Source: Octopus sinensis (Eukaryota). From it: a DNA stretch of 64,000 nucleotides. The position numbers were made by a program, and so were the translations under genes. The DNA is taken from positions 31,868,001 to 31,932,000 of the forward strand of contig NC_043014.1 of NCBI RefSeq assembly GCF_006345805.1. Reading direction: 5' to 3'. This document shows, one piece after another, positions 1 through 64,000 of this stretch. Each line of letters begins with the position of its first letter. Position 1 is the stretch's first letter. Under the pieces are notes generated by a model. It was not told where the DNA came from and made no database searches. It saw only the letters and a program-made list of their open reading frames with translations.

Positions 1-493
1 ATATGATAAAATATAAAACTGAAATAAAAGTCTAGAATAGAATATAAAATAAACAAAAATATTTTTGTCAATTATGAAACGATGTAATGATTAATATAAA
101 AATTATATGAAAAAAATGTAAAAATATAAAATGAATGTAAAAACAAAATTATGAATAATTTGATCTCTATATTATAATGGCTGATATAAATGTTGGTTGG
201 TTTGTTGGTTGATTTCTCCTGTCACATTTTACACAGCATAGAGAGAGGTGGGGAGAGTGTAAAACATAGATACAGAATGAGCTAACATGAAAGATACAGA
301 ATGAGCTAAATGAATTCTTTGCATAAACTCAGCCAGTGAGAAAGCGCCATAGAGACAGAAGGAGGAGGAAGAAGAAGAAGAAGAGAGGGACTGTGTGTGT
401 GTGTGTGTGGTGTGTGTGTATGTATGTGTGTATACGTAGGTAAGTATATGTATGAATATATCTATATCTATATATTATATATGTATGTATATG

Positions 494-1072
494 CAGGGTG
501 CGATGGGTAAATTGTTGCCATTTTATATTTTTAATTTTGCACATGTGCATTGTTCGTTTTTGATTTTGTTGACTACACAGTATAGTAGGGTCAGTTGGGC
601 ACCATCTGTGAGAAAAAACAGCACTGTGATGCAATTCACTTTGCTAGAAATTTGGAAACGACATGCTGTACTTCTTGGCATTTATGCCGGAAGTTCCAAT
701 GCGAACTTTTCATAGTGTTTGGATGTCAATCTGAGGAAAGTGCAGAGGACTGCAACCTCCTTGATTATTATATCTGGGGTGCAGTTGTGCGAGAGATCAA
801 TAAAACTCCTTGTAACACCAAAGAGGAATGAAGGCAAGGATTATGGCAGCATTCACCAACTTAAATAAGGAGACTGTCCAGAAGACCTGCAGGAGATCCT
901 GAAGTTATCTGGATGCTGTGGTTGAAGCGAATAGCGATTTGATAGAATAAATTTATTCTTTAGTATTTCAAAGAACTTTATGTAATTTTAGTAAATATAT
1001 CTGTTAAAACGAGATGTCCGTGTTATTTTCATTTTTGTGTAATTTAGATGACGATTTATTCACTGTATCCTG
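494..1072 (+). mobile_element. Internally deleted Tc1/mariner-superfamily (DD37D/maT-like) DNA transposon
   Basis: Imperfect TIRs (CAGGGTGCGATGGGTAAATTGTTGCC ... GACGATTTATTCACTGTATCCTG followed by TA). Internal frame reads DCNLLDYYIWGAVVREINKTPCNTKEE, resembling the transposase C-terminal SPDLNPLDYYxWG motif. Confidence 0.7.
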
Positions 1073-1089
1073 TATGTGTGTGTGTGTGT

Positions 1090-1139
<50 letters not shown>

Positions 1140-1398
1140 CATGCATGTGCACATGTGTGTATATACATATATATACATACATATACATATATCAGACAGA
1201 GACAGGCAGAAACATGGAAAATGCCCCTTGTATTTGAATACTATGCAAATAGTCTTTTTAAAAAACTTTTCTTTTAATTTTTCCAAAATTTAATTGTTTT
1301 CCATACTTACAGTTGAAAAAGTCTCAATGACTGAAATCAATACTGAAATTTTTTACAAAATTATTTTAGCATTTTCTACCTTGACTTTTTTCCATACA

Positions 1399-1460
<62 letters not shown>

Positions 1461-1596
1461 GTATATAATAATATATAAGCAATATAAAACCAAAGAGGTT
1501 TATAATTTTCCCATTACCATTTTACTGAATCAGCTATTGACTCATATGGTAAATACTATAAACTGACAGTTGGAATTTGACCAAACCATTCAATGA

Positions 1597-1708
1597 TGTT
1601 CGTTTTTGATTTTGTTGACTACACAGTATAGTAGGGTCAGTTGGGCACCATCTGTGAGCACCATCAGTTGGGCACCATCTGTGAGCACCATCAGTTGGGC
1701 ACCATCTG
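1597..1708 (+). repeat. Fragment of the 494-1072 element with a 27-bp unit repeated about 2.7 times
   Basis: Matches 552-611; unit TCAGTTGGGCACCATCTGTGAGCACCA starts at 1637, 1664 and 1691. Confidence 0.85.
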
Positions 1709-2048
1709 AAGAGCTTTAATTTCAAACAAAACTAGAATTCTAGCATGGTGGTCTCACTCACTGTGGGGTGGTTAGCTCTCTTGTCAGTACATAGACATGT
1801 GCTTCTTTGTGGCTAAGAGGGTTTTTGCCTCTTATTTCTAGCAATGTAGGTGCTACCCTGTACCATCAGTTACAATTATTGACAATCGAATTCTTCCTTT
1901 TTGGTTTTATATTGCTTATAGCCGCCTTCATTATTTTATATATATAAAATAAAATATATATATATATGAACACATACACATATATTTATGTATGTATGTA
2001 TATTTATGTATGTATGTATATTTATGTATGTATGTATATTTATGTATG

Positions 2049-2091
<43 letters not shown>

Positions 2092-2310
2092 CCAGCATGA
2101 AGAACTTAGGCGAGCTGCACGAAAGCGCACGGCTCGTATAGTGAATGGGGAAAGCTTGGTCTGCAATGTTTGCAGTCGTGTATGCTTGTCAAGAGCAGGG
2201 TTCATTAGCCACCAACGGAGCCACAAATGCAAAATATAAGTTAGTCCTAGAGCGCACAATGTTCCTGAAGGTCGGCAATGGTCTTCCTTGGTCACGAGTG
2301 GATGGCCATC
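2092..2310 (+). mobile_element. 3' end of an RTE-type LINE (C-terminal C2H2 finger plus 3'UTR)
   Basis: [11 protein letters not shown]...CNVCSRVCLSRAGFISHQRSH then stop; flanked by (TA)n. Confidence 0.6.
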
Positions 2311-2623
2311 ATATATATATATATATTATATATATATATATATAGTATTATAAGGATTCAGATGTACTTGCAAAAATATGCACCAGGTAGAGTTGGATAA
2401 ACCTGTGGTTCTGGCCTATAGTTGGTAAGTATCAAATAGGATATTCCAGTTATGTATACAAAGAAAACCAACTCTATGAGTATATAGCACCTAAGGACTG
2501 GTTCAAAGCAAACATTATGTTGAATTGTATGTTGCTGGTATACTCTAAGGTGTCTGATAAGTCATAAATCCCTTTAGTGTATTATAATCAAATGAATAAT
2601 GACAGACAATGGATAATTGTCAG

Positions 2624-3129
2624 CTCATTACAACTGTTTCTTATGCATTTTTAATAGAAGAATGAGAACATTACTTCATTACAAAAAAAAACATAGGCGC
2701 AGGAGTGGCTGTGTGGTAAGTAGCTTGCTAACCAACTACATTGTTCCGGGTTCAGTCCCATTGCGTGGCATCTTGGGCAAGTGTCTTCTACTATAGCCCC
2801 GGGCCGACCAATGCCTTGTGAGTGGATTTGGTAGACAGAAACTTAAAGAAGCCTGTCGTATATATGTATATATATATATGTATGTGTGTATATGTTTGTG
2901 TGTCTGTGTTTGTCCCCCTAGCATTGCTTGACAACCGATGCTGGTGTGTTTACGTCCCCGTCACTTAGCGGTTCGGCAAAAGAGACCGATAGAATAAGTA
3001 CTGGGCTTACAAAGAATAAGTCCCGGGATCGATTTGCTCGACAAAAGGCGGTGCTCCAGCATGACCACAGTCAAATGACTGAAACAAGTAAAAGAGTAAA
3101 AGAGTAAAGAGTAATAATCATCAGACGAA
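2624..3129 (-). ncRNA. Second family-B hammerhead motif, split by a SINE insertion in stem II
   Basis: Minus strand: ttcgt-CTGATGA-tta[SINE]...taa-GAAAC-agtt-GTA-atgag; 5-bp stem I pairs fully, with G-U pairs. Confidence 0.5.
2695..3113 (+). mobile_element. tRNA-derived SINE family S1, full length
   Basis: A-box-like TGGCTGTGTGG, B-box-like GGTTCAGTCC, internal (TA)/(TG) tract, tail (GTAAAAGA)n; more than 15 related copies in the window. Confidence 0.9.
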
Positions 3130-3622
3130 ATGTAATTTTACAAACAAAAGACTATCCCAAGAATACAGCAGGGATGTGGCTGAATTCTGTTGAGGCTAAC
3201 TACGTTGGCATTCAGGGTTGGGGTTAAGTTAAGAATATAGTTTGAAAAAGGGTGTAATATGATATTTAAGATCAGTGACCCAGGTGAGATGGGAGTTTGC
3301 TAGATTAGTTCTTTGATAGGCTAAAGGTAGTGGGTATGTGAAATTTTATTATACTAAGCTGAGAGAAGTGGGTAGCTGATAGAGGACCAAAGATAAAGTA
3401 AGGATAAAAAATAAAGTAAGTAAAAAGTAAAAGTAAAGAAATCACAATGACCGATCAGGCTATCAAATGTTGCTACACATCGCTGGTCACAATGTGCTTC
3501 CCATTGTTTTAGCCTTCAAATGACGCCACCCCACAGGATAGGTGAACAGGCCAAAAGTAAAGAAATATAAATGCATAAATAAAGCCAATTCTTGGGATTT
3601 TCGTTTGTTTGTAAAATTTCAT

Positions 3623-3707
3623 TTCACCTGATGATTACAGTTTTTTTGTAATGAAGTAACGTTCTCATTCTTCTATTAAAAAATGTGTAAGAAACAGTTG
3701 TAATGAG
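3623..3707 (+). ncRNA. Type I hammerhead ribozyme motif, family B (long stem II)
   Basis: ttcac-CTGATGA-ttaca...tgtaa-GAAAC-agtt-GTA-atgag. Stem II ttaca/tgtaa extends via T6/A6 and gaag/cttc; stem I has a C-A mismatch at the first pair. Confidence 0.55.
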
Positions 3708-3753
3708 CTGACAATTATCCATTGTCTTTTATTATTCATTTATATATATATAT

Positions 3754-3908
<155 letters not shown>

Positions 3909-4354
3909 CATCATCATCTATTTTCTATTATTTACATTATTATACTACATATAATTTTAATAATATTTTTGTATGTTAAATATATTATTTTATTAATGAT
4001 GTTCTTAAACTATGTATATTATTTTATTATTATTATATTAGTATCCATTTTATCATTATGTATATCCCCCAGAAATTTGGTAAAAGTTAAATTATAATTA
4101 TTCTGTATGTGCCATATTTCCTGCTATTTCTCATGATGATGGTGGTAAAAGTATACCTTCAAAGTTATTTGTTATATGAGGGGCAACACTGTAATGATAG
4201 AGATAACATACAAAATGATTTAGAAATGTAATAAAATAATATACATAGTTTAAGATCATCATTAATAAAATATATTTAACATACAAAAATATTATAAAAA
4301 TTATATGTAGTATAATAATGTAAATAATAGAAAATTACTTTAAAAATAATGAGT

Positions 4355-5118
4355 ATCTTTTATCATCTTTTCTGTTACTCATAGTCGAACAAATTGACCC
4401 CAGTACTTAGGTACTTTATATTTGGTTACTTATTCTATTAGTGGAGGCACATGGTCTAGTAGTTAGAGCAGCGGACTCGCAGTCAAGGGATCGTGGGTTC
4501 GAATCTCAGACCAGGTGATGTGTGTGTTTATGAGCAAAGCACCTAAGCTCCATGCAGCTCTGGCAGAAGGTAATGGCGAACTTCTGCTGACTCTTTCGCC
4601 ACAACTTTCTCTCACTCTTTTCTCCTGCATCTTGCAGCTCACCTGCGATGGACCAGCGTCCCATCCAGGTGGGGAACCTATACACCAGGGAAACTAGGAA
4701 ACTGGGCCTTATGAGCCAGGTGTGGCTCGAGAAGGAACAAACAACTTATTCTACTAGTCTCTTTTCACTGAACCACTAACCTACAGGAATGTAAACAAAC
4801 CAACACCAGTTGTTATGTGGTGGTGAGGGACAAAGATGCACACACATAGATGTACAAAAAGTAAAGCTTCGCACGCATAGACTTATACTCGTACACACAT
4901 ACATAAATACATACATACATGCATGCATGTATGTATATATGTATACTCACACACATATGTGTATGTATTTGACCGGCTTCTTTAAGTTTCCAATTATAAT
5001 ATGTCAGTCAGCCCAGGAATATAGTAGAAGACACTTGCCTAAGGTGTCACAGAGTGGGAGTGAACTTGGAACCATGTGGTTGGAAAGCAAACTTCTTAAC
5101 CAACCTTGTCTACACCTA
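4355..5118 (-). mobile_element. SINE S1 copy interrupted by an S3 SINE
   Basis: Reverse-complement match to 2695-3113 on both sides of 4441-4745. Confidence 0.75.
4441..4745 (+). mobile_element. tRNA-derived SINE family S3 (V-domain-like)
   Basis: TGGTCTAGTAGTTAGAGC...GGTTCGAATC head; CTGCGATGGACCAGCGTCCCATCCAGG resembles the V-SINE core; flanking duplication ACTTATTCTA(T/C)TAGT. Confidence 0.85.
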
Positions 5119-5874
5119 TAGGATAAATTACTGAGAGACCAGAATTTCACATGTCTACAATGCCATTCAGTGGGATTGAACCCCAGAACCATGTGGTTGG
5201 GAAGCAAACTTAAGAAATATGGCGCTATACATGAAAACTGAATGAAAATGAAATTGTAATGCAAATAACATAAATAATACAAGAAATAATATGAAACATT
5301 ATTTGAAAATATGATTATAAAAAGAATATGAAAATAATATAAAAGCAATGCAAATATATAATAATTAAAATATGAAGATAATATGAAATAAAAAACAACA
5401 AATGACATATAATGTGATAATGAAAGGGAGAAATTTTTTTATATTATTCGTAAACATTTTTTATTTGTTTTATTTTTATATGATTATTTTCATGTTATTT
5501 TTATATGATTATTTTCATGTTATTTTTATATTTTGTCTTATTTTTATTTGCAAAAATGGCAGAAAGAAATGTATCATAATCATCATCATCATTATCATTA
5601 CCACCACCACCACCACCACCATAATGGTAATGATGATGTTTGTACTAGAAATGGAAGTACAATAAAAAAAATAATCGTAAATGAAGTGGAAATGAAAGCC
5701 AAGATGAAAGAAATTATGCTATAAATAATAAAGTTGGTGCTAACACTTAATGTAGTGCTCCAAACAGTTTTAGCTAATCAAAATTACAGCCATAATAAAG
5801 AGAAATAATCATTAGCTTTAATGGGATTAGTTCTAGACAAAAAAGGTAGGGCAGACAACTTTGCAGTTCACATT

Positions 5875-6103
5875 TTTATCTTTTATTTGTTTCAGTCATT
5901 AGACTGTGGCCATGTAGGAGCACTGCCTTGAAGAATTTTAAGTCGAATGAATTGATCCCAGTGCTTGTTTCTTTTAATTAAAGCCTGGTACTTATTCTAT
6001 CAGTGTCTTTTGCTGAACCACTTAATCACAAGAGATGTAAACACACCAACACCGGTTGTCAAGCTGTGGTGGGTGACAAATATAAACACAAAGACACACA
6101 GAT

Positions 6104-6139
<36 letters not shown>

Positions 6140-6312
6140 ACATCTACATATATATTTACAACATAACAAGCTTCTTTCAGTATCCATCTTCCAAAACTTC
6201 CAAGACTTTGGTTGGCTGGAGAAGTGACTTGTCCAGGCTTCCATGCTGTGGAACTGAGCCCGGAAACATGTAGTTGGGAAGCAGACTTCTTACCTAACAG
6301 TTACACCTGCAC
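5875..6312 (-). mobile_element. SINE S1 copy
   Basis: Reverse-complement similarity to 2695-3113. Confidence 0.8.
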
Positions 6313-6441
6313 CGATAAAAACGATCACAGAGCAAGTGACACTATCCCATTTTTGTCTTTAGTTCCTCCTTACAGACATAATAGAATTAAGTGGTATAAA
6401 TGCATATGGCTTGAAGACTGTACATAAGCAGAGGCACTTAC

Positions 6442-6570
6442 TCTTGCTGCAGGATGAAATATGGGTTCATGATCCTTCTGGCTAACACGATATTCAAAGA
6501 CCTAGATGATAAGTACTTGTTAGCATTAGCAAGCGATTGGACTGGCATCTTGAATACATGCAGTGATTGT
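6442..6570 (-). CDS. Candidate isolated 129-bp coding exon of an unidentified host gene
   Basis: Acceptor ...gtcaattttcAG and donor GTAAGT; one open frame (QSLHVFKMPVQSLANANKYLSSRSLNIVLARRIMNPYFILQQ), phase 2-2; no recognised homology. Confidence 0.25.
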
Positions 6571-7034
6571 CTGAAAATTGACATTACAAAAGTTGGATGT
6601 AAAAAACTAGCAAACCTAATTAGGTGAATCCTGTTAGACAGATATTGCTTGGATTTATCTAATGCATCAATCCAGCATTGATAACACTACAGCAGGTTAT
6701 TCAGATCATACTTTGGTTTATTTCAGGTTTGCATAACAGGTATAAAGTTAATTTTTCATACAAAAGGTGGGTAAGAGTGTCAAGGCTGTTGAGTTTAACC
6801 AAGTCTCTTTTGGTTGTGAGACTGTAGGGATGAAACAAAAACTGCAGAAGGGGAAATCAATCCAGAACCTTGTGTGGATTTTCCCCCACCACAGCGGTTC
6901 CTTCTTGTTAATATTTTATAGCTACATATAGTTTTGTTGATTTTTACCTTGTTTTTACTTGTGGTAAACCTCACTTGTGTTGCTTTCCATTGTTTTGGAA
7001 TTGTGACCAATAAAAGGAACTATTATTATTATTG

Positions 7035-7266
7035 ATTTCTTTACTACCTACAAGGGGCTAAACACAGAGGGGACAAACAAGAACAAACAAACGGATTAAG
7101 TCGATTACATCGGCCCCAGTGCGTAACTGGTACTTAATTTATCGACCCCGAAAGGATGAAAGGCAAAGTCGACCTCGGTGGAATTTGAACTCAGAACGTA
7201 ACAGCAGACGAAATACGACTACGCATTTCGCCCGACATGCTAACGTTTCTGCCACCTCGCCGCCTT
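7035..7266 (-). mobile_element. tRNA-derived SINE family S2 (Meta/MESC-core-like)
   Basis: Minus strand GGCGGCGAGGTGGCAGAAACGTTAGC...GAGTTCAAATTCC...GCCTTTCATCCTTTCGGGGTCGATAAATTAAGTACCAG; many related copies (about 7990, 11515, 12700, 23410, 25992, 26250, 27690, 35150, 37135, 60017, 62505). Confidence 0.85.
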
Positions 7267-7477
7267 ATTATTATTATCAGTGGCATTTTGTCCATCCTTG
7301 TTCTGGGTTGAAATTCTGCCAAAGTCGACTTTATCTCTCATCCTTTTGGGGTCGATGAAATAAGTACCAGTTGAGCACTGGGGTTAATGTAACCGACTTA
7401 AAATTTCTGGCTTTGTGCCTAGAGTAGAAAGGATTATTATTATTATTATTGAGTGAAAGAGCAGTGCATGCCATTAA

Positions 7478-7698
7478 CCCTTTAGTGTTTAAACTGGCCA
7501 AATCTGGCCCAATATATTCTACATATTTTATATTCAAACTGGTCATATCTAGCCTCTCACACCTAACCTACATTGACAATCTAAAAATAAACAATCACAT
7601 CATTGAAACCTCAAAGCTATAAGGTAATGCATGATTAATTCAAAACAATTTAAATAAAAAAGCATTACAATTAACAGAGTAATCTGAACACTAAAGGG
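7478..7698. mobile_element. piggyBac-type MITE with TTAA target-site duplication
   Basis: TTAA|CCCTTTAGTGTT ... AACACTAAAGGG|TTAA; perfect 12-bp TIR. Confidence 0.85.
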
Positions 7699-7795
7699 TT
7701 AAAGTGACCCTGGGGTAAAATATATGAAGCCCTGTATGTCCATCATGACCACCTGTCTGTTAAGGGTACACCAGGCACAATTATTATTATTATTG

Positions 7796-7847
<52 letters not shown>

Positions 7848-9072
7848 TGAAGTATATTTGTCACTTAAATATGGCTAACCCTTAAGGGGCAAATATACTT
7901 CATGATGTCATGCAGCTACTGTTTATACCATGCTCAGAGATTTATTATTGATTATTATTAAAATCATTATTATCATTATCATTATTACAGCGGCTGTGAG
8001 ATGCCTGAATCGTTAACACACTAGATGAAATGCTTAGCAGTATTTTGTCTGTTGCTACGTTCTGGGTTCAAATTCCACCAAGGTCGATTTTGCCTTTCAT
8101 CCTTTCACGGTCAATGAAATAAGTACCAGTTATGCACTGGGGTCAATGTAATCGACTTAAACCCTTGCCCCAAATTTGAGGCCTTGTGCTTCCAGTAGAA
8201 GGGATTATCCTTATTATTATTATTATTATTATTATTACAGCTATTTCATGCTATATGTCATGATCATCATCATCATCATCGTCACCATCATTGTCAACAT
8301 TTTTAATATTAATTATTGAGAAATTTACAGTATTCGGGAGGGGCACTTCCTTTTGGAAGTCAGTGTATTCTTGTATGTGCATGATATAATATGTGTATGA
8401 TTCTGTGATTGGCCCCTTAGGTGACTAGATTCATTTTCACACACACGCGCACACACACGCACACACACACACACACACGCATCCGTATCACATCATTTAT
8501 TTAAATATGTTGTTTGCTACCATGCTCAATATAAACCACTCACCCTCACCCCCACCATCACCACCACCACCGCTGTCACTACCACCACCACCACCACCGC
8601 TGTCACTACCACCACCACCACCACCACAACCACCAGCATCACTACCAGTTTTGTAATTTGACCTTGTAATAATGCCCCTCATCCGTCACCCTTGTAGCAA
8701 TAAATGAAATCATTATTAACAGAAATCATTATTATAAGGATTTTCTTCCCTTTAGAAAATTTTTTCATTTTACAACTTTGTTTTATATGTCTTGTTTTAT
8801 GATGAATTCAATGTCTTACATTTTTTTTTTAAACATTCCATCATTTTGTTGTTACTGTTCCTTAGAAATAAATTAAATATTCTTTGTATTACATTTCGCT
8901 ATTTTTTGAGAAATCAATTTGTATGTTATCTACTTTTTTTTATTATATATTTATTTACTTAACGATATTTTATTTTAATATATTTTTGTATTTTTTTTCT
9001 AAAAATTACAGAAATGCTCATCATTGCTTTTGTTTATGATTGTTTTTCAAACAATTTGAATATCCATTTTTT

Positions 9073-9132
<60 letters not shown>

Positions 9133-9621
9133 TATTATTATTATTATCATCATTATCATTATTTCATTTTTGAAAGAAAGAACAAAATAATAACACATTA
9201 TGACATCTTGAAGAATTTAATGGAATGTCTCCACAAATATGGTTTTCTTATCCCAAAAAATAAAAAAAATTCGATGTCACTTTTATTTTTAATTTTATTC
9301 AATATATCATTGAAAATAAAATGAAAAATATGATGTCAGCCAATTTTTCTCACATTTTATTTTATTTTTAATGATGGTTGTTAAGTCAAAGTGTTGTGTT
9401 TAGTGATAGTGTTACACTTCTATGAGTGAGGCACTGAAAAACTCATCTTCCTCCAGTTTGCCTGTCTGATGAACAAGAACCATTCCCATGTCATTTATGG
9501 ATGGATGATAAGCAATAGGAAGAGAATAACTAGCTGGTGTAGTATTCATATATATGTACATGTGTATTTGTGAGTCAATGTATGTTTGTAGGTGTATATA
9601 TGTACACATACAAATATATAT

Positions 9622-9993
9622 TCTTTTATTTTTTACTCGTTTCAGTCATTTGACTGTGGACATGCCGGAACACTGCCTTTAGTCAAACAAACTGACCCCA
9701 GAACTTATTCTTTGTAAGCCTAGTACTTTATTCTATCGGTTTCTTTTGCTGAACCACTAAGTTACGGGGACGTAAACACACTAGCATTGGTTGTCAAGTG
9801 ATGGTGGGGTGACAAACAGACACACAAATACATATATATATATATGTATGATGGGCTTCTTTCAGTTTCTGTCTTCTAAATCCACTCATAAGGCTTTGGT
9901 CAGCCTGAGGCTATAGTAGAATACACTTGCCCAAGGTACCATGCAGTGGAACTGAATGCAGAACCATGTGGTTGGGAAGCAAGCTTCTTATCA
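9622..9993 (-). mobile_element. SINE S1 copy
   Basis: Reverse-complement similarity to 2695-3113. Confidence 0.8.
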
Positions 9994-10531
9994 CAGGGTG
10001 AGCCAAAAGTAGTTACACACTTTTTAAATTAACTTATCTAGTTTTGTACTGGCACTGTGAATAAAGGAAAATAATTTGAGTCAAGAACAAAGGAAGTGGA
10101 TTCTAAAGCAGTATTGGAAGACTGAAAATGGTGAACAGGTGCATACAGCATCAAAGAGAAGCAAACTTCTTACCACACAGCCACACTGACAATTTATTAT
10201 ATAAGAGATAAATTTGTAAAAATAGTTTCAGTGGTTAATGCACTGAAATCTGGATGTCCTAGGATGTCAATGAGCGAAGAGAATGAGATGAGAGTTACTT
10301 TAACATTTGGGAGCAGTCCAAAAAAAGTGCACATTCAGGAGCTATCCATACCAAGACTCAAATTATTTGCCATTATTCATGGTACCTTTAAAAAAATACT
10401 TTAATTTCAAAAGCATATACCTACATTTCTAGAATTTATGAGATTATACTGCATTTCATAAAAGTAATAAATAAGTGTAAATGTAATAAAATGAAAAAAT
10501 TTTGAAGTGTATATCTACTTTTGGCCCACTG
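9994..10531 (+). mobile_element. Deleted Tc1/mariner-superfamily transposon (N-terminal HTH remnant)
   Basis: TIRs CAGGGTGAGCCAAAAGTAG / CTACTTTTGGCCCACTG then TA; internal EQRKWILKQYWKTENGE resembles the DUF4817-type HTH of mariner-like transposases. Confidence 0.6.
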
Positions 10532-11154
10532 TATGTATATATGTATGTATATTTTCATATGTGTGTGTACGGTGGGGTGTATAGCAAGGAAAATAATGGA
10601 GGTACTGGTATTATATTTATTCCTTGGTTACACCTGTTTCAACAGCACATGGATTAAATAAACCATTTAACAAGCTGGAAAACATGAATATGAGCAACAA
10701 TTTTGTTGCATTGATTATTTAATATTATGTAATGTAAAATCCAGATGTGGCAGTGTGGTAAGAAGTTTATTTCCAAACTATATGGTTCTGGGTTCACTCC
10801 CACTGTGTAGCATCTAGGGCAAGTGTTTCTACCACAATCTCAGGCTGACCAAAGCCTTGTTAATGGACTTTGTAGGTGGAAACTGAAAGAAACTCATTAT
10901 ACATATAGGTATTTACATATGTGTATTTGTGTCTGTGTTTGTCCCTCCTCATTGCTAGACAACTGGTGTTGGTGCATTTACATCCCCATAACTTAGTGGT
11001 TTGGCAAAAGAGACCAACAGAATAAATATCGAGTTTAAGATAAAATAAAAAACAAGTGCAAACACAGAAACAATAGCATATATACACACACACATGCACA
11101 CATACACCCACACACACATACATGCATGCGTACATGCATGCATGCATACATACA

Positions 11155-11190
<36 letters not shown>

Positions 11191-11199
11191 TATAATATA

Positions 11200-11338
11200 T
11201 TTGTTTTGCAAGATTCTTTATATGAATTCGTGTATTGAAACAGATATTGTTGTATTTGGGGATGGTCATGTTGCCAGTTTAGCCAATGAAAACACACGCT
11301 CTATATATTTGGTGTTTATTTGCTTCAGCTTTATTTTA
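11200..11338 (-). repeat. Fragment of the family-D element 3' region
   Basis: 11244-11338 is the diverged reverse complement of about 52797-52893; flanked by TA-rich runs. Confidence 0.65.
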
Positions 11339-11880
11339 TATATATGTGTATAGATGTATGCATTTGTGTGTGGGTGGGGTATGAGGCCAAGTAGTTAGGG
11401 TTGGACTGTTGTAACCACAATATGTAGCAACCAAATCTCTTTCAAATCACTCTTACCATCTTAAAAAAGATTTTGTTTGGTTGATTTAATCCTAGATACA
11501 TAATCCTTCCTACTATAGGCACAGGACCTGAAATTTGTGGAGAGGGGGCTTGACAATTACATAATCCCCATTATCTAACCCACCCTCCACCCAGTACTTA
11601 TTCCATTGAACCTTAAAGAAGAGGAGGCAAAGATGACGTTGGTGGAATTTAAACTTAGAACACAGAGATTGACGAAATGTTAAGCATTTTGCCCTGAGCG
11701 CTACCAATTCTGCTAGCTCACTGCCTTGATAATAAAGGAGGGCAGGACACCAACACATACGCAAAGACACACACACATTGGTATATATCAGGTTGAGTAA
11801 AAAGTAAGCAATGTTTTGAACCATGAAAAATTTGTACCTGATTTTTGCAGTTTGGAATTTTTTTAAACATCTTTTTTGCA

Positions 11881-12210
11881 TTTGATAAATATGGAGACCT
11901 GAGAATTGAGATTGCTAAGATGTGACACCTATGAGAGTCAAACATAAAGGTTATCCCTATTGTTATCAGAGCACTGGGTTCAATACCACCCAATCTGAAA
12001 AGTCATCTGAAAACTTTGGAAATGCCCTACAATCTCGGTGTATTGCAAAAGTCGGCATTACTTGGAACTGCACACATATTGTGTAAAGTACTGTCTGTCT
12101 GAGGTCCTTGTTGTGACTTCACAAACAGTACAAACCCCCAGTAGACACAGTATCTTCAATCAACAACCTTACGATATTGTATATTGTGTGACATCTACAA
12201 TAATAATAAT
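11881..12210 (+). mobile_element. R4/Dong-clade LINE 3' fragment (restriction-like endonuclease C-terminus)
   Basis: DKYGDLRIEIAKM*...KVIPIVIRALGSIP...LQKSALLGTAHILCKVLSV*, then 3'UTR and a (TAA)n tail. Confidence 0.75.
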
Positions 12211-12245
12211 GATGATGATGATGATGATGATGATAATAATAATAC

Positions 12246-12685
12246 AGACTAGACCTAGTGGTGGTGAACAAGGTGCACCACATATGCTATATAATTGACG
12301 TTGCATGCCCCTTTGACCCACAAATAGTCAAGAAGGAAGGCGAAAAGATAGATAGATACAACCCTCTTAAGTATGAAATAGCCTGGCTATGGAAAATGAA
12401 GAAGGTGAAGATAGTGTCCATTATTGTTGGGTCCTTGGAAACAGTATCAGAAGGCATCAAGAGGAATATAAAGGAAATTAGAATAGAGTGCCCAGTAGAA
12501 CTGTTACAAAAGGCTTGCCTCCTTGACACAGCCAAAATAATCAGGAAAGTATTAGATAGCTGAAAAGAACGAATAACATGGTAACATAGGCTGCATGTAG
12601 TAAGCCTGCTATGCATGCAAGACTTCAGGGGCTCCAACAAAAACCTGTGATAAAGAGAGAATAGTAATAATAATAATAATAATAA
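12246..12685 (+). mobile_element. R4/Dong-clade LINE 3' fragment
   Basis: VVVNKVHHICYIIDVACPFD...KEGEKIDRY..LKYEIAWLW...LLQKACLLDTAKIIRKVL; sits between (TAA)n runs. Confidence 0.8.
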
Positions 12686-13369
12686 TAGCTCTCGCTATCA
12701 TAAGCACAAGGCCTGAAATTTTGCATGGGAGGGGTTAATCAATTACCTCAATCCCAGTGCTTAACTGGTACTTATTTCACTGACCCTGTAGAAATGAAAG
12801 GCAAAGTTGGCCTTGGCAGAATTTGAACTCAGAACAACATAAAGATGGATGAATTGCCACTAAGCATTTTGTCAGACATGCTAACAATTCTGCCAGCGTA
12901 AAGCCTTACTCCTAGATACATAATACCTGCAAATAAAAAAGATGCAGGGTTAGTCACAGCTGGAAAGCCTTTGATTTAATTTTTTAAAAGAACTATCTAC
13001 TTTAAATTAGTTTGTCAGTGGCTGAGTAGTCCTCAGACATTTGTTTCTTTAACATAATTCTCAGGCTGCTTCAGTGTGACACAGTGCATGATAATGGATC
13101 TTTATTATTACTGGTACAGTGGGCTTCATTACAGTTTCTGATTACCCAACTTTACTTAGAAAGCTTCAGGTAACCTAAAAATCATCTGAGTGGAAAGCTA
13201 ACATCTTAATCACAGAGCTATGCCTACTTCTAATGTTTCAATAATAGTGATCCTACCACTACCATTTCTAGCCTTCCAGCTTGTCCTACTCACCCTTATA
13301 TAATGTTGGGTAGCTTTGTATCTCTATGGCAACACACCTGGGTTCGTCTTTTTCCATTTATTACTCTCT

Positions 13370-13792
13370 CTTTTTTACTCTTTCACTTGTTTTAGTCATT
13401 TGACTGCGGCCATGCTGGAGCACTGCCTTTAGTCGAGCAAATCAACCTCAGGACTTATTCTTTGTAAGCCTAGTACTTATTCTATTGGTCTCTTTTGCCG
13501 AACCGCTAAGTTAAGGGAACGTAAACACACCAGCATCGGTTGTCAAGTGATGTTGGGGGGGGGACAAACACAGACACACAAACATATACGCACACATACA
13601 TATATATAAATATATATACATATATACGACGGGCTTCTTTCAGTTTCTGTCTACCAAATCCACTCACAAGGCTTTGGTCGGCCCGAGGCTATAGTAGAAG
13701 ATACTTGCCCAAAGTGCCATGCAGTGGGACTGAACCCGGAACCATGGGGTTGGTAAGTAAGTTACTTACCACACAGCCACTCCTACTCCTAT
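13370..13792 (-). mobile_element. SINE S1 copy, full length
   Basis: Near-complete reverse complement of 2695-3113. Confidence 0.9.
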
Positions 13793-15153
13793 ATTGAAAA
13801 ATAATTATGAATGACAGCATCTATTTTAACAAAAAGGCAATCTTTATACCCAATTTAATGTGGCTGTCTTGTAAGAAAGCTGAATACTGGGACATTAGCA
13901 TTATGAGGTCCTCTCATAGAGATGCATGGTGCATAAAAGCACAGACATATATCATAGCAGACGAGAATCATCCATTAGAGGCACCAAAATCTACAAATCA
14001 AGTGATTCAAGTCTGCTGGACTTCTTCCGTAATAAAAAAAAACATGTTAATATAGGTGCTTCTACAAGTATCAGTATGCTAGGGGTCAAACACTGACACA
14101 AACACACACACACTTGTATATACATATACGATGGGCTTCTGTCAGTTTCTGTCTATCAAATCCACAAGGCCTTGGTTGGCCCGAGGCTATAGTAGAAGAC
14201 ACTTGCCCAGGGTGCCACACAGTGGGACTGAACCCAGAACCATGTGGTTTGTAAGCAAGCAACTCACCACACAGCCACTCCTGCACCTATTGCAAGTTAT
14301 TTGGCAACTTCACTAAAATGCACCCAGTACACGCTTGGCATTAGGAAGGGCATCCATAGAAACCATGGAGCTTGGTGTGGCCCTGTGGCTTGCCATATTC
14401 TATGAAACCAACCAGCTTATGCCAGCATGGAAACAGATGTTAATTTTTGTTAGTGTTGATGGTGGTGATGATGATGATGATGATGACAATGATGATGCTG
14501 TGCAGAAATTATCAAGACATTTACAGTATACACCCACCATCACCATCCTTACCACCATCACCATCCTTACCACCACCACCACCACCACCACCACCACTGC
14601 CACTGTTGCCTCTACCTGTACTATAACTTGCACCATGACGACCACCACCACCACAACCACCACCACCACTGCTAATGCTGCCATCACCGCCACCACCACC
14701 ATCACCACCACGACCACTGCCACCACTGCTGCCTCAACCTGTACCACCACCTGCACTACCACCACCACCATCACCACCATCGCCATTATTCTACTATTAA
14801 CGCTTTATTTCATTACTTTTTTACATTCTAATTTTGCCTTTTATTTCATTATTTATCTATTTATTTATATATTTATTTATATCACTAACTCCAGTTTTTC
14901 AGAAATAGAATCATTACTTCCTTATTCTTCCTAGCTGTTTCCAGATTTGTCTTTTATTTGGAAGTTCACAGAATATTCTTATTCTAATTCCAATTTTGAT
15001 TTTAATTTTAGAAATTCAATTTAATATTCTATGATTTATTTTAAAGAATTTAATGGAATAACCAGGATTATTTATGTTGGCTGTTTATTTTATTTTGTTA
15101 AATCAATGATTATTGTTCTCACTGTCATCATCATCATCATCATCGTGGTCATT

Positions 15154-15205
<52 letters not shown>

Positions 15206-15869
15206 CCACCATCATTATTGTCATTGCCATCACCAGCGTTATCATAATCATTAAGCATCATCCTTAACCTCCTCCTCTCCTCCCTCCCCTCCTCCCTCCC
15301 CTCCTCCACCCTCTTCCTCTCCTCCTCCTCCTCATCTTCATTCTCCACACCACAACCACCACATCACCACCTCCACCACCGTCATCGTTGCTGTCGTCGT
15401 CGTCATCATCGTCATCATCACCACTGACCACTTCATCATTGTAGTCACCATTGTGTTTATCATCATTTGGGGATCACTTTTGTCTGTAAGGGCCAACATC
15501 ATCAAGCCAAATCTAACCCTTATCTTTCAAAACCCTTTCAAATTTATTTATTGTGGCATCCATGTAATGGTTCTTGATCTCCTAGAAAAAATAGCTGAAT
15601 TGCCTTCAAGTCACACCTTTCTATCTTAAAAAAGAACATATTAAAAAAAAAGGGGTCTAAGATATATGATGATTTGATTAGCTCTTCCAAATAAACCATC
15701 ATCAACAGTGAGCTATGAGTGTATCTCTATGTTAGTTGTTCCCATACATTTTTGACTGCTGCTCCTTTGGCACCCAGACTACATTCCTAGCATCCCACCA
15801 CACCCCACCAGAAACATAGGCCTCTTTCAACTGTGGCCTTAAAATTACTGTTTATATCACAAATAAAAC

Positions 15870-16300
15870 TTTACCTAGTTAACCCATTATGTAATATCTT
15901 GGCAGTTAACCACTGATGCAGGTAGTTTATTCCATGCTTCAGCAATTCTGAGTGTGAAAAAATGTTTCTGCAAGCCATGAGTGCCGTGCTGGTTTTTGAT
16001 TTTGTAAGCATGTCTATGAGTGTTTGACATACAGAATTCAAAAAGGTGCTCAAGGTTGTTGTTGGAAAGGTGGTGGATAATCTTGTGGGTGTCTGCCGAG
16101 TTAGTTGCCAAACATCGGAGCTTTAATGAGTCCATGCTCAGGGAAGCAAGACATTTAAAGTAGGGTAGATCTCTGACGGCCAGTATTCGTTTAGTTGCAT
16201 GTCTCTGAATATTTTCCAGGAGATTGAGATGCTGAGCAAGATAGGTGCTCCAGACTGGTGATGCAAACTATAAATGTAGATGTACCGTAGTCATATACAT
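15870..16300 (-). mobile_element. CR1/L2-group LINE 3' RT fragment (decayed)
   Basis: SPVWSTYLAQHLNLLENIQRHATKRI ... SLKLRCLA...THKII ... KHFFTLRIAEAWNKLP, typical of CR1-type ORF2 C-termini. Confidence 0.75.
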
Positions 16301-16399
16301 TATGAAAGTGCAGGGTAGCAATCAGAAATGTCCTTTGGCAATCAAAAATCCTGATATATTTATTTTCAATTTTGACCTCTGTTCAATGTCATTTTAAAG

Positions 16400-16930
16400 T
16401 GAAACCAGTTCTTCCTCCACTATCCTTGTTACCTCATTACTGATATCTAGGTATCATGCAGACTGATATTTTAATGAAAAATAAATGTCCTGAAATCTGT
16501 CAGACATGTCTTTGTGCAGCTCATCCAAGTGTGAACAATATACATGAATAACACCATCAGGTATGCAATTTCCATCTCTAATTCAGAAAGGCTTAGAAAT
16601 GAAAGAACCAATGATGGCTTATGTTGCATTTGAATAACTTTAACTTGGGCAGAAACATGGAGAAGGCTAGTTTTACTTTGATAAGGTTTCACCTCATTTC
16701 CTTGCTGTTGCAAATTAACTTCATTGAACTGTGTGAATATATCTGCCATATAAGCAATGTCATGTTTGATGTTTCTTAGTTCATCACAAAGAACAGAATA
16801 AGACTCTTGCATGAATTCAACAACTGTTTTTGAAAGAGAAATAGAAACTTTCAAGCTGTTTCTCTTTGACAACCATTGAATTTCTGTGTGCAACAACAGA
16901 AGTTCAAAATCTTTATCATTCTCAGTACAG
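16400..16930 (-). pseudogene. hAT (Buster/Charlie-type) transposase fragment
   Basis: LLLHTEIQWLSK and IAYMADIFTQFNEVNLQQQG match the Buster-type motifs LLxHTEVRWLSRG and LAYLxDIFxxLNxLNLxLQG; frameshifted. Confidence 0.8.
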
Positions 16931-17129
16931 GGCTGTTGAGACAGTGTTGTAGAAAACAACTGGATCTTCCTCAAATCATATGAATGATTTTAAAAAGATT
17001 GATCTCCTTTGATAAACCACTAAGTGGAATTATTAACAAACTAACATGAGTTGTCAAGGAGTGGTGGACAAACGCACACATATACCAACACACACACACA
17101 CATATATACACACACACCTTTGCATTCAC

Positions 17130-18031
17130 ACATATGAAAGTGGAATCTTGCAATGCTATTTTATTCATTTAGTTTTACATGCTTACACTTTTATTGCCTT
17201 CAAAATATTCTTCATTTGAAGCAATGCATCAGTCCAGACACGTTTTCTGCTGTTTGAAGCAATGCTGGAACTCTTGCAAGGCGAAGCCTTTTAAAGCCTC
17301 CATCATATTTTTCTTCACCTCTTCAACATTTGTAAATTCCACAGAACCAGCTTTCGTCACCAGTGATGACATTACAATAGAAAGGTCCAAACGAACTCCT
17401 GGCTGTTCTTTCGGTTCATGACAAGTATTCAGTTTTGACTGCTTTTGATCTTCCGTGAGCAAATGAGGCACAAATTTTTCTACAATTCTTTTCATTTGCA
17501 ATTCTTCACTCAAAATTCGTTGACAGGATCTCCAGGACACACCAGTCATATCACCAAGTTCATCAATTGTTTAATGATAATCCTCCAAGATCAGTTCATA
17601 AATTTTCCTGATGCTTTCATTTGTTCGTGAGGTCAATGGTTGCCCTGAATGAGGTTGGTCTTCAAGTGACAAGTGACCATTCTTGAAGTTTGAAAACCAC
17701 TCGTAAACTTGTGTTTTGCTCATAGCAGCATCCTTGTAAGCTGTTTGAAGTATGACAGCTGTTTTGACTGCTGTTTTCCTCAACAGAAAACAGAATTTCA
17801 TGGAAGCCCACTGTTCATTTGTTTCAGCCATTGCAAAAATCAATGAACAAGGGAGAAGCACTGCAAAATATAGATGCACTACTTGGCAGTATATTTTTGC
17901 CCAATGCCGCTGGTCAACAGACTGATGCCTGAGGATCGCATCAAGTACCTTCTAATAGTGGAAGCCTGAACTACAATGGGCTTGTCTCACAGAGAATGTT
18001 TCCAGTTACTTTTGGGTATCCCCACCACCGT
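17130..18031 (-). mobile_element. Decayed mariner transposon
   Basis: EQWASMKFCFLL...ILQTAYKDAAMSKTQVYEWFSNFKNG..SLEDQPHSGQP and ILSEELQMKRIVEKFVPHLLTEDQK match mariner HTH and WVPHxL regions; internal deletion. Confidence 0.8.
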
Positions 18032-18109
18032 ACATATAAACAGTAGTTGGACACAGTTCCATAACCACAGGAGTTAGAAACAGTTCTACAACTACAGGAT
18101 GAATCTGAT

Positions 18110-18925
18110 CAAATTAAATGCTTAAATAGTCTGACTATTAATTCTGTCATGAAGGGAGACCATTGTACTGGTGGATTTCCAAGATATAGCCCCCCCCCCC
18201 CCCGATCATCACAGATCCTCCTCCATGTTTAACAGTTGGAAAGAGGCAGTCTGGGTGAAATGCTTCTTTTGGCTGTCTCCACATGTATACTTGGCTGGTG
18301 GTTGGAAATAAGGTAAAGGATGACTCATCCAAGAAAATAATATTCTTCCACTGCACTAGGGACCAATTCTGTAGATTTTTACTCCACTCTAAATGCTTTG
18401 CAATGTTTGTTTTTGAAAGTAGTGGTTTTCTGATTGCAGCCCTCCCATGAAATCTAGCTTTGTGCAGCTCCTGGCAAACAGTTTTTGTGAAAACTGGGTG
18501 CTCAAGGTGGTCCTTAAGCTCAGCATAAATTTTGAGAGCTGTACTTTCGTGATTCTTTCTAACAATTCACGTAAGAATCCAATGGTCCCTATCTGAAAGT
18601 TTTGGTTTTCTTTCAGAGTTTTGTTTTGATGAGGAGGTTGTTTTCATTATGCTAGTGCCTGCCCACAAGCAGCAACAATTTGACCTCTTTGAAAGTCTGA
18701 TATATCCGTCATTTTAATGAATTTTTATTACCTTTTTCTGATGATATCTCAACAGAAAAAGCAACTTTAGTAAAACATATTAAGCAAATAAATCAAAAAA
18801 CATAATAAATCAAAAATAATAAATCAAAAAACATAAAAATAAACAAGCTTTTGATGGTTTTATAGATATTTCAAAATTATGATGCTATGATGCTAGGTGT
18901 TTCCATCATTTTGTCCAACCCCTGT
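18110..18925 (-). mobile_element. Decayed Tc1 transposon (5' half)
   Basis: WKNIIFLDESSF...TVKHGGGSVMI; terminal TA|CAGGGGTTGGACAAAATGATGGAAACAC on the minus strand. Confidence 0.85.
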
Positions 18926-19591
18926 ATATACATACAATGGGCTTCCATATAGTTTCCATCTATGAAATTTACTCACAAGGTATTGGTTGGTCTGGGGCTG
19001 TAGTAGAAAACACTTGCTCAAGGTGCCATGTAGTGGGACTGAACCCAAAATTACATCTTTACAAAGTGAGCTTTGTAACCACACAGCAACAGCAATGCCT
19101 GCCCCTGTAAATGGACAGGTTCCTTTGGCATCAGAATTATAGTAAGTTAATTGACCTTCAAGCCAATGTGGTGAACCATCTGCAACATGGCAGGGCTGTA
19201 CATGTGTGTGCATGTGAATGTATATGTGTGTGTATATGTTTGAGTTTGAACTTGTGTGTGTGAGGTGGGGAGTTTCAGGTCGAGATGATGGTGATGGTGA
19301 TGGGGACATCGAAGGGTTATCATTGGAATTAAACAACCTTTTATTTATAGTGACTCATAACATTCTCTCTTAATCATACCATAATTGATCCTATTTCTTC
19401 TGGAACTTTCTCTACTGTCCTTCCACTCCCCATTCATCTCTACCTCCAACTTCTACTGTTCACCATTCTATCCTCTATCTCTTTCTCTCTTTCCTCATTC
19501 TCTTCTCCCTCTCTCTCTGTCAGTTCATTTCCTCCTCTCATTCTCTCTACTATTCTTTCAGTCTATCTGCCTGCCTATCTATTTGTCAACT

Positions 19592-19678
<87 letters not shown>

Positions 19679-19937
19679 GTTGTCTATCTATCTATCTATC
19701 TATCTATTTTATAAGTGATATTTTCTTACACTCTCATTCCTTTTCTCTCTCTTACATGTGCTTCCTTTCTCACACACACACTCTCTCTCTGACTCAAACT
19801 CTCATTCATATACATATCTATGTATGTATTCATACATATATGTTACATATAGACATATATACACATACATGTACACGCACACACATGCATGTATGTGCAT
19901 ATGCGTGTGTGTATGTGTGTACACACATGTATGTATG

Positions 19938-20005
<68 letters not shown>

Positions 20006-20016
20006 CATACATACAC

Positions 20017-21130
20017 ACAAGGTGCGTAAGATAATTGGGGACAGATTTATGTTTATAAAAAAATAGATATATAATAACAGATAACTTTGTTAATCAAAAA
20101 ATGCCATAAGGATAAAAATAAACCTTCTTTTCTATAATGTTATTCAATAAAGCCACCTTTAGCTTCAACAACTGCTTCTATATGAGATCTAAATCATTTA
20201 CATTCTCGAATCAAGTGGTCCTGGTTCATTTTGGACATTACTCTGACTATGGCATCTTTCAAAGAATCTTTGGTGTTATGGGCATGTTCATTAGTCTCTC
20301 TCTCAGCAACACTCCAATGGATTTAGATCTGGGGAATTAGGAGGTCAAATGTTAGGGGTTATGTGATCATGAACATTTTCAACCATTCATTCCTGTGTTA
20401 CTAGAGCTATGTGTGATAGTGCAGAGTTGTACTGAAACATATGGCCTTCCACTGCATACACTGTCTACCCAGGGCTTAACAATTATTTCCAGGACCTCAA
20501 TGTAGGTGGCAGAGTTAACTCTAAGGCCTTGTGGAAAGATGTAAGGAGGCATCACATGTCCGTCATTGCTGACAATCTCTAAAACCACGACAGTCGCAGG
20601 AAATTTTTTATGCATAACACTTGGATCTTCAGAAAGGTCGGCATATAACCATTTGTCATTTGTTCTGTTAACTTTTTGATCTTGGTTGAAGTTTTTCTCA
20701 TTTGAGAAAATCCAAATCAAATCTTCTGCTGGATTTTTCAGTTTGTTTAAGAGCCTTTTTGATCTGATGTAGTGATTTTCTTTTGCTTTTCTGACAAAAT
20801 GACTTTTCCTCATTATATCTGATGTCTTCGTGGACAACATTTCTGACTGTTCTTTCTGACACGTGGAAATCTTTTGCGATTGACCTCATAAGCTTTCTGG
20901 GATTGTAATCAATGGTCTGTTGAACTTGCTGGGTAAATTCAGGTGTTCTGATGATTTCAAAGCATTTACAATACTTATTATGCTTTGATACTAGTGACAC
21001 ATTTCCATCTTCAGTCCCTAACTCCTTACAAACTTTTTAGAGGAAAGATTTGGCACTTTTGAAAATCGAGATATTTCTAAATTGCTATGCTCAGCCTTTG
21101 TAAGCATAATAACAGCATGCCTCTTCATTT
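20017..21130 (-). mobile_element. Decayed DD37D/maT-like Tc1/mariner transposon
   Basis: WIFSNEKNFNQDQKVNRTNDKW...GHVMPPYIFPQGLRVNSATYIEVL..VKPW, and PPNSPDLNPL near 20315-20350. Confidence 0.8.
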
Positions 21131-21142
21131 CTTGAGTATATA

Positions 21143-21292
21143 TCATCATCATCATCATCATCGTTTAACGTCCGCTTTCCATGCTAGCATGGGTTGGACG
21201 GTTCAACTGGGGTCTGGGGAGCCCGAAGGCTGCACCAGGCCAGTCAGATCTGGCAGTGTTTCTACAGCTGGATGCCCTTCCTAACGCCAACC
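21143..21292 (-). mobile_element. Short retroposon 3' end with (GAT)n tail, family S5 (RTE-like tail)
   Basis: GGTTGGCGTTAGGAAGGGCATCCAGCTGTAGAAAC...GGACGTTAAACGATGATGAT; related copies near 23040, 32016, 40830, 47445 and 48323. Confidence 0.75.
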
Positions 21293-21468
21293 ATACATAC
21301 ATATATGTATGTGTGTGTGTATATATATAAATATATATGTAAAATATTATTAGAGACAAAACCACTATTTTGCAAAACAAACAAGGAAAGACTTAATCAA
21401 TACATAAAATTTTAATAAATAGTCAAAAAAACCGCCACTTCATAATTTGACACTGAATTATTGGAAGT

Positions 21469-21511
21469 CCACCTGAAGATTGTCGATCAAGACAAGAAAC
21501 GATTGTAGTGG
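21469..21511 (+). ncRNA. Type I hammerhead ribozyme motif, family A
   Basis: ccac-CTGAAGA-ttgtc-gatcaa-gacaa-GAAAC-gatt-GTA-gtgg: canonical core, stems I, II and III all pair, GUA cleavage triplet. Confidence 0.8.
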
Positions 21512-21823
21512 CGGTTTTTTTGACTATTTATTAAAATTTTATGTATTGATTAAGTCTTTCCTTGTTTGTTTTGCAAAATAGTGGTTTTGTCTCTAATAAT
21601 ATTTTATAATATTTTACTATAAAATCGATTTAATCCTAAATCTGATTTTTTTCCCTGTAAATTTGGATTTATTCCCTAATATTTATTATAATATATATGT
21701 AAAATATTATTAGAGACAAAACCACTATTTTGCAAAACAAACAAGGAAAGACTTAATCAATACATAAAATTTTAATAAATAGTCAAAAAAACCTTCATAA
21801 TTTGACACTGAATTATTGGAAGT

Positions 21824-21866
21824 CCACCTGAAGATTGTCGATCAAGACAAGAAACGATTGTAGTGG
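21824..21866 (+). ncRNA. Type I hammerhead ribozyme motif, family A (tandem copy)
   Basis: Identical to 21469-21511. Confidence 0.8.
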
Positions 21867-22519
21867 CGGTTTTTTTGACTATTTATTAAAATTTTATGTA
21901 TTGATTAAGTCTTTCCTTGTTTGTTTTGCAAAATAGTGGTTTTGTCTCTAATAATATTTTATAATATTTTACTATAAAATCGATTTAATCCTAAATCTGA
22001 TTTTTTTCCCTGTAAATTTGGATTTATTCCCTAATATTTATTATAAATATATATGTATATATATATATATATATATATGTATATGTATATACACAAACAT
22101 GGACATATATATATATGTCAATGTATCTATCCACACACACACACACACACACACAGTATTGCTTATGTGTTTACCTTATATTTCATCTTTTCTGTCAATA
22201 TTCTCCTCCCCCCTCACTACTCTCAGCCTGCCTGCCTGTTTGTCTGTCTGTCTCTCTTTCACTAAACAAATATGCAAATATACAGATGCATGCTAACATG
22301 CTGGCAACAATATGCCCACATAGACACACAAGTATACACACTTTAAAACACAGATATGTAGATGTATGAATAGATGCAAAAACATAAACACATACACACT
22401 TTTGCACGTAACTACACACACATATGCATGAATGCATTTGCACCCACCCACATGCACATAAAAATATCAATGCTTGCAAAAATGCATTTACAAATATTCA
22501 ATTGCATACACAAGTTTAC

Positions 22520-22563
<44 letters not shown>

Positions 22564-22980
22564 CCATATACAAACCCAGACATACCTTCAGAGATGCCTG
22601 AAGGAAAATGCCCAATGACAATTGACATGCACACACACACAACATACACACACATCTACACACACACATATCCACACACACACACACACACATCTACACA
22701 TACACACACACACACACACTTACACATATACATGCAGTACTAAGGAATATTCAAACGTAATATCATATGCAAACTAACTCAGAAAAACACTCACATATAC
22801 ATACATGCACAAATACAATTGCAAACATCATCCTCGTCATCATATTCACCATCATCATCCTCATCGTCGTTGTCATCACCACTACCACCATCATCATCAT
22901 CATCATTATCATCATCATCATCATCGTCATCATCATTGTTGTCATCATTATCATCATTATCATTGCTGTCGTCATTGTCG

Positions 22981-23015
<35 letters not shown>

Positions 23016-25765
23016 GTCATCATCACTATTAGCATCATCATTTAACATCTGTGTTTTTATGTTGGCATGGGTTAGACAACTTGTCAGGGTCCAACAAGCT
23101 GCAGAAGCTGTATTGAATCCTAGTGTCTGAGCTTTGGCATGGTTTCTACAGCTGGATGCCCTTCCTAATGCCAACCAGTTTACAATGTGTCCTGGATGCT
23201 TATTTTCATGATATCAGAGTTTGTGAGGACACCAAGGGACTTGCAAGACAAAATAAAGAAAGGAAAAGTAAAAGGAAAAGGCCCACTTCAACTGAGTGAG
23301 AGAGTATCTAACAGAGGGAAGAGGTGGCTTTATGCCAGGTGTTGCAAGCTAAAATAGTTTAGGGCAAGCACAGGTGTCTTACCAACAAATACACAAATGC
23401 ATAAATATAGATTTCAAATTTTGGCACAAGGCCAGCAGTTTCGGGGGAGGGTGTAAGTCAAATCACATTGGCCCCAGTGTTCAACTGGTACTTATTTTAT
23501 TAATCCTGAAAGGATGAAACGCAAAGTCGACCTGAGTGGAATTTGAACTCAGAACATAAAGACAGATGAAATGCTACTAAGCATTTTGCCTAGCATGCTA
23601 ATGGTTCTGCCAGTTCACTGCCTTACAAATACATAAATATTCATTTCAAATTTTGGCACAAGGCCAGCAGTTTTGGTACTTATTTGGTGCTTAACTGGTA
23701 CTTATTTCATCAACTCCAAAAGGATAAAAAGTAAAGTCAACTTTGGTGGAAGTTGAACTTTACTTTTCATCCTTCCAGGGTTGATACAAAATGAGTACCA
23801 GTTGAGTACTAGGGTTAATGTAATCGACATTGTTAATACAGCTTCTAACACCACAAATACCACCACAACAGGCACCACCACTGGCAACAATACAAATGAC
23901 ATAAATACCACTGTTACCACTACTACAAACACTGAAGTGAACACTATTAGTGCTACCACCACCAATATTACTACAAACACTGCAATCAACATCATTACCG
24001 ATACCTCTAACAACATCTCTATTATCCTACCAATGCCAACACCACCACTGCCATCTACACCAACACTACCACCACCACCACCACCACCACCACCACCATC
24101 ATCTATACCATCACTACCATCAACACCACCAACAATACCACCACCAACACCATTACTATCATTACCATTACCATCACTACCACCAATACCACATACCACG
24201 ACACACCACCACCACAACCACCACCACCACCACCACCACAACAACAACAACAACAACAATTATCACCAACATCACCACCATCACATCAACATCACCACCA
24301 TCACCACCATCACTAACACATACACCACCACATCCACCACCACCACCATCACCACCACCACCACCACCACTACCAGCACCACCACATACATCACAAGCAC
24401 CAGCACCAGCACCAACACTACCACCACTACCACCACTACCACCACCGCCAATACCACAAAACTAAGCATTCCCATTTCATTTGAAATATTCTTATGTGTG
24501 AAATATTAAATTCTAAGGGAGACATGTCCCCTATAATTTAGAGTGAAATGGGGACTGCAAATAAATTAATTTCTAAGGAGGATAAATGCACTATGCTGCA
24601 GATAATGATGCATACCATTGTATTGCATTGCATGTGGTGTTTACTCTGCTTGCATAAAATTAGTGTGCGTTTATGTGTATATATGTGTGTGTAAACTTGT
24701 GTTCCTACATATGTATTTGTGTATGTATTAATTTGTATATGTGTATGTATTTGTCTGTGTGTGAGTGTGTGTGTATGTGTGCATGTGTGTGTGTGTGTTT
24801 GTGTGTGTTTGTGTGTGCACGTGGATTTGTGAGCATACATATTATTGTTTGCGTATGCATTAATTTGTATATATGAGTATTTGCACGTGTGTGTATGCGT
24901 ATGTATTTATGTAAGTATTAATTTGTATATGTAAGTGTGTGGGTGTGTGTGTGCATGTGTGTGCATATAAATGTATTTGTGTATGCATTAATTTGTGTAT
25001 GTGAGTGTATTTGCATGTGTATGTGTGTGTCTAATTTGTATAAGTTGTATATCTGTGTGTGCTCGTGTGTGTATCCCTGAGTGTATGTGTGTGCATGCTT
25101 GTGCATGAGTATCTGTATGTGTGTGTATGTGTGTTACCACCACCACCACCACTACCACCATCATCATCATCATCATCCTTTTCATTCAACATCCATGTTT
25201 CCATGCTTGCATGGGACATGGAATTTGCTGACACAGATTTCCTATGGACAGAGCCCTTCCTGTCACTAACCCTTGCCTGTTTCCAGGTAAGACTATGTTT
25301 CTCCATGGTCAGACATGTTTTTTTAACCGAGGACTGGAAATACACAATCTTGTTTGAATGTTGATGCTCATGTGTAATGTGTATGTGTGTGTTTGTAGAT
25401 GTGCATATCATCATCATCATCATCAACATCAACACCGCCACCACCACCAGCATCACCAGCAGCAGCAGCAGCAGCACCACCACCACCACCACCATCATCA
25501 TCATCATCCCCACCACTATCACCATTATCCTCCCCACCACCGCTGCCACCATCATCACACGATTCTAATATCTACTTTCTCGTGCTGCCTAAAGTGGATG
25601 GAGTTTATTGAGGAAGATTTTCTATGACCTTTCCTTTCACCAACACAAGGTAATATTTCACCATGGCCAAAGGCAGCGAGCTGGCAGAATTGTTAGCATG
25701 CCAGGCAAAATGCTTCGCAGCATTTTGTCAAATGACTGAAACAAGTAAAAAGCTAAAAGACTTCT

Positions 25766-25888
25766 TCTGACTTTTCCTTTAGACTACTTCTTCACTTTGG
25801 CTTTGCCACCAGATCCTCCTTCCTCCTTTTTCTTTGCAGCATGTTTTTCTCCCTTTCCTATATTACCATCCATCTTTTAGGGTGGCGT
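25766..25888 (-). pseudogene. RPS25: 40S ribosomal protein S25 pseudogene fragment (N-terminal 41 codons)
   Basis: TPP*KMDGNIGKGEKHAAKKKEEGGSGGKAKVKK*SKGKVR compared with the RPS25 signature MPPK...SGGKAKKKKWSKGKVR; ATG>ACG and two stops. Confidence 0.85.
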
Positions 25889-27127
25889 CCTTAATGTCCA
25901 TGATGTAATGGTGCTAGAGATGCCGTTGGTAGCATTACTGGTGCCAGTAGTATTTTTGGTGGTATCTGTGGTTCTAATACTGATGTCTGTGAAGGGCGGC
26001 AAGCTGGCTGGAACGTTAGCATGCTGGACGAAATGCTTAGTGGTATTTCATTGGCCTTTACGTTCTGATTTCAAATTCCGTCAAGGTCGACTTTGCCTTT
26101 CATCCTTTCAGGGTCGATAAATTAAATACCAGTTGCGTACTTGGCTCGATGTAATAGACTAACCCCCTCCCTAAAAATTTCGGGCCTTGTGCCTAGAGTA
26201 GACAAGAATACTTATGTCTGTGACAATTTTGGTGGCATTACTGGTATTTCTGGAGCTGGCAGAAATGTTAGCATGCCGGGCAAAATGCTTAGTGGTATTT
26301 TGTCTGTCTTTACGTTCTGAGTTCAAATTCTGCCATTGTTGACTTTACCTTTCATCCTTTCAGGTGGGGTGGGGGGTCAACAAATTAAGTACCAGTTGAG
26401 TTCTGGGGTTGATCTCATCGACTGGTCTCCTTCTCCCAAATTTCCAGCCTTGTGCCTAGAGTAAAAAAGATTACCGGTGTTTCTGGTAATGTTTTGGGGT
26501 GATTTTGTGGTGGTATGAGGCTTAGTGGTAAAGGTGTTGGACACATGATTGTAAGATTGTGGTTTCGATTCCTGGATTGGGCGACACATTGTGTTCTTGC
26601 ACAAAACACTTCATTTCATGTTGCACCAATCCATTCAGCTGGCAAAAGTGAGTAATCCTGCAATGGACTAGTGTCCCATCCAGGTGGGGAAACTATACAC
26701 CATGAAACTGGCCCTTATCAGTTGATATGACTTGAGAAAGTAACTTGCATGATCATAAGGTTATGGCTTCAATTCCTAAATTGGATGATGTTCTTAAACA
26801 AAACTCTTCATTTCACATTGTTCCACAACACTCACCTGTCGAAAGTGAGTACTCCTGCAAAGGCCTGGCATCTCATCCAAGGGGTCAATATATATATATG
26901 CTATAAAATCCAGGAAACTGGCCCTATGAGTCTATATGACTTGGGAAGGTGCTTTATCTTTTACCCTTTGGGGGGTGGTACTGGTGGTGTTGGTGGTGAT
27001 GTTAGGAGTGCTATTGGTAGTGGTGGTGGTGATGGTAATATCAAATTGAAGTAAGGTGGTAAGCTGGTAGGATCATTAGCATGGCAGGTAAAATGCTTAG
27101 AGGTATTTTGTCCATCTTTATGTTTAA

Positions 27128-27690
27128 CCCTTTAGCATTCAGATTAATCTGTCAAATGTAAATGTAAAAGATCCCCTTTAGTCATGAATAGCCATGGAAT
27201 CACACCTGGAAAGAACCCTTCTGAGACACAAGTTCAGGCAAGGCTGTTCATGGAAGACCAGCAGTCGCCTATGCTTATCAGCCTCCCCTCTCCATGCCAC
27301 CGATGTTATCCAAGGAAAAGCCGATACAACTTGACACCAGTGACGTTGCAACTCATTTCTACAGCTGAGTGAACTGGAGGAATATGAAATAAAGTGTCTT
27401 GCTCAAGAATACAACACACATCCCAGTCCAGGAATCGAACTCACTAGCTCATGAGTGTGAGCCTGACACTCTAACCAATAAGCCATATGTCATCAAATGA
27501 AATGTGTCTGTCAAATGTAATGCTTATTTATTCACATGCATTATATTGTAGCTTTGCGATTTTGATGATGTGATTGTTTATTTTTAAAATGGCATTGTAG
27601 GGTAGTTGTGAGAAGCCTGATATGGTCAATTTGAACATTAAACAGATAGAATATTTGGGCAGGACATGTGAGTTTAAATGCTAAGACAGT
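27128..27690. mobile_element. piggyBac-type MITE interrupted by an S4 SINE
   Basis: TTAA|CCCTTTAGCATTCAG start; remainder at 27508-27690 resembles 7478-7698 in reverse. Confidence 0.65.
27168..27490 (-). mobile_element. tRNA-derived SINE family S4
   Basis: Minus-strand tRNA-like head (GAGTTCGATTCC) and CTTGAGCAAGACACTTTATTTC body; related copies near 34238 and 54830 and at 37285-37970 and 38865-39530. Confidence 0.8.
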
Positions 27691-29034
27691 GAACTAGCTG
27701 GATTGTTATCACACTGGGCAAAAGTGTGTGGTGGCATGTCACCTGTCCTTATGTTCTGAGTTCAAAGTCTACCAAGGTTGGCTTTAACTTTCATCTTTTA
27801 GGGGTCGATAAAATAAGTGCCAGTGGAGCACTGGGGTTGATGTAATTGACTTACCCAGGTTCTTCAAACTTGCTGGCCTGGTGCTAAAATTTGGAACCAA
27901 TATCAAATTGAAGTATAAACATGTTTAAATAAAAGCTAGAAGTAAGAAGTAAAAGAAAAGAGTTGATGGATGGATTTAAGGTGAGCAAAAGAATGATGAG
28001 AGAATATGAAGAGGAGAAGGAGGAGGGGAAGGAGGAGCAGTAAGAGGAAGGGGATTTGAAATGAATGAATGAAAAGAAGCCCAAGAAGTACAAGATCAAG
28101 AAGAAGAAGAAAAACAAGAAGATTATGAAGAAAAAGTGTTTTAAGGGTAGATTGAGAAGAAGTAGAAGAAAAAAAAGGAAGAATAAAAGAATGATTAAAA
28201 ATTGTTAAAGAAACCAGTAACAACAACAACAACAGCAGTAATCATAACAACAACAATAATTTTCATAAACAGATGTAAAATTTAATAAAAAGGAAAAACT
28301 TTTTACGAAAATTGCTGAAAATAAAACAAAACAAAACAAACATGAAATTAAAATAAAAATGAAAAAAAATGTAACAGACAAACAAAGAAATAATAGGAGG
28401 AAATAACTAAGAGGAATTTCTGTAAGGAAATTAAATCTGCTCCCCACCAAAATGGTTACAATTCCTGGAATGGAATGAAGAATTTTCAGTGGCATTTATT
28501 GCTTTTTATATAAATGTCTTCAAACTTGTGTTTCTTGTTTTAAACATCTACAAATATGCAATTTTTCTTCTATTTTTATTTTCAGTTCTTCTTTCTGTTC
28601 CATCTCTTTTAAAATTACTACCATTATACATATTTATTGATGTCCTTTTGTTAATTTTTTTGTTGTTGCTGGGCATTTTTATAATTTTTCTTATTTCCTA
28701 TGTTTATGTTATTGTTGTTTAACTCCCAGGTTGGCACTGATCCCTAAGACCCATTGATCAAAGCATTCCTTTCATAATTACCCTGCTTTTTGTGCCTTAT
28801 TTTCAGACAGTGCACTATATTAGCCAACATCATCCTTTTTTTATACAGCAGAAGATTATAATTTGAGGAATATTTGGTTGTTATATCTAGCAGGGTGAGT
28901 AGCTGCATAAACAAACTCATTTAAGTTTGGTCTTTTTGGTTGGTTCATTCTATTATTTCATATGTTTAGACAGAAATGGTGACCAACCATTCTCTTAATT
29001 TAACAGTTTAGGAAATGCATATGTAATATTGTTG

Positions 29035-29321
29035 TTGTTTGTTCCTTCTTGAGCCATTCTTGGCTCATAAGGGCCAGTTTCCTGGTTTCATTGGTGCATA
29101 GGTTCCCCACCTGGATGGGATGTTGGTCCATCACAGGTGAGCTGCCAGTGAGAGAAAGTTGTGGTGAAAGAGTCAGCAGAGGTTTGCCATTACCTTCTGC
29201 TGGAGTCGTGTGGAGCTTAGGTGCTTTGCTCATAAACACACACATTGCCCGGTCAGCGATTTGAACCCGCAGTCCCTCAACTAAGTCTGCTGCTCTAACC
29301 ACTAAGCCACATGCCTCCACA
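29035..29321 (-). mobile_element. SINE S3 copy
   Basis: Reverse-complement match to 4441-4745. Confidence 0.85.
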
Positions 29322-29842
29322 TATGAAATATTGGTATTTGGTTTATTTTACTATTTTGTGTAATTAAGCAATGTATTTTAATGATTAGCTGAGTATCATT
29401 AATTAAACATATTCTGTTAGAATATTATACATTGAATTTACAATGAGTACTCTTTGTATAAATTGTCAAAAATATTAATACTATAAAGTATTTAGACATT
29501 AATATGAGCGATTATATATACTGTATTTTGAAATAATAGCATGAAATTCAATATTAAAAAAATTTTTCATGAAGATATATCTATCTATAAAAGGGTATTG
29601 TATTAAATATATATATAAATATATGAAACATGACAGCTTAAAAGTTTGTTAATCAATGTATCTTACGATCGTTTCATGAAAGTATTGTCATTATAATGGA
29701 ATCCATTGTTGATACACATTGACAGACATTACTTCCGCTCGTCAGAGATGGAGAAGATAAAGTTTTAATAATGAATCTATTAGCTGAGTGGAAAAATGAA
29801 ACAGCTTGCATATTTTGTATATTTTGTTGTATATTTTGTTGT

Positions 29843-30345
29843 GTGGAGGTGCAATGGCCCAGTGGTTAGAGCAGCGGACTCGTGGTTGTAGGATCGCAGT
29901 TTCAAATCCCAGACCGGGCATTGTGAGTGTTTATTGAGCGAAAACACCTAAAGCTCCACAAGGCTCTGGCAGGGGGGGGGGGAGTGAACCCTGCTGTACT
30001 TTTTCACAACTTTCTCTCACTCTTTCTTCCCGTTTCTGTTGTACCTGTATTTCAAAGGGCCAGCCTTGTCACACTCAGTGTGACAAGGCTGAGAACTATG
30101 CTAAGGGTACACGTGTCTGTAGAGTTCTCAACCACTTGTATGTTAACAAATGAACTGCGACATCACTGGTGCCAAGCTGTATCAACCTTTGCTGTTCTCT
30201 GGGATAACACTGGTGGCATGGAGAGAGGAATTCAGTATGCATGGGCAACTACTGGTCTTCCATAAATAACCTCGCCCAGACTTGTGCCTCTGAGGGTAAC
30301 TTTCTAGGTGCAATCCCATGGTCATTCATGACTGAAGGGGATCAC
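29843..30345 (+). mobile_element. SINE with an S3-type head and S4-type 3' body
   Basis: 5' matches the 4441 and 55159 heads; 3' (CACTGGTGCCAAGCTGTATC...GGTCATTCATGAC) is the reverse complement of the S4 body. Confidence 0.7.
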
Positions 30346-30629
30346 AATTTTGTTGTATGTTTTGTTGCACCCCTCTATGTTCTAAGTTTGTATCTGGTCA
30401 ACATCAACATTGTCTTTTCTTCTTCCACAGTCAACAGCATATGGGGGCTGGCATAGTTGTTGGGTTCAGAAGCTTGCTTTGTAACCATGTAGCTTGAGGT
30501 TCAGTCCTACTGTGCAGCACCTTGAGAAAGTATCTTCAACTACAGCTCTGGGCCAACCAATACTTTGTGGATGAATTTTGCAAATGGAAACTGTGTGAAA
30601 GCCTGTAGTATACATACACACACGTGCAG

Positions 30630-30663
<34 letters not shown>

Positions 30664-30664
30664 C

Positions 30665-30998
30665 AATTAGCAAAATAAGCATGTCCTTAAGGCATTAAGG
30701 GAAGGAAGCACTATAGAAATGGTAAATGGTTTGTGGCCCAAAAGAAATCACTTTAAACCTGCTAAAATGATAATTGAAGTGGTTTATATGATGATTGGAA
30801 ATATAATTTTGAAGTCTTTATGGTATTATAGTGAGGATCTGATCAAAGACTTTGCAATTAAAAAATAGCAGGAGAAAACTTTTCAAATATAAATAACGGA
30901 AAATAAATATTATTATAGAAATAAACATTATTTATGTTTTGAATTACATATAAATGGGGTATATCAAAATCTTAGGGTACGGGTCATAATCCAGCCCT
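30665..30998 (+). mobile_element. Possible hAT transposon 3' end splitting an S1 SINE
   Basis: DLIKDFAIKK resembles the hAT dimerisation-domain end; terminus TAATCCAGCCCTG; S1 halves lie on either side. Confidence 0.4.
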
Positions 30999-31729
30999 GT
31001 ATGTGTGTATATCCCTGTGTCTATGTTTGTTCCCTGCTCATTGCTTGACAAAAAGTGTTGCTTTGTTTATATCCCCTGTAACTTAGAAGTTTGGTGAGAA
31101 AAAAAAGGTCCAATAGAATCCATACCAGACTTAAAGCAAAATAAGTATCGCAGTCAATCGTTTCAACTAAAACTCTTCAAGGTGGTACTCCAGCATGGCC
31201 ACAGTCCAATGATTGAAACAAGTAAAGGATAAAAGGTAGACTTAACATAAAGTACCAGTTAATTTTTTTATAGGCACAATGGTGACAGACGTACTTATCT
31301 ACTTCTTTGTCTACTTTGATAAAAAATATTTGTCTTTACAACTAATATAAAAAAATTCTTTAACCTAATTCAGTACATTAGTTATGGTCATTGATACCAC
31401 GAAACTTGTTACAATCCAACATAGATCCTGAAGGTTACTAATGAGTGTCACATAATCTCTGAAGATTTGACAAGGTAATCTCCTTATAAGTGTTTTTTTT
31501 TGTATAACAAATACTTTTCATTGTTAATGAAGTACATGTAAGATGATGTAACTAAATAACAAACGCCCCCTACTTTGTTTTGTTTCTTCTATATGTACTC
31601 CATGATCTATCTTTTGCTGAACTGCTAAGTTAGAGACATAAACACACCAACACTGGTTTTCAAGCAGTGGTGGGGGACAAACACAAAGGCAAAAACACAC
31701 ACATATAGACATGTACATACACACATATG

Positions 31730-31766
<37 letters not shown>

Positions 31767-32015
31767 ATAATATGTATTGGTTTATGTCTATCACTGTTTG
31801 AGTTGCATAATAGTGCTTTTATCTCTAATTCATATTATATATATATATATATATATATACCATGGGCTTCTTTCAGTTTTCATCTACCAAATCCATTCAC
31901 AAAGTTTTGGTCAGTCCAAGGCTATAGTAGAAGACACTTGCCCAAGGTGCCATGCAGTGAGATCGAACCCAGAACCATGTGGTTGGGAAGCAAGCTTCTA
32001 ACTACACAGCTACAT

Positions 32016-32047
<32 letters not shown>

Positions 32048-32215
32048 TTAGCGTCCGTTTTCTATGCTAGCATGGGTTGGATGGTTCAACTGGGGTCTGT
32101 GAAGCCAGAAGGCTGCATCAGGCCCAGTCTGATCTGGCAGTGTTTCTACGGCTGGATGCCCTTCCTAACGCCAACCACTCCACGAGTGTAGTGGCTCAGC
32201 GAGTGTATATATGTG

Positions 32216-32258
<43 letters not shown>

Positions 32259-32427
32259 GGCTTCTTTCAGTTCCTTACCACCAAATCCACTCACATGGTT
32301 TTGGTAAGCTCAATGCTATAGTAGAAAACACTTACCTAAGGTGCCACACAGTGGGATTGAAACTGGAACCATGTGGTTGGGGAGCAAGCATCTTACCACA
32401 CAGCTGCCCCTGCTCCTATAGTGCAAT

Positions 32428-32541
32428 GCTTAAAACACCTAGGTTTCCCAAGTGGCCACATATCTAAGTACTAACTAGGCTTGACATTGCTTAACTTTGG
32501 TGATGTGGAGAAGAACTGGTGCATTCAACGTTGTTTTTTGG
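32428..32541 (-). pseudogene. 5S rRNA pseudogene
   Basis: Minus strand ACGTTGAATGCACCAGTTCT...ATCACCAAAGTTAAGCAATGTCAAGCCTAGTTAGTACTTAGAT...TGGGAAACCTAGGTGTT aligns by eye with invertebrate 5S rRNA; many substitutions. Confidence 0.8.
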
Positions 32542-32900
32542 AAGACGTATAAGAACATGCATAGGTTTCTAAATACTGGTTATTTATCATACAATTTAAA
32601 TTTAAATCACACACACACACACACGCACACACATACACACACACGTGAGTGTGTATATATTATGGAATGATTATTATTATTTATTATGTATTATTTATGA
32701 TTTATTTAGCATTTTTCAATTAATTTAAAAAAAAAATTAAATTTATATTTATTATAATTTTTCAAAGTTTATTTTTATTATTAATTTTATTTCAATTATT
32801 CCTTTTCTTTGTTTATTTATCCTTTCTTTTATTTATCCTTTATTTTTTTCTTAGCTATGTTTAAATGTGTGTATGTGTGTGTGTGCGTGCATGTGTATAT

Positions 32901-32951
<51 letters not shown>

Positions 32952-35599
32952 TGCTTTAGCTTAATTTTAATATTTTTTTGCCACCTTTCTATCCCATGCA
33001 AAATAAATAAATAAATAAATAGAAATACAGAAAAATAATTATTTCCTTTTAAAATATATTTTTGGAACTTTTATTTTTATATTTTGAAAGTAAATTTCTT
33101 GATTTATATTTTATTATATTTGCTTTAAATAAAACATTAAAACAACAAAAAAATCTCAACAAATTTAAACTTTATTTTTATGGCTTTTTTTGTAATTATT
33201 ATTTCCTCAACCTTTTCAATTGTACATTAAACAGTCTTTTTTCTTTAATTTTACCTTATTGTTTTACATTTTTACTTGTTTATTATTTTCTACAATTTCG
33301 TAATACTCATTATTATTTTTATTATTATTATTATTAATACTATTTGATTTTCTTTTTGTTTTTGATTTGTGATTTATTTGATGTCAAATTTCAATTTCAT
33401 TTAACTAACTTGGTCAATTATTCTGCTGCCATCCCTTCTTCTCCTTTCCAATCTGTCCATCCATCCATCTGTCCGTCCATCCATCCATCAAACCTACCAA
33501 CCAACCAACCAACCAGCCAGCCAACCAACCAACCAACCAACCAACCAACCAACAAACAAGTAAACCAAAACAGCAAACCCTATCCCATCATGCCTCCATT
33601 CAATGTCATGCAACACCACCACCATTGCCAGCATCACCACAACCACTGCCACTACCACTACACCCCACCACCACCGCCGCCACCACCACCGCCACCACCA
33701 CCACAGTCACTGCCACTGTCCCCACCAATTCCACCACCGCCGCCACCACCGCCACCACCACCACCACCGCTGCTGCCGCCACCACCACCCTCTAACCATT
33801 GCTCCGTTTGTTCACACATCCAGCATATCAAACATCTGTTCATCCATGAATTTTATCTGGTGGTCTGTCAGCCATTTCCTATACATCTGTCTGAATGTCT
33901 GTCTCAATGTCTGTCTGTTGATTGTTGGTTTTTTTTATGCCTATCGGTCTACCCATCCGACCATTTATCAGTTGGTCTAGCCTCTAAAAAAAAAAAATAT
34001 GGGTAGGAAGGAGAATTTCCAGGAGTATGTATTCAGGGTAGATAGTTTAAGATCTATGTGAAGGGTATTAGACAAAGTAGGAAAACAAGCAAAGAAAAAG
34101 AAAATATATTCTGGTTTTGGGCCTTGAGTGTGAATGATATTCAATTTCCTAGTTCAGAGCAGAAGCTGTAGTAGTAGCAGTGCAAGATGTACAGAGAGTA
34201 AACAATATATCTATTATATAGTTCTTATTACTTAAATGAAGGCATGCAGCTTAGTGGTTAGGGTATTCGGGTCATGATTGTAAGGTTGTGAGTTCAATTC
34301 TCAGTTGTATATTGTGTCCTTCAGTAAGACACTTTATTTCATGTTGCTCCAGTCCACTCAGCTGGCAAAAATGAGTAGTGCCTGTATTTCAAAGGGCCAG
34401 TCTTGTCACACTCTGTGTCACACCGAATCTCCCTGGGAAGGGTACATGTATCTGTGGAGTACTCAGCACTTGTACGTTAATTTCATGAGCAGGCTGATCT
34501 GTTGATCAGATCAACTGGAACCCTCGTCATCATAACCGACGGTGTGCCATTACTTACATAAACCATTCACTCCCTATGGAGGAGGTTCTTATGTTTCCCC
34601 TAGGGAAGACTTTACTCTTCTAACTTTTGTTGGTTTTGAATTGTCATCAATGCTTCTGTAGCCTTGCTTTTTGCAATCAAACCCAGTTTTACTTCAGCTT
34701 GTGCCACATAAAACACATTGGAGCCAGATAAAAAGCACCTATGCTGGTACCACCTATAAAACACTGGTGCTAGTGCCACTTAAGAAGCACCCAGTACACT
34801 TTGTAAAGTGGTTGGCATAAAGAAGGGTATCCAGCTGTAGAAACCATACCTAACAAATAAGAGGATTACATTGACCCCAGGCTCAAATACTATTTATCTT
34901 ATCAACTCTGAAAGGATCAAAAGTAAAGTTGACCTCAGCAAAATTTGAACTCAGAATGTAAACACAGGTGAGAGATGCAGTGAAGCATTTAGCCCAATGT
35001 GGTAATGATTCTGCCAGCTTACTGCCTTAGTCACAGGTAATATTGCCATTTAGATATTTAAACTGGGAGGGTGTGGCTTGTTTATTATTACATTAAAAAA
35101 GTGTAAAGAGGGAGGGTGATATTGATCGATGATTAAGTTTTCTGAACTCTGGTTTCAAATTTTGGCACATGTCAGCAATTTCAGGAGAGAAGGGAAGTCG
35201 ATTACATTGACCCCAGTGCACAACTGGTACTTTTTTTTTACCCCAGAAGGTTGAATGGCAAAGTCACCCTTGGTGGAATTTGAACTCAGAACATGAAGAC
35301 GGACAAAATGTCACTAATAATTTTGCCCTGCATACTAACAATTCTGCCATCTCGCTGCCTTAAGTTTTCTGAAATTAAACATCAAACTCATTTGCACATC
35401 ACCTGTTACAGTTGCTATGATGATGACTCATGGGGCTTCCTAAGTATGAGCTACTTGAGAATTATCATTAAGCATACTGTAGCACAATGACCTGCTCAGA
35501 TATGAGCTTGGCGATGGCTTACTGCTTTCTAACGCTGAGGTTGCCATCAAGTAAAAACTTAATTGTGGGTTCATTCCCCACCTGCCAACTCCTCACTTC

Positions 35600-35710
35600 T
35601 TGCCATTCTCCTGTATAAGAATGTGGTTACACAGTTGAAGAATATATTAAACCGTACAGGAGTCAGTACAGAGCCTTGCCTAACTCCCCTCTTTACAATA
35701 AAGTGCTCAT
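35600..35710 (-). mobile_element. LINE reverse-transcriptase fragment (RTE-like)
   Basis: FIVKRGVRQGSVLTPVRFNIFFNCV matches the RT motif GVRQGxxLSPxLFN. Confidence 0.65.
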
Positions 35711-36109
35711 ATTACTGTCCTTCAAAAAAAGAAAAGGGCCATTTTTCTTGGAGATTGCGATTGAAATTCACAACACGCACGCACACGCACACACACACAC
35801 ACTCACACACACTATAGACACTTTAATCATACCTCATTTGGTTCCCATATATTCATATTTCAAAAGGGAAGTAAGGTTTTTACATGAAATGTCCCATAAG
35901 TTTGTCACCACTTTACATCATGTTGATGTTTAAATGTTGTTTTACACATAGGACATCTGGTACACTAAGACCACAACATCAAATTCCAATAATCCAGCAA
36001 TCCAATATTCCTATATTCCAATAATCCAATATTCAAATATTCTGTTTTCATTCATAAGAATTGACACTGACCATCTGCTACTGAATACAGATAACCACAT
36101 TGGTACAGC

Positions 36110-36312
36110 TTTGCTGCTGATGTTGTTGCTACTGTTGTTGTTGTTTGGTCGTTGCTGTTGTTGTTTGGTTGCTGTTGTTGTTGTAGTTGTTATTACTATT
36201 GGTGCTTTTGTTGTTGCTGTAAATATTGTTGCTTTTCTTGTTGCTACTATTGCTGTTGTTGTTGTCGTTGTTGTTGCTGTTGCTGTTATTGTTGTTGCTG
36301 TTGTTATTGTTA

Positions 36313-36343
<31 letters not shown>

Positions 36344-36580
36344 TGTTGTTATTGTTGTTGTGATTGTTATTGTTGCTGTTATTGTTATTGTTGTAGTTAT
36401 TGCTATTGTTGTTATTGTTGTTGTTGTTATTGTCATTGTTGTTGTTGTTGTTGATGTTGCTATTGTTGTTATTGCTATTTTTCTTGTTGCTACAATTGCC
36501 GTTGTTATGGTTATTGTTATTGCTGTTGTTATGGTTATTGTTATTGCAGCTGTTGTTGTTGCCACTGTTATTATTGTTCT
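36110..36580. repeat. Degenerate (TTG)n trinucleotide tract
   Basis: Direct reading; comparable (CAC)/(CAT) tracts at 14530-14790, 22825-23040, 24040-24450, 41175-41450, 50690-51000, 56900-57380 and 57925-58350. Confidence 0.95.
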
Positions 36581-36588
36581 TGTTTCTT

Positions 36589-37002
36589 ATTTCTTTATTG
36601 CGCACAAGGGGCTATACTCAGAGAGGACAAACAAAGACAGACAAAAGGATTAAGTCAATTATATCGACCTTAGTGCATAACTGGTACTTATTTAATCGAC
36701 CCCGAAAGGATGAAAGGCAAAGTCGACCTCGGCAGAATTTGAACTCAGAACATAACGGCAGATGAAATACCTATTTCTTTATTGCCCACAAGGGGATAAA
36801 CACAGAGAGGACAAACAAAGACAGACAAACGGATTAAGTCGATTATACCAACCCCAGTGTGTAACTGGTACTTATTTAATCGACCCCAAAAGGATGAAAG
36901 GCAAAGTCGACTTTGGTGGAATTTGAACTCAGAACGTAACGGCAGACGAAATACCGCTTAGCATTTAGCCCCATGCGCTGACAATTCTGCCAGCTCGCCG
37001 CC
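36589..37002 (-). mobile_element. Head-to-tail pair of S2 SINEs
   Basis: 36589-36770 (5'-truncated) repeats 36771-36955. Confidence 0.85.
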
Positions 37003-37284
37003 TTATTATAAGAACAATAATAACAGAACACTGTTATTATTGTTCTTGTTTCTTTCACAGTTATTGCTGCTGTTGCTGTTGCCACTGCTGATGCCATTGC
37101 TGTTGATTCTGTAATTGTTACCATGGTTGCTATGAGGGTGGCAAGCTTCAGAATTATTGACACACCAGGCTAAAATGCTTAGTAGCAGCTTATCCATTTT
37201 TATGTTCTGAATTCAAATTCTGCTGAGGTTACCCTTGCCTTTCATCCTTTCAAGGTCCATAAAATAAACACCAGTCAATTACTA

Positions 37285-37970
37285 GAAGACCCCTTTTAAT
37301 CATGAATGACCATGGGATTACACCTGGAAAGATCCCCTCAGAGACATAAGTCTGGGCAAGGTTGTTTTATGGAAGACCAACGGTCATCCATGCATACCGG
37401 CCTCTCCTCTCCACACCACTGATGTTATCCAAGGGAAAGGAAAAGGCCGATACAGCTTGGCACCAGTGATATCGCAACTCATATCTACAGCTGAGTGAAC
37501 TGGAGCAATGTGAAATAAAGAGTCTTGCTCAAGAACACAACACACAGCCTGGTCCAGGAAATGAACTCACTACCTCAAGATTGTGAGCCTGATTCTCTAA
37601 CCACTAAGCCATGCACCTTCGCACATATACATGCATGCATACATATATACATAGAGATCCCCTTTGATCATGATGACCATGGGCTTGCACCTAGAATGTT
37701 TCCCTCTGAGGCACAAGTCCGGGCAAGGTTGTGTATGGAACATTGTCAGTCACTCATGTATGCCACCCTCCCCTCTCTGTGCTACTGATGTTATCCAAGG
37801 TAAAGGCAAAGGCTTCGCACCAGTGACATCATTTCTACAGCTGAGTGAACTGGAGCAATGTGAAATAAAGTGTCTTGCTCAAGAACACAACACACAGCCT
37901 GGTCCAGGAATTGAACTCACTACCTTATGATTGTGAGTCCAAAGCTCTAACCACTGAGCTGTGCACTTTC
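37285..37970 (-). mobile_element. Two adjacent S4 SINE copies
   Basis: 37285-37620 and 37655-37970 both match 27168-27490. Confidence 0.8.
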
Positions 37971-38194
37971 GATTACTGGTGTCCATGTAATCGACTTACC
38001 TCCTCCACCAAAGTTACTGGCCTTGTGTCAAAATCTGAAACCTTTATCATAGTTGCTACAGTTGTTTAACACTATTCCAACCACAATCTACTCCCACAGA
38101 TAGATAAAAAAAAATATATAAATGCACCCTTTTTGCTATGATCAAATTGCCCCTGGCCACAAATGCAACTCAGCACCTAGCAGTAACTTACACT

Positions 38195-38334
38195 CAGGGG
38201 TGGACTGAGCTGTTGGTCAATTGGGCACTGCCCAAGGGCCTGGAGTTCTACATATTAACTCTACTGATATCAATGCTAAGGAGTCTGGTAAACAGTTATG
38301 CCTGAGGGCCCTTAATACTCTCAGTCCACCCCTG
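38195..38334. mobile_element. 140-bp hAT-type MITE
   Basis: Perfect 15-bp TIR CAGGGGTGGACTGAG / CTCAGTCCACCCCTG and perfect 8-bp TSD CTTACACT. Confidence 0.9.
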
Positions 38335-38864
38335 CTTACACTACTTGTAAATATGTGCCCTCAGCCAGGTGAACTTGTTCCATCCATTGGGACCAAGCTA
38401 CCCTGGCTACTGGTATAAAACAACACATATCTGTAAACTACACTACACTGTGTACACATGCCCATAGCCAGATGAAGTTATTCAACAAACTCTGACTAAA
38501 TTGCCCCTGGCTACAGATGTAACACAGCAGCAGTGATAATCCATGGCTCACTAATGCCATAATTATTGTTACTGTTGTAATTATTTAGCTCCAAGTAAGT
38601 GCTGATTGAGGAGATGTCTAATCAAAGTCATTCTAGATATGACTGTCCTGCTTGAAACCTGACAAAGAATATCCAAAGCTGCATATTCTATTTTGTTCTT
38701 CATATTTTAGGGGGAGAAGGACTGATTGATTTGGAGTTTTTGGTGGCTATTTCTAATATCTCACAAGACCATGTAGCATAGGTAGTAGTAGTAGTAGTAG
38801 TAAAGGTAATATCAATAACAGTAGCATCAGCAGCAGCAGTAGTAGTAGTAGTAAAAAAGGGGTA

Positions 38865-39530
38865 AAGTCCCCTTTGGACATGAATGACCATGGGACTGCA
38901 CTTAGAATGTTCCCCTCTGAGGCACAAGTATGGGCAGGGTTGTTTTATGGAGGGCCAGCAGTCACCCATGCATACCAGCCTCTCTTCTCCACATCACTGA
39001 TGTTATCCAAGGGAAAAAGCAAAGGCCAATACAGTTTGGCACCAGTGATGTTGCAACTCATTTCTACAGCTGAGTAGAACTGGAGCAATGTGAAATAAAG
39101 TGTCTTGCTGAAGAAGAGCACAACACACAACCTGGTCCAGGATTGAAACTCACTACCTCATGATTAGTGGTGGAACATGGCCTAGTGGTTAGAGCAGTGG
39201 ACTTGCAGTCAAGGGATCGTGGGTTCGAATCTCAGACTGGGTGATGTGTGTATTTATGAGCGAAACAACTAAGCTCCACGCGGATCCGGCAGAAGGTAAT
39301 GGCGAACTTCTGCTGCCTCTTTTGCCACAACTTTCTCTCACTCTTTCCTCCTGCATCTTGCAGCTCACCTGCGATGGACTGGCATCCCATCTAGGTGGGG
39401 AACCTATATGCCATGGAAACCAGGAAACTGGCCCTTATGAGCCAGGTATGGCTTGAGAAGCAACAAACAAAAAAAAACAACCTCATGATTATGAACCTGA
39501 AGTTCTAATCACTGAGCCATGCATCTTCAC
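38865..39530 (-). mobile_element. S4 SINE containing a nested plus-strand S3 SINE (about 39168-39478)
   Basis: The S3 insert is flanked by a duplicated ACCTCATGATTA. Confidence 0.8.
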
Positions 39531-40210
39531 AGAAGTAGCAGTAGTAGTATTGGTGGTGGTGGTGACAGTAGTAGTAGTAGTTGTAGTGGTAGTAGTAGTG
39601 GTAGTAAAAGCAGTAGCAGCAGCAACAACAGAATTGCCGATTTACTATTGCTATGCTTTTTATTGTTGTTGTTGTTTCGCTCCAAGCATGTTCTAATAGT
39701 GCAGGCCCCTTTTATCAAAGTTATTCCAAACATGACCATCCTGTCTTTATTTATTTTTTTAATTCAAAAATAGCATATCATTATCCTATGTTTCCATACT
39801 TTTCTTTTAAGGTGACAGGATGTAATCCAAATGCAAATATGACTGCTTTGCCTCATAGATCCACCCTAATTAACTCATATCATAATTATTCTTATAATTA
39901 CTAACACCTGCTTTCGATACTATTTCGAATGTTATTATTGTTATTGTTGTTGAGGTAATATATAGCTGATCTGATTATTACCTTGTTATTGCTAATGTTA
40001 CTGCACACCTGCTCCACTATACCTTGACCCCCACATCCCCAACTACTTACACTGCCATTTATCTTCAAATATGACATCCTGTCAGTTACCTGTGATTTAA
40101 AATTTCCTAAAATGTCCACCGGAAATACAGTCATTGGTTATTGCTTGAAAGGCCAGAAGAATGGTGCTGTTTGAGAGGCCAGCTGTTTTATCTTCTATCA
40201 CTGTATGAAT

Positions 40211-40520
40211 GGGAGGCACATGGCCTAGTGGTTAGAGCAGCGAACTCGCAGTTAAGGATCGTGAGTTCGAATCTCAGACCAGGCAATGTGTGTGTTTATG
40301 AGCGAAACACCTAAGCTCCATGCGGCTCCGGCACAAGGTAATGGCTAAACTTCTGCTACTCTTTTGCCACAACTTTCTCTCACTCTTTCCTCTTGTATCT
40401 TGTAGCTCACCTGCGATGGACCGGCATCCCATCCAGATGGAGAACCTATACGCCAAGGAAACCGGGAAACCGGCTGTGATGAGCCAAGCATGGCTTGAGA
40501 AGGAACAGACAAAAACAACA
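40211..40520 (+). mobile_element. SINE S3 copy with 10-bp TSD
   Basis: ACTGTATGAA at 40200-40209 and 40521-40530. Confidence 0.85.
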
Positions 40521-40982
40521 ACTGTATGAACGCAAGAGAATGTGGGTTCAGCAGTTTGGCTGTATGATGGTATGGTAGTATGACAGTATGGCAGTAAGTC
40601 TTTTACTGTTTCATGGCAATTCAAAACTACTTTAAGGATCAGTGATATTCTAAAGTTCAAGATTTCTTTTCATTCTATTACCAAAGATTACACAACACAT
40701 GCAATGCATATACATATTATATGTGTATGCACATACATCTACACACACATAACATTCACTTTTATGTGTGTGTGTGTGTGTGTGGTGTGTGTGTGTGTAT
40801 TATGAGCATGATCATGATCATTATCATTATCATTTAACGTCTGTTTTCTATGCTGGCATGGGTTAGTTGGATTGACCAGAGCTGGCAAGCAGAAGAACTA
40901 CACCAGGTTCCACTTTGATTTGGCCTGATTTCTATGGCTGGATGCCCTTCCTAACACCAATACACAGACACACTCACACACA

Positions 40983-41016
<34 letters not shown>

Positions 41017-41345
41017 TATATATATACATTAAAAAATTTTGCTATTTCAGCATACATTTTTCAGTTTGAAAACGGCTTTTTGAAGCTTAAAACTCATTCA
41101 CTGTAAACATTATTATTAAAGTAAAAATTATCCCCACTAAAAGCCATCTCTACTCATTTTTCAAATATAATACTGATGATGATGATGATGGCGACAGCGA
41201 CTAAGACAATGATATTGATGATGATGATGATGAGGATAACAACAACAACAATGAAAATGATGACGATGATGATGATGAGGACAATGACAACAATGACAAT
41301 GATGATGACGATGATGACGATGATAATGATGATAATGATGATAAC

Positions 41346-41383
<38 letters not shown>

Positions 41384-42062
41384 CAATGATGATGATGATG
41401 ATGATGATAACGATGATGATGATAACGATGATGATGATGATTTATGATGAACACATTTTTGTTCAGTATGTTCAATATTAGAATGGATTTTCTAAATTTT
41501 AAATTATTTCTTTAAAAATCTGCTGTGAACCATTTGAGAATCACTGGTCTTTTACACTCTCACACTCGACAGTCTACACGAGCACAAAGTCTTGTATTTC
41601 CTTAACAAATTAGGTTATTAGTTTCCTCTTAGTTCATTGTTAAGCAAACTTTAAACAAATTTCATATTCTATATGTGAGAGATATAAAAGTAAGAATTAG
41701 ATTTGACAATATGATTGTAAAAATAAAAGAGTACAAAGCATAAAAAAGGTCATGGCTGCGTGGTAAGAAGCTTGCTTTCCAACCACATGGTTCAGGTTCA
41801 GTCCCACTATGTGGCACCTTGGGCAATTGTCTTCTGGGAGAGTCTCAACGTGACCAAAATCTTGTAAATGGAATTGACAGGCAGAAACTGAAGGAAGCCT
41901 GTTGTGTATATATTTATATGTGTGTGTGTTTTTGTGTCTGTGTTTGTCCCTCACCACTGCTTGATAACTGGTGTTGGTGTGTTTATGTCCCCATAACTTA
42001 GCAATTTGGCAAAAGAGTCCAATAAAATAAGCAGCAAGCTTATATATATAAAAACAAACAAA

Positions 42063-42674
42063 GCTAGAAAAGCACTTGGAGATTGCAAACCTCTGCCAAG
42101 TAGCTCATTTCTGCCCATATACATGCATGCTGAAAATTGTCCAATTTCCAAACCAACCCCAGCAAAAACATAACCTCCTTGGCAGGAGTAAAAAAAAATA
42201 ACACAGCTATGTGATTTAAAAAAACCCTTTGGAAACAGGTTTCATCTGAAGCAGTTATAATACATCAATGACAATGGCAAGCTCTGCAGACCTTCGCCAA
42301 GCAGCTCATTTTAAGATAGATACGCGAGTAAAATTACTAATAGAGAAAGAAATGAAAATAAACTTTAGAAACAGCAATGCTACCATAGGTTACGTGGAAA
42401 TGATGAACGTGTTTTCAAGGGAGATAATCAAAGAATGTAACATTGTAATACTACATGTAAAGTAAATATAACAAATGAAAAATCTTTCAAGAAGCCATAA
42501 AATGTTCCAGATCACTACTAAAATTTCATCATCTATTCCTTATGTTATTACCAACTTTTCCTGCAAGTTTCATGAAATACCATTCACGGCTTTTTGTGTT
42601 ATTTTGCACACAGACGGACAGATAGACAGACTAACACTGATGGAAACATAACCTCCTTCCTTGGCGGAGGTAAA
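42063..42674 (+). mobile_element. Two Helentron-associated (HINE/DINE-1-like) non-autonomous elements
   Basis: Sub-terminal inverted motif ACCT(C/T)(T/C)GCCAAG ... CTTGGCGGAGGT, (ACAG)n-like tract and 3' hairpin ACCTCC...GGAGGT; copies at about 42063-42191 and 42265-42674. Confidence 0.6.
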
Positions 42675-42779
42675 AAGTACTGGAGTTAATTCATTTGACT
42701 AAAATTTCTTTAAGGCAATGCTCCAGCATGGCTACAATCTAATGACTGAAACAAGTAAAAAGATAAAGATAAAAATGAC

Positions 42780-43177
42780 TGGTGTAGGAGTGGCTGAGTG
42801 GTAAGTAGCTTGCTAACCAACCACATGGTTCCAGATTTAGTCCCACTGCGTGGCACCTTGGGCAAGTGTCTTCTACTATAGCCTCGGGCTGACCAAAGCC
42901 TTGTGAGTGGATTTGGTAGAGGGAAACTGAAAGAAGCCTGTCATATATATCTATATGTATGTATATATGTGTGTGTTTGTATGTCTGTTTTTGTCCCCCC
43001 AACATCGCTTGACAACCGATGCTGGTGTGCTTAGCAGTTCGGCAAAAGAGACTGATAAAATAAGTACTAGGCTTACAAAAAATAAGTCCTAGGGTCGATT
43101 TGCTTGATCGACTAAAGGCAGTGCTCCAGCATAGCCACAGTCAAATGACTAAAACAAGTAAAAGAGTAAAAGAGTAG
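42780..43177 (+). mobile_element. SINE S1 copy, full length
   Basis: Direct match to 2695-3113. Confidence 0.9.
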
Positions 43178-43955
43178 GAGACAGAGGTTTTGTTTTAATG
43201 TACCATCTATTTTCAGCTGGATTCATTGGACAACATTTATGAGAAAACTATTGCTACTAAACAACTCTTTTCTAGTTAAAATTTTATTGCTAACAAGATA
43301 TTTTCATCAGCAGAAATAAGTTTAGTGTTAACACTAGGTAAATACATCATCATTGCTGTGCTCACCATTATTAGTGAAGGCCACTTAGTGCATTGAATAA
43401 AATGAAGTAGGATAAAATATAATAAAATAAGAAAGAGAAAAGTTCTATTGTCAACAAATTTCTAGAAAATTTCCATCCAAAAATCAACAAATTTATTCAA
43501 TTTCTTTTCCCTATGAAATACAACAGAGAAGGAGAAACATTTGAAAGGAACCAAATGGAATTAGAGAATTTTGCCAAGGGGCAATATTGGATTGGGGAAT
43601 GAGTAAGTCACTTCAAGTTAACTCAAGCGCTCGTAATTGATTGCAGTTCTCCTCCTCTCAACCCACACTTAGCTTCCAACCACACCACACCACCCCTGCA
43701 TGCCACGCCATGCCATGCCATACACCGTCTCTCCTTTTCTTTCGAGCCAACACTTACATTCCCTTTCTCTCCTTCTCTCCACCATCACCACCACCACCAC
43801 AACCACCACCACCACCACCTGACTAACAGCACTCTATTCTGCAATATTTTGTTTATATTGTCCCTTAAGAACAAAATAAAAAAATACAACAGAACAAACA
43901 GAAACAAAATAAAATGTGTACACAAAAGCCAAACAAAAACAAAATGATAATTAAC

Positions 43956-43992
<37 letters not shown>

Positions 43993-44157
43993 TTTACATA
44001 TATATATGCAAACATTTATAATATATATATATGCATATATATATATACATGTACACATGCACACACACACACACACACATACGTACATACACACTCACAT
44101 ACATAAATGTATATATGTGATTGTGCATGTGCGTATGTATATATATATATATATGTT

Positions 44158-44201
<44 letters not shown>

Positions 44202-44674
44202 TGTACATATGCATATACATACACACATGCATACGTGCATACACACATGTTATGCATACACATATGCAAAAGAGAATATAATACCAATGAATACAAATAA
44301 GAATAAGAAATATATATAAAAAAAAAGATGACAAAATTTAAAACTAAAATTACTAAAAAAGAATACAGAGAAGAAACAAGAAGAAATATTCCTGATAATC
44401 TGGTGGAGGTGGGGGATATGAGGGTGAAAACAAATAAGGACACAGAGAGAGTGGCAAATTCATGTTCTTCTGGAAGAGTAGGACACACTTTGCCATCAGC
44501 TAAAATATGGTGCCGCAAGGGTTCAAGAAAATGGGATTTACATTTCAAGGAATTTTTACCTATTACAACAGATACTCCAAGAATAGCTACTCATATATAT
44601 AAATATATATATATATATTCTGTATGAATTGCTATTTATATGCATACACACACACACACATACACACACACACA

Positions 44675-44757
<83 letters not shown>

Positions 44758-44841
44758 TCATATATATGTATACATACATACATACACATGTATATTTATA
44801 TATGTGTATATATATATATAAATATATATATATACACACGT

Positions 44842-44898
<57 letters not shown>

Positions 44899-44914
44899 CA
44901 CATATACATATATA

Positions 44915-45323
44915 CTCTTTTTCTCTCTTTTACTTGTTTCAGTCATTTGACTGCGGCCATGCTGGAGCACTGCCTTTAATCGAGCAACTCGACCCCGGGA
45001 CTTATTCTTTTTGTAAGCTCAGTACTTATTCTATTGGTCTCTTTTTGCCGAACCGCTAAGTAACGGGGACATAAACACACCAGCATCGGTTGTCAAGCAA
45101 TGCTAGGGGGACAAACACAGACACACAAACACACACACGCGTATATATATACATATATACGACGGGCTTCTTTCAGTTTCCGTCTACCAAATCCACTCAC
45201 AAGGCTTTGGTCGGCCCGAAGCTATAGCAGAAGACACTTGCCCAAGGTGCCACTCAGTGGGACTGAACCCGGAACCATGTGGTTGGTTAGCAAGCTACTT
45301 ACCACACAGCCACTCCTGCGCCT
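44915..45323 (-). mobile_element. SINE S1 copy, full length
   Basis: Near-perfect reverse complement of 2695-3113. Confidence 0.9.
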
Positions 45324-45443
45324 ATATATATATATATATATAACGGGAAGCTTTATGAAAATAGACAAAAGACGAAGGCAGGTGGAGGAAAAACAAACAA
45401 ACAATTGTATAGTATGGCGCTCAGGAAATATAAATAAAACAAG

Positions 45444-45481
45444 TCTTTAACGTTTCGAGCCTACGCTCTTCAACAGAAAGA
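45444..45481 (-). ncRNA. Minimal type I hammerhead motif, family C (A6U variant)
   Basis: tcttt-CTGTTGA-a-gagc-gtag-gctc-GAA-ACGT-T-aaaga; palindromic ACGT in place of stem III. Confidence 0.65.
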
Positions 45482-46107
45482 TACACAGAGAAAAAAAACA
45501 CAGAAAGAAAGAAGAGAAAAAAATGCGTGCGCAGTAACTAACGAATCAACATGGCGATCTGATTTCGGCCAGAAGTCAAAGATCAAACATGAGACGCGAG
45601 AGCGAAATTAGGGGAGATAATAGGGTTGAATGACCTACTCCAACATAAGAGTGTGTGTGTGTGTGCGTGTATGAGAAAGTATTAGTGCGTATGAGAGGTC
45701 TGGACGTGTGTATGTATAGGGTTGGTGTATGTATTAGTATGTATTAGTATGTATTAGTTGGTGTATGTATTAGTATGGCACATCATATATGATGTGATGT
45801 GTAAAGTCGTGTGGTGTAGTGTGGAGAGAGGAGAAGAGGGGGGGAGGGGAAAGGGGAGGGGGAGAGGGTGAGGAGTGGTGAGGAGGGGGAGAAGGAAGGG
45901 GGAAGGAGGAAAGAGGGAGAGGGGGAGAGGGGAGAGAGAAGGGGAGTGAGAGAGAGAAGGGGAGTGAGGGAGCAGAGGGAAGGGGAAGAGGGAAGGAGGG
46001 AGGGAGAAAGAGGGAAGAAGGGAAGGGGAGTAGGGGTGAAAGGATGAAGGACTGAAGAGAAGTAGGGGTCGGGGGGGAAAAGTAGGTGAGGAGGGGGGAG
46101 AGGGGAG

Positions 46108-47154
46108 TTAGATGAGGAGGGGGGGAGAGTTGAGACCAAATGGCATATAAGAGCGAAGAGAGAAGATTAATTCCTGTTCACGGCGCAAACGGGAATCTGG
46201 ATGGCCTCTGTGTAAGGACAAACCGAACACAGACAGGTGTTGCAAGGAGTGACCGGTGGAGCGGAAATGGCGTGAGACCGGTGTGTCGTTCGCAAGGTGG
46301 ATGTCACGAAGGTGTTCCGCGAACCGGTCAGCCAAGCGGCGTCCCGTTTGTCCGATGTACAAGGAATGGCAGAGAGAGCAAGAGACGCAATAGATAATAT
46401 TGCTGGAGGTGCAGGTGAAGGAGTTGATGATGCGATAGGGTCGATGATGGGTGCTAGTGAGGAGGGTGGTGTTGGAGAGGTAAGGGCAAGTGCGGCAACG
46501 TGGGCGGGAGCAGGGGAACGAGCCGGGTTGGGAGGTAGGGTCAGGGAAGGAGCTATGGACCAAAAGGTCTCGAAGGTTGTGGGCTCGTTTGAAAGAGGGG
46601 AGTGGTCGGTTAGGGAAGAGGTGTGAAGTGGACGGGTCAGACTGGAGATGACGGAAAGCCCGAAGAATGGTGCATTGGAGAGGTAGGGTCGTGGGGTGGT
46701 AAGTGAGGGGAAAAGGGAGGCGGGAGACTACAGGGCGGGTTCGGGGAGAGAGAGCAGATACACGGTCCACGGACCGTGCTCTGGCAAGGGCGGTGTGGAT
46801 AGTAGTGAGGGGGTATCCACGTAGGGTGAAGTGGTGAGCCATACGTTGAGACTGAGTCTCAAAGTCATGGTCGTCACTACAGAGCCTACATAGATGGAGG
46901 AATTGGGAATAGGGGATGGAAAGCTTGGTGTGTTCTGGGTGGGAGGAAGAGAAGTTGAGGTATGAGTGTGAGTCTGTGTGTTTGTAGTGAATGGAGGTGG
47001 TAAGAGTGGAGTGAAGAATGCTAACCGAAATGTCGAGGAGGGAGACAGAGGTGTTGGAGATAGTGGAAGTGAAGTGGAGGGCTGGATGGAAAGATTGGAT
47101 GAAAGAGAGGAAGGAATCTAGATGTTCACGGGAGAGTAAGGTGGCACCGATAAT
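46108..47154 (-). CDS. Penelope-like RT C-terminal/thumb, Cys-rich linker and GIY-YIG endonuclease (truncated, 349 uninterrupted codons including stop)
   Basis: Frame stays open 104 codons upstream of the listed Met: IIGATLLSREHLDSFL...LLDI...HYKHTDSHSYLNFSSSHP...SIPYSQFL; then CSRPRCRTC and CTSSNIIYCVSCSLCHSLYIGQTGRRLADRFAEH. Confidence 0.9.
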   Translation of the reverse strand: MIGATLLSREHLDSFLSFIQSFHPALHFTSTISNTSVSLLDISVSILHSTLTTSIHYKHTDSHSYLNFSSSHPEHTKLSIPYSQFLHLCRLCSDDHDFETQSQRMAHHFTLRGYPLTTIHTALARARSVDRVSALSPRTRPVVSRLPFPLTYHPTTLPLQCTILRAFRHLQSDPSTSHLFPNRPLPSFKRAHNLRDLLVHSSFPDPTSQPGSFPCSRPRCRTCPYLSNTTLLTSTHHRPYRIINSFTCTSSNIIYCVSCSLCHSLYIGQTGRRLADRFAEHLRDIHLANDTPVSRHFRSTGHSLQHLSVFGLSLHRGHPDSRLRREQELIFSLRSYMPFGLNSPPLLI

Positions 47155-48134
47155 ATATATATATATATATATATATATGGATGGATAGATAGATACCTAA
47201 ATACATATACAGAATATTATATATTCAAATATGGACAAACACACGCACATGCACACACACACACACACATATACATACACATTTATATATATGTATGATT
47301 ATATATGTACATAAATACACACCACACACAAACACATACATATACAAACGCACACACACATATGTAAATATGTATATATATATAAGTATATATAAATATA
47401 TATATATATAATATATATATATATTTACATATATATATATGTAAGTAGTTGTGGCCAATGCCGGTGTCAAGTCAATGGTACCTGTGATGGTGGCATGTAA
47501 AAAGCATGCGCTACATTCTTGGAGTGGTTGGCAGTAGGAAGGGCATCAAGCTATAGAAACCTTGCCAAATCAGATTGGAACCTGGTGCAGCTCTCTAGCT
47601 TACCAGTTTTCAGTCAAACTGTCCAACCCATGCCAGCATGGAAAGCAGATATTGGACAATGATGATGATGATGATGATAATGATGATGATGACATATGTC
47701 TCTTTTGCTAAACCACTGGGTTACAGGGATATAAACACACCAACGCTGGTTACCAAGAAGTCGTCGGGGACAAACATAAACACAAAGACTCACACACTCT
47801 TTCTCCCTCTCTCTCACACACACACACAAAGACACATATACGACAAGCTTCTTTCAGTTTCTGTCAACTAAATCCATACATAAGGGTTTGGTTGAATCAA
47901 GCTATAGTAGAAGACACTCACCCAATGTTCCACACACAGTGGAATTGAACCAAGAACCATGTGGATGGGAACCAAACTCCTTTCCACACAGCCACACCTG
48001 CACCTATGTATATATTTGATGGGTTTTCTTGTCATAAATGACAGCCAAGGGCTCTGCAATTTCTTGTTGAACAATCTACACAAGTGATTTCTCAATAACA
48101 GTGGCTCACAACCAATTGTTATCTTTGGATCCCT

Positions 48135-48453
48135 TTATTCTTTTACTTGTTTCAGTCATTAGACTGTGGCCATGCTGGAGCACTGCCTTTAGTCGAATCA
48201 TTTGACCCCAGGACTTATTCTTTGTAAGCCTAGTACTTTAGGGACCTAAACATCAGTTGTCAAGCGACGTTAGGGGGATAAACATAGACACACAAACATA
48301 TACACACACATACATACATATCATCCAGCCGTAGAAACACTGCCAGATTTGACTGGGCCTGATGAAGCCTTCTGGCTTCACAGACCCCAGTAGAACCGTC
48401 CAACCCATGCTAGCATGGAAAACGGACGCTAAACGACGATGATGATGATGATG

Positions 48454-48484
<31 letters not shown>

Positions 48485-48650
48485 TACGACAGGCTTCTTC
48501 CAGTTTCCGTCTACCAAATCCACTCACAAGGCTTTGGTCGGCCTGAGGCTATAGTAGAAGACACTTGCCCAAGGTGTCACCCAGTGGGACTAAACCTGAA
48601 ACCATGTGGTTTGTAAGCAAGCTACTTACCACACAGCCACTCCTGCGCCT
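48135..48650 (-). mobile_element. SINE S1 copy with an S5 fragment inserted in its internal microsatellite
   Basis: S1 halves flank 48323-48455, which ends in (GAT)n. Confidence 0.8.
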
Positions 48651-49012
48651 CTGTTTACAACTTTATTCTGCTGGACCTCAATGGCCATTTGATGTATAAA
48701 AACTATTTTTATAGCTACTTTTTTCAAAATTCCTATTTTGTTTTTCACCCATTCACTTGTATAGATTGAACTATGTAAAATGTTCAAGAAAGAAACATAG
48801 CTGTTTCATTGCAATACATACATTTAGCATTGTAGTATTTAAACCAGCCATATCAGGCCAAAATATCTTAGCTGTTTTATGTACAAATTAGCCAGATCGG
48901 GTCTCTCTCACATAACTTGCAATGTCATTGAAATCTCAAAGTTACAAGATTATGCATGATTAGTTCAAAATAATGTGACTAAATGAATAAATAAACATTA
49001 CATTTGACTGAA

Positions 49013-49233
49013 CCCTTTAGTGTTCACATTATTCTGCCAAAGTTAATGCTTTTTTATCCTCATTGCTTTGAACTAATCATGCATTATCTCGTAGTTATGA
49101 GATTTTGATGAGTTAGCTATTAATTTTTAAGGTGATATTGTAGGGTTGGTGTGAGAGACCAGATATGGCCAGTTTGAACATGAAACCAGCAGAATACTTT
49201 GGGCCGGATATGGCCGGTTTAAATGCTAAAGGG
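49013..49233. mobile_element. piggyBac-type MITE, with a partial oppositely oriented copy at about 48825-49010
   Basis: CCCTTTAGTGTT ... AATGCTAAAGGG|TTAA. Confidence 0.75.
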
Positions 49234-49744
49234 TTAATTGGAACGCTAACGAGTAATCTCAAAACTGTTCATGGACCCTTAAAATACTAAAGTGGATGCC
49301 CAATTTATTATTTTGCTAATGTGGACCACCAGGGGTCAGATGGACTCCAGCTGATAACTACTGGTTGATAGTGATCAAATGTCTGTACAGTACATTGTCT
49401 CTGTTTGTTAAGTGGGCATTGGCTGTACAGGTGCATGGCTTGTCATACGTTAAACATTGAAGTGATCACAGAGTAATGTAGAACGATGGGGGTTTTTGCC
49501 CATGAGCACAACACACAGCCTGGTCTGGGAATTAAAGCCATTATCTTGTGATTGTAATGTGATTTCGAATATGTATATGTGTGTGTGTGTGTGTGTTTTT
49601 GTGTGCATGATTGTGTGTATGTGCACATGTGAATGTGTGTTTGTGTGTGCATATGCATATGTGTGTATATATGTTTGTATGTATATATATGTAGATATAT
49701 CTATTTGCATGTATGCATGCATCAATCTCTCCCTCTCTCTCACT

Positions 49745-49764
49745 CTATCTATCTATCCATCCAG

Positions 49765-49801
<37 letters not shown>

Positions 49802-49810
49802 CATCCATCC

Positions 49811-49873
<63 letters not shown>

Positions 49874-49896
49874 CTCTATCTATCTATCTATCTATC

Positions 49897-49965
<69 letters not shown>

Positions 49966-50043
49966 CATCTATCTATCTATCATCTATCTATCGATCTATC
50001 TATCTATCTATCTATCGATCTATCTATCTATCTATCTATCTAT
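49745..50043. repeat. (TCTA)n microsatellite
   Basis: Direct reading; similar arrays at 19594-19706 and 51660-51860. Confidence 0.95.
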
Positions 50044-50109
50044 AGATTATGTACATTTATGTGTTTGTGTGTGCGTATGTATGTTTGTATGTATATATGT
50101 ATGCATGCA

Positions 50110-50164
<55 letters not shown>

Positions 50165-51670
50165 GAATGTGTGTGCATGACTACAAAAAGAAAAAGAAAA
50201 GCACGTACACACACACACACACATGCACACACACATACATGCACACACACACACACGCTCACACACACATTGAGATACACAGCAATACACAAAAACCTAC
50301 CTAAAGACACACAAATACTCGGCAAACAGTTGTATCAGGAAATCATTGAAAAGGTTGCAGCTGTGTGATGAAAGACTTTGACAAACCAATTAGTAAATTA
50401 ATTAACTAATGAATTAATAATGAAAAAGAGAACTACAATCAGTGCATATGTTTTCACTGGCAGAATGATCTTTCACAAGCACCAAAACCTGTTCAACTTA
50501 TGACATTATATTCAGAATCTTGCTAAATAAATATAAAATCTCTCTTTCTATCTCTCTCTCATTAAATCTTTTTCCTTCCTCCTCTCTCTTATATTTAAAA
50601 AGAAAATACAACTAAATTTGCAAATTGTTGAAACACAATAACTGATAGGTTAAGGTCATCGACAAAACTGCCATCTCTTGCACACTCCACTACCACCACC
50701 GCCACCCTCACCACAACTACCACCATCACCAAAAAGTACCACCACTACCACCACCACGACTAACACCACCACTACCACCACTACCATCACCACCACTGCC
50801 ACCAACACCACCACCAAAAACCACCACCACCACTACCACCACCATCACCACCACCAAAAACCACTACCACCACCACCAAAAACCACCACCACCACCACCA
50901 CCGCCACACTCAACCACCACCACCACCGCCACACTCAACCACCACCACCACCACCACCACCACCACCGCCACCGCCGCCGCATCCACAACCATGACCACA
51001 GCCATTGCTGCCGCCGCCAATTATTCGTGCCGCCACCACAACCTTGCTGTCTTCATTCTGATGTCCATTTTTCCATGCTTGCATAGGTCAGACTCTGAAT
51101 GTGTTTTCATTTTCAGAGTGCTCTGCAGTCTGTTGAAGGCGAGCAAACCAAAACTTCAAAGTCACTGTCAACCTTTGGTTTATAAATGTTAATAAACGTA
51201 TATGTAGATACGTGTGTGTATGTGTATGTGTGTGTGTGTATATGTATGGGTGTGTGTGTGTGTGAATATCTATTATCTTTTGCTTGTTTCACTCTGTAGA
51301 CTGCAGCCATGCTGAAGCATCATCTTGGAAAATTTTTGTTGAACAAATTGACCCCAGTAATTTTTTAAACCTGGTACTTATTTTATTGGTCTCTTTTGCC
51401 AAACCACTAAGTAATAGGGACATTAACATGCACCAGCACCAGTTGTCAAGCATGGCAGGGGGGGGGGGCAAAAACAGACACAAACACACACACATACACA
51501 CACATTCACGATGGGCTTCTTTCAGTTTCTGTCTGCTGAATCCACTCACAAGGCTTTACTTGGCTTGAGGCTATAGCAGGAGACATTTGCCCAAGGTGCT
51601 AAAGGGTGTATGTATGCTTGCATGTATGTATATATTTGTGTCAGTAGTGTAGCCGTATCCATCCATCTAT

Positions 51671-51759
<89 letters not shown>

Positions 51760-51778
51760 ATCTATCTATCTATCTATC

Positions 51779-51859
<81 letters not shown>

Positions 51860-51916
51860 TTATATACACACACATATACAAACAAACACATATACATATA
51901 AATACATATACCTATG

Positions 51917-51954
<38 letters not shown>

Positions 51955-52140
51955 TATTAGGGAATAAATATTAGGGAATAAATCCAAATTTACAGGGAAA
52001 AAAAATCAGATTTAGGATTAAATCCAATTTTATAGTAAAATATTATAAAATATTATTAGAGACAAAACCACTATTTTGCAAAACAAACAAGGAAAGACTT
52101 AATCAATACATAAAATTTTAATAAATAGTCAAAAAAACCG

Positions 52141-52183
52141 CCACTACAATTGTTTCTTGTCTTGATCGACAATCTTCAGGTGG
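52141..52183 (-). ncRNA. Type I hammerhead motif, family A (minus strand)
   Basis: ccac-CTGAAGA-ttgtc-gatcaa-gacaa-GAA-ACAATTGT-A-gtgg. Confidence 0.8.
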
Positions 52184-52262
52184 ACTTCCAATAAGTCAGT
52201 TTCAAATTATGAAGTGAAATTAAATTCTTAGCCTCATAATTTGAAACTGACTTATTGGAAGT

Positions 52263-52305
52263 CCACCTGAAGATTGTCGATCAAGACAAGAAACAATTGT
52301 AGTGG
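52263..52305 (+). ncRNA. Type I hammerhead motif, family A (plus strand)
   Basis: Same motif; the stem III region ACAATTGT is a perfect palindrome. Confidence 0.8.
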
Positions 52306-52427
52306 CGGTTTTTTTGACTATTTATTAAAATTTTATGTATTGATTAAGTCTTTCCTTGTTTGTTTTGCAAAATAGTGGTTTTGTCTCTAATAATATTTAT
52401 AAATATATATATATATATATATGTATA

Positions 52428-52500
<73 letters not shown>

Positions 52501-52730
52501 GTTTATATATGAACAAAATAAGAATAAACAAAAACAAAAACAAATTACACGAACATATATAAACAGGAGATACTAATATTACAGACATTTCCCCCCACAC
52601 ACACACTAACTAAACATAGACGCACATAGAGATATACACATGCGCAAATGAAGACACATACAATAGAAATACAAAATGGCTGACGGTTAGTAAGGAGAGA
52701 CACGCAAATAAGAAAGAAGAAAGCAAAGGA

Positions 52731-52770
52731 CCACTGATGCGGTCACAGGAGTGTGACGAAAGAACTCTGG
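52731..52770 (+). ncRNA. Hammerhead-like motif, family D (A9C)
   Basis: cca-CTGATGC-g-gtcac-aggagt-gtgac-GAA-AG-aa-CTC-tgg. Confidence 0.5.
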
Positions 52771-52899
52771 CTGAAATAAGATTAAGATTAATGTAAAAAA
52801 TAAATAACGCTGAAGCAAAGTAACACCAAATATATAGTGCGTGTGTTTTTATTGGCTAAACTGGCAAAATGACCATTCCGAAATACAACAATATATATA

Positions 52900-53203
52900 C
52901 ATAGGAAATGTACTTGCATAGCAAGTGATTTGATCTGAGATCGTGTGTTGAAACGAAAGCAATTGCAGCGTGGAAGGTGTTTGTAAGCCATTTAAGAAAC
53001 ACACAAAAGTCGTTCGATTCACTTCAACATTTAAGTTTAATTTGTCAAAATATTTTCGTCGCATTAAGACCACGACCTGTTCACTGACAAAAATCCGTGA
53101 ACAGATGCAGCACTCACTTAAATTAAACTTAAATGTTGAAGTGAATCGAACGGCTTTTGTGTGTTTCTTAAATGACTTGCAAACCCCTTCCACGCTGCAA
53201 TTG
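52900..53203. mobile_element. Hairpin element, family E: 84-bp inverted arms with an HHR in the loop
   Basis: 52960-53043 versus 53120-53203, four mismatches; TA runs on both flanks. Confidence 0.75.
53041..53091 (-). ncRNA. Type I hammerhead motif, family E, with G3-C8 swapped core
   Basis: tttgtca-GTGAACA-g-gtcgtg-gtcttaa-tgcgac-GAA-AATATT-T-tgacaaa; 7-bp stem I, 6-bp stem II, palindromic stem III. Confidence 0.65.
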
Positions 53204-53260
<57 letters not shown>

Positions 53261-55158
53261 CATATACATATGTGTGTGTATATGTATGTATATATGTATA
53301 TATATGTACATATATATATATATACATACATGCAAACACATCTATCTATATACACACACACATATACAGACAAACACATATACATATATATATAAATACA
53401 TATACATATGTGTGTGTATATGTATGTATATATGTATATATATGTACATATTATATATATATACACATACATATTTATAGATATATATATACACATACAT
53501 ACAAACACATAGAAGTGCACAACAACATCATCATCATCATCCACAACAACAACAACAACCACAATAACAACAGCCCTTATACACACTTAACAACAGAATA
53601 TACAGATGCAATATAACACAACCCTCTACATCTAACATCTAAACTCACTTGTAAGGTGTACATGTGGGCATCTCGCCTGTCAATATGTGTAGTTACATGC
53701 AGCAAAAATGCCACATATATGCACATGCGTACATATATCGCTTAATATAAAATTAGTACTGCAGCTGCAGTCCAGGCTGCAGTGCAGTAGGAAATGCATG
53801 AATAGGGTCTAATTTCATTGAGTTAAGTGCAGCTGATTGCTTAACAGGCTAAATGGTGCATTAGCTACATCAGTTATACAGTTTTGTCTGCAGCAATAGT
53901 AATTTCAATAGAAAATAGAGTTATGTAGTGCTGTAACAAATGGTTGCGTATGTATAATTATGCCTCATGTAATCAGGACAAATTTACTTCATCTGTTGGT
54001 GGTGATAATGATAGCGGTGGAGGTGGTAGTTGTTGTTGGTGGTGGTGGTGGTGGTGGTAGTAGATGTATAGGTAATATAGGTGATGATGATGATGATAAT
54101 GATGGTGGAGACAGTGTTGTTGGTCTTCTTTGTGTTGTGGTTGTTGTTGTTGTTGTTGTTAGTAGTATTGTTGTTGATGTTGATGGTGTGTGGTGGTAGC
54201 AGGGCTAGTGCGAGTGTTGGTGATGACAATGATAATTATGATGATGATGATGATGATGATAATAATAATGATGGTCTGATGATGGTGGTGGTGGTGTACT
54301 TGATATTGTCGTTGCTGTTGCTGTTGTTGTTAAGCAACAAGACGGGTAAGGGTGATTAGGTGATGGTTGAGGGATTAGGGTCGGGAGACCCCAGACCTTG
54401 GAAAAGAAAAAACTTTGGTTGTCTTGTTGTAGTCGAGGGCTCTTCGTTGATGCCTGACACCACTGGGAGGCCCTTGAAGTCGCTGGAAAGGAGATCTCCA
54501 GGTCCAAATTCTTGAACGGCTACTACTGCTGTTGATGTTGATGCTGGTAGTAGTAAGGTATTAATGCTGGTGATGATGATTATGATGATGTCAGTGGTGG
54601 CAATGATGGTGTTGGTGATGGTGATGATGGTGGTGGTGCTGATAATAATGCTGCTCCGATTTGTGGTGGTGGTGATGGTGTTAGTGATTTTAATGATGAT
54701 GGAGGTATTGGTGGAGGCAATGATAGTGATGATGTTGGTGACAGTAACAGTGATGGTAGTGGTGGTGGTGGTGGTTTTGGTGTTGTTGTTATTGTCATTG
54801 TTATTCTAGTATTCTGTTAGTTATGATGACAAGTGTTCCAGGTGATCCAATCAGTGAAACAGCCTACTCATGAAATTCCTGTGCATGTGGCTGAGAACTC
54901 CACAGTCACGCATACACAGATTCAGTGTGACACAGAGTGTGACAAGGCTGGCTCCCTTGAATTACCGGTACCACTCATTTTTGCCAACTGTGTGGACTGG
55001 AGCAATGTGAAATAAAGAGCCTTTCTCAAGGACATAATATGCTGCCAAGAATTGAACTCACAACCTTACAATTGTGAGCTGATTATCCTAACCACAAAGC
55101 CATACACCTTCACTTTGTTGTTATCATTGCTGATAATATTGTTATTTATGCTGATTAG

Positions 55159-55455
55159 TGTGGAGGCGCAATGGCCCAGTGGTTAGGGCAGTGGACTCGC
55201 GGTTGGAGGATCGCGATTTCGATTCCCAGACCGGGCGTGTGTGTGTTTATTGAGCGAAAACACCTAAAGCCCCATGAGGCTCCAGCAGGGGTTGGTGGCG
55301 ACCCCTGTTGTACTCTTTCACAACAACTTTCTCTCACTCTCTCTTCCTGTTTCTTGAGTAATGCTGAGATGGACTGGCGTCCCGTCCAGCTGGGGTGAAC
55401 ACATACGCCACAGAAACCGGGAAACCAGGCCCATGAGCATAGCTAAGCTTGAAAC
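55159..55455 (+). mobile_element. SINE S3-related copy
   Basis: tRNA-like head plus GATGGACTGGCGTCCCGTCCAG V-like core. Confidence 0.8.
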
Positions 55456-57152
55456 CGGTGCATAAAAATAATGTTGATAGTAATGGTCATTTTTTGGTTT
55501 AATGCTGGAGATAATGCTGCCCTTGTTGTTTGTGGTGGTGTTGATGTTGGTGTTGGTGGTCTTGTTGGTGTTCTTGGTATCATTGTTGTTGTTATGGTTC
55601 TGTTAGTGGTAGGCTTATTGTTGTTGCTGGTGATAATGCTGCTGCTGTTGATAGTGATGATGACAATGATGGTATTGGTGCCTCTATATTGCAAGTGATG
55701 ACATGGCAAGCTGGTAGAAAAGTTAACAAGCTGGACAAAATGCTTCACAGCATTTTGCCTGGCGTGCTAACGAAACAGCCAGCTCACTGCCTTATAATGA
55801 TAATTCTTTCTACTATAGGTGCAGGAGTCGCTGTGTGGTAAGTAGTTTGCTCGCCAACCATCTTTTGGGGTCGATAAAAACCAGCTCCCCCACCACAAAT
55901 TTCAGGCCTTGTGCCTATAGTGCAAAGGATTATTAATAACAAGGCAAGTTGGTAGAATTGTTCTGACACAAAACAAAATGCTAAGGGGCATTCCATCCAG
56001 TTCTTTACATTCTGAGTTCAAATACCACTGCAGTAGACTTCGCCTTTTATCATTCGGGTGTCAAGTACTAGAGCCCATATAAGGGACTTGACTCATTCCC
56101 TTAAAAATTCACTGACCTTGTACTAATTAGAAACCTAATATTATTGGCTTCAAATCTTGGTGGCACAAGGCTAGCAATCTCAGAGGATTATATTGATTAC
56201 ATTGGTTTAACAGGTACTTATTTTATTGACCCCAAAGGACGACAAAAGGTAAGTCAACTGCAGTAAAATTTAAATTCAGAATGTAAAGCATTTTGCATGG
56301 CAATGCTAATGATTCAGCTAGAAACCTGCTATTATTTATGATAATACTCCTGTGTTTTTTTTCTGTCACAACATATGAATGAGAAAGGAACGAGTGATAA
56401 ATGAATAAGGAAGGAAGGGGTGATGGCAAACTGGTTGTGGGAGCATATATGTATGTATGTGTGTGCATGTACAAGGGAATTATGTGAATGTTTGTGTGTG
56501 TGAACCAGTGTTCTTTCAGAGCAAGCAATGATCGATGTCACATCTCAAAAGATAACCACAAGATAACATTGACAAGTGTATTAATTTGATTTACCCTCCA
56601 TATTTTGATGGCATGGGGCCAGCTAGTTATTTATAATAAGGAAAGCTGTTATAATCGTTATCACATTGGACAAAATGCTTAACGGTGGTTCTTCCTGTTC
56701 TTTATGTTCTGAGTCGAAAAAGATTTGCCTTTCATCAATAAAATAAATACCAGTTGTGCACTGGGGTCAATGTAATCAACAAGAACTTTCTCCCTGAAGT
56801 TCAAGCTTTGAGCCTATAGTAGAAAGAATTAATATCATCATTAATAATTACTATTTGGGTTATTATTTGTATTTCTTACCATCACAACTGCCACCATGCT
56901 GTTGTTGACATCTTTATCATCTTCGTTGCAATTACTATCAGTATCATTATTATCTTAATCATTATCATCATCATCATCACCATCATTATCCTTCTCCTCC
57001 TCTCCCCTCTTCCTCTTACCTCCTCCTCCTCCTCCTCCTCCTTATTGATGATTACAATCATTATCATCATTACTATCATCATATCTCTCGTTATTATCAT
57101 CGTTATCTTCTTCCTCGTTGTCGCTGTAATCGTCATCATCATCGTCGTCATC

Positions 57153-57183
<31 letters not shown>

Positions 57184-57992
57184 CTATCCTTCTCCTCTCC
57201 TCTCTTCCTCTTACACCCTCCGCCTCCTCCTCCCCCTCCTTATTGATCATTACAATGATTATCATCATTACCATCATCATATCTCTCATTATCATCATCA
57301 TTGTTATCCTCCTCCTCGTCGCTGTTGTGGTCGTCATCATCATCATCATTATCATCATCATCATCATCATCATCATAATCATTTCTCACTGGAAAAGTGA
57401 GAGGAGAAAGATATTTCTAATGTAATTTTCATTGCCAGAAAGCCAACACTTGCCATAATTGATTCCACATCTCCAAGTGTGAAACTGTTATTATATTTAC
57501 TCTCTCTCACACACACACACACATACACACACACTTGCACACATACACACTCATACACACACACACACCCACACTCACGCCCCCACACACTCATACATAC
57601 ACACCTACACACACACATGCACACACACACACATGCACACACACACATGTACACACACACATGCACACACACACACACATGCAAACACACATACATACAC
57701 ACACAAATGCATGCATGCACACACATGCACACACATACACATACAAGGAGAGAAGACAGTAAGAGAATAAGTCAAAATGGTGATAAAAAGCTCACCAAAA
57801 AATTTCAAATTGTAATGCTAAAAAAAATTAAATAAACACCAATAAAATCAAGAAGAAATTTAATAAAAATATAAAAGGGAAGTCATATTTTTTTGTCATC
57901 AAATATTTCTTTGTTTGCATTGCTCTTATCATCATCATCATCATCATCACCACCATCATCATCAGCCACCACTGTCTTCATCATCGCCATCG

Positions 57993-58030
<38 letters not shown>

Positions 58031-58170
58031 GTCGTCGTCATCGTCATCATCATCATCATCATCATCACCACCACCACCACCACTCCCCCCCACCACTAGC
58101 CACCACTGTATTTGTCATCATCCTTCCTCATTATCACCATCATCATCTTCATCATTGTCGTTATAATCAA

Positions 58171-58205
<35 letters not shown>

Positions 58206-59167
58206 CTACTATCATCATGCTTATCCTCATTGTTGTCATCATCATCATCTCTGCTGTTGCTGTTGTCACCACCACCACCTCCTCCTCCTCCACCACCGCC
58301 ACCACCATACCACCACTACCACCATCATCACCACCATCATCACCACTACTATCCTCCATTACTGCCAGCACCCCCCCCCCATGTTGTATCGTTATTTACA
58401 AATCCTAGTGTTATTATTTTCTGGAATGTGCCTATGTCTACCTTTTTAGGTAATCTGTCTGTGTCCTCCCAGAAAGGGGTTGTGTATCATTCCATCTGTA
58501 ATAATTGCATACAAAGTGAAGGACACATTCCATAGCAATTTTCATCATCATTCTCATCACTACCATCATCATCATCATCGTCATCGTCATCATTGTCGTC
58601 ATCATCGTTGTCGTCGTTGTCATCATCATCATCATCACTCGAAAGGTTCTTGAATAAGGTTTGTTTAAGGTTTGTTTGAATAAGGTTTGTTTAACAAAAC
58701 ACCCTTGTTTCCAGAGGGAAATTATTCAAACCCCACCAAATTCCTCTCAACAGATGGCTACAATGCTCCCCCCACTACTACTGCTCATGACCAGAGATGC
58801 ACATATCGTCAGCCACTAAGGGACATGCTCAACTGGTTAAGGTCAAGCAACTGACAACCAAATCTGTGGTATTGAGCAGAATATTTGCTGTAGCCCATCT
58901 TTTATATCAAAACAAAACAATGTATGTGATAACACTTCCAATCAGTTAAGATCAGAAGCCACGAGAACCAGTGCCTGGTATTACATCATGGTATCATCAT
59001 AGTCACCATAATCATTATAATAAATAATAAAAATGAAAACAACAACAATAATAATCCTTTCTACTAATGGAACAAAACTTAAAATTTAGAGGGAGGGGAC
59101 TAGTTGTTTACATCAACCCCCAGTACTTCACTGATACTTATTTTATTGACCCCGGAAGGATGAAAAG

Positions 59168-59402
59168 GCATTGTTTTAGTCTTCAGGTTCCACATTTTGC
59201 TGATTTCTATTTCAAAATATTTATACTTGCTCAGTTTTTGGTAGGTCTTGACAGATACGTTTATATCGATGGGGACAGTCATATCAATGAGGAGGCATGA
59301 TTTTTGTCTGAAGTCTTTTAATATGTCTGGCCTATTTGCATCTACCTTTCTGTCAGTTTGAATGGTGAAGTTCCAGAGGAGTGAGATGTGATCATTTTCC
59401 AG
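59168..59402 (-). mobile_element. R4/Dong-clade LINE endonuclease fragment
   Basis: ENDHISLLWNFTIQTDRKVDANRPDI...LLIDMTVP...QKLSKY (PD-D-K motif). Confidence 0.8.
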
Positions 59403-59406
59403 CATC

Positions 59407-59455
<49 letters not shown>

Positions 59456-59657
59456 TATTATTAGTATTAGTATTATTATTATTATTGAGTGAGGGAGCAG
59501 TGTATGCCATCAAAGTGATACTGGGGTGAAAGTATACCCATCATGACTACCTGTCTGATAAGGTTACACTAGGCATATGCATCAAAATAAAACAATGTAC
59601 ATGATAACAGTTAAGATCAGAAGCCATGAGAGCCACTGCCTGGTACTGCATAAGGGC

Positions 59658-59693
<36 letters not shown>

Positions 59694-59728
59694 CATTATT
59701 ATTATTATTATCATTATTATTATTATTC

Positions 59729-61050
59729 TATGTTTGACTTTTGCTTTACATTTGTACAAGTTGGCTCCAAATCTCACCCAGAGACCTCAAGAGACAACAA
59801 GCTGGAAGTTCATGTTGGTGTTATGCTCAGGGTGCCATATATTTGGTTTTGTACTTAGTGTTGTACTAGTGAATGTCTAAAAAACCATACGAAAATTATG
59901 TTTGTTATAAAACTTGAGATTACATAGAAAGTATTTTGTGTAGGATATGAGCAGTTTCCATGAGCACTATCTTTTGAATTTCTGCCATTATTATTATTAT
60001 CATTATTATTATTATGTAAGGCAGTGAGCTGGCTGAATCGTTAGCATGCCAGGCAAAATGCTCAGTGGTATTTCTTCTAACTCTTTTTATTTGAAACTCA
60101 GATCTTACTGAGATTGGTTCGCCTTTCATCTTTTGTTGGGCTGATAAAATATGTACTAGTTGAACACAGTGGTCAATATAATCAATTAGTCTCCTCCCCT
60201 AAAACTGCTGGCCTTATACCAACGTTATTATTAATCGACATTTGATAGTTTCAGGCAGATTTCAACTGCATCACCTGCTACCACACCCTGTTGCTGAGAT
60301 CTGTACTGCATTTTGTGTTCTTTTCATTGTTGGGGGAGTGCAAACTCTTTCCAGTATTGTATTGAAAGTGCTTTACGTAGGATGTGTGCAGTGCCTAGTA
60401 GTGCTATTTTCTACATGCTATATACATTTGTAAGTCCTGGTGTTTTGATTATGTATTTGTCTGAATGTTTTTAATCATACCTAATGCACCTATTATTATA
60501 AGAATTGCTTCTATTTTTGGACTCCACATTCGAGTTACCTCTATTTTCAGATTTTGTATTTTGAGAGTTTCTTTATTTCTTTTAGAGATACCTTGTCTCT
60601 GTTGGTATTGATACATTGATTCAAAGGCATTTTTTTCTTCATGATCTCTGACAACTACATCTGGTCTATTAGCCTTGATTTCTCTATCTGTGTGCATTGG
60701 CATACCCCAGAATATAGTTACTTTCTCTTTTTCTGAGGCCTTTTCTTGGGTGTGCCTACACTATCTTTTTTCTGTTGTTATTCCATAGTGTTGGCATAAC
60801 TCCCAATGTAACTAAGTCCCAACTCTGTCATGTCTGTGGATATATTCCTTCTTAGCCAGGACTGGGAAGCCAGAAACAATATGGTTTCTTGTTTCTTTCC
60901 CACCACCACATTCTGCAGTTACTTATATTATTTTCCATTATGTGTTTTTGATGATTTCTGGTGGGAAGGCTTTGATCTTGTGCTACAATTAAAAATCCTT
61001 CAGTCTCTTTGATTCCTGAGCTTCTCTGCCATTGTTGGCATTTTACTTTG
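59729..61050 (-). mobile_element. R4/Dong-clade LINE fragments (59729-59985 and about 60240-61050) separated by (TAA)n and an S2 SINE
   Basis: TDREIKANRPDVVV; IEVTRMW...IIIGALG; EIQKIVLMETAHILHKILS*; bounded by (TAA)n. Confidence 0.75.
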
Positions 61051-61052
61051 TC

Positions 61053-61095
<43 letters not shown>

Positions 61096-61849
61096 TGTAT
61101 TTGAATTTCATAGAGCAAAGATGTGTTTTTGGTTCTCCCTTCAAGAAATATTTTATTTAAACATTACTAAATGAGGTTGTCTTTGGAGTACTTCTAAAAA
61201 TGAGCCATAACAGTATAATGAAGTGCTGCCCTCAATGCAAAGTTTTAGAGAAAAATAAAAAACAAGAACAGGTTTGTTTCACAAACTTTAGAAATTTTAT
61301 TAACACACATTACATTATCACAACCAAAATGGTTACTACGTACTATCATGCTACAAAACTGGACACTACAATGACCAAAACAAGAACACAAAATTAAAAC
61401 ACAAAACTAAGTATCCAAGAGAGAGAAGAAAAAGAACAGTATCTTTTATTTGCTTCATTAGATTGTGACCATGTTTTGAAGAACTTTTAGACAAATGAAT
61501 CGACCCCCAGTACTTTTTTTTATTTAAAGCTTGGTACTTACTCTATCAATCTCTTTTGCCAAACTGCTATGTTACGGAGATGTAAACACACTAACACCAC
61601 CTATTAAGTGGTGGTGATGGACAAACACAGATACAAAGACAAACACACACACACACACACACAGATACACAGGCACACATATATATGATGGGCTTCTTTC
61701 AGTTTCCATCTACCAAATCCACTCACAAGGCATTGGTCAGCCCATAGCTACAGTGGAAACATTTGACCAACGTGCCATGCAGTGGGACTGAACCCAGAAC
61801 TATGTAGTCAGGAAGCAAGCTTCTTACCACACACCTCGCCTCTGCCTAT

Positions 61850-63424
61850 TGAACAATAAAAATAATTTAGAAGAATAAATAATTTGGAAGAAATGCATCA
61901 ATGACAGTAGTAACTCATGTGATTCCAAATACTGCAGACCATTCTTATAACAGCTGTACAATGGTAAACCTTCCTTCAATGCAAAATGAAAATATTGAAT
62001 TTTTTTATCTATCACAGTTACAAGGAAAATATGTAGATAGATGGATCTTGTGAAACCAAATGGCATTTTTGTGTCATAGCAGAGAGCAAAGAGAAAAATT
62101 AGATATCTTTACTTGCAACTGATGGAAGCAATTTAAACTCTCTCTTATGTCAAGCTGTACAGTAGGCTATCCAGGTCATATCAGTAACACATATATCACA
62201 TTAGTAAAAGGCAAAATCTCTGGCACTATCTGCTGCGCCTATAATATGAAAGACACAACCAACACACAGGTTACAATTGTTATACATCCCTCTGACTGTA
62301 CATTTGTGCTCCAGTACATGGACCAAAGAAACTCAAGAGGCACAATAAAAGACATCAGATACAATGTAGATCCAGTAGTAAGGAAATGAAGAAAAACATG
62401 CAAACTTGAGAGAAACTCAGAATTTGTATGAAGAGACAGCAAGAAAGCCACACATTGGTAGTGGCCCAGAATCTTTGGAGAAAATGGGTAGGAGAACACC
62501 AACATGTTGGTTTCAAATTTTGGTAGACAGTCAGTGATTTCAGGGAAAAGGATACATCGATCCCATTGTTCAACTGGTACTTATTTTACTGATGCTGAAA
62601 GGATGAAAGACAAAGTTGACCCTGGTGACATTTGGACTCAGAACATAAAGTTAGAAGAAATACCAATAAACATTATTCTTAGTGTAGTAACGATTCTTTC
62701 AGCATGCTGCCTTGGAGAACACTAGCATATTGGTGCCTGTGAGTTAAGAGCTGGGACAAGTTAAAATTACTACACATTTTCAAATGTAAGAATGCTTGAG
62801 AAAGATATGGAGTGACATGGATTTCAGTTGAGCTGGGCAACATGGCAGTATTAAAGTGCAAAATTTTTCTCAGAATCACATGTTTTGAAGTACTTTTTAT
62901 CCCGTGCTGGAGCAAACATTTTGCTCTCATTTCTACTCAAATGAACAGATGATGATGAAAATAAGAGTTGGATGTTACACCAGAATTGCGCATCAGGTGA
63001 ACAGTGGTATGTGTTGTCCTTGAGGGAGGGCATATGCTCCTGTTAGTAAAAAGACTCCAGAAAAATTGTCAAGCATTGCATTGATTGTCCTAATCCAGGT
63101 AAACCAGATAACTTGGAGAGAATTCAGTACCTAATAGAGCTCCCAAATAAGTACCAAACTGCATGTTATGACACAAAACAGAAGACCTATGTATCACATA
63201 TAGTTGCATTTGAGAGCTCTCTGTCCATAACAACAGAAGACAAACTGTTTGAAAATAATGAAGAGCTTAGTAAAAAGATAAACAAGCATTCCATCATTAA
63301 GTTTGTATGTTGAATATCAATCAACGTAAAATTTCGATGGACAGTTTGAAATTAAACAGAAAGTTTTTTGTTAAAGAACCAAGGGCCATCTCAGGCTGTG
63401 ATACTAGGGCTGGTTACAAAAGGG
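61850..63424 (+). mobile_element. Possible highly decayed piggyBac-like element
   Basis: Ends AAAAGGG|TTAA; scattered Cys motifs (KHCIDCP); no intact frame. Confidence 0.3.
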
Positions 63425-63627
63425 TTAAAACATGGAAGACAATAATATAGGGTTAAGATGAAAACAGAGTGATACAGTTCAATGAAAAAGTATGTAGTTT
63501 TTTGAATGGGCATGTATATGTGTATATGTTATATATATATAATAATATGAATAATATATAAATATATGCATATATATATACACATATATGTACATACCTA
63601 CATATATATGTATATATATACATGCAT

Positions 63628-63962
63628 ATATGGGTACAGGACATCAAAAAAATGTTGAACACAATGAGAAATGAAAACATAAAAACAAAAACATCAAAAA
63701 CAAACTTTTTTTGAACAACGAAAAACACAGACAGAGAAACGAGACAGGCAACATAAATATATTCCCCTTCATCAGTTGTCCCTGTTTCATCTACTCTGTG
63801 TTTCGAAGGTAAGGACAATACGCGACTTCGTTCAAACAGTCCTTCAGGCAAAGCAAATTAAATAAAATTGGGGATTTTTTGTGGAGGGTGAATGGGGTAA
63901 CAAGAACAGGACAGTGAGAACAAGACAGTAAAAGCAAACGGTTAGGGCTGTTAAGTCAAGAC
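63628..63962 (-). repeat. Probable Penelope-type terminal-repeat fragment
   Basis: Lies between TA-rich and (TCTA)n tracts; strand-asymmetric composition like 45343-45600; contains HHR core words in permuted order. Confidence 0.35.
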
Positions 63963-64000
63963 GATCTATCTATCTATGTATCTATCTATCTATCTATCTA

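What the first reader, a model, noticed from the sequence alone, without database searches (positions are those of the whole stretch)
21331..22045. Tandem canonical hammerheads 355 nt apart: potential template for a hairpin-rich circular RNA
Seen: two identical canonical HHRs with predicted GUA cleavage after 21507 and 21862. The intervening 355-nt monomer is self-complementary over about 93 bp (21508-21605 with 21701-21793). Established: non-LTR retrozymes are tandem repeats of a few hundred nt with type I HHRs that yield circRNAs. Inference: read-through transcription could release a retrozyme/viroid-like monomer. A local duplication or assembly artefact is the alternative.
Basis: partly seen in the sequence, partly recalled or inferred. 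Interest (0 to 1): 0.75.

Follow-up and report, generated by a model that had tools for sequence, protein, structure and literature searches.

The report
Spliced Penelope stump, duplicated in place
The two self-cutting RNA motifs are the end piece of a common jumping gene, pasted in as a short back-to-back copy and likely duplicated on the spot; over a thousand sister copies lack the gene's intron exactly and many start just after the predicted cut, which hints at which RNAs these genes are copied from.

Summary
The two identical type I hammerheads 355 nt apart and the 94-bp hairpin are real. They are not a retrozyme family. Each unit is the ribozyme end (pLTR) of an 8-kb Hydra-type Penelope-like retrotransposon: an inverted, 5'-truncated arm plus a direct copy, in a TA-rich site. 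Thousands of such copies exist. The tandem junction is unique and repeats target-site DNA, so it is likely a local duplication or an assembly error; reads did not decide. The family is the interesting part. The window copy precisely lacks a 1.9-kb GT-AG intron that long copies keep (1,422 spliced versus 618 unspliced junctions). Spliced copies stop at an initiator-like site. Of 78 arms, 30 begin 6-44 nt after the predicted cut and one inside the ribozyme. This suggests copying from spliced sense RNA and from cleaved RNA. A transcript without the first arm is predicted to fold as a double hammerhead, so release of a 355-nt rod remains possible but untested. The scan noted similar head-to-head Penelope footprints before on other DNA; I found no note on this family.

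The parts
21326..21341 (.). Left copy of the TA-rich target-site duplication (11-16 bp)
   Evidence: 16-nt exact match to 22042-22057; overlaps element ends by a few bases
21340..21439 (-). Inverted arm 1: 5'-truncated pLTR copy from the predicted cut site (0/+1, within a 3-4 nt microhomology) to the +100 end
   Evidence: Exact reverse complement of 21507-21606
21436..21459 (+). First exon of the element, from the initiator-like TCACT site to the splice junction 21459|21460
   Evidence: In long copies this sequence is followed by GTAAGT and lies 1.87 kb upstream of the acceptor
21469..21511 (+). Hammerhead 1 (type I, dimer-type), predicted cut after 21507
   Evidence: cleavage untested
21508..21689 (+). 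Rest of direct pLTR copy 1, including the roughly 80-nt tail (about 21608-21689) between the two fixed 3' ends
   Evidence: 3' ends of sister copies cluster at +100 and +178 to +186
21690..21701 (.). Middle copy of the target-site sequence, one A shorter than the outer copies
   Evidence: junction unique in the genome
21700..21793 (-). Inverted arm 2: arm 1 with 5 nt missing at the hairpin apex
21793..22046 (+). Direct pLTR copy 2, identical to copy 1; splice junction 21814|21815; hammerhead 2 at 21824-21866, predicted cut after 21862
22042..22057 (.). Right copy of the target-site duplication, running into (TA)n
51963..52402 (.). Second, independent insertion of the same family in the window: head-to-head spliced arms (long arm on the minus strand), not tandem

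Best explanation
This is a short insertion of the hammerhead-bearing end of a Hydra-type Penelope-like retrotransposon, an inverted arm joined to an intron-less direct copy in a TA-rich site, which was likely duplicated in place afterwards. Shown: the parent is an 8.0-kb unit with reverse transcriptase and endonuclease frames, a hammerhead 9 nt after a splice acceptor, and two fixed copy ends at +100 and about +180. Inferred mechanism: an internal promoter starts RNA at an initiator-like site; a 23-nt first exon is spliced over a 1.9-kb intron onto the hammerhead exon. The element's protein cuts (TA)n DNA and starts reverse transcription at the two fixed sites, one per DNA end. When it uses the sites near the 5' end of the spliced messenger it runs off after 170-260 nt and gives short intron-less arms; when that RNA has been cut by the ribozyme it runs off at the cut and gives ribozyme-less arms; when it uses the same sites at the far 3' end of a long transcript it copies through the unspliced intron and gives long copies. 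The two cDNAs join head to head by microhomology. Here the direct copy reaches the initiator and the inverted arm stops at the predicted cut. Unequal exchange or slippage between the two target-site copies then likely gave target-element-target-element-target.
For: Parent element and splice sites: (7 of 7 long loci, 5 insertions, have GTAAGT after the first exon and TTAG before the hammerhead exon). Same splice and initiator in a diverged subfamily. Hydra motifs by eye against Craig et al. 2021; best fold matches are telomerase reverse transcriptases. Genome counts: spliced 1,422, unspliced 618. In the window's subfamily 503 spliced junctions, only 3 of which match 14 nt further upstream of the initiator, against 126 unspliced donors with that upstream sequence. 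3' ends: 48 of 84 arms at +92 to +104, 35 at +178 to +186; 17 of 18 head-to-head insertions have one of each. 5' ends of 78 arms: 30 at +6 to +44, 1 at -42 to +5, 3 variant ribozymes that run on, 30 at -70 to -43, 14 unspliced; constant truncation would predict about 22 in the gap; microhomology supply there is only 1.4- to 4-fold lower; genome counts step from about 3,000 within the ribozyme to 4,736 downstream. Duplication: junction unique; 27 of 28 other loci show an inverted partner and none a tandem; other hairpin insertions are duplicated with their own periods, 512 and 952, and one without any ribozyme is triplicated.
Against: No read evidence that the tandem exists in the animal: the contigs laid listed no piece bridging the junction and cannot decide; the two units differ only by one homopolymer base and 5 nt at the hairpin apex, typical error sites. 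No RNA data. Ends downstream of the cut sit at +6 to +44, not at +1, and could reflect a block to reverse transcription at the folded ribozyme, or trimming of palindrome centres. Arms of one insertion are not independent, so the P value is overstated. No copy seen had one unbroken frame from start to stop. Pfam and a PDB sequence profile gave no RT or GIY-YIG hit for the parent protein, and no tree was built. In an anole element no RNA reads ended at the hammerhead cut (PMC11167929).
Confidence: 0.82

Rival explanations
1. The insertion is as described but the second unit is an assembly error; the animal has a single hairpin insertion.
For: Units identical except at a homopolymer and the hairpin apex; perfect palindromes in microsatellites are hard to assemble (Craig et al. 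2021 note this); one other tandem lies beside further non-element tandem copies (L084); no bridging contig was listed.
Against: The tandem has a clean target-element-target-element-target layout, and at least three other loci show the same kind of duplication. Short contigs break in high-copy repeats, so the blank is uninformative.
Confidence: 0.25
2. The dimer is real and acts as a nascent retrozyme: a transcript starting after arm 1 folds into a double hammerhead, releases the 355-nt rod and is circularised.
For: For 21437-22046 and 21437-21900 the constrained double hammerhead equals the minimum free energy (-197.3 and -178.0 kcal/mol). The 94-bp rod brings the two motifs together. Retrozymes are proposed to arise from pLTRs by local amplification (bioRxiv 10.64898/2026.07.22.740005).
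Against: The copy has lost the sequence upstream of the initiator and the intron, where a promoter would likely lie (Penelope's overlaps its intron, PMC2377424). Read-through that includes arm 1 puts the fold 8.5 kcal/mol above the minimum. No daughter copy of the unit exists. Only 1 of 9 predicted dimers cleaved in vitro in the preprint.
Confidence: 0.07
3. The tandem was written in one event from a circular 355-nt RNA, as proposed for non-LTR retrozymes.
For: Two units of retrozyme size, each with an intact type I hammerhead; other families in this genome were read this way in unchecked earlier notes.
Against: The unit carries this site's own target DNA and an inverted arm; the array starts and ends like one ordinary hairpin insertion; the junction is unique; ribozyme-less hairpins are also multiplied.
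Confidence: 0.03
4. Family-level rival: the ribozyme does not cut in vivo, and arms that begin just after it arise because reverse transcription stalls at the folded or protein-bound motif, or because palindrome centres are deleted.
For: Ends lie at +6 to +44 rather than at +1; dimer-type motifs cut poorly in vitro (PMC4209133); 17 of 18 head-to-head insertions have both arms in the same 5' class, which symmetric trimming would also give.
Against: Arms that pass the motif almost never stop inside it (1 of 48); the cluster has the same shape as the one below the initiator; solo arms show it too (12 of 30); the core is conserved with a compensatory change.
Confidence: 0.3

Closest known systems
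Hydra-clade Penelope-like elements (Craig et al. 2021, PMC8557442; passages, section 11, supplement parts seen), including Hydra-1_Obim
   Same: RT followed by endonuclease; DKT, CxCx5C, CxxC and CxH motifs; no CCHH; hammerhead in the pLTR; (TA)n targets; inverted 5'-truncated partner and tail.
   Different: Unit is 8.0 kb, not under 3 kb; long 3' region with about 1-kb internal repeats; 1.9-kb intron; tail about 80 nt, not 30-40; asparagine-rich insert; hammerhead differs from that listed for Hydra-1_Obim; RIKWK in place of RWK.
Drosophila virilis Penelope (PMC2377424 and PMC4209133, passages seen)
   Same: Short first exon, then an intron whose 3' end abuts helix I of the hammerhead.
   Different: There the intron is 75 bp and most elements are said to keep it; here it is 1.9 kb and intron-less junctions outnumber intron-keeping ones 1,422 to 618.
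Anole Poseidon element PAc (Frangieh et al. 2024, PMC11167929; parts 1-2 of 4 read)
   Same: Two internal reverse transcription starts that define the tail; AT-rich targets; copies include sequence upstream of the ribozyme cut.
   Different: That work found uncut RNA to be the main template in vitro and no reads ending at the cut; here about 30 of 78 genomic arms start just after it.
Metazoan non-LTR retrozymes (PMC7229834, passages; bioRxiv 10.64898/2026.07.22.740005, parts 1-3 of 5 read)
   Same: Tandem units of a few hundred nt, low GC, type I hammerhead in each unit; the preprint's working rule (two consecutive units with motifs) would probably flag this locus.
   Different: The family spreads as single head-to-head insertions; the unit here contains target DNA and an inverted arm; the tandem is locus-specific; circular RNA not shown.

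Membership tests
Hydra-clade Penelope-like element | Telomerase-like RT followed by a C-terminal GIY-YIG endonuclease in one frame | tested here: met
   Single frames of 748 and 859 aa span both parts; best fold matches are TERT structures, E 1e-8; endonuclease motif judged by eye against the published alignment; Pfam gave no hit
Hydra-clade Penelope-like element | DKT, CxCx5C linker, CxxC and CxH around the conserved E and N, no CCHH | tested here: met
   SDKT, CTCRDKSNC, CYLCSNE, N...KCRH; criteria
Hydra-clade Penelope-like element | N-terminal RWK motif | tested here: inconclusive
   Reads RIKWK; relatives read RxRWK/R at the matching place
Hydra-clade Penelope-like element | Hammerhead in pLTR, inverted 5'-truncated partner, tail, (TA)n targets | tested here: met
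Hydra-clade Penelope-like element | Placement within the clade in an RT tree | not tested
   Reference sequences were seen only as text in a supplement
Non-LTR retrozyme | Tandem 150-450 nt units, each with a type I hammerhead | tested here: met
   Two units, period 355; real existence of the second unit not verified
Non-LTR retrozyme | The unit itself is the mobile entity, found as tandems at many loci | tested here: not met
   Junction unique; 0 of 28 other loci tandem; other tandems have their own units
Non-LTR retrozyme | Expressed as monomeric linear and circular RNA | not testable with these tools
   No raw RNA reads were offered
Type I hammerhead ribozyme | CUGANGA / GAAA / NUH core with three helices | tested here: met
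   compensatory change in helix II in diverged copies; Rfam models do not score it
Type I hammerhead ribozyme | Self-cleavage at the predicted site | not testable with these tools
   Indirect only: 5' ends of copies

The most novel reading that the evidence does not exclude
This family is a fossil record of the RNA templates a Penelope-like element uses in vivo: spliced messenger copied to its start, ribozyme-cut RNA copied to the cut, and long unspliced transcript copied from its far end. That would explain intron retention by where reverse transcription starts, with no antisense template, and give genomic evidence that a Penelope hammerhead cuts in the germ line. The duplicated hairpin here would in addition be a retrozyme at birth (that last step alone about 0.07).
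Probability: 0.5. Interest if true: 0.75.

Novelty: new variant of a known kind. Interest (0 to 1): 0.52.

Why it matters
Why Penelope-like elements keep introns, and what their hammerheads do, are stated as open in the papers read (PMC8557442, PMC3846280, PMC11167929). An antisense template was proposed to explain intron retention. Over a thousand precisely spliced copies that stop at an initiator point to a sense template, and the step in copy ends at the ribozyme makes in vivo cleavage directly testable. The locus itself also warns that tandem-plus-hammerhead screens can count duplicated Penelope stumps as retrozymes.

Tried and rejected
Rfam: no hammerhead family at either threshold; only hairpin-driven microRNA matches far below their cut-offs. 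Sequencing runs: no RNA holder listed; this says nothing on expression. Contigs of 4 DNA or unknown runs laid on 21610-21860 listed no piece bridging the tandem junction and cannot decide it. No RNA contigs were laid on the parent element, so its expression is open. The protein atlas returned nothing for the parent frames or a homologue. Pfam and a PDB sequence profile did not recognise the parent protein. Random 5' truncation was rejected by the gap inside the ribozyme; microhomology supply alone is too weak to explain it. A microhomology deletion as the source of short copies was rejected because the join falls exactly at GT and AG in two subfamilies. Selected viroid-like fold was rejected because 27 of 28 sister loci have the inverted arm as an insertion footprint. 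Literature: searches showed no listing describing abundant spliced genomic copies or cut-site-truncated copies of a Penelope-like element; Arkhipova et al. 2003 and other subscription papers were not searchable, and bioRxiv supplements were not seen, so absence from print is not established.

Full report
Numbering: positions relative to the predicted cut, with +1 = G21508 and 0 = A21507.

Observation. Two identical type I hammerhead motifs lie at 21469-21511 and 21824-21866, with predicted cuts after 21507 and 21862. The direct repeat is 254 nt at 100%, period 355. The monomer holds an exact 94-bp inverted repeat, 21513-21606 with 21700-21793. A first arm, 21340-21439, is the exact inverse of 21507-21606. 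Helix III is 2 bp with a self-complementary loop; alone it has a pairing probability under 0.03, while two copies pair through it. Rfam does not score the motif. Its parse matches the Hydra-clade motifs tabulated by Craig et al. 2021 and the dimer-type motifs of Cervera and de la Pena 2014.

A young dispersed repeat. The unit had 953 first-look candidates; the 40 scored were 98-100% identical. Of 28 other loci fetched, 27 have an inverted partial partner and none is a tandem; ends run into (TA)n. A second insertion lies in the window at 51963-52402. An exact 28-nt part occurs 4,736 times.

The parent. One copy reached 110 nt further upstream; searching with it led to long elements. L070 holds a hammerhead pLTR, a start codon at +236, RT and endonuclease frames with one frameshift, a long 3' region with about 1-kb internal repeats, and a second pLTR, 8,039 nt between the two acceptors. 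Other copies hold RT and endonuclease in one frame (748 and 859 aa), none unbroken from start to stop among those seen. The protein has the Hydra motifs of Craig et al. (by eye), six homologues at 33-44% identity, and its model (mean pLDDT 66.6) matches telomerase RTs best. Pfam and PDB sequence searches were blank for these domains.

The window copy is spliced. In 7 of 7 long loci (5 insertions) the first 22 nt of the unit are followed by GTAAGT and the rest is preceded by TTAG; the nearest donor and the acceptor are 1,867 nt apart. The window copy joins them exactly. Exact counts are 1,422 spliced and 618 unspliced junctions, controls 0 (patterns of 24 and 26 nt, so only roughly comparable). 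A diverged subfamily shows the same initiator-like start, donor, acceptor and spliced short copies. In the window's subfamily 503 spliced junctions were found, but only 3 with 14 more nt upstream of the initiator, against 126 unspliced donors with that upstream sequence, often two per arm. On contig C1, 28 of 31 head-to-head spliced pairs have a gap of at most 32 nt, as expected if both arms stop at or before -70. The initiator label follows the TCACT motif named in PMC3846280; no RNA start was measured.

Copy ends. I examined 84 of the first 100 listed matches to a probe at +46 to +73. Of the 16 left out, 9 already appeared in the spliced or unspliced lists and 7 exceeded the fetch; this inflates the share of short arms but not the gap. 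3' ends: 48 at +92 to +104, 35 at +178 to +186, 1 at +84; 17 of 18 head-to-head insertions have one of each. After merging one locally multiplied insertion, 78 arms remain: 30 begin at +6 to +44 (18 joined straight to an inverted partner), 1 at -5, 3 are variant ribozymes that run on, 30 begin at -70 to -43, 14 continue into the intron. Constant truncation predicts 21.6 ends between -42 and +5 against 1 (or 4) seen, nominal P 1e-11 (3e-8), overstated because arms are paired. Microhomology supply in that zone is 1.4- to 4-fold lower, too little. Genome-wide, 24-nt probes give 3,064 at -43 to -20 and 2,795 at -16 to +7, against 4,736 downstream. Cleavage is the simplest reading; a block to reverse transcription is not excluded.

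The tandem. The 16 nt at 21326-21341 equal 22042-22057, and the same sequence less one A separates the units. The junction occurs once in the genome. Units differ only by that A and 5 nt at the hairpin apex. Other hairpin insertions are duplicated with their own periods (L104, 512; L105, 952), L104 shares an arm-specific change between units, and L084 is a triple with no ribozyme. So duplication follows insertion and needs no ribozyme. Whether it happened in DNA or in assembly is open: contigs from 4 runs listed no bridging piece.

Could it still make a circle? With arm 1 in the transcript, the double hammerhead is 8.5 kcal/mol above the minimum; without arm 1 it equals the minimum, and two single hammerheads are 5.6 kcal/mol worse. 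The copy lacks the upstream and intron sequences where Penelope's promoter lies, no RNA holder was listed, and 1 of 9 predicted dimers cleaved in the 2026 preprint.

Comparison. It works like a Penelope-like insertion with two internal starts (PMC11167929) and meets the Hydra motifs tested; no tree was made. It meets the formal tandem rule for non-LTR retrozymes but fails the test that the unit is the mobile entity. Intron placement next to helix I repeats Drosophila Penelope. An antisense template was proposed to explain intron retention, with an unspliced sense template left open (PMC3846280 discussion); spliced copies point to sense RNA for the short class. My searches showed no description of such copies, within a limited library. 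Earlier scan notes describe head-to-head footprints in other families of this genome and elsewhere, none by sequence for this unit; my reading was set before seeing them.

Verdict. Observation confirmed; retrozyme reading not supported as origin, possible as a by-product. The locus is ordinary; the family's record of spliced, cut and unspliced templates is worth follow-up. Interest 0.52.

Noticed in passing
window 51963-52402: Second insertion of the same family: head-to-head spliced arms; its helix III variant ACAAUUGU is a perfect palindrome.
   Followed up: yes
window 46108-47196, minus strand: 362-aa frame with an RT thumb-like part, cysteine linker and weak GIY-YIG match (E 0.021): by eye a 5'-truncated Penelope-like element of another clade, probably Neptune-like (recalled).
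   Followed up: partly
window 32428-32544, minus strand: Degenerate 5S rRNA-like sequence at the gathering threshold, 38.5 bits; likely a pseudogene or SINE head.
   Followed up: no
window 36588-36955: Two 184-nt tandem units of a short repeat that recurs many times in the window, such as 7099-7215 and 23473-23572.
   Followed up: no
L070 7400-7620 and matching parts of L158-L162: The parent frame carries an asparagine-rich insert of about 80-100 aa between RT thumb and endonuclease linker that differs between subfamilies, as reported for rotifer Penelope elements.
   Followed up: partly
L070 2600-5480: The initiator, first exon and donor sit in a module of 0.8-1.0 kb repeated two to four times per element, giving alternative donors.
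   Followed up: partly
L160, reverse strand about 7670-7695: Four TTAGGG telomere repeats sit directly at the splice donor of a diverged copy.
   Followed up: no
L073, L101, L136, L159, L160: Diverged subfamilies with changed ribozyme loops, a compensatory pair at the base of helix II and different first exons.
   Followed up: partly
L105, L164-L166: Rare spliced copies run 100-400 nt upstream of the initiator, so the downstream copy of the intron is sometimes spliced or an upstream start is used.
   Followed up: partly
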